A stretch of 63,930 nucleotides of DNA, filler included, from Octopus bimaculoides (GCF_001194135.2; 4 parts of 4 records of this genome joined end to end with filler, not necessarily neighbours in it), one strand, 5' to 3'; counted from the first letter of the whole stretch, positions 1-63,930 are shown. The notes: a model not told the origin generated them from the letters alone. Numbers and translations are program-made.

Positions 1-352
1 GTGCGGGTGGCACATGAGATGCACCATTTTGAGCGTGGCCGTTGCCAGTACCGCCTGACTGGCTCCTGTAGGATTTTCGAGCGAGATCGTTGCCAGTGCC
101 CCTGGACTGGCTCTTGTGCGGGTGGCACATAAAAGACACCATTTCGAGCGTGGCCGTTTTCGTGCGGGTGACACGTAAAAGCACCCACTACACTCTGAGT
201 GGTTGGCGTTAGGAAGGGCATCCAGCTGTAGAAACTCTGCCAAATCAGACTGGAGCCTGGTGTTGCCATCCGGTTTCAACAGTCCTCAGTCAAATCGTCC
301 AACCCATGCTAGCATGGAAAGCGGACGTTAAACGATGATGATGATGATGATG
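1..352 (+). mobile_element. 3' end of RTE-type LINE (or RTE-tailed SINE) with (GAT)n tail
   Basis: Family sequence ...ccaacccatgctagcatggaaagcggacgttaaacgatgatgatg, repeated many times in the window, with internal GC-rich subrepeats. Confidence 0.8.
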
Positions 353-529
353 AAACAGTACCATACATCATTATAACTCTAAGGGACCAAAAGTCTGAAG
401 TTATTCAAGTAATATTTTCTCATGATTTAAAAAAAAATTTAAGTGAATCCCTCTTATTTCAATCTTATAATCCATTAGTAAAAAGCAATTATGAAAAGCA
501 TCTGAAAAAAAATTTTAGAGATGAGTTAC

Positions 530-1929
530 CTTTCCTTCCACTTTAGAGTGGACAACTTTTTTCATTTTTAAAATGTCATCAGCATTAATCAAATCAGGTG
601 TCCTTTCTCTGGAATTTTCTTGTTCCATCTTCTCTGGAACATTTTTATGTGATTTTGTAGATCGGGATTTGACATTTTTTGTACTAATTTCCTCGTTAAA
701 TTTTACTTTACTTAATCTGGATTGTTTTTTCTCTGAATTACAGCAGTCTGTTCCTGAATTCTTACTACCTGCTTTAACGGAAGAAGCTGATCGTGATCTA
801 TGTTGGGATGAACCAATTCTAGCGTTTTCTGTAGTTGAGTTGGTCAAAGATTCTCTCCGTATATGACTGCTTGATCTGCCTCTCCTCCTTAAAGGTACAT
901 TAGTGGAAATGTCATCATCTTGTAAAGCTTTTCTATAGCGCTCAAGAATGTCACTAACAGCACTTGATTGTTTTAATGAGGATACAATTCCTTTTTCCAA
1001 ATTTTCATGCTTTTGTGCTCTATCTTTGTGCGATTCATTCATTGTTGGTTTGCTGTTGGAGTTAGAAAGTTCAGAAATTTTCCCCTTAGGATTTTGAGAA
1101 GGACTTGAAATCACCATCTCAGAATCTTGCTTTAAACTATTTTTATTGGCTATTTTAGAATTTTCAGATTGTTTCATGCTTCCATCAGTCTTATCAGAAC
1201 CAAGCAATTCTAATCTCGTAGTAGTCTTTTGACAATTTTTATTAATTTCTGGTGTAGTTTGTGGTTTTATAACACTTGTATCAAAACTTTCATCAATTTC
1301 TGCATAACTAACAACTTTTGACCGTGTTCTGCGGGTAAGAGATCTCTCAGGAACATTAGTTTCACATGTAGATGTACGTTTATATAAGTTTTCATAGTCT
1401 TCATCGTCATTTATTTTTTTCCTTGAACGTGACTTTTTTTTAGCAACAGGCTGATCTTTAGTTAATAATTTCTTACACTGTGAAAGTTTCATCTTTTCTT
1501 CATTGCACTCATTAGAAATTCTGGATACAGTTTGGTTATCATTAATAATTTTTTCTGAATTATCTTTGACATCAGTAATCTCTTCTTTTTTCTTCTCTTT
1601 TGCCATGGCAACTCGCTCACGATATTGACCAAGACTTTGACATTTACCAAATGTAGAATCATTCAAAGAAACATTATAAATGCCTTCATCTTTTATGTCT
1701 TTCTTATTTAATAATTGAGGAGTTTTGTCATGGAAATCAAACAAAGATTTTGGTTCTTCCTTCTCTTTTTTCTCTTCATTAATTTTCTTTTTTGATCTGA
1801 CTTTGGGCGCAGATGGTCGAATACCAGAAAAATTTTTCCTTGTCGCGGAAAAAATAATCTTCCCAGGTTTTGGTAACCTTAACTCAATAACAGTTTTATT
1901 TTCATTATCATCAGTTTCTTTGCATTTAA
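530..1929 (-). CDS. SGO1: 1.4-kb basic, Ser-rich disordered exon, probably shugoshin middle/C-proximal region
   Basis: 466 open codons from acceptor TTTTTAG (1930-1931), beginning KCKETDDNENKTVIELRLPKPGK and in frame with ORF 515..1744. Likely donor AAG|GTAACT at 529; otherwise the frame stops at 515. Contains FDF-x3-TP and RRTRSKVVSYAE motifs. Confidence 0.82.
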
Positions 1930-2487
1930 CTAAAAAGACAAAAAAAAATAAAGTTTCTCAATTCAAATTGAAAACGGACCAGTTTGTTTCTTATTTTAAT
2001 AGAGAAACAATAGGAGAAAATATAAACAAATTAAGTTACCTTGAATTACTCTGTTGTCAATTTCATTACATTTCATATTTTAAAGATAGTGAATGAAAAC
2101 AAAAACAGATTTTGTTAACTATTTCATGCTAAGAAATATTTTTGAAATATTATGTTGCAATCTAAATGGTGGAATATATTTTTAAGGTGTCCAATGAGCC
2201 ACCCTCCATTAAAACTATTTATTCTCATATATCTCTACAGAGCTTTGGAGCATAATATTTAATTGCATCAAATTCATATAAGCATTTCTTCAAATAGATT
2301 CTGTAAATTTGTGGCTGTAGACCTGCCTTTTTTTGCAGGTCTACTGCAAAACTACTATGTTTTGCAGTACAAATTATGAATTACCATGTCAGTGAATGTT
2401 TTCACATAAGCAACATTTTTATATTTAGCATACCTTCGTTTTATTATAGAAAGGCAGTGAAACAAATTAGAAAAATGAAATACACAC

Positions 2488-3396
2488 CTCCTTCATCTTC
2501 CTTTTTATCCTTTGAGCTTTTTGACGATTTTTTGTTGCCTTTTGGTTTTACTTTCTTAGGTACTATTGCTGGTTTAACAAAAGTTTCTTTAGCAACAGTC
2601 ATATCTTTTTGTTTCTCCAGATTTATATCAGATGGATGAACATCATTACCAGTTGGTAAATTTTGTGATGACTCATGCATTACATCAGTGTTATTTATTA
2701 TTTCAGTCAATTCCATGTCAACTTCTCCATTTATTGTAGTGTTAGGTATGGCATTATTTAAACCATTATCAGCATCATTAACTACTANNNNNNNNNNNNN
2801 NNNNNNNNNNNNNNNNNNNNNNNNNNNNNNNNNNNNNNNNNNNNNNNNNNNNNNNNNNNNNNNNNNNNNNNNNNNNNNNNNNNNNNNNNNNNNNNNNNNN
2901 NNNNNNNNNNNNNNNNNNNNNNNNNNNNNNNNNNNNNNNNNNNNNNNNNNNNNNNNNNNNNNNNNNNNNNNNNNNNNNNNNNNNNNNNNNNNNNNNNNNN
3001 NNNNNTGGTTAGAGTTATTTTTAACTACTTTATCCCTGTCAGAAGATTCAGAACTATTTCTGTTCACTGATGTATTTGAATCCATTACAGCTGCATTTTC
3101 CAAATTAACTTCTTCTGCACAAGAATCTTTAATAACTGATGGATCTAAAATATCCAGTTGTTGGTGAAGGTTTTTATCAAGACCTGTAGCAGACAAGAGG
3201 AATGAAGAACGGCGCTTTTTTCGGGTAGCCGGGAGAGTTGTACCAAAATCGATTTCATTCAGAGATTCCTGTCTAATACTGGAACGTCTTTTTACATCAG
3301 GGTGACTTTTAGTAGCAATTTTAGGTTCTTCAATGGGGACGTCTAAATGTTGAATTTTGTCAGCATTTTTACACAATTTTTCAGATTCCAATTCAA
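2488..3396 (-). CDS. SGO1: Duplicated large low-complexity exon, downstream copy
   Basis: Paralogue of 5255-6022; acceptor at 3397-3398, donor at 2487; phase 1/1; 218-N gap inside. Splices in phase (G+TT) to the acceptor at 1929. Confidence 0.75.
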
Positions 3397-3744
3397 CTAA
3401 AAAATGAATAGGAAAAGAAAAGAGTTAGGTTTTTACTTTTATCATAGAAAACAAAATTATGAAGAATAATATCTTATTACTAGCTGGACCCATGAACAAT
3501 TCACGGAAAACATAAAAAATGTAAACATCTGTAAATTGAGTGCTGGTGCCATGAGAAATGTTTCTATATTGTGACAGTTACAGAATAAAGAAGTGTAAAA
3601 CCAATAACTATATAATCCAACCAAAATATCTGTTACGCAAACATAAACAGAATTACTATTTAGCCTTAAAATACAACATACATATTCAAAGAAACTTCTT
3701 GGTTTAGTGGTACGGAACGTTCTTGTGATATTCTTTTGTCCCTT

Positions 3745-3943
3745 TACTTGTTTCAGTCATTTAATGGTGGCCATGCTGGAGCACCGCTCTTTAGTTGAAG
3801 AAATTGACCCCTGGACTTATTATTCTCTGTAAGCCTGGTGCTTATTCTATCAGTCTCTTTTGCTGAACATCTAAGTTACGAGAACGCAACCACACCAACA
3901 TTGGTTGTCAAGCAATGGTGGTGGTGGGACAAACACACACACA
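3745..3943 (-). mobile_element. 3' part of the abundant SINE with internal microsatellite
   Basis: Reverse complement matches the 3' halves of the copies at 39260-39580 and 54218-54665. Confidence 0.7.
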
Positions 3944-4459
3944 NNNNNNNNNNNNNNNNNNNNNNNNNNNNNNNNNNNNNNNNNNNNNNNNNNNNNNNNN
4001 NNNNNNNNNNNNNNNNNNNNNNNNNNNNNNNNNNNNNNNNNNNAGTGCCCCTGGACTGGCTCATGTGCGGGTGACACATGAAATGCACCATTTATGTTTT
4101 CAGTACAACCCCTTTATCTACAGAGCAACAGATGATGATAATGGTACTCCAGTCTTTATGATAATACTTTGTCTAATTTCATTAACTCAACAACAATTCC
4201 TCAAAACCCTGCAGCTTTCTGTCTTTTGTATCCTATTCACTGCCAGATATTTTAAGCATAACTTGTATTTCATTCATGCTCTCCGTATAGCAAAATAATT
4301 TATAAATTACATAAACCAATAAAATTGGCCGTTTTCTCTGTTACTGGGTACAGCAAATGAAGGATCACAACAAGTGGTAACATGCTGCGATACATCCAAC
4401 CCATGCTTGCATAGAAAGCTAAATGTAAAAGGATCTGCTTATGTAAATATTTTTTTCAC

Positions 4460-4730
4460 CAAGAGCCCTGTGCTGGTGGCATGTAAAAAGCACCCATGCC
4501 AGCACCACATAATAGTGCCCATGCTGGCACCACAAAAGCACCCATGCCAGTGCCCCGTAAGGAAGGATCCCAGCACACTCTGTAAAATGGTTGGCATTAG
4601 GAAGGGCATCCAACTGCAGAAATCAAGCCACATCAAAGTGGAAACTGGTGCAGCTCTCCTGCTTGCCAACTCTGGTCAAACTGTTCAACCCATGCCAGCA
4701 TAGAAAACAGACATTAAATGATGATGATGA
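4460..4730 (+). mobile_element. RTE-family 3' end inserted in the duplicated intron
   Basis: Same family as 1-352 with GAT tail; interrupts homology to 9375-9900. Confidence 0.7.
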
Positions 4731-5254
4731 TAGTTACTCTTCTGCAAAGTTTTCAAAAGCATAAAACATTTGTTATACAATACTTTTGGCAAATTTACCA
4801 TGAATATCTGGAGTATTTAAACATGGAATATTTTAGAGTTAATCAAGTGTATTTGAAATAAAAATCCATCATTATTAAAGACACAGCAATCAAGCTTAGA
4901 TCATTAAAAATCCGGAGATATACATTTTTCTTCAAAACATCACTCATGATGTTTCTATAGAGTAAAACCTTTGTATTTAGTAAAGTTGACATTGGAGAAA
5001 TTTGAACTCAAACACTAGAGTGCTGGAATAAATACTGTAAGACCTTCCATCAAATGTTGTAATAAGTCTGTTAATTCCCCCCACCTTTCATTAAAGCTAT
5101 TTATTCTCACAGAGCACTGTATTTTGTTTTGTAGTAAAAATTATGAATTACCATGTCAGTGAATGCTTTCACATAAGCAGCATTTTTATATTTAGCATAC
5201 CTTCGTTTTATTATAGAAAGGCAGTGAAACAAATTAGAAAAATGAAATACACAC

Positions 5255-6022
5255 CTCCTTCATCTTCCTTTTTATCCTTTGAGCTTTTTGACGATTTTTT
5301 GTTGCCTTTTGGTTTTACTTTCTTAGGTACTATTGCTGGTTTAACAAAAGTTTCTTTAGCAACAGTCATATCTTTTTGTTTCTCCAGATTTATATCAGAT
5401 GGATGAACATCATTACCAGTTGGTAAATTTTGTGATGACTCATGCATTACATCAGTGTTATTTATTATTTCAGTCAATTCCATGTCAACTTCTCCATTTA
5501 TNNNNNNNNNNTTTATTGTAGTGTTAGGTATGGCATTATTTAAACCATTATCAGCATCATTAACTACTAAGGCTGTTTCTGCAGTTTTACCATTTGACAT
5601 TGATGCATCAGTACAAGGAATATGGTTAGAGTTATTTTTAACTACTTTATCCCTGTCAGAAGATTCAGAACTATTTCTGTTCACTGATGTATTTGAATCT
5701 ATTACAGCTGCATTTTCCAAATTAACTTCTTCTGCATAAGAATCTTTAATAACTGATGGTTCTAAAATATCCAGTTGTTGGTGAAGGTTTTTACCAAGAC
5801 CTGTAGCAGACAAGAGGAATGAAGAACGGCGCTTTTTTCGGGTAGCCGGGAGAGTTGTACCAAAATCGATTTCATCCAGAGATTCCCGTCTAAATTCAAT
5901 ACTGGAACGTCTTTTTACATCAGGGTGACTTTTAGTAGCAATTTTAGGTTTTTCAATGGGAACATTTAAATGTAGATTTTCATCAGCATTTTTACACAAT
6001 TTTTCAGATTCCAATTCATCAA
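5255..6022 (-). CDS. SGO1: Duplicated large low-complexity exon, upstream copy (probably shugoshin middle region)
   Basis: Open frame DELESEKLCKNAD...SKDKKEDEG; TTTTTAG acceptor at 6023-6024; donor G|GTGTGT at 5254; phase 1/1. Contains a 10-N gap that looks like an overlap artefact. Assignment to SGO rests on strand, block and phase, not homology. Confidence 0.75.
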
Positions 6023-7819
6023 CTAAAAAATGAACGAGAAAAGAATTAGTTTTTCTCTTTATCATGAAATAATGATAAACAACAATAAGCAAATATTATA
6101 TAGAATAGAATTCTATTTTCCCCAGGGTTTTAATGATGTATCACAACTTTAATTACAATTTTATCATAATTATCTATTTATCTCTGTGCCATTGATTTGT
6201 TTTTTGATAATGTCAAGCAAAATAGAAACATCAAGAAAATAGACTTGAAAAATATTTCATGAAAAACATTCATGAAATCTCAATCAGTATAAAACAATTA
6301 AAAAATTTGAAAAAGAACATTACTTTTAAAATGGAACATAAGTACATAAGAAACTTTATAAGAAAAGTCTGTGTAACTGCATTTTGATCTCATAATCATC
6401 GAGATCATTTTACTTGGAAAAAATACTCGCTACCACCATCAAAGGATAGAAAACATTCCATAACTGAATATAGAGATTATCTTTGATGTTATAAAGTTCT
6501 CTAAAAAAATATTGCTAGTAGATTAGCTTCTGCTGTTCCTCAGCTATATCAAATGTTCATAAATGAAACGTTGTGATGCCAGGAAATGAGATTGGTTAAT
6601 TGATAATCTAATTATAAAGGGGAACCAAATGCATAAGTATTTCTTTTATTATAATAATGGGGCCTCTGCAATCAAAGCTGACCATTCATCTGCAAGCAGG
6701 GGTGACTTTTTTTTTTTTTTACCAATCCATGTAACTCTTCCCTCTCCAATACCACCAAGGCTGCCTAAGGGAAAAGCTGCTGAGTTGGCTGATGCAGCTT
6801 GACACCCATGCCACCACAGGTGTTTCTACAGTGTACAGAACCAGAAAATGATATTGTAAGGCATCTTCTTTGACCTAGCAGTTTTACCAATCCACTACCC
6901 TGAATTTTTTTTTTTTTTGTCATCCTTGAAAATTTGAAAGGCAAAATTGACATCATCATCACCATCATCTTTTAATATCCACTGTCCATGCTAGCATGGG
7001 TTAGACAGGACCTCATGAAATTTGAGCACAGAGTTGGAACAAATACCACAAGGCATTTTATTCAACACTAACAACTATGCTATTTTGTCTTTCATTATAC
7101 TTCTAATGTGTTAAAGTGGTGTCTGAAAAACATCTCCGAAATTCTGTAATAGATTTTATATAAAATTTTACCTCATTTTTTTTTTTAATTACAGGCACAT
7201 ACAGTGACAATTATTTAAATATCACCATATACAATAAGTTGTTAGTAATTTATGATTTCGTCAGTTTGTCCTTGTTTTGTTTACATTTTCTGACTCAATT
7301 TAGGCTGTAGTGAAAATTTTGGTTGAAATGATATCCTTGGATTTATGTCCACCCTGATTGGTTCAGGTGGCATCACTGACAGCAGCTCATCGGTTAGTTC
7401 ACTTGTTAGTTCATATGCTTTTTCTTCAGATGCATGAAGAATTGCATGAGATTTTATAGGAACCATGTTCTATTGTTACCATATTCCTACTTTTCTAGAC
7501 AACTATAAATGAGCTTGCCTTGAAAGGTAGAGACAGTCTCTTCATTGCTGTATGAACACACTGTTGTCCATGCGAAGTGAAGAATCTGGGTGCATCACAT
7601 CTGGTCTGCATATCTTTTTTATTTTATCACTGTTCTGAACATTATTCAAGGTTATGCAGGAATGTATTGTCAAAGAAGTTTCATAATGCATGACACCAAG
7701 TAGAATGACATTCATCTTCCTCCTATCAAGGGCCTCAAAGAGGGACACTGGTTGCACTGTGGGGAGTTACCATGCATTAGTAAAGAAAGTAGGGTAAATC
7801 TGCCTTCCAGTTTTGGCCT

Positions 7820-8115
7820 TCCACCATCATCATCATCATCATCGTTTAACGTCCGCTTTCCATGCTAGCATGGGTTGGACGATTTGACTGAGGACTGGCA
7901 AGCCAGAAGGCTGCACCAGGCACCAATCTGCTTTGGCAGAGTTTCTACAGCTGGATGCCCTTCCTAGCACCAACCACTCCGAGAGTGTAGTGGGTGCTTT
8001 TACGTGCCACCGGCATGAAGGCCAGTCACACGGTACTGGCAATGGCCACGCTCAAAAAGGTATTTTTTATGTGCCACCTGCATGGGAGCCAGTCCAGCGG
8101 TACTGGCAAATACTA
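7820..8115 (-). mobile_element. RTE-family 3' end
   Basis: Reverse complement of the 1-352 family, with (CAT)n at the left. Confidence 0.75.
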
Positions 8116-10628
8116 ATGAATGTGTTCATAGTTCTCAAGAAGCATTCAACTTTGCCATTAGCATCAGACCAGTGAGTGGTAACCTTCCTGTGATGAAACA
8201 TACACTGATTAACAAAATGATGACCTTAGAAAGGAGGTTCTTTATCAATTTTGACAATTGCTGGTAAGTCTTGTAGGCAAATATGGAATTCAGACAAGGA
8301 GTAACAACTTTTGTTGACCTTGATGACTAGTAACACCAGCTACCGCTGGTGTTACCAGTACCATTCCTGATATCAAGATGAACTGAGAGAGGGTTGTGGT
8401 TGCTTTCTCTGATGTCACCTCAGCCACAACTGGAACTAACTCCATTGTATAGAACATTGATAGTGCTTGTCTCCATAGTTGCAGCTCTTACTTCATCAAG
8501 AACTTAATTCAGAAATAGTTACCTGGCAAAGCTTTACATCTAACCCTTGTGGAAAAACAGCTTTGCAAAATCTGTGCCAAGATTTCTCTATTGACATCAT
8601 AAAATTCACATACTGCAGTCAACAATTGCAGCCTCATGTAAGAGGAGTCTGTTCTCCAGGGCTAAGAGAAAAGATAGACTTTGAAATAGCCTGTCCTTTT
8701 TGGCATAAAGTAATCAGTCAATGAATGTTTTATCTTATGTTCAGCAGAAACATCAACACTACTCACACTGCACAGAGCACCAACACCTCTCTCTATGTCT
8801 ATGAAACTATCAAAGATGTTGAATATCTCTTACCCAACATAACAAAACAGTATCACTTTTCTATTACAGTCACTAATCACATAAGGTGTTCATGACAGAT
8901 TTTCAAAATGTTCTATTCATTTTCATTATCTAGAGCCACTAGACTGCATTATTGTACACAGAATGGAAGAAAGAGAAGCATTACAACTGACATGTTATAT
9001 TAACAGGATTGAAATCAACAAATAGAGAGGAAAATTGTTTCTTAAGTTTATATCCTTTATAAGTCTTGTTGCCAAACATATTTTCTTCAGTTCATGAGAA
9101 ACATATACCAATTTTTCAATTACATTTTAAAAGAGAAAAACAAGATACATTAACATGATTTTTAGTTTAACCTGGCTGTCACTTTTCCTTGTCCAAATGC
9201 TGTTTTATGGTGCAATTGTAAACAATACTACTCTACACTACAATTGGAGATAATCAAACTTACATTTACATTAGAAGTAAATATAGTTCCATATCCTTGT
9301 ACAACAGCAAATTTCACCTTATACTTTTGTTTCGACTCTTTTAATAGTTTTTCTAATTTGATCTGTGTACTCAAGAATTTATTTTTCAGTACAACCCCTT
9401 TATCGTCCCAGTAGCAGATGATGATAATGGTACTTCAGTCATTGACAATATCTTTTTGCGTAACTGCATTAACATTGCAACAAGAATTCCTCAAAACCAA
9501 ATAACACACAGCAACAAAGATCAGCAGTTACTACCACAATAAGTGGTGACATGCTCAGAGTTACATGTATCCTATGCTAGCATAGAAAGCTGGATGTAAA
9601 ATGGGCTTATGTAAATTTTTTTTACATGAAATTAGTTACATTTCTGTACTTCTCCAAAACATTTTTAATACAATATTTTTGGTAAATTTATCATAAATAT
9701 TTGTAATATTTAAACATGTAATATTTACCTTTAGACAACACATCAAGTGTATTTGAAGTATAATCTGTATCAATAAAAGTCTCAGCTATGAAGCTAAGAT
9801 CATTACAAATCTGGGAATTAACATTTTTCTTTAAGGCAACATCACCTATGGCATCTTTATTGAGCAAAATCTTTTCATTAGGGTTTCTAAATACAAAAAG
9901 AAAGATTGTAACATTAAATAATGAACAAATTCACTAAAGTATATACAGGACGTAAAGAAAGAAACATGAAACAAGGTATTGCATTTACCTTTGGCCTGTC
10001 CTGTGTATTACATATGATATACAGGACATATTTTCTGGGTGTCCATGCATCATATATGACACACATTCCCAATTTTTATCAACCACCAACTTGGGACTTT
10101 TCAAAAGAAAGCTTTATATTACTCAAAACGTATGAAACAAGGCCTAACTAAAAGCCTGAAAACAAGCATGGATATTTAGGATAAACTTACGAAAATGCTT
10201 TGGACAGGCCAAGCGTTAATCGTTTTTAAAAAATCAACTACTGATAAGACATCAAAGCTTACAGATAATGTGAATGACAATATGCTACACTGTTCTCTGC
10301 TTAAAGGATAGTATCTAATACTGATATCTTCCAAAAGATATAAAAACATTAGTTTATATTAAATTTTAAGTGTACAAACTTATGTTATATACTCTACTTT
10401 TCCATGCTCGCATGGCTCAGATGGAATTTAATGAAGCAGGTTTTCTACAGTTGGACGCCTCCTAACACTAACCTTCATCTGTTTCTAAAGTAATATTTTA
10501 CATGGCCAGACATTGTTTTTCACAGAAAATTGGAAAGAAACATCATTTGAATAAAGGTGATGCTCATTTACAACCATCATGTGATGTCAAGACAAGAGTA
10601 CACACACACACTCATGCATGTGTGTATG

Positions 10629-10718
<90 letters not shown>

Positions 10719-10724
<6 letters not shown>

Positions 10725-11378
10725 GTGATGGGTAAATTGTCACCATTTTATATTTTTAATTTCACACATGAGCATTGTTTGTTTTTGATTTTGTCGACTA
10801 CACAGAATAGTATGATCAGTTGGGCACTGTCTATGAGAAAAACAGCGCCATGATGCAATTCACTCTGCCAGAAATTTGGAAATGACAGGCTGTACTGCCT
10901 GGCATTCGCACTGGAAGTTCCAGTACAAACATTTCAGAGTGTTTGGGCATCAATCTGAGGATAGTTCAATCTGAGAACATGTACTGAAAGTGATAAAAAT
11001 CAAACATCCAGTCAACATCATGGTGTTTGGAGTGATCACTAATGATGGAGATGTTATGCCTCCATTCATCTTTCTACACAACCTCAGACTCAACACAGAC
11101 CTACATCAAGTGCCTGCAGGAGGTAGTGCTGCCCTGGGTTAAGAGGGTGGCTGCTGGAAGACCCTATATCTGGCAACAGGACTCTGCACCATGCCACACA
11201 AGCAGGAGAACCCGGTCATGACTGTCAGACAATTTCTGTGACCACATCACCCATAACATCTGGCCGCCTAACTCCTCACACTCAACCCCCTTGATTATTA
11301 TGTGTGTGGCACAGTTGAGTGAGAGACCAACAAAACTCCTTGTAACACCAAAGATGAACTGAAGGTAAAGATTATGGC
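10719..11378 (+). mobile_element. Degenerate maT (DD37D) Tc1/mariner-superfamily transposon
   Basis: Translates IMVFGVITNDGDVMPPF...PYIWQQDSAPCHTSRRT...IWPPNS..(C)NPLDYY; 37 residues between the second and third Asp after repairing one frameshift; contains stops. Confidence 0.8.
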
Positions 11379-12720
11379 TTTCATTCTCAGGCTGCTCCAA
11401 GAAAAGTGCCAGGAGCAAAACAAAGCACTTTATGCAACATTTGTCGATCTGATAAAAGCGTTTGACACTGTGAGCAGAAAGAGTCTATAGCAGTTCCCAA
11501 AATTCCTAACCATGATCATCCAGCTTCACGAAGACCAACAAGGACAAGTTTGCCTGAATAGCGACATATCAGCCATTCCCCATCAACAACAGCGTGACGC
11601 AGAGCTGTATCCTAGCACCAACTCTTTTCAGCATCTTCTTCAACATGATACTCAAGCAGGCCACTGCAGACCTTGATACTGAAGATGTCTGGATGGCAGT
11701 CTTTTCAACCTCCAGTGCCTACAGGCCCACACCAAGACCCAAGAGCAACTGATCCAGGACCTCCTCTTTGCAGATGATCTGCACTTGTTGCACACAGAGA
11801 AAGAGCCCTGCAACACATCACATTCTGCTTTGCAGAGGCCACCCAGCACTTCAGGCTGGAATCCGGTCAGACACCAACCAGTTCCTCAGGAAGAGTACAG
11901 CCTGCCCCACATCACCATTGCCAAAACAGAACTGAAATCCATACAGCAGTTCACTTAACTTGGATGTACCATCTCATCAGATGTGAGCATCGACAAAGAA
12001 ATTGACAACAGACCTGCAAAGGCAAGCAAAGCATTTGGCAGACTGTAGAAGCATGTGTGGAACAGCAAGGTCAACACAAAAGTCAGTCGTTCTCGCGATT
12101 TTTCTATATGGCTCTGAGTACTGGATCCCCTACTGCTATCATCTCAGACTCCTCAAACGTTTTCATCTATGCTTCCTCAATACCATCCTCAACACTGAAG
12201 CGACTACATTACCAACACTGAGGTCCTCGAGTGAGCAAAGATCACCAACATGGAAGCCATTTTACTTAAGACATGACTGTGTTGGGTAAGGCATGTTGAC
12301 AGGATGAAAGACCACCACCTACTCAAGATCATCACGTATGGTGAGCTCACCACCAGCCACCACAACAGGGGGACACCAAGGAAGTGTTACGACTGCCTGA
12401 AGTAGTCCCTTAGTGTTTGTAACATTGATTATCATGAGTGATCCACACTAACAACTGACCATGTCACTTGGCACCATACCATCAGTGATGTTGTTGGCTC
12501 TTTTGAGATCTCTCACAGTACCTCTCTTAAAGAAAAACGTCAGAGGCAAAAAAAAAAACAATGCAGCTGTATCATCAGACCCTGAACAACCATACCCCTG
12601 TCATCACTGCAATCAGATATGTCGATCCCATGTTGGCCTTATCAGCCATGAATGAGCGTGCAGACGACGTGGACAACAGCCTTCCTAATCTTCGTCAGCA
12701 ATGCCAAGCCAAGAAGAAGA
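11379..12720 (+). mobile_element. Degenerate RTE/BovB-like LINE, RT region to 3' end
   Basis: QEKCQEQNKALYATFVDLIKAFDTVSR, ILAPTLFSIFF, LLFADD motifs with frameshifts; ends in a zinc-knuckle-like PYPCHHCNQICRSHVGL and an (AAG)n tail. Confidence 0.85.
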
Positions 12721-15057
12721 TATAGATATACACACACACGCTAACAATCACGCAAACATACACACACACACACACACACCCAAGCATACACACCCTTGCA
12801 CACATAACCCACATATACCCCCATTCACAAATACCTCCCACACACCTGACAACCCATACATACCCCCATCCACACATACCTCACATACCTCCCATACACC
12901 TACACACACACCTTACATATATACCGCCCACATACATGCGCGCCCTCACACACACATAGACGAACACACATATATACACACACACACCCATATACACGCG
13001 CACGCCTACATACACAGCTGCATACACACAGGAGTGCACACACAAAATAACACACATACCTAGCACACATCCTTACGCTCTCACACACATACGCATGCAC
13101 ACACATAAACACCTCTCACATACACAAAACCACACACACACACACATACACATATACACACATGCACACATACACATATACACACATGCACACACACCTC
13201 TCACATACACAATATACACATACACGCACACACAAAAAATATACACACACGCGCACACACACATACAGACACACATAAACACACACACACCCGTACCTAA
13301 CACTCACAATCCCACACACACTNNNNNNNNNNNNNNNNNNNNNNNNNNNNNNNNNNNNNNNNNNNNNNNNNNNNNNNNNNNNNNNNNNNNNNNNNNNNNN
13401 NNNNNNNNNNNNNNNNNNNNNNNNNNNNNNNNNNNNNNNNNNNNNNNNNNNNNNNNNNNNNNNNNNNNNNNNNNNNNNNNNNNNNNNNNNNNNNNNNNNN
13501 NNNNNNNNNNNNNNNNNNNNNNNNNNNNNNNNNNNNNNNNNNNNNNNNNNNNNNNNNNNNNNNNNNNNNNNNNNNNNNNNNNNNNNNNNNNNNNNNNNNN
13601 NNNNNNNNNNNNNNNNNNNNNNNNNNNNNNNNNNNNNNNNNNNNNNNNNNNNNNNNNNNNNNNNNNNNNNNNNNNNNNNNNNNNNNNNNNNNNNNNNNNN
13701 NNNNNNNNNNNNNNNNNNNNNNNNNNNNNNNNNNNNNNNNNNNNNNNNNNNNNNNNNNNNNNNNNNNNNNNNNNNNNNNNNNNNNNNNNNNNNNNNNNNN
13801 NNNNNNNNNNNNNNNNNNNNNNNNNNNNNNNNNNNNNNNNNNNNNNNNNNNNNNNNNNNNNNNNNNNNNNNNNNNNNNNNNNNNNNNNNNNNNNNNNNNN
13901 NNNNNNNNNNNNNNNNNNNNNNNNNNNNNNNNNNNNNNNNNNNNNNNNNNNNNNNNNNNNNNNNNNNNNNNNNNNNNNNNNNNNNNNNNNNNNNNNNNNN
14001 NNNNNNNNNNNNNNNNNNNNNNNNNNNNNNNNNNNNNNNNNNNNNNNNNNNNNNNNNNNNNNNNNNNNNNNNNNNNNNNNNNNNNNNNNNNNNNNNNNNN
14101 NNNNNNNNNNNNNNNNNNNNNNNNNNNNNNNNNNNNNNNNNNNNNNNNNNNNNNNNNNNNNNNNNNNNNNNNNNNNNNNNNNNNNNNNNNNNNNNNNNNN
14201 NNNNNNNNNNNNNNNNNNNNNNNNNNNNNNNNNNNNNNNNNNNNNNNNNNATGGTCTGGTTATTGTGACTGAAGAGGAGATAACTAATCCAAAATGCAAT
14301 GCATCCCATAGTTTGGTCAGGTAGCACTGCAAGCTGATTAGGTGTATTTACACTCATTTGTCAACAGTGAGAAATTTTCTCCATAACAAAACACAGTGAA
14401 AAGCTTTCTTATGGTCAAGTAGATTTGAACTGGTAACAAGTTTGCATTTATACACATCACTGCTTAGCACTGTTACCCTGTATTTTATTTACAGTGAGCT
14501 GCTTGGATAAGTGTTGATCTCAGAAGACTTTTGACAGAAACCCTTGCTCTGTAATTTGGTGGTTGGTAAGGAAACTGGAGATAAATGGCTTGTGAAGGCC
14601 ATACAAATCTGTACAGAGGGGCAGTAAGTAATGAAACACCTGTCTTGAATTTCCCTGTTATGGCCTAGAAAAAACTAATAAGGAAAGTGACCTAAGAACC
14701 AAATCTTGGTGAGCATCTAACTAAATGCTAAGTTTCTCACTGAACTTCTTGCTAACTTTTACTTTGCTAACTACACCTCTGTACAAGGCTTGCATGGATC
14801 TTGCAAGCCATTCATCTACCCCCAGTTTTCTTAGCATTTATCAAACTGAATGATGACAGGAGTATCATAAGAGAGATATGGTCTCTCATCACTGCCCTGT
14901 CTCATTTTTGTGGGTGAAGAAGAGAAAACTACTCCGAAATGTAATGCATCCCAGTCTGGGCAGGTGACGTTGTGAGCCAATCCAGTATTTAAACCCAATT
15001 GTTAAAAGTGAAAAATGTTCTTTATGATGAAACACAGCTATTCATATTATATCTTAC

Positions 15058-15115
15058 ATTCTTTTCAGTGTTCACTGAGCATGAAACAGCAGTCATGATG
15101 TCAGCATTTTGGTAC
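15058..15115 (-). CDS. Tentative small shugoshin exon (YQNADIMTAVSCSVNTEKN)
   Basis: TAG acceptor and GTAAGA donor; the phase-2 entry fits exon 18357-18532. The pyrimidine tract is weak, and the phase-0 exit needs a further, unidentified exon before the phase-1 acceptor at 6022. Confidence 0.3.
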
Positions 15116-15192
15116 CTAGTGTGAATCATCATGATACAGGCTCTTTTCTAATATTCAGATGGCTTCCAGTCCTTCTTTTCTCAACTACAACT

Positions 15193-15392
15193 TTAACCAT
15201 TCAGCATTTAAACTGGCCATATCCAGCCCAAGCCAGATCTGGCCTTTCACACCTACCCTACAATATCATTCAAAGAATATATAATCACATCATTGAAATT
15301 TAAAAGCTACACGATAATGCATGATTAATTCAAAACAAGGTAAATAAACAAACACTATATTTGACAAAGTAATCTAAATGCTAAAGGGTTAA
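15193..15392. mobile_element. piggyBac-like MITE
   Basis: TTAA on both sides; TIRs CCATTCAGCATTTA and TAAATGCTAAAGGG; a second, truncated copy starts at 40792. Confidence 0.75.
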
Positions 15393-15463
15393 TCCTTATC
15401 TTCTCCAATACCATTGACTGTTCCTGAAAAGGAGTCATAAAAATTGTCAAATTTAGTCTGAAC

Positions 15464-15504
<41 letters not shown>

Positions 15505-16499
15505 NNNNNNNNNNNNNNNNNNNNNNNNNNNNNNNNNNNNNNNNNNNNNNNNNNNNNNNNNNNNNNNNNNNNNNNNNNNNNNNNNNNNNNNNNNNNNNNN
15601 NNNNNNNNNNNNNNNNNNNNNNNNNNNNNNNNNNNNNNNNNNNNNNNNNNNNNNNNNNNNNNNNNNNNNNNNNNNNNNNNNNNNNNNNNNNNNNNNNNNN
15701 NNNNNNNNNNNNNNNNNNNNNNNNNNNNNNNNNNNNNNNNNNNNNNNNNNNNNNNNNNNNNNNNNNNNNNNNNNNNNNNNNNNNNNNNNNNNNNNNNNNN
15801 NNNNNNNNNNNNNNNNNNNNNNNNNNNNNNNNNNNNNNNNNNNNNNNNNNNNNNNNNNNNNNNNNNNNNNNNNNNNNNNNNNNNNNNNNNNNNNNNNNNN
15901 NNNNNNNNNNNNNNNNNNNNNNNNNNNNNNNNNNNNNNNNNNNNNNNNNNNNNNNNNNNNNNNNNNNNNNNNNNNNNNNNNNNNNNNNNNNNNNNNNNNN
16001 NNNNNNNNNNNNNNNNNNNNNNNNNNNNNNNNNNNNNNNNNNNNNNNNNNNNNNNNNNNNNNNNNNNNNNNNNNNNNNNNNNNNNNNNNNNNNNNNNNNN
16101 NNNNNNNNNNNNNNNNNNNNNNNNNNNNNNNNNNNNNNNNNNNNNNNNNNNNNNNNNNNNNNNNNNNNNNNNNNNNNNNNNNNNNNNNNNNNNNNNNNNN
16201 NNNNNNNNNNNNNNNNNNNNNNNNNNNNNNNNNNNNNNNNNNNNNNNNNNNNNNNNNNNNNNNNNNNNNNNNNNNNNNNNNNNNNNNNNNNNNNNNNNNN
16301 NNNNNNNNNNNNNNNNNNNNNNNNNNNNNNNNNNNNNNNNNNNNNNNNNNNNNNNNNNNNNNNNNNNNNNNNNNNNNNNNNNNNNNNNNNNNNNNNNNNN
16401 NNNNNNNNNNNNNNNNNNNNNNNNNNNNNNNNNNNNNNNNNNNNNNNNNNNNNNNNNNNNNNNNNNNNNNNNNNNNNNNNNNNNNNNNNNNNNNNNNNN

Positions 16500-16611
16500 C
16501 TTGCTTAGAAAAATTTTCTTTGCTTTCTGTCTCCCTTTCCCACTTTTTCATTTTTTTTTTTTTGTTAGACGCTAGCAAACACTGTATCTCCCCCGTCACA
16601 AACACACTATT

Positions 16612-16650
<39 letters not shown>

Positions 16651-16860
16651 TCTTCACGCGCGTATGCACAGATTTGACTTCGCCATGTCAACAAACTTCA
16701 AAATTGGTAAAAGTTTATCGATTTTACAGCTATACGCGGGTGCCTCTGAGAGAAAAAGATGACGAAAATGCAGACAGGGTCATTCCGAATCTCCTAAAAT
16801 TGGAGTGACATGCGTGCTAATTTGTGGACGTGCATAAAGTACAATCACGTACACACACAC
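16500..16860. promoter_or_regulatory. CpG-enriched promoter-like patch
   Basis: Local excess of CG (cacgcgcgta, ttcgccatg, tacgcggg) in a CpG-poor background; YY1-like CGCCATGT motif at 16681-16688. Confidence 0.3.
16685..16706 (+). CDS. Candidate first coding exon of a nested antisense gene (MSTNFKI)
   Basis: TTCGCC-ATG in a CpG-enriched patch; donor TTG|GTAAAA at 16707; the phase-1 exit joins the acceptor at 17324 in frame. Confidence 0.35.
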
Positions 16861-17323
16861 ATCCTGCCTTATATATATACGGATATATATCACTTTTCAA
16901 AGTTATCTCTACAGCTTTTAGAACCAGCACTGAAACATACAATGTTTCATATGTGAAAACATCTATGTAAACAATGTGATCAAAGATATTGAGAAAATCT
17001 GTACAGATATCTTTAGATAGCTACTGAATCGCACTGCTAACACAGTGGGACACAGTACTGACTTATAAAAGCCCTTAATATACTTGGTAGCATATGTTAC
17101 TCATATGTCATCTATGAAAAAAATATAATGGGATTATAAACCCTTTGTAAGAATAGTAGAATTCTGTTTCAACCTGGTTTTCTGTAATGGAGTGATATTA
17201 TGCTAAATATTTTTAAACTCTTAATTTAGGATAGTTTCTTTCTTATGTCATCAGAAAAATTTAGACATCTAAATCTAAAATTTTGATTTGATAATTCGCA
17301 GAATGGTAATGATTTTCTTTCAG

Positions 17324-17379
17324 ATTTGCCTGAGGACTGGAAAAGTGCTTTGAGCTCTACTAGTAACTCAATAATGCAG
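17324..17379 (+). CDS. Candidate exon of a nested antisense gene (DLPEDWKSALSSTSNSIMQ)
   Basis: Strong acceptor ttttctttcag, donor CAG|GTGGGT, open frame, phase 1 in and phase 0 out. Confidence 0.45.
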
Positions 17380-17721
17380 GTGGGTTTTGGTTTTATGTAT
17401 TTTACTAGCAGAGAGCTGATCAGTTTGACAGTGGTTACTACAAACTGTTACAGACAACCTACAATGTTCAGTTTTTTCAATCTTCAGCTTAAGTATTGAC
17501 TTCACTAGTGTAGTCTAAGTGAATGCAGGGCACAAACTTTAGTAAAAGATTGGCTATGAGGATATGTTATAATCGTCAAACAAATATTAGGCCATTAGAC
17601 TACAGCTGGATATAAGGTGCATGTGCGTGAGAATACTCTCATATTCATTGCAGTACACATAATACTGGTATTTATGTAATTAGTATGACTATTTTCTAGT
17701 GAAATTCATGATTTATTACAT

Positions 17722-18330
17722 ATCATCATCATCAAACGTCTGTTGTCCATGCTGGCATGGGTTGGACAGTTTGACAGGGGCTGTTAAGTTAGAAGACTGC
17801 ACCAGACACCAGTCTGATTTGACATGGTTTTCTATAGCTGGGTGACCTTCCTAACGCCAACCACTCCAAGAATGTAATATGTGCTTTTACATGCCACTGG
17901 CATGGGTGCCATTTGCATGACACTGGGGTGCTTTTATGTGCTACCAGCACAGGTACCAATTTGCATGACACTAGTATCTGCCACAACTGCAATTTTGCTC
18001 AGCTTGATAGATCTTTTTCTGAAGCATGACATAATGCTAAAGGTCTTGATCATTGCCTCCATGAGGCCCAACACTTGAAAGGAATTGGCCATTTTGCCTC
18101 TGGGAGGCCCAACGCTTGAAAGGAACTCATCTAGGAGGCCCAACACTCGAAAGGAACTCATCTAGGAGGCCCAATGCTCAAAAGGAACTCATCCGAGAGG
18201 CCCAATGCACAAAAGGAACTCATCCGAGAGGCTCAATGCTCAAAAGGAACTCATCCAGGAGGCTCAATGCGCAAAAGGAACTCATCCAGGAGGCCCAATG
18301 CCCACTTTGCCTCCATTCCTTTTGAGCATT
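17722..18330 (-). mobile_element. RTE-family 3' region including a 31-bp tandem repeat
   Basis: Family 3' end at the left; about 6 copies of aaggaactcatctaggaggcccaacactcga at 18120-18305. Confidence 0.7.
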
Positions 18331-18356
18331 AAATTACCAAAATAATATTTACTTAC

Positions 18357-18532
18357 TCTGTAGGAGTTTTTTCTATATTTCGTCCAATTTCTATTGAGTT
18401 TGATCTTGAGTTAGCAGCTGGTGTAGATAAATAAGATACAATACTTTCAGAAATCTCTTGTACTGTTGAAGTAACAATGGTAAGATGTTCACCAATATCT
18501 GAAACCTTTTGCTTAATCATCATCAGAATAGG
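18357..18532 (-). CDS. SGO1: Shugoshin exon following the coiled coil (PILMMIKQKVSDIGEHLTIVTSTVQEISESIVSYLSTPAANSRSNSIEIGRNIEKTPT)
   Basis: CAG acceptor at 18533-18534, open frame in phase 0 matching the upstream exon, donor GTAAGT at 18356 (phase 2 out). Confidence 0.78.
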
Positions 18533-18619
18533 CTGTATGTAAGAAACATCAAAAATATAATTTGTTAATGTAATATATACATTTTAAATACTACAATACA
18601 CAATTATGAATTATAGTTT

Positions 18620-19620
18620 TAAAATAAAGACAGAATGATCAGAAGCACAGCAGAAGGAAACTTCTGCGTAGCTTAAAGGAAAACTTCCATTTCTCTTTGA
18701 AAAGTAGAAAGGGCCATTAAAAATATGAAGACAGGAGAAGTAAGAACACCATTGGGGATAGCTGTCAAGATGTTGAAATTGAAAAATTGAAAAATTGTAC
18801 CAGGCCTGAAAAGAATGGAAGAGGAAGGAAAGAAAGAACAATATCAAGAAGTTAGAAGAGAAGCTATACATCAAGTGAAAATTGAAAGAAGAGGAACAAA
18901 GGATCTGAATTGTGGTATTCAGAATTCCAAAACAGTATCAATCAGGATATAGTTCATGAAAAATACAAAGTATCACAGTTGTCTTCATTGACACTAAAGA
19001 AAAACCTAGCAGGGAAATACTACAATAAGCTAAACAAAGAGAATGCATAGAAGAATAGGGGGATAACTGAGTAGATCCAACAGAAGGACTAACAATTTAG
19101 GTTAACTAAAGTAAACAAGCCTGTTAAAATAAGGCAGAAAAAGTAGCAGGACTATCAGGAGATGTACTACAAAAGAGGAATAAATTAGACGCATTAAACT
19201 GATGGATCAAAACATGAAAGGAGTAGAGAGAGTTTACATCACAGCTTATCAGAGTGACAATCAGCTTAAACAAGGTGCAGTTTAGATTTGTACTAGGATT
19301 GGGAATTACTGATGCAATTTTTTTAGTGAAACAGCTACAGAAGTTCTTACCTAAAAGCAAACTGATTAAACATCATCTATTGACCCACAAAAAGCTTTTG
19401 ACAAGTTACCATGCTCTGTAGTTTGATAAATGCTATGAAAAATGGGGGTAGATGAATGGCTTGCAAGAGCCATGCAAGCCTTGTACAGAGGTATAGTTAG
19501 CAAAGTAAAAGTTAACAAGAAGATCAGTGAGAAACTTAGCATTTAGTTAGATGCTCACCAAGATTTGGTTCTTAGGTCACTTTCCTTATTAGTTTTTCTA
19601 GGCCATAACAGGGAAATTCA
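18620..19620 (+). mobile_element. Highly degenerate RTE LINE (pre-RT and RT region)
   Basis: Remnants resembling 23817-24153 (QF.FV.G..TDAIFLVKQLQ; GVDEWLARAMQALYRG) with many stops and frameshifts. Confidence 0.65.
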
Positions 19621-20014
19621 AGACAGGTGTTTCATTACTTACTGCCCCTCTGTACAGATTTGTATGGCCTTCACAAGCCATTTATCTCCAGTTTCCTTAC
19701 CAACTACCAAATTACAGAGCAAGGGTTTCTGCCAAAAGCCTTCTGAGATCAACACTTATCCAAGCTATGCAGTTATCTCACCAAGAATATAGCATCAATG
19801 GTACCTCTTCCTGGGACAAAATCAAACTGCATCGCATCCAAACTAGTCTTGCCAGTAATCAGTTTCACAATTTTTTTCTCTAACTTTCATAACCTGGTCC
19901 AATAGTGGATGAATTAAATGACAAACTAATACTCAGTAGATTGAAATAAATGGTGATGATATCTAGTTTAGCTTATAATAAATATGAGTCTCCTGAATGA
20001 TTTTGCTTGTTAAG

Positions 20015-20107
20015 CATGGGGACTCAAAAGCTGTTGTGTCGATGCAGTTAAAGACAGGCTATTCATTGGAAAAAATAACCATTAAGAAAAAAAGCAAAAG
20101 CCTTCAG
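20015..20107 (+). CDS. Tentative third exon of the nested gene (HGDSKAVVSMQLKTGYSLEKITIKKKSKSLQ)
   Basis: ttttgcttgttaag acceptor, CAG|GTAGGG donor, 31 open codons in phase 0/0. Could be chance. Confidence 0.25.
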
Positions 20108-20744
20108 GTAGGGTAGCTCTCTGAATTCAGCTGATCTCTCTGAAAGAGGAAAATCTTAAGTGAACAGCCAAGCCAACTGAAACAACTTTTTGATGTGGAT
20201 ACAGCAAAACTTCATTATGCAGTTTGGGATACTTTACAATTTTACAACTTATTTAATTTGATATAAAATTTTATTTTATACAATAATTTTTTCAAATTTA
20301 CCTTGTTTTCAACTTTTTTTAATTTAAATAGACACTTTTAATTAATCTACAAAATGAGTGAGAAATTAAAATTATGTTAATGAATTTCTTCTATTCATGA
20401 ATCATTATTGTGTATGTTTGTGTATTTTCAAGTATGCCTGGATTTATTTCATTTTTGTATATTTTGTATTTATTTTTCTATATTTTTTATATATGAATTG
20501 CAGTATTTTGTGCTATTTTACCTTTATGGTATGCTTGCTTTGGATACAATACTGAAATTCCAATAATGTGCCCAATTCTTCTATATTTCAATTTAGTTAT
20601 ATACCTGTCTAATAACATTTTTTACATAGTGATTGTAAAACGAAATTTTTAAAATTTTACATTTTACTGAATTTACCTATAATTAGTTTTGAGAAAAAAT
20701 TATGTAATTGATTTATAATTAAGTTGTTCCCAAACCGCCATATA

Positions 20745-21700
20745 CAGTACCATGCAAAAGTCTTTGGCACTTTAAACTATTGTTTAAATAAGTGAGAATT
20801 TGTCAGAAGGCCTCCAATAAAGCAAAATGACAAAAACGTTACATGACAAAAACAGTTAAGTTTGGGACAAATTAAAATTATGTTAATTAATTTCTTCTAT
20901 TCCTGAATCGTTATTGTGTATGTTTGTGTATTTTCAAGTATGTCTAGATTTATTTCATTTTTGATGCTTTGAAGATACATGAAAAGTGATGGTTCAAGAA
21001 AGTTGGTTAAAATTGACAGTAACTTAAATAGTGCCAAATACATCCAGTTACTGAAGGACAGTTTGTTACCAGACTTGGATGAAGGGGATATTTTTCAGCA
21101 TGACAGAGCTCCATGCCACAGATTGCGTGCAACACAACAGAGTCTGGCTGATGAAGGTGTCACCGTATTGAAAGATTGGCCAGCTCAGAGCCCTAACTTA
21201 AATATTATCAAGCAAATGTGAACAGAACTAAAGAGAAGAGTTCATCAGAAGAATCCACACAATCTTAAAGAGTTGTGGGAGCTCAGCCACAGAGAATGGC
21301 ATTTCATACCTGTGAAGATGGTGAAGGATATGTATGCATCTCTTCCCAGGCACATTGAAGCAATTATTCAAGCTATGGGAAGCCACACAAAACATTAACA
21401 ATGTACAGTAACTTCGTGAAATGAACATTACGTAATAAATTTTCTGTTTTAAAACACTATATCTTGATTGGTTTATGTGAAGTGGCCGAAAACTTTTGAA
21501 CAGCCATTTTTGGCGGTCATCTCACATTTTCCCCTCTCATTCAGAACCCCTACTACAAAATATAATGATTAGATATGGAAATGACTCCAACAGGGCCAAT
21601 GTTTCATTTGTAATAAACGCAATGTGAAACATTCACTTAAGTTGGTGATTAGTAGAATTTACAAGAGTTTAAAGTGGCCGAAGACTTCTGCATGCTACTG
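20745..21700 (+). mobile_element. Internally deleted Tc1-like transposon with intact TIRs
   Basis: About 33-bp imperfect TIRs (cagtaccatgcaaaagtctttggcactttaaa and its reverse complement), TA on both sides; C-terminal transposase IFQHDRAPCH...WPAQSPNLNII at 20979-21400 with a stop. Confidence 0.85.
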
Positions 21701-21857
21701 TATCAATAAATAAAAAAATTATATTCGTTTTATGAAATCAGTTGAAGTCTTGATTATTTTAGAATTTAATTGAAACATATCTAGGGTGTTTTAGTTAGAA
21801 ATTTAGTAATGAAAGGTGCAATGAAACAAAGATAAATTATTTTGGATGCTTGCTTAC

Positions 21858-22066
21858 CTTCAACCGAGCACCAACTTGCTCTTCAAGACAATGTGAAGCC
21901 ATATACTTATTACCGGCAGCTTCAAGCATCAGATTTCTATTATCCAACCTAAGAGAAGAGATGACGTTAGTGGCCCATGCTAAGTCTTGCTTTGCAACCT
22001 GTAATGCATAAGCTAGAGCTTTGTTGTTAGATCTCAATGTTTGTTTCATTTTTGTTGAAGCATTTA
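21858..22066 (-). CDS. SGO1: Shugoshin exon encoding the N-terminal coiled coil (PP2A-binding region)
   Basis: Translates NASTKMKQTLRSNNKALAYALQVAKQDLAWATNVISSLRLDNRNLMLE..., matching the shugoshin N-terminal pattern as recalled for vertebrate SGO1/SGO2 (..LKxNNxALAxAL..). Polypyrimidine tract and AG acceptor at 22067-22068; donor AAG|GTAAGC at 21857; phase 1 in, phase 0 out. Confidence 0.88.
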
Positions 22067-23799
22067 CTGAAAATAAAATAAATTTAGAAAATTCTTCAAA
22101 TTTAAATATTTTTAAAGTTTTGAAACACTTTAAATTTTATTTTAGTATAAAAAATATTAATAAATAATTCCACAGATGTTTGTACCACCAATATTAGTAA
22201 AACAAAGAGTTCTCTTATACAAAAATAAGTAAACTTATTTATTTGGAAAGCGTAAATGAAAAAAACATTAAAAAAAAAAAAGAAATTACTCAAGGAAATC
22301 TGTTGTCAATGACATCTTTCAATATAGTCAAGCATAGAAGCCAGACATTAAAAGATGATAGATTGTATCAGTGAAAGTAAAAGTGTGTTGCCAGCAGTTT
22401 CATATTACTTAGATCTCATTAGCAATGCAGAAGAAAATATGTTGTCATCATCATCATAACCATTTAATGTCAACTCTTCCATGATTGCATGGGTTGGACA
22501 AAATTTATTGAAGCAGATTTTCTACAGTCAGATATCCTTTCTGTTGCTTGTTACCAGGCAGGCTAATATTCTGCATGACCAGACAAGTTTTCATGGAAGA
22601 TTGTAAATGAAATATACTGCTTGTATGGTGATGTCATTCATTTACAACTGTCATATGAAGTCAAGGCAAGAAGGCAGTAACACACACATACATATATATA
22701 TAAATAAAGATAAATTAAATATAGCGTCACTTCAGAACCAATGGACCCTGAAGTGACATATATAATTGAACTCTGATTATGTATATCAGAAAAAATATAT
22801 ACAAGTCAAAACAATTTGTTGGACTTTTACGGTTTTTATAATTATTTATATAATATTATGTTATGTTATATATTACATTCATAGTATTTAATGTAATATT
22901 GTAATAAATTATAGAATGTCAATAGAACATCTCTCTATATAATTTATCTTTATTATTGAAGTATACCAATATTTATATGGTATCCAACTGAAGTACCAGG
23001 GAATTGGATGTTTAACACACTCCTTTGAAGGATTTCTTTTCCTCAGTTTGTTAATTTATATATATGAATATATATATAAAGTTCCCATCTACCAGATCCA
23101 CTCGCAAGGTTTTGGTTAGCCCAGGACTATAACAAGACACTTACCCAAGGTGCCTTAAAGTAGCATGTAGTTGGGACCATGTGGTTGGGAAGCAAACTTC
23201 TTACCACACAGCTGTACCTATGCTTATGTATCATAATGATCATCATTTAATGCCCATATTCCATGCTGGCATAGGTTAGTCGTGATGTGTATAAGAATGG
23301 TAGCTCATAATTTGCTTACAGAAAAGTATAAATTTGTTTCCCAAACTCAAATCAAGATTGATATGACTTATGCTTCAACTCCATTATCACAGTGAGGTAT
23401 AGACTACATATTGCAAATGCCAACACAACTTGCATGTCATCTAATTATTCTACAAACAGCCAGAAAAATAAAATGGCTAAAATGATAGATCAGAGAAACA
23501 TTAAGAAAAATAAAAAAGCAGAGATTTTGCAAATGATTCATAGCTGAATTCTCCACTGTGGTTGTTTCAACAGAATCAAAATAACTGCAAAATCTGCTTT
23601 CATACTATTCTGAAAATGCTTATCACTTTAGACAATTTTACATAAATGCAAATTTATTCTATTTTTACTTAGTAAAAAGGTGGGTCATTTTAAAATGTGA
23701 TAGATGATGTGAGACCTGCTATAAAAAGTAGGAAAAAGATTCACCAACTATAATACAGAAGAAAACTGGAGTACATATAGTGTTGGGGCATAGGCATCA

Positions 23800-24153
23800 A
23801 GCTGTTAGATCAGGTTATGAAAGTTACAGAGAGGGTCATAGCCCAACTAATTAGGGAGCGAATCAATTTAGATGAGATGCAGTTTGGGTTCGTGCCAGGT
23901 AAAAGCACTACTGATGCCTTATTTCTAGTGAGACAGTTGCAGGAGAAATACCTAGCTAAGGATAAACCTCTGTACCTGGCTTTCGTTGACATGGAGAAAG
24001 CCTTTAACAGGGTCCCCCGATCCCTTATCTGGTGGTCAATGAGGAAACTTGGGATAGAAGAATGGTTAGTGAGAGCTGTGCGAGCCATGTACAGAGATGC
24101 TGCCAGTAAGGTGAGGGTTGGAAATGAGTACAGCAATGAATTCCGGGTAGAGG
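23800..24153 (+). mobile_element. RTE-clade reverse transcriptase fragment truncated by the scaffold spacer
   Basis: Uninterrupted QFGFVPGKSTTDALFLVRQLQEKY...LAFVDMEKAFNRVPR...; typical RTE RT domains 0-2. Confidence 0.9.
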
Positions 24154-24253
24154 NNNNNNNNNNNNNNNNNNNNNNNNNNNNNNNNNNNNNNNNNNNNTTA
24201 ATTAATTAANNNNNNNNNNNNNNNNNNNNNNNNNNNNNNNNNNNNNNNNNNNN
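24154..24253. other. Artificial assembly spacer (44 N + TTAATTAATTAA + 44 N)
   Basis: Exactly 100 bp, with a palindromic 12-mer giving stops in all six frames; identical layout at 45601-45700 and 62820-62919. Confidence 0.9.
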
Positions 24254-24983
24254 ATTCAGTATTATTTCTTCTGGATTTTTACATTTTGAGTTCAAATACC
24301 ACTGACGTTGATTTTGCTTTTCATTCTTTTGGGGTCGATAAAATAAAGTGTCAGTCAAGTTCGGGGGGGGGGGGTCAATGTAAATCAACTTATCCCTTAC
24401 CCTAAAATTGCTGGCCTCGCGCCGAAATTCGAAAGTGTAATTAATAGTTTCTGTTACTTAAGTGATCTAATCCACTCTGTCTGAGCTAACGAGGAAGCAT
24501 CTATGAGGTTGCTGAAACTGCTAGAAACAACAGCTAAATCTCTCGTTAGATAACATCTTAACATCTTACAAAAGAAAAGAAAGATAAAAAAACATTAGAT
24601 AATGTAGTCTAGTTTATATCATGCCAAGGAAAAGAAAGAAAACAACAACAAAACAACGGAATCTCTTTAATTAGAGATTCTTTAATTAGAGCCAACTTGG
24701 AGAAAAAGACAAACAACAACAAAAACAATAGTTAATACTAGAGGCTACAGTAGTGAAAGTATGGATACAAGAGTAGATGGAACTGAAAGAAATGTTACTC
24801 CTTTTCGCAACAAAGAATTTCTCGTCTTTGCTAAAGTTGGAACTGCATGAAGCATGCGTAAGTATGGTGTGTGATGTTACATGCTAACAAGACATGTGTA
24901 TTGAATGTGTGTTGACTTGAGAGCAATTAATAAAGTACATTTGAGAGAATGTTCGATTTTAGTTTGCCTTCAAGACAGAATAG

Positions 24984-25039
<56 letters not shown>

Positions 25040-25342
25040 GAGAGAGAGAGAGAGTATCAAAGATATTAGTTGATATCTGCAGGAGATATCAGCTACTTTG
25101 GTATGGACGAGTGTCATATGCTGTATATGGAAGGTATTCACAGAAGAAGAAGAAGAAGAAGAAAACTATCAAAGACATAGAAGGAGAAGTGATAAAGTCT
25201 GTTCTGTGGCTGGTGTACAAAGCATGTGTAAAGAAGCAGACATGGCTGTGCGGTTGACAAGCTTACTTCCCAATCATGTGGTCCTAGGTTCAGCCCTACT
25301 ATTTGGCACTTGAAAGCAATTAATAAAGTGCTNNNNNNNNNN

Positions 25343-25399
<57 letters not shown>

Positions 25400-27034
25400 A
25401 GATATTAGTGTTAAAGATACTAGCTTACTTCCCAACTATGTGGTCCCAGGTTCAGTCCCACTATGTGGCACTTTGGGGAAATGTTTTCTACTATAGCCCT
25501 GAGCCAACCAATGCCTTGAGAGACAATTTGGTAGACAGGAACTGCAAAACACCTGTTGTGTATGTATGTATGTATGTGCATGTGTGTATATCTTTGAGTA
25601 AAAGTGTTAGATTAGTAATTCAGGTATTTGGCTGACAATCGTAAGGTCATGAGTTCGATTCCTAGTGACACATTGTGTCCTTGAGCAAGACACTTTATTT
25701 CATGATGCTGCAGTTTACTCAGCTGGCAAAAATGAGTTGTACTTGTATTTAAAAAAGGGCCAGCTTTGCCCTTTTCATTTTCATGCTGGTTCACCAGTCC
25801 CCAGTCAAACCGTCCAACCCATGCCAGCATGGAAAGCGGACGTTAAACAATGATGATGATGATGATATATATATATACTCTTTTACTTGTTTCNNNNNNN
25901 NNNNNNNNNNNNNNNNNNNNNNNNNNNNNNNNNNNNNNNNNNNNNNNNNNNNNNNNNNNNNNNNNNNNNNNNNNNNNNNNNNNNNNNNNNNNNNNNNNNN
26001 NNNNNNNNNNNNNNNNNNNNNNNNNNNNNNNNNNNNNNNNNNNNNNNNNNNNNNNNNNNNNNNNNNNNNNNNNNNNNNNNNNNNNNNNNNNNNNNNNNNN
26101 NNNNNNNNNNNNNNNNNNNNNNNNNNNNNNNNNNNNNNNNNNNNNNNNNNNNNNNNNNNNNNNNNNNNNNNNNNNNNNNNNNNNNNNNNNNNNNNNNNNN
26201 NNNNNNNNNNNNNNNNNNNNNNNNNNNNNNNNNNNNNNNNNNNNNNNNNNNNNNNNNNNNNNNNNNNNNNNNNNNNNNNNNNNNNNNNNNNNNNNNNNNN
26301 NNNNNNNNNNNNNNNNNNNNNNNNNNNNNNNNNNNNNNNNNNNNNNNNNNNNNNNNNNNNNNNNNNNNNNNNNNNNNNNNNNNNNNNNNNNNNNNNNNNN
26401 NNNNNNNNNNNNNNNNNNNNNNNNNNNNNNNNNNNNNNNNNNNNNNNNNNNNNNNNNNNNNNNNNNNNNNNNNNNNNNNNNNNNNNNNNNNNNNNNNNNN
26501 NNNNNNNNNNNNNNNNNNNNNNNNNNNNNNNNNNNNNNNNNNNNNNNNNNNNNNNNNNNNNNNNNNNNNNNNNNNNNNNNNNNNNNNNNNNNNNNNNNNN
26601 NNNNNNNNNNNNNNNNNNNNNNNNNNNNNNNNNNNNNNNNNNNNNNNNNNNNNNNNNNNNNNNNNNNNNNNNNNNNNNNNNNNNNNNNNNNNNNNNNNNN
26701 NNNNNNNNNNNNNNNNNNNNNNNNNNNNNNNNNNNNNNNNNNNNNNNNNNNNNNNNNNNNNNNNNNNNNNGAATTGGGGAAATTTTTATTTATATATTTT
26801 TTCAATTTACTTAGAATTTTTGGAGAGGTTTTTCTTTGTTCTTCATATTTTTTTTATCCTTGCTGCTTGCATGATGATGATGATGATGATGATGATGATG
26901 GTGATGACGATGACGATGATGATGATGATGGCGATGGGAAAGGGCGGGGTTAGGTCTGTCATGCTGTTGTTGATGTTTGTATCACTGCCAACAACAATAA
27001 TACGGCAGAGAATGTATCAGAACGTAGCCCCGTG

Positions 27035-28290
27035 ATGGATAGGAGAGAGAAAGAGAGATAGAGACACAAAGAGAGGGGAGGAAGAGAGGAAGAAGAAGAA
27101 GAGAAACTGAGAGAACTTTGAGGGAAGAAGCTGAGAGATCTAGTGATGGAATGTGGATGAGACTGAGAGAGAGAGAGAGAGAGTATGGGGGAAACAATAG
27201 ATAAATAGAGAGAGAGAGAGTGAGAGAGAGAGATTGAAGGAGAGAGACAGACAGAGAGAGACAGAGACACAGAGAGAGAAAGACACAGAGAGAGAAAGAC
27301 ACAGAGAGAGACAGAGAGAGAGATAGAGAGAGATAGAGACAGAGAGAGAGAGACAGAGAGACACAGAGAGAGAGACAGAGAGAGAGAGACAGAGAGAGAG
27401 AGACAGAGAGAGAGAGACAGAGGGAGAGAGAGAGAGAGTAGGCTTCTGCATATTTGAGAAAGAGATGAGAAAGAATAAGTGTAAGTATAAATATGGAGAG
27501 ATAGAAAAGTGTGTGTGTGTGTGTGTCTGTGTATGTGAGGGAGGGAGAGAATGAAAGGGTATGTGAGTCTGTATGAGAGTTGAGGGGAAAGTAAATTGTG
27601 AGAAGAGGAGAAAGAAGAAGGCAAAGAGAAAGAAGAACAGGGTCCAAAAGAAAGAAAAGGAGAAAAAAAGGGGAAAAAAAAGAGAGAACAAAAGAAGGCA
27701 GGAGAGAGAGAGAGACGGGGAGGGAAGGAGAGACAGACAGACGGAAAGAAGAAAGGAAGGAAGAAATAGAGAGAGAGAAGGTGAGACAGACAGACAGACA
27801 GACAGAAGGAAGGAAGGAAGGAAGGAAGGAAGGAAGGGAAGAAGAGAGAGAGAGAGAGATAAAAGATGAGGATGAGATGAAAGGAAAAGTGGGCGGGAGA
27901 GGGAGATGAAAGATGATGAAAAGATGAGGAAACGGGGAAGGGTGAAGAGGAAGGGAGGAAGAAAGAAAGGAAAAGCAAGGAGAAAGAGAGAAGGAGAGAG
28001 AGAGAGACACAGAGAGAGCGAGACAGAGAGAGACAGAGGGAGAGAGAGAGAGACAGAGAGAGAGAGACAGAGAGAGAGAGACACACACAGAGAGACAGAG
28101 AGAGAGAGACAAAGACAGAGAGAGACAGAGAGAGAGAGACAGAAAGAGACAGACAGAGAGAGACAAAGAGAGTGAGAAAGAATGGAGGAGAGAGTGAGAA
28201 CGATAGGAGGAGAGAGAAAGAGAGAGAAATACAAGAGACATGATGAGAAATTAAAGAGAGCTTCACAAGGAGGGAGAGAGATAAGTAAAT
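27035..28290. repeat. About 1.25-kb compound (GA)n/(GACA)n/(GGAA)n polypurine tract
   Basis: Directly visible; source of several spurious ORFs. Confidence 0.95.
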
Positions 28291-28655
28291 ATAAGTGTGT
28301 GGCTGTGGTGGTGGTGGTGGCGATGGTGGTGGTGGTGGTGGTGGCGGCAAGGTGCGATGGGGGTGGCGAGGGGAGGGATGCTGTCAGCAGACAATAAATA
28401 GTACGGTCAGTTCAATAAATAGTATATGGCCAGTTGTTCAATAAATCAGTGAAGTGGGGAGAGATGGAATAACTGAAGCATGGAAGAATAGCCCAACCCC
28501 CACTCCTGCCATCAGATTTCATACATGTGGGTGTGTGTGTATGTATGTGTGTGTGTGTGTGTGTGTGTGTACGTGTATGTATGTGTGTGTGTGTATATAT
28601 ATGTGTATGTATGTACATGTGTGTATACATATATATATATCTCAATGTATATATA

Positions 28656-28702
<47 letters not shown>

Positions 28703-28908
28703 NNNNNNNNNNNNNNNNNNNNNNNNNNNNNNNNNNNNNNNNNNNNNNNNNNNNNNNNNNNNNNNNNNNNNNNNNNNNNNNNNNNNNNNNNNNNNNNNNN
28801 NNNNNNNNNNNNNNNNNNNNNNNNNNNNNNNNNNNNNNNNNNNNNNNNNNNNNNNNNNNNNNNNNNNNNNNNNNNNNATATATGTGTGTGTGTATGTAAG
28901 TCTGTGTA

Positions 28909-28972
<64 letters not shown>

Positions 28973-29488
28973 TGTACACACAAATAGATGTATGTATGTA
29001 TACGAAATTATGGGTGTAATATGTGTTTAATAAGCATAGATGTGTGTAATATATAACTGTGTAATTTTATGATATATAGATATCATCACCATCATCGTAA
29101 TTATAGTCTTCAGCAACATTAATCTTTAGAATCAAGTTTTATGTCTAGTCTTTTCTGTCAGCATCAGTTAGAAGGATAGTCTGGAATAAAGCACCCTAAA
29201 ACTCAGCCATTGCAGCTAGAAAGGCTAAAGCAGTGCAATATTCCTAATGCTGCAGGACTGGCTGTGTGGTAGGTAGCTTGCTCACCAACCACATGGCCCT
29301 GGGTTCGGTCCCACAGCCCGGCACCTCAGGCAAATGTCTTCTACTATAGCTTTGGGGTGACCAAAGTCCTGTGAGTGGATTTGGTAGACAGAAACTGAAA
29401 GAAGTCTCACGTGTGCGTGTGTGTGTGTGTGTGTGTGTATGAGTGGATTTGGTGGGCAGAAACTGAAAGAAGCCCGTCATATAAACAA

Positions 29489-29520
<32 letters not shown>

Positions 29521-29564
29521 TATATCAAAGGCACAGAAGTGGCTGTGTGGTAATTAGCTATAGG

Positions 29565-29720
29565 CGTTGGAGTGGCTGTGTGGTAAGTAGCTTGCTTACC
29601 AACTACATGGTTCCGGGTTCAGTCCCACTGCGTGGCAACTTGGGCAAGTGTCTTCTACTATAACCTTGGGCCAACCAAAGCCTTGTGAGTGGATTTCGTA
29701 GATGGAAACTGAAAGAAGCC
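29565..29720 (+). mobile_element. tRNA-headed SINE, 5' half
   Basis: ggcgttggagtggctgtgtggtaag (A-box-like) ... gggttcagtccc (B-box-like) ... gaaactgaaagaagccc. Confidence 0.8.
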
Positions 29721-29843
29721 CATTGTATATATGTATATATGTCACATATATGTATATATGTATATATGTCAGATATATGTATATATGTATATATGTCACA
29801 TATATGTATATATGTCACATATATGTATATATGTACATATGTT

Positions 29844-29967
29844 ACAAGGCTTTGGTTGACCCAAGGCTATAGTTGAAGACACTTGTCCAAGGTGCCACGC
29901 AGTAGGACTGAACCCGGAACCATGTAGTTGGTAAGCAAGCTACTTACCACACAGCCACTCCTGCGCC
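29844..29967 (-). mobile_element. tRNA-headed SINE, 5' half, inverted relative to 29565-29720
   Basis: Reverse complement nearly identical to 29565-29690. Confidence 0.8.
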
Positions 29968-30879
29968 GTACTGTATATATTTTCTTTATTATTTTTATAA
30001 TTTGTATATAATTATTTTATCATAAACGCAAAACAACACCACGCAGAGAATCGATGTAAGCTTAAATAATAAACCACAATGTGGCAAGGATTACTGTACT
30101 AAGCATTTAGAGAATACTGAGCAATTGAGATGCATTGAGTGTTGAGAGTGATGTGTCCAAGGTGTAGCAAGCAGTAAGGTGGATGAGCATTTAGAGAGCA
30201 ATCAATTATTTGATCAAACATTCGGTCAATCAATCCTACAATCATTTAGGCTTGGCAAAGTATTTCTAAAACCATTTGTGGCCTCATCAATGACATGCCC
30301 TCTCTTTAAAAAAAAACAGAAACCCTTTATTTGAAAAAAGCAAGAGTAAGCAACAGGAAAGGCATCCAGCTGTAAAATAATACCTTAGTAATATACATTT
30401 GTCAACGCATGTTAATGTAGAAAGATGGTCATAAAAAAAAACCAACACAAAAACAAATATACATAAAAATAAACATGCTTTAATAAGGAATAACTTTGCT
30501 CAGCATTTCAGCACAAACAGAGTCCTAAAAACCAATAAATTGGATCCCTGTTTCATTAACAACGACAAAAACCTCAGAGAAACTGTCTTGCAAGAATTAC
30601 AACTCCCACAGCTCATTACCGATATGTATCTGCCCAAACCAAAACAGATCATAGAAAAATGTTGCAATAATCATAATGATGATGATGGTGATGATGATGA
30701 TGATGATGATGATGATGACGAAGGTGATGACAATGACTACAGTATGAGCAGTNNNNNNNNNNAAAAAAAATTTTTTTTTTTTTTTTTTTTTCTTAGATTG
30801 TGTGTCATCACTTCCGAGTGATATCAATTATATTTCAGTTGTTACTTCTTCTGAGTCAGACTTGGGTGAATGAATGATG

Positions 30880-30977
30880 ACAATGACAACAACAATGACA
30901 ACAACAGGTGGTGTTTGTATGCATGCATGTATCAATATATGTACGCATGTGTGTATGTATGTATGTATGTATGTATG

Positions 30978-31010
<33 letters not shown>

Positions 31011-31376
31011 CTGTGTGTATGCATGTATATGTATGCATGTGTATGTATGTATGAGTATATATACGTATGTGCGTGTATGTATGCTTGTATGTATGTATGT
31101 ATGACGTATGTATGCATGTCTTTCTGTATGTACGTATGTATATATACATATGTGTATGTACGTATGTATGCATGTCTGTATGTATGCATGTATCAGAATA
31201 TGTACATATGTGTATGTATGTATGTATGTGTACATGTATGTGTATGTATGTATGTATATGTACATATGTGTATGTATATGTATGCATCTCTTTGTATGCA
31301 TGCATATATGTGCAAGTGTATGGTGTATGAACATATACACCTACAAAGATGTATGCCTGTGTACATACATATGCAT
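30880..31376. repeat. Degenerate (TATG)n/(TG)n/(TA)n microsatellite field
   Basis: Directly visible. Confidence 0.95.
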
Positions 31377-31863
31377 NNNNNNNNNNNNNNNNNNNNNNNN
31401 NNNNNNNNNNNNNNNNNNNNNNNNNNNNNNNNNNNNNNNNNNNNNNNNNNNNNNNNNNNNNNNNNNNNNNNNNNNNNNNNNNNNNNNNNNNNNNNNNNNN
31501 NNNNNNNNNNNNNNNNNNNNNNNNNNNNNNNNNNNNNNNNNNNNNNNNNNNNNNNNNNNNNNNNNNNNNNNNNNNNNNNNNNNNNNNNNNNNNNNNNNNN
31601 NNNNNNNNNNNNNNNNNNNNNNNNNNNNNNNNNNNNNNNNNNNNNNNNNNNNNNNNNNNNNNNNNNNNNNNNNNNNNNNNNNNNNNNNNNNNNNNNNNNN
31701 NNNNNNNNNNNNNNNNNNNNNNNNNNNNNNNNNNNNNNNNNNNNNNNNNNNNNNNNNNNNNNNNNNNNNNNNNNNNNNNNNNNNNNNNNNNNNNNNNNNN
31801 NNNNNNNNNNNNNNNNNNNNNNNNNNNNNNNNNNNNNNNNNNNNNNNNNNNNNNNNNNNNNNN

Positions 31864-31973
31864 AGAAGAAGAAGAAGAAGAAGAAGAAGAAGAAGAAGAA
31901 GAAGAAGAAGAAGAAGAAGAAGAAGAAGAAGAAGAAGAAGAAGAAGAAGAAGAAGAAGAAGAAGAAGAAGAAG
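31864..31973. repeat. Pure (AAG)n trinucleotide run of more than 35 units, abutting a gap
   Basis: Directly visible. Confidence 0.95.
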
Positions 31974-34326
31974 CCGCCGTACACACTATGTTATGCAGCA
32001 GGGGCCAAAATGAATGCAGATGTATTTGCTGTCTTTTTGGGGCTATGTTTTTTTTTTTCCTTCAGTACCCAAACAGAATGAAAGGTGACCACTGGCTTCC
32101 AATGTTGCTTTCAGCTAAATAACAATACTGTGTTAATAAACAATGGCAAGCAGAAAGAGAACAAGGGGCAGAGAAGAAGCTAACAAGAGCAAGGGGGTTG
32201 TAAAAGAAAAAAGAAAAACAGTGGCGGGTACTGAAATAAAATGGATGCCAACAGACAATGCACTCTACTGTACATCTGCTTCTTGTTTATACAACAAAAT
32301 ATCATGACAGGATGTGTTTTGAATTCGCAAACAACGAGAATAGTGAAGGAAAAAGCATGTTCAGTCATTTTTTATTTGTTTGCATGTTTGCATGTTCAGC
32401 TTTTATGCATGTTTGTGTGTGTGTGTGTGTGTTTGTCACCATGCTTTGATACCACATGATAGCTGTAAACAAGTGTCACCGTCATACAAGTGGTGTCCTT
32501 CATTTCCAGTATTCTGTGAAAGCATGTTTGGTCATAGAGAACGATTGCTTTACTTGGAGACAGGTAAGGGGTGTGGCAACAGCAAGACTATCTGGCTGTA
32601 GAAAATCTGCCACAAGAAATTCCATGCAAGCATGGAAAAGTGGGCATAAAAACTCTGTGAGCAAACATTTTCAAAAATGAAGAATGTGAAGTCAGGACAT
32701 CGAACGAGGTTGACTGATGAGCATTTGGAAGCAATTCTCTTGGTTGGATGCAGCAATTCCAAAACAAATATTGATGATATCTTTAAAATTAAACACCAGT
32801 TTCACAAATCTCACTGACCTTTTTTTGCTGTTTAGTTTGTGAGAGTCGATATGTGTTCACTGGGGGTGATATAACTATCTTATTGCTAACCGTGCCTTCT
32901 TTGATAACATTTTGGTAAATAAATATGTGGATTGTCTTTATGTTTTGTGTATTCACTGTATTGTATTAAACAAAATGGTTATGTGGTCTGCGCTCTTCAT
33001 TCTCTCAGTTATCTGGCCCACCATGAAAAAAGTTCGGTGACCTCAGGTCTAACCCATGCCAACGTGGGAAATGGATATTAAAAATAATGACGATTCTCAT
33101 TTCACAAAATTAATAGTACCAACCGCTGTTTTTGGCCTATAGCCAGACTTCAACTGCTTAATGCTAGCATTATTAGTAAACTAATTTCAACTTAATATAA
33201 CCAGATTTTTATGTGCAGTTATGACCATGTATCTAAGAAAAGTTTGCTTATGAAATGATGGGCTTGATTTCTGTGAAGAGTACCATGAGCAAGTGTCTTC
33301 TAATATTGTCCCAGACCATCTCAAGATTTTTAGAGAAACGGGGTAGATAGAAAGTATGTAGAAACCTGTGAAGAAATGTGTTTAGTGGTTCAGGTATACA
33401 GTTCATAATTCTGGGGTCATGAGATTGATACCCAGTGACATGTTGTGTCCTTGCACAAGACACTTTATTTCACATTCCTCCAGTCCACTCAGCTGGTCAA
33501 AATGAGTCGTACCTGTGTTTCAAAGGACCAACCTTGTCGCATTCTGTGTTATGTTGAAGCTCCCTGAAAACTACATGCAGTCTATGCATGTCTGTGGAGT
33601 GCTCAGCCACTTGCACATTAGTTTCGCAAGTAAGCTGTTCTGTTGATCAGACCAGCTGGAGCACCTGTCATCGCAACCGACAGTGTACCAGTTTAAGAAA
33701 TGTGTAGGCCAGACTGCGTCTGAGAAATTAGCTTTCTTTTCTTCTATCAGATTTGGAAGCTTTCCAAAAGCCATCGACACTACTTCCTCCAGTAACTTTC
33801 TTTTTTCTTAATAATCCCTCAGGTCCCATTTTCCATCTTTATTGGAAAAATTTCTAAATGTATTGTTGCCATTGATAAGAAGTTAGCTTCTGGAGCACAT
33901 GATCTTGGATATGATCCTACTGTGTGGCACCTTGTGACAACTCGTACAAGTGTCTTCTACTATAGCCCTATGGCAACCAAAGCCTTGAGAGTAGATTTGG
34001 TACATGGAAACTGGAAGAAGTCTGTCATGTTTGTGTATATATGTGTGTATACACCATGTGTGTGTGTTTGTGCTTTTGTCTCCTTGTCAGGACGTTGCTT
34101 GACCGTTGCACATGAAAGTCATTCGTTTACAACATTCTGCAAAAATACATCTGACCACGAGGTGAGATTCCCTTGCTTGAAAACAGGTGAGGGTTAATGA
34201 CAGGAAGGGCATCCGTTCTTAGAAAACCCACCTGAATGCACTCTGTTCTACCTAAAGGAAAGTAGACATTAAAACAGNNNNNNNNNNCACTCTGTTCTAC
34301 CTAAAGGAAAGTAGACATTAAAACAG

Positions 34327-34374
<48 letters not shown>

Positions 34375-34689
34375 CTTAAATAACAAAAATGTAAACATAA
34401 TGTTCCACAAGAACAGATAACAGCCTTCATAACTCAATAAAACGTACATTGAGATTGCTTTGTTTCGTTTTTATATTGTGTGCATTCATGAACAAAAACC
34501 TCAAAGAACATTTCAGATCAAAGACAGGTTCAACAAGCAAATCACCGCTTCAGTGCATTACTGAGGGTTCGAGTGACAAGAGGTGATTGTGCACTCAGCT
34601 TTTCAAAGATTGCATCCATGACTGAAGCTTTCGGAAGTTTTTTCCATGTGTTGATGAACCGAAATCTCCTGCCATGAGTGCAAGTTAAT

Positions 34690-34720
<31 letters not shown>

Positions 34721-35766
34721 NNNNNNNNNNNNNNNNNNNNNNNNNNNNNNNNNNNNNNNNNNNNNNNNNNNNNNNNNNNNNNNNNNNNNNNNNNNNNNNN
34801 NNNNNNNNNNNNNNNNNNNNNNNNNNNNNNNNNNNNNNNNNNNNNNNNNNNNNNNNNNNNNNNNNNNNNNNNNNNNNNNNNNNNNNNNNNNNNNNNNNNN
34901 NNNNNNNNNNNNNNNNNNNNNNNNNNNNNNNNNNNNNNNNNNNNNNNNNNNNNNNNNNNNNNNNNNNNNNNNNNNNNNNNNNNNNNNNNNNNNNNNNNNN
35001 NNNNNNNNNNNNNNNNNNNNNNNNNNNNNNNNNNNNNNNNNNNNNNNNNNNNNNNNNNNNNNNNNNNNNNNNNNNNNNNNNNNNNNNNNNNNNNNNNNNN
35101 NNNNNNNNNNNNNNNNNNNNNNNNNNNNNNNNNNNNNNNNNNNNNNNNNNNNNNNNNNNNNNNNNNNNNNNNNNNNNNNNNNNNNNNNNNNNNNNNNNNN
35201 NNNNNNNNNNNNNNNNNNNNNNNNNNNNNNNNNNNNNNNNNTATGTGCCACTGGCACGAGGGCCAGTTAGGCGGTTCTGGCAGCGACCATGCTCAAAAGG
35301 TGTTTTTAAATGCCACCTGCACGGGAACCAGTCTGTCGGCACTGGCAATAACCACGCTCGAATGTTGTTTTTTACGTGCCACCAGCACAAGTGCTGGTAA
35401 AGCAATGCTAACAACAATCACGCTTGAATAGTGCTTTTCACATGACACCGGCACAGGAGCCAATCCATGGCCCTGGCAACGATCACGCTCGGATGTGCTT
35501 TTAACATTCCACTGGCACGAGTGTGCTTGCAAAATCTTGTTGCATAGACAAACTTGGATTCTATTCAAAAATAAGAAAGAACTGCATCCAGACAGAATTG
35601 AGATGTAAACCAAGACATTTTGTCAGGTATTTCGTTTTCCTCTACAAACTAGAATACTGCTGGCAGCTTTATTTGCCATTAGCTTGGGTTCCCCTTATTC
35701 TGGATTCTGCCAGTTTGGAAGTTTACTATTGTGAAACAGAGACTAAGAGTGAATAATAAACACCAA

Positions 35767-35973
35767 CGTGGCCGTTTTCGTGCGGGTGACACGTAAAAGC
35801 ACCCACTACACTCTCTGAGTGGTTGGCGTTAGGAAGGGCATCCAGCTGTAGAAACTCTGCCAAATCAGACTGGAGCCTGGTGTTGCCATCCGGTTTCACC
35901 AGTCCTCAGTCAAATCGTCCAACCCATGCTAGCATGGAAAGCGGACGTTAAACGATGATGATGATGATGATGA
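35767..35973 (+). mobile_element. RTE-family 3' end, young copy
   Basis: Near-identical to 149-350. Confidence 0.85.
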
Positions 35974-35979
35974 TATACA

Positions 35980-36011
<32 letters not shown>

Positions 36012-36068
36012 ATATATGGGTACGTATGTGCATATGTATAAATGTGGACGTATGAGTGTATATATATA

Positions 36069-36131
<63 letters not shown>

Positions 36132-36139
36132 CAAAAAAA

Positions 36140-36330
36140 CAATAACAAAAAAACAAAAAAACAACAAAGTGAGGACGTGATATGGATAGTATTATTGGAC
36201 GCTCAGGAAAGGAAAGAGAGAGTGTATGACGTTTCGGGCGTAGCCCTTCGTCGGAAAGATGGAAAGTTCGGAGAATGGAAGAACGGAGAAAGAGGAAAAT
36301 GGTACCGATGCCCACGAGGTTACATGATGT
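36140..36330 (-). mobile_element. Probable Penelope-like terminal repeat fragment with a degenerate minimal hammerhead core
   Basis: Minus strand reads CCGACGA-A-GGGC-TAC-GCCC-GAAAC-GTC (36228-36254). Confidence 0.4.
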
Positions 36331-36422
36331 ATATATGTATATACAAGATGTATGTATATACAAGATATATGTATATACATGATGTATATATGTATATACA
36401 AGTGCACATATGTATGTATATG

Positions 36423-36481
<59 letters not shown>

Positions 36482-37602
36482 ATTAGTTTGCATATATGTG
36501 TGTGTTTGTGTATATGGATTTATGTACGCATGTACGCTCTCACACATTTATAGGTATGTGTTGTCCAACCCACTATCCGGCAGCGTCCAATTCTCTAACG
36601 GTTTTTTTCAAATGAATCAAGTCATAACCTTATCCATCTATTGTTTTCATAATCGGTCATAATGTCTTACGTTTAAGATGATTCCCATGCTTTCCCTGAT
36701 GAGAAGGTTACATCTTTAATATCAAAGATCCCTATGGATCACACAGGTTGTAATCCTTTGAAACATATGTAGGAATAAAGTATGCAATTATAACATGCGT
36801 TTTCTCCATTCCTTAAATTCTTATGTATATATNNNNNNNNNNNNNNNNNNNNNNNNNNNNNNNNNNNNNNNNNNNNNNNNNNNNNNNNNNNNNNNNNNNN
36901 NATATATATATACATATACGATCTTGAAATCATGAGTGCAACACCCTAACCACTGAGCCATACACCTTCATATATATATATGGTAAATGAAAGACAGAAG
37001 ATGGAATATACGAGAATTTATTATTAATCATGACAGTTATTTTGACACATCTAGTATCGATCCCTCACGATTAAGTGGTACACTTAACAGCTGGTTCAGG
37101 AGCATCCCGTGGTGCAAGTGTGTCTCATCAGGTGATAAATAGACACAACTCGTTAAAATAACAGTTCCACAATGCATCTTCTCATTTTGTAGAAAGAAAA
37201 TCAGCAAAACGAAGGCAATATCTTCATTCATATGGAAGATCAAAAATAAAATCACAGATGCAAAAAAGAAACAAGCACGCAATACAGCGAGAAAAGTGTT
37301 AAAATAACTGGTATAGGCAGCGGTATGCATTGTATGTATGTGTCTTTGGGTTTCTGTTCCCTATGCCCACCCTTTCACAACTCATATGTGTTTACATCCC
37401 CACAACTTAGCAGTTGTTCAGCAAGGGAAACTGACAACGTAAGTATCAGACTTTACAAAAATAAGTACTAGGATGAACTGTTCCACTAAGAGCTTTCAAG
37501 GCTGCCATCCAATGATTGAAGACCTCAGTAAGGCTGCAATCCAATGACTGAAAGGCATAAAATATAAAAAATTCCATAAGAAGAGAGTAAAATGCATAAT
37601 AG

Positions 37603-37817
37603 CGTGGCCGTTGCCAGTACCGCCGGACTGGCCTTCGTGCTGGTGGCACGTAAAAGCACCCACTACACTCTCGGAGTGGTTGGCATTAGGAAGGGCATCC
37701 AGCTGTAGAAACTCTGCCAGATCAGATTGGAGCCTGGTGTAGCCTTCTGGCTTGCCAGTCCTCAGTCAAATCGTCCAAGCCATGCTAGCATGGAAAGTGG
37801 ACGTTAAACGATGATGA
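37603..37817 (+). mobile_element. RTE-family 3' end
   Basis: Same family as 1-352. Confidence 0.8.
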
Positions 37818-39259
37818 ATGGCAGTAAGACAGACAGCTGAAGCAATAGCTAACTGCACACCAGTTGAGAAGAGCAGTTCATAAATGCTCAACTGCAGAGA
37901 GTTCGTTCAAGTGGAACATGAAATCTGTATAAGAAGGAATAAAGGAAATGAAACAGCAAAAGTCTATAGAAAAAAGAGATGTGTACAAGAGAGAGAGAAG
38001 AATTATTTATTTCTCAAAGAATGTTAAAAATAGAATAGAATTACGTGATTAAAGACTGTTAATTATAATGACTTTTTCCTTTCGTTTATCTCGTTAGTTC
38101 ACCAAAGATCAAAGTTTATCAAAGCTTTTGCAAAGATGGTGGGAGATGGAAAGAAAGGGGCGACGGAAGAATAAGTCGTTCTGTGTGATTTAATTATTTG
38201 CTTTCAGCAAGTCAGTTTAGTTACCAAATGGTCAGCTCACGGTATTTACACTGCAATTTCAAATGATTCATTACCGCTCAGTATGTTTGCCATATTGAAG
38301 GGAACAAATAAATGAAAACGAAAAAAAAAAAAAAAAGAAACTAAATTTAATATTTCCTTCTCTCTTTTGTTTTCTGATTATGGTGGTGGTGGAGTTTTAT
38401 AACCCGCACTCCATCAGTAACAATGATGAGTGTCCCAGTTGATCTGATCAATAGAACGGCCTGCTCATAAAATTAACATGCAAGTGGCTGAGTACTCCAC
38501 AGACATGCATTCCCTTAACATTGTTCTCAGGGAGATTCAGCGTGACACAGAGTGTGACAAGGCTGGCCCTTTGAAAAAAAAAAATGTACGATTCATTTTT
38601 TCCAGCTGAATGAATTGGAGCAATGAGAGATAAAGTGTCTTGCTCAAGGACACAATCGTGCCACCATGAATCGAACTCATGATTTCACAACTGTGAGCCA
38701 ACTACCTTAACCACTAAGCCATACACCATCACAATATACATATTTCTTACGTACCATTTAATATTGTTATTTTCCATTAAGCCATGTGCCTTTCCTCGTC
38801 ACTTAATGACAGAATGGTGCTACAGGTCGCTACTGTTAGCAGACATGGTGTTGGTTTATTTATTTCTAATACCAGACCTCAAGGGATTTCTCTTGGCATC
38901 CTCAGTGTTGATGATGTACTTTTCTTTGCCATTCTTCACATTCTTCAAACTGTGTCAAGTCGAAATGTTCCATTTGTTGCAAAGTTTGTATGAACACAGT
39001 TACTGTACAAGAGATTTAATGTGCAAAGGCCATGTGTACTGTTATTACTATCTCTGCTTCAAAACCATCAACTAAAACATTTTTATGTATTAATTGTTAA
39101 TTGAAATGTTCACTCTGTTCGTCTTTTTGTTTGTTCAATTGTCTTCTTTATCTGGTTTACTTTTTGTAATGTTTTTGTTCTTTCCTCATTAGATATGTTT
39201 TGTCAGGTGACATACTTGTGTTTTGTAAGCATTATGAAAGGGAAAATATCATATAGGTG

Positions 39260-39368
39260 CAGGAGTGGCTGTGTGGTACATAGCTTGCTTACCAACGACA
39301 TGGTTCCAAGTTCAGTCCCAAAGCCTTGTGAGTGGACTTGGTAGACGGAAACTGAAAGAAGCCCGTCG

Positions 39369-39430
<62 letters not shown>

Positions 39431-39580
39431 TGTGTCTGTGTTTGTCCTCCCAACATCGCTTGACAACCAATGGTGGTGTGTTTACATCCCCATAACTTAG
39501 CAGTTCGGCAAAATAGACTGATAGAATAAGCACTAGGCTTACAAAGAATAAGTCCTGGGGTTGATTTGCCCATGAGGTGA
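39260..39580 (+). mobile_element. tRNA-headed SINE with internal (TG)n
   Basis: Head plus microsatellite plus 3' half matching 54218-54665. Confidence 0.8.
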
Positions 39581-40976
39581 CTTTCCATCCACATTTGTAC
39601 CCCAGAGGAGAACTTCTTCGGTGTACTCATGGTCATTTGTGAAACGACAGAATCGAGTACTCTTGGCAGAATAATGTAAACACAAGAGGGTTAAATACAG
39701 TTTAGCTTCAGAATAAAATAAATATTTGTCCTTCTTCATAGTCCCTTAAGCCACAGTGGCTTCATGCCTTGCTTGGGACAAAATCATATATTAAAAGAAA
39801 AAAAAAATGGAATATGTGTGATTATCTTCAATACACAAATGGCACCATGCGAAGATTTAGAAATATCAGTACATCGCCATCATCCTATCATTACCCCTCA
39901 TCAATAACATTAGTTTTATATCCATTGTATGGATGAATTCTAAGCACATCTCCCGTGTCCATACATAGTGTTTCATTGACTGGGATTTCATATCTGAAAG
40001 CCCTCCATTTTACCAACTGGCTTTTCTTTCTAAAGTCCCTGAAACAGCTACATTTTATTCCTTCTGTAAATTAAGATACAGCCATTTTATTGTCTTTTTC
40101 ACATATTACATCTAAACTTTCTTAATCAGACCACAACCTTAGTTATCAATCTTAGAAAAATTACAGACAAATGGCCATGAATCACTCCCCTTAAAACTGG
40201 AAATCTTGTAGAAGCGGTGGAACATTCTATCAAATTTACTAAAGTGATTGGCAAAGGCCATCTAATGTGTCAAATAAACCCCAAAGTTGTTTTATTTTCT
40301 TGAGCTTCAGTCTAATTAAAGTGCAGAGAGATCAGAGTCAGCGATCAAGATAGTAGGCAATACTGAATAAATGCTTTTAGCTGCAAAGAAAAGAATCCAA
40401 TATATTTATTTATTTCAACGCATCAGAGAAGCATTTGTTTAATTGCATTACTTTATCACCTCCGTTCAATAGTCTAAGTCAAAGAAATGCTTTTGAGTCA
40501 AATAAATGAAATTTGCCGTCTTTAGTCCAAGTTATCACCAATACATGTTATTTACCAAGAACATGCTGTACCAAAATATTGGGCAACCAAAGGACAAAAC
40601 CTTCAGGTACATCAACTCGACTTCTGTAATTTTGACTCATACAGGTTTATCAAATACCATACAACATAGATTCATGATTTATTAAAATTCTCTCTGCCTC
40701 AAAACCAGTAGTTCTCAACCATTTTTTTTCTTTTTCAATGGACCCCTTTGGTTCCTATTTTACTTGGGTGGACCCCATAGTCATTTGGTGTTTAACCCTT
40801 TAGCATTTAAACCAGCCATATCCAAACCATTCACATCTGGCCCCTCCTACCTACCCTACAATGTCATTCTAAAAACAAACAATCCCATCATCATAATCCT
40901 GAGGCTACAAATTAATGCACGATTAAATTAAAGCAATGTCAATCAATAAGCATCAAACTCAACAGAGTAATTTGAA

Positions 40977-41021
<45 letters not shown>

Positions 41022-41427
41022 AAACCATGTGGTTGCAACATAAGCCTCTTAACAACACAGCATACCTTCTGTAACTTATCTGTTTATTGTGTGGAGAGAA
41101 AAGTCACATGCAGCTTAACACTTGCCCATTTGTGCTATCCAATCCAGAGCTTTCCATGGAAGTCCAGTTGTTATTCAGAACTCTTTACTTTTGATAAAAA
41201 AAAATAGTATAAGACGCCTTTCAAAGTTACTGAAGCTATAAATCAACATTACTAATTTATTCAAACTGCCATTCAAAGAAAGACATATGGAGGTGCACCA
41301 AACATATTACTCATCCAAAAATCGGATAATTTCCATAGAGATACTGAATCATATACTTAGGACTTTCAATGGGAAACGCTAGAGTTTTCTAAAGAGTAAC
41401 ACCATTTAATATTATTAGTATTATTTT

Positions 41428-41600
41428 AGGTGGTGAGCTGGCAGAATCGTTAGCACACCGGGCAAAATGCTTAGCAGTATTTCATCTGCCACTACGTTCT
41501 GAGTTCAAATTCCACCCAGGTCAACTTTGCCTTTCATCCTTTTGGGGTTGATAAATTAAGTACTAGTTATTCACTGGGGCTGATGTAATCAACTTAATCC
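41428..41600 (+). mobile_element. SINE of the second family (gtgagctggcagaatcgttag...gcctttcatcc...agtacca)
   Basis: Matches copies at 44325, 44555, 48670, 49980 and 50185. Confidence 0.75.
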
Positions 41601-41774
41601 CTTAGTAGTTCAACAAAAGAAACTGATGAAATAAGCACTGGGCTTTAAAAAAGAGTAAGGATTGCGAGGCTGATTTGTTCTACTGAAACCCTTCAAATAG
41701 TGCCCCAGTATGGCCATAGTCAAATGATTGAAAGAAGTAAAAAAGACACACACACACACACACGCACACAGTGT

Positions 41775-42002
41775 TTCTTATTTCTTTATTGCCCACAAGA
41801 GGCTAAACACAGAGGGGACAAACAAGAACAGACAAAGGGATTAAGTCGATTACATCGCCCCCAGTGCGTAACTGGTACTTAATTTACCGACCCCGTAAGG
41901 ATGAAAGGCAAAGTCGACCTTGGCGAAATTTGAACTCAGAACGTAACAGCAGACGAAATACCGCTAAGAATTTCGCCCGGCGTGCTAATGTTTCTGGCAG
42001 CT
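41775..42002 (-). mobile_element. SINE of the second family
   Basis: Reverse complement of the family consensus; same tail as 50185-50425. Confidence 0.8.
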
Positions 42003-43659
42003 TTCCGCCGGTGTTTCTAGTTACCAAATTCCACTCACAAAGCATTGGTCAACCCAAGGCTATGGTAGAAGACACTTACCTAAGCGATGCATAGTGGTAC
42101 ACAGTGAGCTTGAACCGTTGACTGCACGATTGCAAATCAGCCTTCTTGACCACTTAGCCATGCCAATCCTGCCAATGTAACTTGCTATCATTTGCAAATA
42201 CTGAATAACAATGAGTTGTAACCAAATTCACAAGTCTCTTTCTTTCGCTATGGTGGCCATCAGTTCACCATAGGAGTTAGCAGCTTTAGATATGTATCTG
42301 AACATTGGTTCAGAAATATTGAAATTACTGAAAGCATTGAAAAAAAAAAAAAAAACAGTAAGAGCCTGGTCTACTATCTACACTCGTCAACTCTATTCAG
42401 AATATATATATTTGCTGTATGGTTGACTTTGCATCATTCACTAGCTCTATCAATGCTTGTATTTTCCAGACAGCTTGGTGTAATATTTTTTTTTTTTCAT
42501 ATTTTTGCCTTTTTACATATATATATNNNNNNNNNNNNNNNNNNNNNNNNNNNNNNNNNNNNNNNNNNNNNNNNNNNNNNNNNNNNNNNNNNNNNNNNNN
42601 NNNNNNNNNNNNNNNNNNNNNNNNNNNNNNNNNNNNNNNNNNNNNTAGAGTTAGTTATTTACTTGCCAACATGAAGTCTCAAACATTCTGTCAGGTGAAA
42701 AAAAAAAAAGAAAAACTCGGATGATAAATTATTATTTGCATTAGTTTTTATGATCTTTCTGAACTCACTCTAGACTTGTTATATACACACACACACACAT
42801 ATATACATACATACATACATACATACATACATACATACATAAATACGAGTGTGTAACACAATATATTGTCCCCCGTCCCCTTTTCATATATAGATTATGT
42901 ATAGTTATTTCTTCCCACTAGGCTTAAATGGAATGCTTTACCGAAAGAATAGTGGACTGAAGTCAAAATTCTAGATATGCTGACAGCGGCAGTTTAGCTA
43001 TGTTGCCTTTCATTTATTTTTACTTTCATTTTCATTTTTAATCTTATATTTGTTTTACTTTTTTATTATTATTACATGCATTAGTAGACAATAGACTTGT
43101 TGGCCATCTGAGCTCAAAGAAGGATCTGATGGAGCAATCGATGCTTCAAAGCACTGTCATGGGTAAGAATGACGTTTGTGTGCACTCAACTTTCCAAATT
43201 TTATCTCCCATCCAATGAGATCGTTCCAATTGTAGCTTCTAGAAGTCTGTTACTACTCAAACAAACACTGATGACTTGCACGTTTAGTTTTAATATCTTT
43301 CGGCAGATTCCAACATGAATATGCATAAAGGAGAACAAGTTCTCTTTCATGATGAACATGTTCGTAACACACTTGATTCATTAGCACAAGGAACTCCAGA
43401 ACAATCAGTATTTCAACATTGTTATGTCTCATCAGTCAAACGTACTCTTGAACCAATGAAATGATGCTCTTGTTTATAACTTTGGCAAGCAATATTTGTC
43501 AACTGATAAATAATGACTGCTCCTGTCTAATGTATTGGCCTTAAGCCAAGTGAGACCATAACCCATGGCCTATGCCAGTGGTGTAGAACCAACCCACTTA
43601 TGAGTACCCTTCATTCATTGGACAAAAAACTTTGCTTGCGAAGACCTGTTGAGACAAGT

Positions 43660-44150
43660 GAAATCAAAATTGCTGACGTGGCTGATGATAGTACCACCTG
43701 ACTGGCACTCGTGCCAGTGGAACATTAGAAGCACCATCCAAGTGTGATCGGTGCCAGGGCTGCTGTGCCAATGGCACGTAAAACGCACCATTCGAGTGTG
43801 ATCGTTGCCAGTTTTGCCTCACAGGCACATGTGTCAGTGGCACATGATAAACAACATTTGAGCGTGGTTGTTGCCAGTGCCACTGGACTGGTTCTCGTGC
43901 AAAAAACACCATTTGAGTGTGGCCGTTGTCAGTACTGCCTGACTGGTCCTCGTGCTGGTGACACGTAAAAGCAGCCACTACACTCTTGGAGTGGTTGGCG
44001 TTAGGAAGGGCATCCAGCTGTAGAAACTTTGCCAGATCAGACTGGAGCCTAGTGCAGCCTTTTGGCTCGCCAGTCCTCAGTCAAACGGTCCATCCCATGC
44101 CAGCATGGAAAGTGGACATTAATCGACGACGATGATGTTGATGATGAGAG
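43660..44150 (+). mobile_element. RTE-family 3' region with internal subrepeats
   Basis: Repeated ccattcgagtgtgatcg.tgccag units followed by the family 3' end and a GAT-like tail. Confidence 0.8.
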
Positions 44151-44324
44151 TGTATGCAGGTGCAAAAGCACAAATTCTTATCCAATGATATCATGTATTA
44201 TACAACAACAGTGCTACATTGCTCTGACTTGCTATTGTTTCTATATTGGCATGTATGCATTATGTGTAGTAATGTTGTCACAGTAACTTGCTTTTCGTGA
44301 TACAGACAATGGATGAGGGTGACA

Positions 44325-44770
44325 AGCTGGCAGAATCATGAGCCTGCCAGATGAAAATGCTTAGTGGTATTTTGTCTGCTGTGAAGTTCTGAGTTCAAAT
44401 TCCACCGAGGTCGACTTTGCCTTTCATCTTTTCGGGGGTCGACAAATTAAGTACCAGTTGCATACTGGAGTCGATCTAATCGACTGGTCCCTTACCCACT
44501 AAAATTTTCAGGCCTTGTATCTAGAGTAGAAAAGAATATTATACAGAATGTAAGGCAGTGAGCTGGCAGAGACATTAGCATGCCAGGCGAAATGCTTAGC
44601 GGTATTTCGTCTGTCTTTACGATCTGAGTTCAAATTCCGCCGAGGTCGACTTTGCCTTTCATCCTTTGGGGGTCAATAAATTAAGTACCAGTTGTGTACT
44701 GGGGTCGATCTAATTGATTGGCCCCCTCCCCCAAAATTTCGGACCTTGTGCCTAGAGTAGAAAAAAAGAT
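44325..44770 (+). mobile_element. Two tandem SINEs of the second family
   Basis: Two head-to-tail copies (about 44325-44535 and 44555-44770). Confidence 0.8.
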
Positions 44771-45080
44771 ATAGACAATGGATGACAACATTCTTTAACA
44801 TTTGTGAATGTGTGTGTGTGTGTGTGTGTGTGGTAATATTAGTCATGGCAGTGGTGTGATAGTGGAACAAGCACTGAATCAAAATTATTTGGCACAGGGA
44901 CCAAGAGGTGATACATTACATGTAAAGAGAGTGAAGGAGGGAAGAAATGAGATTTCACTTAGGAGACAACATGGCATTAGCAATGTGTTTATAAGTAAAG
45001 AATAGTTTTGTCATGACAGAAGAAACAACGAGAAGATACAACTGAGAAAAGTCATGCTGAGCGCAGAAACGGAATATTAC

Positions 45081-45152
45081 CTGTAGAGCAGTAATTCCTT
45101 TCCTTGTACCAGCTAACTTGAAGTCCATGTCACCCATGTAGTCTTCAATACC
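45081..45152 (-). CDS. PNPT1: Exon of mitochondrial polyribonucleotide nucleotidyltransferase (second RNase PH domain)
   Basis: 72-nt exon [24 protein letters not shown] containing the PNPase GDMDFKxAGT..GITALQ catalytic signature; acceptor TTTTGCAG (45153-45154), donor CAG|GTAATA (45080); phase 0/0. Confidence 0.95.
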
Positions 45153-45244
45153 CTGCAAAACAGAAATGCAAAGCATCAAGTGTGAGAACCTGTAAATAAA
45201 ATTAAAAAAATAAATGCGCCCTTTTAAAGCCTAACCAGGCTCAT

Positions 45245-45600
45245 GGGGGCCAGCCAGTGGGCGCTGGCATCGGCCATGTTCGGATAGTGCTTTTTAGATG
45301 CCACTGGCATGGGGGCCAGTCAGTGGGCGCTGGCATCGGCCNNNNNNNNNNGGCATCGGCCATGTTCGGATAGTGCTTTTTAGATGCCACTGGCATGGGG
45401 GCCAGTCAGTGGGCGCTGGCATCGGCCATGTTTGGATGGTGCTTTTTAGATGCCACTGGCATGGGGGCCAGTCAGTGGGCGCTGGCATCGATCATGTTCG
45501 GATGGTGCTTTTTAGATGCCACTGGCATGGGGGCCAGCCAGTGGGCGCTGGCATCGGCCATGTTCGGATGGTGCTTTTTAGATGCCACTGGCATGTGGGC
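45245..45600. repeat. 66-bp tandem repeat (5 or more copies), RTE-subrepeat-derived
   Basis: Unit ggcatcggccatgttcggatagtgctttttagatgccactggcatgggggccagtcagtgggcgct; truncated by gaps. Confidence 0.85.
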
Positions 45601-45700
45601 NNNNNNNNNNNNNNNNNNNNNNNNNNNNNNNNNNNNNNNNNNNNTTAATTAATTAANNNNNNNNNNNNNNNNNNNNNNNNNNNNNNNNNNNNNNNNNNNN
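45601..45700. other. Artificial assembly spacer
   Basis: 44 N + TTAATTAATTAA + 44 N. Confidence 0.9.
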
Positions 45701-45817
45701 TCATGTGATCTTCTTCTAGCACATTAGCAGTCCACTTAGTGGTCTCTTTTATATATACATATATATATCAGTCTAATTCAGCTCCACATTACTTAAATGT
45801 TGTTAGGGCACATTCAC

Positions 45818-45918
45818 CTCATCATATGTTCGAAGACAGAACATCTGTCCTCGAACATCTGACGTAGTCGACGTGACCTACACCCACAAAGCTTTAAGTA
45901 ATGTGTGATTGAATCAAA
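45818..45918 (-). CDS. Candidate exon of an unidentified gene (FDSITHYLKLCGCRSRRLRQMFEDRCSVFEHMM)
   Basis: Long pyrimidine tract and CAG acceptor at 45919-45920, donor GAG|GTGAAT at 45817, only one of three frames open, CpG-rich. No family recognised. Confidence 0.3.
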
Positions 45919-46859
45919 CTGTTAATACGGAGAAATAAAAAATACTGGAATAAAGAAAGTTTCTGGTAATACAGTTTGTGTTTGTGGAAAATTGTGTCTT
46001 GCTATTGGGTTCGTTGTTATTGTTGTCTTAGTCTCCGGTCTTATTTTTTGTAATATAGATACGACATACATCATTCTTTTAAATACATTTGTATTTTTAT
46101 TTATAATATTGTTCAGATTTTGCGTGTTGTCTGTGGAAGTGTTTTTGTTCGTCGAGGCGTGCGTGTGGTCGACATTTTGTATTGAAAACCAAATAGTGAA
46201 GAAAATATTTTCAAAATGTCATATTTTTTTTCTATAAATATGACACAAAAGAAAGGATAAATGAAAAACCATCACTACTTTGAATAATAACAGTAATTCA
46301 GTTTTTGCGAAACTCAATAAAATTTAAACCATATACCAACCACAAATAAGCTTGTGCTAACAAGGCATGAAACAATGACAGTAGTATTAGTGTTAGTAAT
46401 AGTAGTAGTAGTAGTAGCAAAAGAAGAAGAAGAAGAAGAAGGAGAAGAAGAAGAAGAAGAAGAAGAAGAAGAAGAAGAAGAAGAAGAAGAAGAAAAAGAA
46501 GAAGAAGAAATGGATCCAGTGGAAGTTAGTAGGGGAATAAATGTTATGAAAACAGTATAGATACCAGTAATTAAAAAAAAGAATAGTTGTTGATTATGTA
46601 AGAATTGATCAAAATAATCTAAGCGCAGTGCATAGATCTATTCTTGCATAACCGATCATTTTAAGCACCATCCAACACGATGATCAATCAGTTTGGTATG
46701 GGAAAATCACACTTAAAGTTCAAAACATTTAATTTTTGCTGTAAAGTTATATGCGAGAAATTCACATGACATGGGGAATATTAACGAACTTAAAGAAAGA
46801 CCACTACGTGCGGATTCTGTGTTAGTTGATTCGCGGAAAATTCGTAAATATATCATATA

Positions 46860-47030
46860 CACTAGCGTGACTAAAGTTTGTGCTGCCCAGGGTGGCCCTT
46901 TAGTCTTCAGCCCCTGGAAACCCCACAGAAAGTATGTCTTGCCTACAGCAGACCCAAAAGTGATGCCGCCCCCATAAAAGTGCCGCCTGGGGCCAATAAC
47001 CCTCTCCGTCCTCTTCTAGCTATGCTAGTG
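46860..47030. mobile_element. hAT-type MITE
   Basis: TIRs CACTAGCGT and reverse complement CACTAGCAT; 8-bp flanks atcatata and atcatatg (7/8 match). Confidence 0.7.
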
Positions 47031-47197
47031 ATCATATGATCCCAATTTTATTATTCAACTTCAACACTGTGAATTAAAACGAACAATATATTTTAAATGC
47101 TCTTTTCTCTTTCCATTTTTCATTCTTCGATAAGAATTTCTGAACATAAAACGAGAAAAATCCCCCAAAACTTTGAAGGGATTCTCTCCCTTTAAGC

Positions 47198-47459
47198 CAG
47201 GGGTTCTCAACCATTCTTTATCTATGGGCTCCTTTGATTATTATTGTTCAACTTGTGTGTGTTGAACTATGTAAAATGTTAGAGAAAGAAACCTAGATGT
47301 TTCTTGCAATACATACTCATATATACATCCATAGCAAAATTTTTTCAAGAGCTCTTACAATACTATTGGGGATCCCAAATTTACCATTTTGTTGCATGGA
47401 CCACACAAAATCTTATATGGACCCTCAGCGGTCATATGGACCCCGGTTGAGAACCACTG
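47198..47459. mobile_element. hAT (Charlie-like) MITE
   Basis: TIRs CAGGGGTTCTCAACC and GGTTGAGAACCACTG; flanks ctttaagc and ctttaatt (6/8 match); a related left end lies near 40706. Confidence 0.75.
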
Positions 47460-48007
47460 CTTTAATTCCCATTCCTCTCTCACTACTATATTATGTAGCA
47501 GCCTCCAGCGAGCAGGACACGTGGATAGTTTAAATCTTTCTAGTAAATACTTTTTTATGTGCTGAACTGGTTGGCTATCTATAATGCAGTAAAGCCTTTA
47601 AAATATGTACAGAGAGATATCCCTCGGTTTGCATAGCGCTCGGTTTACACGATTTCTCTTTAGCATGGCTCTGGGTTTAGTCAATCGGTTGAGTTTTTAT
47701 TTTTTCTTCGCTTCACGTGTACAGAAACTCTACTTCGTATTTTACCGTTTCTGGTTTTCAATCTACCCTCTATATTCATTTTCATGTCATATTTTTGATA
47801 GTGAAGTAGCCCACACTCTGTAGTTTAGAGTCTAAATTAACGATAACTTCTAATTATTTTTATATTTTGTTAATTCAGGTATTAAGGAAGTGAGTTTCTT
47901 TAGAAGTAATTATTAAAGATCAACTTCAAAATGGAGAGGGAAGGGCTCAACAGAAACTGTTTAATATAAAGAAAACAAATGAAACGGTGTAAAATAAATA
48001 AAATATG

Positions 48008-48376
48008 TTGTTGTCACTCCGTCGTTTACGACTTCGAGGGTTCCAGCTGATCCGATCAACGGAACAGCCTGCTCGTGAAATTAACGTGCAAGTGGCTGAG
48101 CACTCCACAGACACGTGTAACCTTAACGTAGCTCTCGGGGATATTCAGCGTGACACAGTGTAACCCTTTGAATTACAGGTACAACAGAAAAAGGAAGTAA
48201 GAGTGAGAGAAATTTGTGGTGAAAGAGTACAGCAAGGTTCGCCACCATCCACTGCCGGAGCCTCGTGGAGCTTTAGGTGTTTTCGCTCAATAAACACTCA
48301 CAACGCCCGGTCTGGGAATCGAAATCGCGATCCTATGACCGCGAGTTCGCTGCCCTAACCACTGGGCCATTGCGCC
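48008..48376 (-). mobile_element. Full-length tRNA-headed SINE, third family
   Basis: Head GGCGCAATGGCCCAGTGGTTAGGGC...TTCGATTCC with A/B-box-like motifs; body shared with 33380-33690 and 38390-38730. Confidence 0.8.
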
Positions 48377-49979
48377 TCCACAAATAAAATTAGTTAGGAC
48401 AATTAAAGAATGAAGTAAAAGTTGAATCCAATATAATCACTGCTGGAGTTTCAATAATTTTAAAATGAGCACCATTTAAACGTAAAAACATAAAGGAAAG
48501 AATGGACACATTTCTATTATTTTTATAGAAGATAAAATTCAATACTACAACAGAAACCGTTTATTTGTATACATATGGGTGGAGTCATAGGAATTTTTAA
48601 ACTTTGAGAGAACATGAAACGATGCTTATTTTTGAAACGGTTAAACTTGAAGAATATAAAGCTATAAATACTATAGGTACAAGGCCTGAAATTTTGGGGG
48701 AGGAGCTAGTCGATTGTATCGACCCCAGTACGTAGTTGGTACTTATTTCATTGACCCAGAAATTCGGCGGCATTTGAACTCAAAACGTAAAGAAGGATGG
48801 AATACTGCTAAGCATTTTGCCCGCGGTGCTAACGATTCTGCCAGCTCTCTGCCTTAATAAATCTATAAAAAATAGCGAGTAAATATTGAGTTTAGAAAAC
48901 CTTCGGATAGAAAAAGTCGAAGGCTGTCCTGTTTATTTACCGGTGGTGGGGGTTCCTGTCCCACTGGCAGCCACAATTTTTTTTTCTATCCAAGGTTTTT
49001 TTTTAACATATACACACATAAACTGTAGCTTCATTTGCTTCGAGTTAAATCGTTCCAAAAAGAATACATGTATGTATGTAGTTTATTTTTTTAGATTTAA
49101 CGTATTAGCAAAGAATCTATGAAAATCTGCTTTGGCTAATTTATAGAGGAGTTATTTGTGCTCCAGTTATATTTAACTCGTATAGTGTCCTCTCTGGAAT
49201 ACTGGTCTCCATGATCTTTGATTCGAGGATTATCAGGTGTGTGTATGTATGTGTTTGTGTGTGTGTGTGTGTATGTGTGTGTGTGTGTGTGTATTTACTA
49301 GTTCTACGTTGAGTCCGGAAAATATTGTGATGGATTTCTCGACAGCTAGATTTTAGGGATTGGATTAATGAATTAAGTTAAGTCGAAATCTATGAGCGCA
49401 ATAATGTATAATAAATGTTGGATTCCACTAAAAAATAAAATTAAAGAAGAATCTGTTTGGTTTAGCAAAGATATAACAATAATGCAAATTAAAAAAAAGG
49501 AGCCGGTCGGTCGATCAAAAGAGGTGAACAGTAAAGCCATCGTTTACGACCTGCTTATCATAAGAATGTCCCTTGAACATTTCTGCAGAAAGGACGCGGT
49601 GTTCGTGCAGGGGTGCTTGCTCCAGAAAACAAATGGTCTCTATATATTATAAATCTGATATAAAGTTTAAAACTTTTCTTAGCTTAAATTAATCTCTGGT
49701 TTTTCTCTGTGCCTACGCACTCATAGCTCATCTCCACAAAAATCAGCACTGAATTTGGAATGTGTTCAGAAGTCGTGTAAATCTTTTATGTCCTCTGTCA
49801 GTTCTTCGTGTGTTGTGCGAAGAACTGTGAATTCCAGTGTGGCGTAGGGACGGAAATAACATATTCCTTACTTTGTTTTTGCTTGCTTTCTCTCGAAATA
49901 TATATATAAAAAAAAAAGCTTTTGCATTTTCTACTGTTTTGAGCTCTGTCATCCCAGCACGCTTTCTATGTCTTAACTA

Positions 49980-50425
49980 TTACAACAGGATTCTTTTCTA
50001 CCCTAGGCAAAAGACCCGAAACTTTTAGGGAGGAGGGAGGCAGTCGATTAGATCGACCCCAGTACGCAACTGGTACTTAATTTATCGACCCCGAAAAGAT
50101 GAAAGGCAAAGTCGACCTCGGCGGAATTTGAACTCAGAACGTAAAGGCAAACGATTTACCGATAAGCATTTCACCCGGCGGCTAACGTTTCTTATTTCTT
50201 TATTGCCCACAAGGGGCTAAACATAGAAGGGACAAACAAGGACAGACAAACAGATTAAGTCGATTACATCGACCCCAGTGCGTAACTGGTACTTTATTTA
50301 TCGACATCGAAAGGATGAAAGGCAAAGTCGACCTCGGCGGAATTCGAACTCAGTACGTAACGGCAGACGAAATACCGCTAAGCATTTCGCCCGGCGCGCT
50401 AACGTTTCTGCCAGCTCGCTGCCTT
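49980..50425 (-). mobile_element. Two tandem SINEs of the second family
   Basis: Two reverse-oriented copies (about 49980-50180 and 50185-50425). Confidence 0.8.
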
Positions 50426-51544
50426 ACAACAGGATTACGACGCTTATGGTAATGATCAGTGATCTTAAACTCAGCAAGATCACAACCATATCATGTAGTC
50501 GTATAGTTGTGCCCTATATTGGATGTTAGGAGAAAAGATTTATGGCTAGTCGCTCATGACAGAAAGTCAAGTTGCTACATATACAGCATCAAAGGAAACT
50601 TAAGGATTCTACGCACTGAATAGTTGTAAAACTGAAAAGGAAAAGATAAGCAGCCTCAACTGTAATAGAGGTATTCGTAAGACAACACCAGTCGTAGCTG
50701 GTGGGACCTTACTAAAAGATAAAAAGAAAGAAAGAAAAAACGAAAAGAGAAAAAGAAAGAAAGAACGGAAAAGAATAACAGTTGTCAATCATTAGAATAC
50801 GACTCACTCCGTTCAAAATTACTGGCTTAGGGTCTAAATTAGGATCCGCACTTTGTCTAGTGTCCAATCGTTGTTGACTTGTGGAGTTACGTCGAATACT
50901 TTATGTCACGTATAGTACAGATCTGGCTATCAACTGAGTCCATTGACAAAGAAAGACAATCTTTATTAGTGTGGCGGTGCTGGCGAAAGAAGTTGTGTGG
51001 CGGACCAGATTCTTATTTGGCCAAACCATCATCAACTTTTTCGCGTTTCACTTCAAAAAGGAAAGTGAGTGTAAAGAGGGAAGTTCTGCCTTCCAGAAGA
51101 TGTACTGAAAGGTGACTGAGACTGACGAGCACCGTCTGAGGGAACAGGTCTGCAGTGAGCTTGTGCCTGCAAATTGGAAGACAGCTAGAATAGAGCACAT
51201 TCCATAGTAGTTAGAGTGTCTACATTTTCGTGGTGTATTCGTAAGAAGCCCTCAGAGATCCCCACCTTAGGGAAATACTTCCTTCTGTGAATATTTTTTG
51301 CTTTGTTTTGTTCTTTACTCTTTTTAAGCATTATCCTTGTAATCCTGCATTGTATGGCTCTGTATCGTCCACATTATTTTCTTGTAAATCTTTAGTAGTT
51401 AATAAAGAGAAAAAACTTCTTCTTCTTCGTCTTCTTCTTCTTCTTCTTCTTCTTCTTCTTCTTCTTCTTCTTCTTCTCCTTCTTCTTCTTCTTCTTCTTC
51501 TTCTTCTTCTNNNNNNNNNNCTTCTTCTTCTTCTTCTTCTTCCC

Positions 51545-51610
<66 letters not shown>

Positions 51611-52256
51611 TCATGATCACTGCAACAAAGTAAACAGAAATCAGACAACACCATTCCAGGTAAAAATATGTCCGAAAATATAGGATAAAGCAATCATGAC
51701 CGCATTTTGGATAATGGTTCTGCCTTATACAGACCGACCCGGGGCTAAACAGCAGTAGCAACATTAACGGCGCCAAACAGTGCACTAACTAACGAAAGAA
51801 AGAAAGAACGGAAAAGAATAACAGTTGTCAATGGAATACTAACTTTATCATTCCTAGATATGAAGGAATTATTAATAAATTTGATTTCCGTTTGTTTTTC
51901 TATTATTCATTTATTTATTTATTGATCCTCGTCTGGCTTTACACAGAATAAGCTTAAAGGAAGTCTTCTATTTTCAGTAAACAAGCTCCAAGGCATTAAT
52001 TTGCTATATATGTATGCATGACTTACACACACACATGCTTACTCACATACATACATGCATATACCATACATTATACATACATGCATATACCATACATTAT
52101 ACGTAAAACATATACACACACACATATTGGTGAGATATAATTGTAATGATATATTTGGGCGAGAAAATAATTTATATGTGTGTAATACACGAATAACAAC
52201 ATAAGCTGCTCATCTTCAAACAAAATATAAACACACACACGTACATATATACATAC

Positions 52257-52289
<33 letters not shown>

Positions 52290-52663
52290 CATACACATAC
52301 GCAACATGCATACACACACACATATATGTAATATATTAAATATATATATATATGCATACATGTATATATACATATGCATATATATATATATATATATATA
52401 TACTTATATATACATGCATATATGATATGTATATACACACACACACTGGCATACGTGCATGCATGCATATATATATATGTACGCATGTATGCATATATGT
52501 CTGTATGTAAGTAAAATGTGTGTATGTTTGTATATATGTAAGTATGTATGTATGTATGTATATAATTCATTCAAGATAATGATTTGAAGGTAACAACTTG
52601 TGTAAAATAGCAGCGAAGTGACATATTCCTAACTTTCTTTTGTTTCAAGCAGCTGGAGAGAGG

Positions 52664-52708
<45 letters not shown>

Positions 52709-53760
52709 TGCGTAAATTTCTGGCAAATGCAGGCACACATGTATATGTGTTGATAATAAATTCGATCCTACTGCGCAGAACCTGAGGCACGATCTTTCTT
52801 CTATCATACTTTCCCACAAGCCCTTGCTTTATGCATAAAAGGCAGTGCAGAGGTAGTGCAGAAATTTTCTATTAATGAGTGGCCGACTTAAAATCGTAGT
52901 GCTGTTTAACACCATCACCTTATCTTTTCAATGATTACGCCCAAACCACTTTGATGTAAGCATTTGGACAGGGTCTCGGTCTGAAGACAATTGTTCCATT
53001 CTTTTCCAATTTGCAGAACTACATGCATTGCTATTCCTCCTCTGAGTGAATCATTAAAAAGTAAGATGAAGATAGGGATTGCGGTTTCAGTCCCCTGTGA
53101 AAGCAATTTATTTATATCGTTTCGCTTGCATTAGTAACGCCATCTGAAAACCTGTTGTTATTTGAAGTCCCATTTCCCGCCCTAAAATAAGCATTTCAAA
53201 CAAACGAAGTATTTTCTGCCCGTCCCTCAATCTGCTAGTAATAGAAGCTAAATTTCTTTCAAATCACAACCCTTCCACTATCGTTCTAGAAAAGGTGTAT
53301 GCATTCAATAATGTGGTCCTTAGAGAAAAAAAATATATAAAGACGGTTTACTCGCGATTGGTATACTTTTGATTATAGGTCAGCTCGAACATTACTGACC
53401 TTGAGACAAAAGACGATATGGAATTTTTGCTCATGAGGAAAAAAAAGAACCAGATATCTGATTTTTATTACCCATGCGGGCTAACATAGAGGGGACCAGA
53501 TATCATTGCATTTTACAGTTAGGTTTATTGTTATTGTTATTTAGCACCAGAGATACTTTGATTAAACAGATCTAAGATCACAGGCTTTCAATTTGTGATA
53601 ATTCCGTCAGGTTTTCAGAAATGGTATTTCAAGAAATTTATTCAATGTCACCTTCACTTTTTTAAGACAATTCGCGAATGGGCTGAGGGAAAATTAGTTG
53701 TTATTTTTAGCAAATCGAATGACCACAAACAGGTTCCTTCATTAGCTCGTGTTTTCAGTT

Positions 53761-53791
<31 letters not shown>

Positions 53792-54217
53792 NNNNNNNNN
53801 NAAAAAAAAAAAAAAAAAGAAAAAAATTAAAAAATAGACATGAACTGCTTTTTAGTGAACTGCTATACAGAAATGCTTTTCTGTTTTCTCATTCCTGAGT
53901 CTGAGTTCAAATCTTGCAAATGTAATTTTGTAATACTTTTAAGATCCTAAAAATAAGTGTTAGACATACACTGAAGGTGATTAAAACTTCTTTACTAACA
54001 AAATCAATATTTGCAAAATCTAATATAATGATTAGTCGTTGCAGAGGTGAGTTTACTTACAATTCATTGACGTTGTCTAACTGGCTGATAATACGTGCAA
54101 TTTGCAAGTTTTAGTGGTGCATTGTAATTATTTAAGTAAGCTCTATTAAATTTCATATAGTCACACAAATTGACCCCAGAACTTTTTTTTAAACCTGGTA
54201 CTTATTCTATCCGGTGC

Positions 54218-54665
54218 AGACGTGGCTGTATGGTAAGAAACTTGCTTCTCAACCACAGGGTTCCGGGTTCGTTTCCACTACATGGTACCTTGGGCAAGTG
54301 TTTTCTTCTATAGCCTTGGGCCGAACAAAGTCTTGTGAGTGGATTTGGTAGACGGAAACTGAAAGAAACTTGTCGCATATACACAGGCATACGCACGCGC
54401 ACGCACGCGCACGCACGCGCGTGCGCACAACATTTATATATACATATATATGTGTGTGTCGTCATGCCTGTGATTATCCCTCACCACCACTTGGTAACCG
54501 GTGCTGCTGTGTTTACGTCCCCGTAACTTAAAGGTTCGGCAAAAGAGACCAATAGAATAAATACCAGGCTTAAAAAATAAGTACTGGGGTCGATTTATTC
54601 GATTAAAGATTTTCCAAGGCAGTGCCCCAGCGTGGCCGTAGTTTAATGACTGAAACAAATAAAAG
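54218..54665 (+). mobile_element. Full-length tRNA-headed SINE with internal microsatellite
   Basis: Head gtggctgtatggtaagaa... through tail ...atgactgaaacaaataaaagg. Confidence 0.8.
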
Positions 54666-54694
54666 GAAGATAAAAGATATTTTATAAAACGGTG

Positions 54695-55200
54695 TACGAG
54701 GATTCTACCGAAAGTATTTCAAAAGCGGGCATAACTTTTAGTTTGAACTGATGTGGTCCATTCAAATTGCAATTGCACATGCTGGTAGAGCAATTTTTCC
54801 TCAGCACAAAGGTACACAACTCAACATAGTCTCCATCGTAAACAATGCATTTGCACCAAGCACTCAGATTATCTTTGAAAAAAAAAAAAAAAAGTTGTTC
54901 GCCGTTGTATCCACTTCTCCATAGCTAGTTTCATCTCATGTGCATTATAAAATCATTGTCCCTGGAGATTGTCTTCTATTGGACTGAGCTAGTAGAATTC
55001 GGAGGGCGCTAGATCTAGGCTGTACTGTGGATGGGAGAGCCATTGACCAGCATAATTTGCCGATTGCGTGATATGTTCTCAAAGACGTGTCCAGTCGTGA
55101 GTTGTTAAGGTGAATGTGACTCGGTTTATGACTCCTGTTTTGTCTCATCCTCCTAAGGACTTCCCAAAGTCCCTGAAGGTCTAAATGTATCATCTACTGC
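54695..55200 (-). mobile_element. Degenerate mariner transposon, 3' part
   Basis: IHLNNSRLDTS (cf. HDNARPH) and HPQYSLDLAPSEFY (cf. HPPYSPDLAPSDF); TIR-like tacgagga...aaagt near 54695; stops present. Confidence 0.75.
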
Positions 55201-55640
55201 ATAGAGTACAGCGACATTCCAGAAAATCAAGGAATATTACACGCTTGTCATCACCACAGAACAGTTATCATAACTTTTCTTATTCGTTTTATTTACATGT
55301 TTTTATGTAACTCACGCTGCGTCATCCATGATCTTTTTGTCAACACAGTACCATTAATAACGGAAGCCTTCTTCTTCTTCTTCTTCTTCTTCTTCTTCTT
55401 CTTCTTCTTCTTCTTCTTCTTCTTCTTCTTCTTCTTCTTCTTCACTGTATTCCCAGTATTTACCACCNNNNNNNNNNNNNNNNNNNNNNNNNNNNNNNNN
55501 NNNNNNNNNNNNNNNNNNNNNNNNNNNNNNNNNNNNNNNNNNNNNNNNNNNNNNNNNNNNNNNNNNNNNNNNNNNNNNNNNNNNNNNNNNNNNNNNNNNN
55601 NNNNNNNNNNNNNNNNNNNNNNNNNNNNNNNNNNNNNNNN

Positions 55641-55712
<72 letters not shown>

Positions 55713-56599
55713 GTTCATCTTCTTACCTACCAGTAGGAGGTTTCTGTTAACGGAATCACCAATAAATGACTTGTAGCTTAATTCTTTAGTTGCTCTTCCT
55801 CTCATAGTCATGTATAGAGCATTAATTCATTTTCTTTGTCTAAATCTTTCAAATCCAATTAGAATATAACACTGACTATGATACAAATTACTTTATCAAT
55901 TTCTGAGGATTACAAAGTGAATCCCGGCAGGATTTGACTACAAAATACAAACAAGTGTAATATGTCTTAATGATGTAAGCGTTAATATACTTGATATGGT
56001 GGTTACAGTAATTTGTATTTATGAAGTCTATAGCTGTACTGAGGTGAGACAAAAATCGTTGGTAAAATAACTACCAGCAGTGTACAGGAGTCGATCTTGT
56101 CCTGTGTACTCTCCAAGGAAAGTAGGGACTTGTGCCCCCTGTATAATGGTGAAATAATTTTTTAATGCAGAACTTGAAAACTGTGTTAAGAATTCTATAA
56201 CGAAAGTAAAGGGTAAAGAGCCCCTTCGGTCATGAATGACCATGGGATTGCACACATAAAGTTCTCCTCTGAGGTACAAGTCCAAGCAAGGTTGTTTATA
56301 GAAGACCAACAGTCACCCATGCATACCAGCCCCCCTTCTCCACGACACCGATGTTATCCAAGGGAAAGGCAAAGGCTGATACAGCTTGGTACTAGTGACG
56401 TCGCAGCTCATTTCTAGAACTGAGTGAACTGTAGCAACGTGAAATAAAGTGTCTTGTTCAAGAACACAGCACACATTCTGGTCCGAGAATCGAACTCACT
56501 ACCTCATTGTAATGAGCCTAACGCTCTAATTACTGAACCATGTGTCTTCGCATAACGAAAATATTGCAAATAAAATAAGAATGGAAAGAGCTGATAAAT

Positions 56600-58670
56600 A
56601 TTGCTGAAACACTGAGTTCAACCTCATTTAAAGGTAAATACTTAGAAAAATACGTGTGCAATATACATCGTAGCAATATATCCATTTAACCATAAAAGCC
56701 CATAAGAACAACATCGGCACAATGAATATTGTCTTTCAGTAAGCGTTGTTTTGAGCTCTTGAAGACGAAGGTCCCGACTTGTTCTATCAGACATTATTGT
56801 GCAAATCCTTTTTGCCAAATTGAAAGGGATATTTATTTTGATGTGCTTCGGGTGGCATGAACTAAAGAGGAGATATTGTTTTGAGACAGTTGGTTTACAA
56901 TAGATGTCAGTTATGATTTAATTGTTGACATTTTTTTTATCATGATGTCTAAAAATGGGAGCTGTTATTTGTTATATTCCATTGTGAATTGAATGTTACT
57001 ATTTATATCATTTAGTGTTGATTTCAAATCCAAAAGTTTGTCGATGTTCTCCTTCCAAATGATAAAACAGTCATCCAGGTATCTTTTCCAATTTTCTCTT
57101 ATGTAAAGGTAAAATGAGTAACCATATTTCTGAAGTGATGCTTCATGTAAGGTGATTTTAAAATAACCCATTATTAGGTTCGCAAGAACAGGGGCTGCTT
57201 TCGTTCTCATCGCAATTCTGCATTCCTGACGATAGTATGTGTCATCAAATAGAAAATAATTGTTCTGAAGTATAAATTTTAAAGATTCAATAATAAAGAT
57301 CTGATTTATGCGGTCCGGGAGTACTTCGAGGTACTTTTCCAACTAGAATTTAATTGCTTTTATTTCNNNNNNNNNNNNNNNNNNNNNNNNNNNNNNNNNN
57401 NNNNNNNNNNNNNNNNNNNNNNNNNNNNNNNNNNNNNNNNNNNNNNNNNNNNNNNNNNNNNNNNNNNNNNNNNNNNNNNNNNNNNNNNNNNNNNNNNNNN
57501 NNNNNNNNNNNNNNNNNNNNNNNNNNNNNNNNNNNNNNNNNNNNNNNNNNNNNNNNNNNNNNNNNNNNNNNNNNNNNNNNNNNNNNNNNNNNNNNNNNNN
57601 NNNNNNNNNNNNNNNNNNNNNNNNNNNNNNNNNNNNNNNNNNNNNNNNNNNNNNNNNNNNNNNNNNNNNNNNNNNNNNNNNNNNNNNNNNNNNNNNNNNN
57701 NNNNNNNNNNNNNNNNNNNNNNNNNNNNNNNNNNNNNNNNNNNNNNNNNNNNNNNNNNNNNNNNNNNNNNNNNNNNNNNNNNNNNNNNNNNNNNNNNNNN
57801 NNNNNNNNNNNNNNNNNNNNNNNNNNNNNNNNNNNNNNNNNNNNNNNNNNNNNNNNNNNNNNNNNNNNNNNNNNNNNNNNNNNNNAAGGCTTTGTCGTTT
57901 TGTAGTTCAATTAGATTTTTCCATTCTAGATTGTTGAGGTTCGGATTAATTTTTCGTTTATGGGATGTATAAGGGAAATTTTGGATATGGTCGCAGAAGT
58001 CATCCAGTGTTTTATTCCTATCCTTATATGGAAGGTAATTACTTCTGTTTTTAATTAGTGATTCATCTTCGTTGTTGTAGTCAGTTAGTGCTTCTGAGTC
58101 GTAGTTTTCTGCAGAATTCCGAAATATTGTCTTTAATTTCATTATGGTTAAACCATCGTGGGGCTGGAGTAAACTTTAAACCTTTGGCTAGTATATTGAT
58201 TTTTGTTTGATAAGTTAATTACTTTCGGTTTCTCCTGTAAGTTTTGTTCCAACGTGTGTCCCTGTTTCTCTCCACTTGGTTTTAAAAATGTTTATTGTAA
58301 TTTGGTTGGTAGAAGTTATTATTGGGGTTATTATTGTTATTAATTAAATCAGTATTATTATTACTTTTTATATTCAGATTGCTGGGAGGTTGGTGTTGCT
58401 GCTTGGGTAAACTGGTTGGGAGCACGCGGTTATTCTTCGTTGGAATGAATTGTTGGGGTATTTAATTACGTTTGGAATGCTGGGGAGATGATTGTGCTGT
58501 CTGGGTAACTAGGATAAGGATCCGTAGGTTGAGTTTCTTCATTGAGGGGTAAAGGGGGTTTCTTGGATGTTTCTAGTTGCTGGGGACAAAAAAATTACTC
58601 CTAACTCTAGGTTGGTTTCTTCTAGTGTTTCTAATTGATGAGTAGTCTCTGTAATTACATAGAGAATGGT
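56600..58670 (-). mobile_element. Penelope-like retroelement (N-terminal region and RT), degenerate
   Basis: VINLSN...LAKGLKFTPAP; NLNNLEWKNLIELQNDK; FILQNNYFLFDDTYYRQ..AM.TKAAPVLANLIMG; WKRYLDDCFIIW; NINSNIQFT; TDIYCKPT..KQYLLFSSCHPKHIKINIPFNLAKRICTI; frameshifts and a gap. Confidence 0.9.
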
Positions 58671-58674
58671 TTAC

Positions 58675-58748
<74 letters not shown>

Positions 58749-58756
58749 CACCTCCG

Positions 58757-59308
58757 CAAAGGATGACGCTTTTGACCTATGCGACATTACAAATACCACC
58801 TGAAACACGGGATTAAAAGTATCAACATCGACACTACATTCTAATGTCACACACAGCAGCCAGAAGAGAATATTGTCACACCATTCAGATCGGGGTAAAA
58901 CATTCGAAAAACATTGTCGAAGAAATGAAAACGACAAATGACTACGATGAAAGACGTGCCATCTCCACTCAAGGACCCTAACGATCCACTGATGTGAACT
59001 CAACTAGTCGGTCTTACCAGCCATCAAAGATACTGACATAAATAAATGAAGAAGCGCAAAGAAAGAACGAAACGTGGAGTCGACGGTGATTATATATATA
59101 TAATACATACAAGGGGGTGCTGAAAAGTTCTTGGCTTTGGGTAAGAGAAAATGCAGTACGATCAGTTAATTATGATTTAATTAAACATATTCCCCTCTCA
59201 GATTTACACACTTATTGCAGCGATTCTTCAGTTTTCCTAGGCCCTGTAAAAGAACTCGGAAAGTTGGGTCTCCCACCAGGCCTTTCGTGATCACATCCAG
59301 TACACCTC

Positions 59309-59342
<34 letters not shown>

Positions 59343-59681
59343 AGAGAGAGAAATAGAGAGAGGGAGAGAGAGAAAGAGAAATGGAAAAGAGATAGAGAAA
59401 GAGAAAAGAGAGAGAAGAAGAGAGATGAGAGGAAAAATAAAGAAAGCGAAAGAGAATGTCATGCAATTCTATCCAATCACCTTGGTTAAGTTCGTGAAAT
59501 TATAACTTCGACAACATATAATCACTGAATTATTCCTCGGTGTCGTAGTGACATAAACTATTCAATGGGAATATATGGACAGATTGAAACCATATCAAAT
59601 AGACATGGTTTATGGTACCCTACAGTGACAAATAGACTGTAGTAGGTAGTGTCAAAAAAAACCAAAAACAAATTGGGGAAG

Positions 59682-59745
<64 letters not shown>

Positions 59746-59773
59746 CCTATCTATCTATCTATGTATAAAGCTT

Positions 59774-59807
<34 letters not shown>

Positions 59808-60173
59808 AAGGATGACGCTTCTGGCCTTTGCGACATTACAAATACCACCTGAAACTCACGATTAAAAGTATCAACATCGACACTACATTCTAATGTTACA
59901 CACAGCAGCCAGAAGAGAATATTGTCACGCCATAAAGATCGGGGTAAAATTTTTCGAAATACATTGTCGAAGAAATGAAGACGATAAATGACTACGATGA
60001 AAGACATACCATCTCCACTCAGGGACCCTAACGATCCACTGACGTGAACTCAATGAACATTGGCGCGTGCAAAAGACGGTCTTGCCAGCGATTAAAGATA
60101 CTGACATAAATAAATGAAGAAGCGCAAAAAAGAAATAAATAAGGAGTTGACGGTGATTATATATATGTTTGTA

Positions 60174-60236
<63 letters not shown>

Positions 60237-60355
60237 ATATACATACAAACAAGGGGGTGCTGATTTTATTAAGCATATTCCCCTCTCAGATTTAAGCACT
60301 TATTGCAGCGACTCTTCAGTTTTCCTAGACCCTGTAAAAGAACTCGGCGCACCTC

Positions 60356-60413
<58 letters not shown>

Positions 60414-60745
60414 AGAGAGAGAGAGAGAGACAGAGAGAGAGAGAAAGAGAGAGAAAGGGGGAGAAAGAGAAAAAGAAAAGAGAGAGAAAAGGGATGAGAG
60501 GAAAAAGAAAGAAAGCGAAAGAGAATGTCATGCAATTCTATCCAATCACCTTGGTTAAGTTCGTGAAATTATAACTTCGACAACATATAATCACTGAATT
60601 ATTCCTCAGTGTCGTGGTGACATAAAATATTCAATGGGAATATATGGACAGACTGAAACCAGATCAAATAGACATGGTTTATGGTATCCTACAGTGACAA
60701 ATAGACTGTAGTAGGTAGTGCCAAAAAACAAATCGGGGAAGTCTG

Positions 60746-60800
<55 letters not shown>
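58757..60800. repeat. Diverged tandem duplication, two units of about 1.04 kb (58757-59760 and 59806-60800)
   Basis: Both start aaggatgacgc and carry the same MITE remnant, (TA)n(GA)n, a unique 250-bp block and (TCTA)n. Confidence 0.9.
59108..59313. mobile_element. Mariner-derived MITE remnant (deleted copy at 60248-60358)
   Basis: Mariner-like terminus tacaagggggtgctgaaaagtt and a partial inverted end ...tacacctcgtgta. Confidence 0.55.
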
Positions 60801-60822
<22 letters not shown>

Positions 60823-60921
60823 GCATCCATCTATTGAATCTTTGGCCATATACAAATGCATAAAACTTTCTTCATGCATTGTTAAAATATTACACACACT
60901 TTTTTCTCGTTTGCAATTCTC

Positions 60922-60980
<59 letters not shown>

Positions 60981-60984
60981 TCTT

Positions 60985-61355
60985 TTATTCTTTTGCTTGT
61001 TTCAGTCATTTGACTGTGGCCATTCTGGAGAACCGCCTTCAGTGTAACAAATCGACCCCAAGACTTATTCTAGTACTTATTGTATAGGTATCTTTTGCCG
61101 AACCGCTAAGTTACGGGGACGTAAACACACCAGCATCGGTTGTCAAGAGATCGTGGGGTGGAACAAACACAAACACAAACGCTCAAACATATACATGTAT
61201 CCGGCGAGCTTCTTTCAGATCCCGTCTACCAAATCCACTCACAAGGCTTTGGTCAGCCCGTGGCTATAGTAGAAGATGTTTGCCTAAGGTGCCACGCATT
61301 GGGACTGAACCCAGAACCATGTGATTCAGAAGCAAGCTTCTTACCACACAGCCAT
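60985..61355 (-). mobile_element. tRNA-headed SINE, full length
   Basis: Reverse complement of the 54218-54665 family. Confidence 0.8.
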
Positions 61356-61412
61356 TAAATATATTTATATACATGTGTGTGTGTGTCTGTGTATGAGTAT
61401 ACAGAGATAGAT

Positions 61413-61522
<110 letters not shown>

Positions 61523-62039
61523 ATAGACAGAGAAAATGAAAGGGCAAAGGAATCGGTGAATTAGACTGAAAATGTGTGAGACGCAATGTCGCATGAATTT
61601 AAAAACGAGAAGGAGTAAAGGGCTGGAGCGTGTTTTCGTAAAAAACTAAAATGATGATGTCATATCCCTTCACTGCTCCCAACGCCAAACCTACTCCGTC
61701 TCCACCTCCACATAGGGAATTTTCACATGTGACAAAACCTTTTCGCATTTATTCAGTCAGAACGATATTCATTGGTACAGCACAAAAAAAAAGAAAAGAA
61801 AAGAAAAAGAGGAAAAGAAGTAAAATCTAAATTGTATTCTTCGACTAATTTTAGTGCAAGAATTTTCGATGAAATGTACTTGAGAAACGAGAGGTTATGC
61901 GACCCATAATGCAATTTGAGAAATTACTAAACCATAAACAAATCCTGTTAACTGGGAAAGCTGTATTTATGGTTAATAAATTATTGGGAGAGAAGTTAAC
62001 CTGGTAGAGTTAATACAAGGGTGTTTCCGTTCAAATGCT

Positions 62040-62064
62040 GTTATGCTACAATTATTAAAATCCC

Positions 62065-62121
<57 letters not shown>

Positions 62122-62122
62122 C

Positions 62123-62166
<44 letters not shown>

Positions 62167-62307
62167 TCTATCTCTCTCTCTCTCTCTCTATTTACCTATC
62201 AATCTATCAATCTAGCTTTGCATATATATATATATATTTGTGTGTATCTCGATTAACACACACATATATAATACATATATATGTATACAATATATACTTA
62301 TGAATAG

Positions 62308-62341
<34 letters not shown>

Positions 62342-62370
62342 GCGCGCATACATATATGTACGTACGTAAG

Positions 62371-62402
<32 letters not shown>

Positions 62403-63077
62403 TGTATGCATGCATCCATGTATATATGTATATACATATGTATGTATGTATATGTATGTATGTATGTATTCATGTATGTGTGCATATAAAATGTCATGCC
62501 AATTCTGCATGGAAATTACGATAATGGCGTACGTGTCTGTAGAACACAAAGCTTCAATTCCATAAACAATTAGTACGTTTCAACAACTGGAATACACGTA
62601 ATGGAAATGTACAGATGGTCACATGTATGTGAGTGTGTGTGTGTGTGTGCGTGCGTGTGTGTGTGTGTGTTTGTATGCTGTGTATATTCATGCATGCATA
62701 AATATATACATCTAGGTATGTATGTATGCATACATACGTATATTTATATGCAAATGTACACACACATATATATACATAGATATATATAAATATACGTATG
62801 TATGTATATATGTATGTATNNNNNNNNNNNNNNNNNNNNNNNNNNNNNNNNNNNNNNNNNNNNTTAATTAATTAANNNNNNNNNNNNNNNNNNNNNNNNN
62901 NNNNNNNNNNNNNNNNNNNCACCCATACACATGCACATACACATATACATACATATACACATACACACATATATATACATGTACACACACATATATATAC
63001 ATATACATACACATACATATATACCCGCACACATACACACATATATACATACACACACCATTTTATTAAACAATAAA

Positions 63078-63160
<83 letters not shown>

Positions 63161-63171
63161 CATACACACAC

Positions 63172-63208
<37 letters not shown>

Positions 63209-63651
63209 CATACACATACACATACACATATACATATATATACATATACATACATATACACTCACACACACACTCACATACATATATATATATACATATA
63301 TATACATACATATATATATACATATACATACACATACACATATACATACACATACACACATACATATGCACACACACACACACACATACATACATACAGA
63401 CATCCACACATACAAAAATATACAAACACATATATATATACATACATGCGTACATATATACATGTACACACATATATATACACATACATACACACATACA
63501 TAAATGCATATATATACATACACCAACATATATAAACATACATAAATACATACATATATACATACACATACATATATACCCGCTTACCCTTATACACATA
63601 TATATACACACACATACATATACACATATTCATACATATACATATATATAT

Positions 63652-63729
<78 letters not shown>

Positions 63730-63875
63730 TTATATACATATATACATACACATATATATCTAAACATGCACATACACATATTTTTATACACGTACATACA
63801 CATACACACAAACATGCCTACACTCATATACTCATATACATATACACATATACACATACACTCACATACACTCCA
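62040..63875. repeat. Compound (TCTA)n/(TATG)n/(TA)n/(CA)n microsatellite field
   Basis: Directly visible; source of all ORFs from 62021 onward. Confidence 0.95.
62820..62919. other. Artificial assembly spacer
   Basis: 44 N + TTAATTAATTAA + 44 N. Confidence 0.9.
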
Positions 63876-63930
63876 CTCATAAGGCTTTGGTCAGCGCGAG
63901 GCTATAGTAGAAGACACTTGCCCAAGATGC

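What the first reader, a model, noticed from the sequence alone, without database searches (positions are those of the whole stretch)
2170..6090. Tandem duplication of a ~260-codon symmetric exon in shugoshin, with an identity gradient suggesting gene conversion
Seen: two copies (5255-6022 and 2488-3396) each keep an AG acceptor, a GT donor and an open frame, both phase 1/1, so either or both can be spliced in. The visible 5' parts differ by 11 amino acids and two indels (3 nt and 6 nt, both frame-preserving); I counted only about 3 synonymous changes. The 3' part and the first ~110 nt of the downstream intron are almost identical (one mismatch seen), while more distal intronic paralogy is far more diverged. 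Known: shugoshin middle regions are disordered and fast-evolving, and SGO1 is alternatively spliced in vertebrates. Inference: an old duplication kept functional and locally homogenised by conversion, giving a lengthened linker or alternative (e.g. mitotic vs meiotic) isoforms in a centromere-cohesion protector.
Basis: partly seen in the sequence, partly recalled or inferred. Interest (0 to 1): 0.7.

Follow-up and report, generated by a model that had tools for sequence, protein, structure and literature searches.

The report
Duplicated, self-homogenising exon in octopus shugoshin
An octopus gene for a shugoshin-like chromosome-cohesion protector carries two tandem copies of a large, roughly 250-codon exon; the duplication is old, and gene conversion keeps the two copies nearly identical within each species, which is a clean but not unprecedented case of exon-level concerted evolution.

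Summary
On the minus strand, exon copy A (6022..5255) and copy B (3396..2488) each have an AG acceptor, a GT donor and an open frame, and both are phase 1/1. The window is Octopus bimaculoides LOC106875105.

It is not an assembly or haplotype artefact. Gap-free assemblies of O. sinensis and O. vulgaris show the same layout, X–E–X'–E'–next exon, and Argonauta hians also has two copies. The duplicated unit was a segment holding two exons. The copy of the upstream 158-nt exon (X', about 4984..4836) has lost both splice sites in all three Octopus species. Its inclusion would shift the frame.

Site patterns across species are decisive:
- In the exon plus about 135 nt of downstream intron, 37 sites group the two copies by species and 0 group them by position.
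- In the flanking intron, 0 sites group by species and 82 group by position (Fisher p about 1e-31).

This is bounded, ongoing gene conversion on an old duplication.

Shugoshin identity is reasonably supported: Shugoshin_C is the top Pfam hit on the full orthologues, and human SGO1 is the top PDB hit for the N-terminal profile. Both hits are sub-threshold.

Annotated O. sinensis and O. vulgaris proteins contain both copies. Use of copy B in O. bimaculoides, and any regulated isoform switch, remain untested. This is a new member of a known kind, of moderate interest.

The parts
21858..22066 (-). Exon encoding the N-terminal coiled coil (NASTKMKQTLRSNNKALAYALQ...ARLK); phase 0 donor
   Evidence: Splice sites and exact match to RefSeq protein P0019. 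A profile of this region has human Shugoshin-like 1 (3FGA_D) as its top PDB hit, E 0.062.
18357..18532 (-). Next coding exon (PILMMIKQKV...TPTE)
9729..9886 (-). Exon X, 158 nt (length mod 3 = 2), NPNEKILLNKDAIGD...DVLSK. This is the first exon of duplication unit A.
5050..9886 (-). Duplication unit A (X, intron, exon E copy A, about 200 nt of downstream intron)
   Evidence: Blocks 9377-9879 are colinear with 4090-4977 at 75-81% identity, and 6069-5081 matches 3450-2199.
5255..6022 (-). Exon E copy A (753 nt once the 10-N gap artefact is collapsed; 251 codons; phase 1/1)
   Evidence: This is the copy used in RefSeq XP_052826535.1 (P0019).
5502..5511 (.). 10-N gap with overlapping contig ends (ATAAA on both sides); no real sequence appears to be missing
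5135..5926 (-). Minimum extent of the gene-conversion tract in copy A (first to last site where both copies share a species-specific base). It is bounded by position-specific sites at 6035 and the GAT indel (6019-6017) upstream, and at 5114 downstream.
4985..5049 (-). Head-to-tail junction between unit A and unit B
4836..4984 (-). X', a decayed copy of exon X. The acceptor AG and donor GT are lost, and the same lesions occur in O. sinensis and O. vulgaris.
4543..4731 (.). SINE inserted in the inter-copy intron. It is absent at this site in O. sinensis and O. vulgaris.
3944..4043 (.). 100-N gap of unknown size in the inter-copy intron. It corresponds to 13.2 kb in O. sinensis and 7.7 kb in O. 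vulgaris.
2488..3396 (-). Exon E copy B (about 744 nt if the 218-N gap stands for 53 nt; phase 1/1). Its splice sites are intact.
   Evidence: An older O. bimaculoides model, P0013, starts in it.
2788..3005 (.). 218-N gap inside copy B. It replaces 53 nt present in copy A and in all orthologous copies.
2368..3303 (-). Minimum extent of the gene-conversion tract in copy B
530..1929 (-). Following exon (VKCKETDD...VEGK), entered in phase 1 from either copy. The donor is AAG|gtaact. The C-terminal SGO motif lies beyond the window.

Best explanation
**What it is.** An ancestor of Octopus bimaculoides, O. sinensis and O. vulgaris underwent a head-to-tail tandem duplication inside its shugoshin-like gene. 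The duplicated segment was a few kilobases long and held two exons: X (158 nt) and E (about 750 nt).

**What happened to the second copies.**
- The second X copy (X') cannot be spliced in without shifting the reading frame. It lost both splice sites and decayed.
- The second E copy (E', 'copy B') is 3n long and phase 1/1. It can be included in frame, and it kept its open frame, branch point, acceptor and donor.

**Gene conversion.** Since the duplication, repeated non-reciprocal recombination between the two E copies has homogenised a bounded tract of about 0.8-0.9 kb. The tract runs from just inside the 5' end of the exon to about 135 nt into the downstream intron. As a result the copies evolve in concert within each species, while their outer flanks diverge independently. 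In O. bimaculoides the most recent conversion covered the 3' two-thirds of the exon and the first 74 nt or so of intron. The 5' third has since accumulated 14 substitutions and two in-frame indels.

**Effect on the protein.** A protein that includes both copies carries the 250-residue, weakly constrained middle module twice. The module holds three conserved short motifs: RRESLDEIDFG, RKKRRSSF and EVDMELTEI.

**Shown versus inferred.**
- Shown: the structure, the age order, the conversion tract, and frame compatibility.
- Inferred: that both copies are spliced into O. bimaculoides mRNA (taken from annotated sister-species proteins), and the reason X' died.
For: **Same architecture in other assemblies.** X–E–X'–E'–next exon is found in gap-free O. 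sinensis (L001) and O. vulgaris (L003) loci as well as in O. bimaculoides.

**Tandem arrangement.** The unit A end (about 5081-5049) and the unit B start (4977) abut. Unit B blocks 4090-4977 are colinear with 9377-9879.

**X' is dead.**
- X' lacks the acceptor AG and the donor GT, with the same lesions in all three species.
- X is 158 nt, so length mod 3 = 2.
- Copy B read one frame off hits a stop after 17 codons.

**Concerted evolution of a bounded tract.**
- Exon plus proximal downstream intron: 37 species-grouping and 0 position-grouping sites.
- Flanks: 0 species-grouping and 82 position-grouping sites. Fisher p = 1.2e-31.
- The GAT indel at the start of the exon is position-specific in all three species.

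**Age.** K(X,X') is 0.36-0.40, against K = 0.08 between O. bimaculoides and O. sinensis X'.

**Within-species identity of the exon copies.** 14/691 differences in O. bimaculoides, 5/696 in O. sinensis and 3/696 in O. vulgaris, against about 40/699 between O. bimaculoides and O. sinensis.

**Annotated proteins.**
- Both copies are present in O. sinensis isoforms X1-X4 and in O. vulgaris CAI9728244.1. Only copy A is present in O. sinensis X5.
- The A. hians protein has two in-frame copies of 528 and 945 nt.

**Constraint.** E has dN/dS 0.57 between species, so it is weakly constrained coding sequence.
Against: - No transcript data were available here. The RefSeq O. bimaculoides model (P0019) uses copy A only, although copy B contains an assembly gap that would hinder modelling.
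- Between the two O. bimaculoides copies dN/dS is about 1.0. When polarised, copy B carries 7 nonsynonymous and 0 synonymous changes plus a 6-nt deletion, while copy A carries 3 synonymous and 2-3 nonsynonymous (Fisher p = 0.07). Copy B's 5' part could therefore be relaxed, or even unused, in this species.
- Both exon-internal gaps lie in the perfectly identical tract, so its perfect identity may be partly an assembly product.
- Whether the Argonauta duplication is the same event could not be resolved.
Confidence: 0.85

Rival explanations
1. Assembly artefact. The two copies are the two haplotypes, or overlapping scaffold ends, of a single exon that were placed one after the other across gaps.
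For: - Three gaps sit in or between the copies.
- The 100-N gap is a conventional 'unknown length' join.
- The 10-N gap has overlapping ends.
- The identity change coincides with contig breaks.
Against: - Gap-free assemblies of O. sinensis and O. vulgaris carry both copies with the same flanks and the same dead X'.
- The flanks of A and B are each orthologous across species: 82 position-grouping sites.
- Upstream homology between A and B stops 54 nt from the exon and downstream homology stops after about 175 nt, whereas alleles would align throughout.
- X and X' differ by about 30%.
Confidence: 0.02
2. The duplication is real and old, but copy B is a silent pseudo-exon in O. bimaculoides. On this view conversion from copy A, not selection, keeps it looking intact.
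For: - The RefSeq O. bimaculoides protein P0019 lacks copy B.
- A/B dN/dS is 1.04.
- All 7 polarised copy B changes are nonsynonymous, and copy B also has a 6-nt deletion.
- Conversion alone can preserve an open frame and a donor inside the tract.
Against: - The acceptor, polypyrimidine tract and CTAAC branch point of copy B lie outside the conversion tract, yet they are intact and conserved in all three species.
- Both indels in the unconverted 5' part are multiples of 3, and no stop has arisen.
- Sister-species annotated proteins include copy B.
- X', which cannot be used, decayed. This shows what disuse looks like at this locus.
- The copy B model is handicapped by its 218-N gap.
Confidence: 0.12
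3. The similarity of the copies is due to purifying selection on both, or to independent recent duplications in each species, rather than to gene conversion.
For: E is coding and has conserved short motifs. Interspecies dN/dS is 0.57.
Against: - Homogenisation extends about 135 nt into the intron and covers synonymous sites. All 37 informative sites in the tract group by species.
- Independent duplications are excluded by position-specific orthologous flanks, by the shared GAT indel, and by shared X' lesions.
Confidence: 0.01

Closest known systems
Tandem exon duplication in animal genes (the class described by Kondrashov & Koonin 2001 and Letunic, Copley & Bork 2002; cited from my own knowledge)
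   Same: There are two adjacent homologous exons in one gene. They have the same phase and a length that is a multiple of 3, and each has its own splice sites.
   Different: - Here the duplicated unit held two exons and one of them died.
- The annotated sister-species proteins contain both copies, so these are not mutually exclusive alternatives.
- The exon is unusually long, at about 750 nt.
Concerted evolution of paralogues by interlocus or intragenic gene conversion (for example PMC2720389 and PMC3924837)
   Same: - Paralogues are more alike within a species than orthologues are between species.
- There is a discrete homogenised tract with diverged flanks.
- The pattern persists long after the duplication.
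   Different: The converted units are two exons of the same gene, only kilobases apart, rather than two genes. The tract runs from the first few nucleotides of the exon into the downstream intron.
[quoted passage not shown]
   Same: It is a large in-frame central exon of about 250-270 codons. It lies between the N-terminal coiled coil and the C-terminal SGO motif of a shugoshin, and it can be left out without breaking the frame.
   Different: - No sequence homology between the octopus exon and human exon 6 was shown here.
- The human exon is not duplicated.
- Regulated skipping in octopus is not shown.
RefSeq / GenBank gene models LOC115216772 (O. sinensis), CAI9728244.1 (O. vulgaris), LOC106875105 (O. 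bimaculoides)
   Same: These are the same gene. The O. sinensis X1-X4 and O. vulgaris models already contain both exon copies.
   Different: - They are annotated only as 'uncharacterized protein' or 'Shugoshin C-terminal domain-containing protein'.
- The duplication, the dead X' and the conversion tract are not described.
- The one paper found that mentions both shugoshin and octopus is a hemolymph immune-response study by title and abstract. I did not open it.

Membership tests
Shugoshin (SGO) family | C-terminal basic SGO motif (Pfam Shugoshin_C, PF07557) | tested here: inconclusive
   - The motif lies outside the window.
- On the full-length O. bimaculoides model P0013 it is the only Pfam hit: E 1.5e-4, 21.9 bits against a cut-off of 23.3, profile positions 2-23 of 24, at the C-terminus.
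- It is also the top hit in O. sinensis, A. hians and a more distant cephalopod transcript.
- The sequence reads KRPRRTAIKSISYREPALNLKLRQGDKLF.
Shugoshin (SGO) family | N-terminal coiled coil (Pfam Shugoshin_N; the PP2A-binding region) | tested here: inconclusive
   - No Pfam Shugoshin_N hit at E<=10 with single sequences, and no single-sequence PDB hit.
- A 7-sequence profile of the region gives human Shugoshin-like 1 (3FGA_D) as its best PDB hit out of 177,635 sequences, but at E 0.062. The alignment covers NNK-L--AL.
Shugoshin (SGO) family | Centromeric protection of cohesin | not testable with these tools
   This needs cell biology.
Tandem exon duplication | Two adjacent homologous exons, in the same orientation and the same gene | tested here: met
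Tandem exon duplication | Both copies keep splice sites, the same phase, and a length that is a multiple of 3 | tested here: met
   -.
- Copy A is 753 nt. Copy B is about 744 nt if its gap stands for 53 nt.
- The A. hians copies are 528 and 945 nt.
Mutually exclusive exon pair | Exactly one of the two copies is present in each mRNA | tested here: not met
   - Annotated O. sinensis X1-X4, O. vulgaris and A. hians proteins contain both copies in tandem.
- Inclusion of both preserves the frame.
- These are gene models, not reads.
Concerted evolution by gene conversion | Paralogues are closer within a species than orthologues are between species | tested here: met
   - Within-species exon differences are 14/691, 5/696 and 3/696, against about 40/699 between O. 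bimaculoides and O. sinensis.
- 37 species-grouping sites and 0 position-grouping sites.
Concerted evolution by gene conversion | Flanks outside the tract show orthology by position, so the duplication predates speciation | tested here: met
   - 82 position-grouping sites against 0 species-grouping sites in the flanks.
- Shared GAT indel and shared X' lesions.
Concerted evolution by gene conversion | Homogenisation includes non-coding and synonymous positions, so it is not selection alone | tested here: met
   - 7-9 species-grouping sites in the first 135 nt of the downstream intron.
- dS between the O. bimaculoides copies is 0.036, against 0.093 between species.

The most novel reading that the evidence does not exclude
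In octopods, the one shugoshin-like gene seen here may use the duplicated module as a regulated switch. Isoforms with one copy or with two copies of the 250-residue motif-bearing module would be made in different cell types (for example mitotic against meiotic). On this reading, conversion is tolerated or favoured because the number of copies of the docking motifs, rather than sequence difference between them, is what matters.
Probability: 0.1. Interest if true: 0.6.

Novelty: new member of a known kind. Interest (0 to 1): 0.4.

Why it matters
- **A clean natural example.** Exon-level concerted evolution is seen here with both boundaries of the conversion tract mapped to within tens of nucleotides. 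A built-in control, X', shows what happens to a duplicated exon that cannot be used.
- **A larger middle region.** Where both copies are included, the duplication doubles the roughly 250-residue E module, which holds three conserved short motifs, in a protein central to chromosome segregation. Octopod shugoshin may therefore differ functionally from the single-copy form seen in other cephalopod transcripts.
- **A practical annotation problem.** Short-read assembly breaks inside the identical tract. The current O. bimaculoides models are inconsistent because of this: one uses only copy A and another starts in copy B. RNA-seq junction reads from the near-identical donors may be hard to assign to a copy.

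Tried and rejected
- **Word-indexed protein search with exon A alone.** It found nothing. The exhaustive representative search was needed to find the orthologues.
- **Pfam on window-encoded pieces.** No shugoshin domain was found. Single-sequence PDB searches gave nothing or noise.
- **A candidate exon at 7469..7284.** I first considered it, but it has a poor acceptor and the wrong phase. It is not in any orthologous protein, so I rejected it.
- **The 9377-9879 / 4090-4977 paralogy as a transposon.** I first thought it might be one. I rejected that because 9886..9729 is a coding exon of the gene and the arrangement is conserved across species.
- **A third copy of exon E in the window.** None was found.
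- **X' in Argonauta.** The only strong block is a SINE. Octopus and Argonauta introns do not align, so whether the two duplications are the same event is unresolved.
- **Looking up O. sinensis isoform X2 by exact product.** This failed because only the longest isoform is indexed. X1 worked.
- **Transcript contigs with both copies.** No octopus Logan transcript ORFs were present among the hits, so no direct RNA evidence could be obtained.

Full report
**What is in the window.**

The gene lies on the minus strand. Copy A of the exon is 6022..5255 and copy B is 3396..2488. Each follows ttcattttttAG and precedes GTgtgtat, and each is open in the frame that begins with two bases completing a codon and ends with one base. 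Both are therefore phase 1/1.

A→B, A→next exon and B→next exon all keep the frame. The next exon starts at 1929 with TT, so the carried G gives GTT.

BLAST and MAFFT alignment show that homology between the copies runs from 6069 to about 5081 in A and from 3450 to about 2199 in B.

**Gaps.**

- *10-N gap, 5502-5511.* It has ATAAA on both sides. Removing the Ns and one ATAAA (15 nt, in frame) gives the sequence found in copy B and in all O. sinensis and O. vulgaris copies. With that correction, the spliced exons 22066..21858, 18532..18357, 9886..9729, 6022..5255 and 1929..530 translate exactly to RefSeq protein XP_052826535.1 of Octopus bimaculoides (P0019). The window is therefore O. bimaculoides LOC106875105. 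The chromosome-level assembly, locus L004, carries the same three gaps.
- *218-N gap in copy B.* It stands where copy A and all orthologues have 53 nt. If B is like them it is 744 nt and in frame.
- *100-N gap, 3944-4043.* It is in the intron between the copies and corresponds to 13.2 kb in O. sinensis and 7.7 kb in O. vulgaris. The real distance between the copies is probably many kilobases more than written.

- In the 129 alignable codons of the 5' part there are 11 nonsynonymous and 3 synonymous differences, plus a 3-nt and a 6-nt indel. dN/dS is 1.04.
- All exonic differences lie between 6022 and 5700.
- There are no mismatches from 5699 to 5181, including the first 74 nt of the intron.
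- Six mismatches follow between 5180 and 5122, and homology then breaks.
- At the 5'-part rate, zero differences in the roughly 457 comparable bases has probability about 5e-8.
- One caution applies. Both exon-internal gaps lie inside this identical tract, so local assembly may have used reads from the other copy.

**It is a true head-to-tail duplication of a two-exon segment.**

- The intron between the copies (plus-strand 4090-4977) is colinear with 9377-9879 at 75-81% identity.
- The end of unit A homology (about 5081-5049) and the start of unit B homology (4977) are within about 70 nt of each other.
- The exhaustive protein search found orthologues. These show that 9886..9729 is a coding exon, which I call X: NPNEKILLNKDAIGD...DVLSK, 158 nt.
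- The 'diverged intronic paralogy' at about 4984..4836 is therefore a decayed copy of exon X, which I call X'.
- X' has lost the acceptor AG and, through a small deletion, the donor GT.
- X is 158 nt, so its length mod 3 is 2. Splicing X' between the two E copies would put copy B out of frame, and copy B in that frame stops after 17 codons. This is a sufficient reason, by inference, for X' to have died while the 3n-long E' survived.

**Other species.**

*Proteins.* The word-indexed search with orthologue P0001 as query and the cluster lookup named the proteins:
- O. sinensis LOC115216772 isoforms X1-X5;
- O. vulgaris CAI9728244.1, which UniRef names 'Shugoshin C-terminal domain-containing protein';
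- Argonauta hians GAB1601099.1.

*Which copies they contain.*
- O. sinensis X1-X4 and the O. vulgaris protein contain both E copies in tandem.
- X5 contains only copy A, shown by the A-specific residues VDELE, TTQK, AEV and NNSK.
- The A. hians protein has two copies of 528 and 945 nt, both in frame.
- Three intronless transcript contigs from other RNA-seq runs (SRR30931883, SRR29271457, SRR23936171; species not determined here) encode clearly related proteins with a single E module.

*Genomic loci.* I fetched the loci for O. sinensis (L001), O. vulgaris (L003) and A. hians (L002). None of them has gaps. tblastn shows the order X–E–X'–E'–next exon in all three Octopus species. This disposes of the haplotype or assembly-artefact explanation.

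**Concerted evolution.**

I aligned the six Octopus copies with their flanks and classified quartet site patterns for O. bimaculoides against O. sinensis.

| Region | Sites grouping copies by species | Sites grouping copies by position |
|---|---|---|
| Exon | 30 | 0 |
| First 135 nt of downstream intron | 7 | 0 |
| Upstream intron, including the 55 nt next to the exon | 0 | 35 |
| Distal downstream intron | 0 | 47 |

- Fisher's exact test on 37/0 against 0/82 gives p = 1.2e-31. Using O. vulgaris instead of O. sinensis gives the same picture.
- The 3-nt GAT indel at the very start of the exon is present in copy A and absent in copy B in all three species.
- The tract spans at least 5926..5135 in copy A and 3303..2368 in copy B. 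It is bounded by position-specific sites at 6035/3409 and 5114/2322.
- Exon differences within species are 14/691, 5/696 and 3/696. About 40/699 separate O. bimaculoides from O. sinensis.
- X against X' differs by about 30% (K 0.36-0.40). Orthologous X' copies differ by 7-8% between O. bimaculoides and O. sinensis. The duplication is therefore several-fold older than that species split.
- This is the signature of repeated gene conversion on an old duplication, as described for paralogous genes (PMC2720389, PMC3924837).

**State of copy B in O. bimaculoides.**

I polarised the A/B differences using the O. sinensis and O. vulgaris copies. Copy A carries 3 synonymous and 2-3 nonsynonymous derived changes. 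Copy B carries 7 nonsynonymous, 0 synonymous and a 6-nt deletion (Fisher p = 0.07). This hints at relaxed constraint, or adaptive change, in the 5' third of copy B, but it is not significant.

Against disuse:
- Copy B's acceptor, pyrimidine tract and CTAAC branch point lie outside the conversion tract and are conserved.
- Both indels are multiples of three.

Between species E has dN/dS 0.57, so it is weakly constrained coding sequence.

**Is it shugoshin?**

- Pieces encoded in the window give no Pfam shugoshin hit.
- Full-length orthologues, including the O. bimaculoides model P0013, have Shugoshin_C as their top Pfam hit at the extreme C-terminus. E is 1.5e-4 to 4.5e-3 at 17-22 bits, just under the 23.3-bit cut-off. 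That exon lies beyond the window.
- A profile of the N-terminal coiled coil (alignment A1) has human Shugoshin-like 1 from the PP2A complex 3FGA as its best PDB hit, at E 0.062.
- Together with the domain order this makes a shugoshin homologue likely, though each test alone is sub-threshold.
- Human SGO1 also has a large in-frame central exon whose skipping yields sSgo1; exon 6 encodes 268 residues (PMC10751581). This is an analogy. Homology between the two exons was not shown.

**What remains open.**

- No transcript reads were available. The sister-species proteins are gene models.
- Whether the Argonauta copies come from the same event is unresolved.
- The mitotic/meiotic isoform idea is untested.

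**Verdict.**

This is a new, well-delimited member of a known kind: tandem exon duplication maintained by gene conversion. It sits in a gene of biological interest and is already present, but undescribed, in public gene models.

Noticed in passing
window 14501-14847 and 19420-19765: Two copies of a repeat with short reverse-transcriptase-like ORF fragments (by eye; no Pfam hit). They are 97% identical, in inverted orientation, and lie in the introns on either side of coding exon 18532..18357. Inverted intronic repeats flanking an exon can promote back-splicing or inversion.
   Followed up: partly
window 23817-24152 (+) and 20979-21218 (+): Transposon remnants inside introns. One is a reverse-transcriptase fragment (RVT_1, E 2e-9). 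The other is a DDE_3 (Tc1/mariner-type) transposase fragment (E 2.9e-6, just under the cut-off).
   Followed up: partly
window 163-345, 4543-4731, 7832-8017, 17722-17974; also 3750-3943: Several copies of one SINE family, plus a second SINE type that abuts the 100-N gap. The copy at 4543-4731 is absent at that site in O. sinensis and O. vulgaris. A related SINE occurs in the Argonauta locus.
   Followed up: partly
window 10619-10712; 12700-13320; 15462-15504; 18099-18301: A palindromic (TA/TG)n microsatellite. CA-rich low-complexity runs that abut the large gaps at 13323-14250 and 15505-16499. A 31-nt tandem repeat.
   Followed up: no
window 2488-6022; proteins P0019 and P0013: The public O. 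bimaculoides gene models disagree because of the gaps. RefSeq XP_052826535.1 uses copy A only and reads across the 10-N gap. The older model UPI00071C1EEC starts in copy B and splices around the 218-N gap.
   Followed up: yes
window 5255-6022 and 530-1929 (minus strand): Short motifs conserved from Octopus to distant relatives. RRESLDEIDFG, RKKRRSSF and EVDMELTEI lie in the duplicated exon. ELRLPKPGKIIFSA and SLFDFHDKTP lie in the next exon. The last of these resembles, from memory only, the [FY]xF...TP cohesin-docking type of motif. A PDB sequence search gave no support.
   Followed up: partly
L002 7386-7910 and 9901-10842 (Argonauta hians): In Argonauta the homogenised part is the 5' 376 nt of the exon, at 97.3% identity. 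The 3' parts differ greatly: copy 1 lacks the EVDMDLTEI region and copy 2 carries PKVKEVPV repeats. This is the opposite polarity to O. bimaculoides.
   Followed up: partly
L001 26-31 kb (O. sinensis inter-copy intron): The inter-copy intron in O. sinensis holds long arrays of short tandem repeats, which gave many overlapping self-hits. This probably explains why the short-read O. bimaculoides assembly has a gap there.
   Followed up: no
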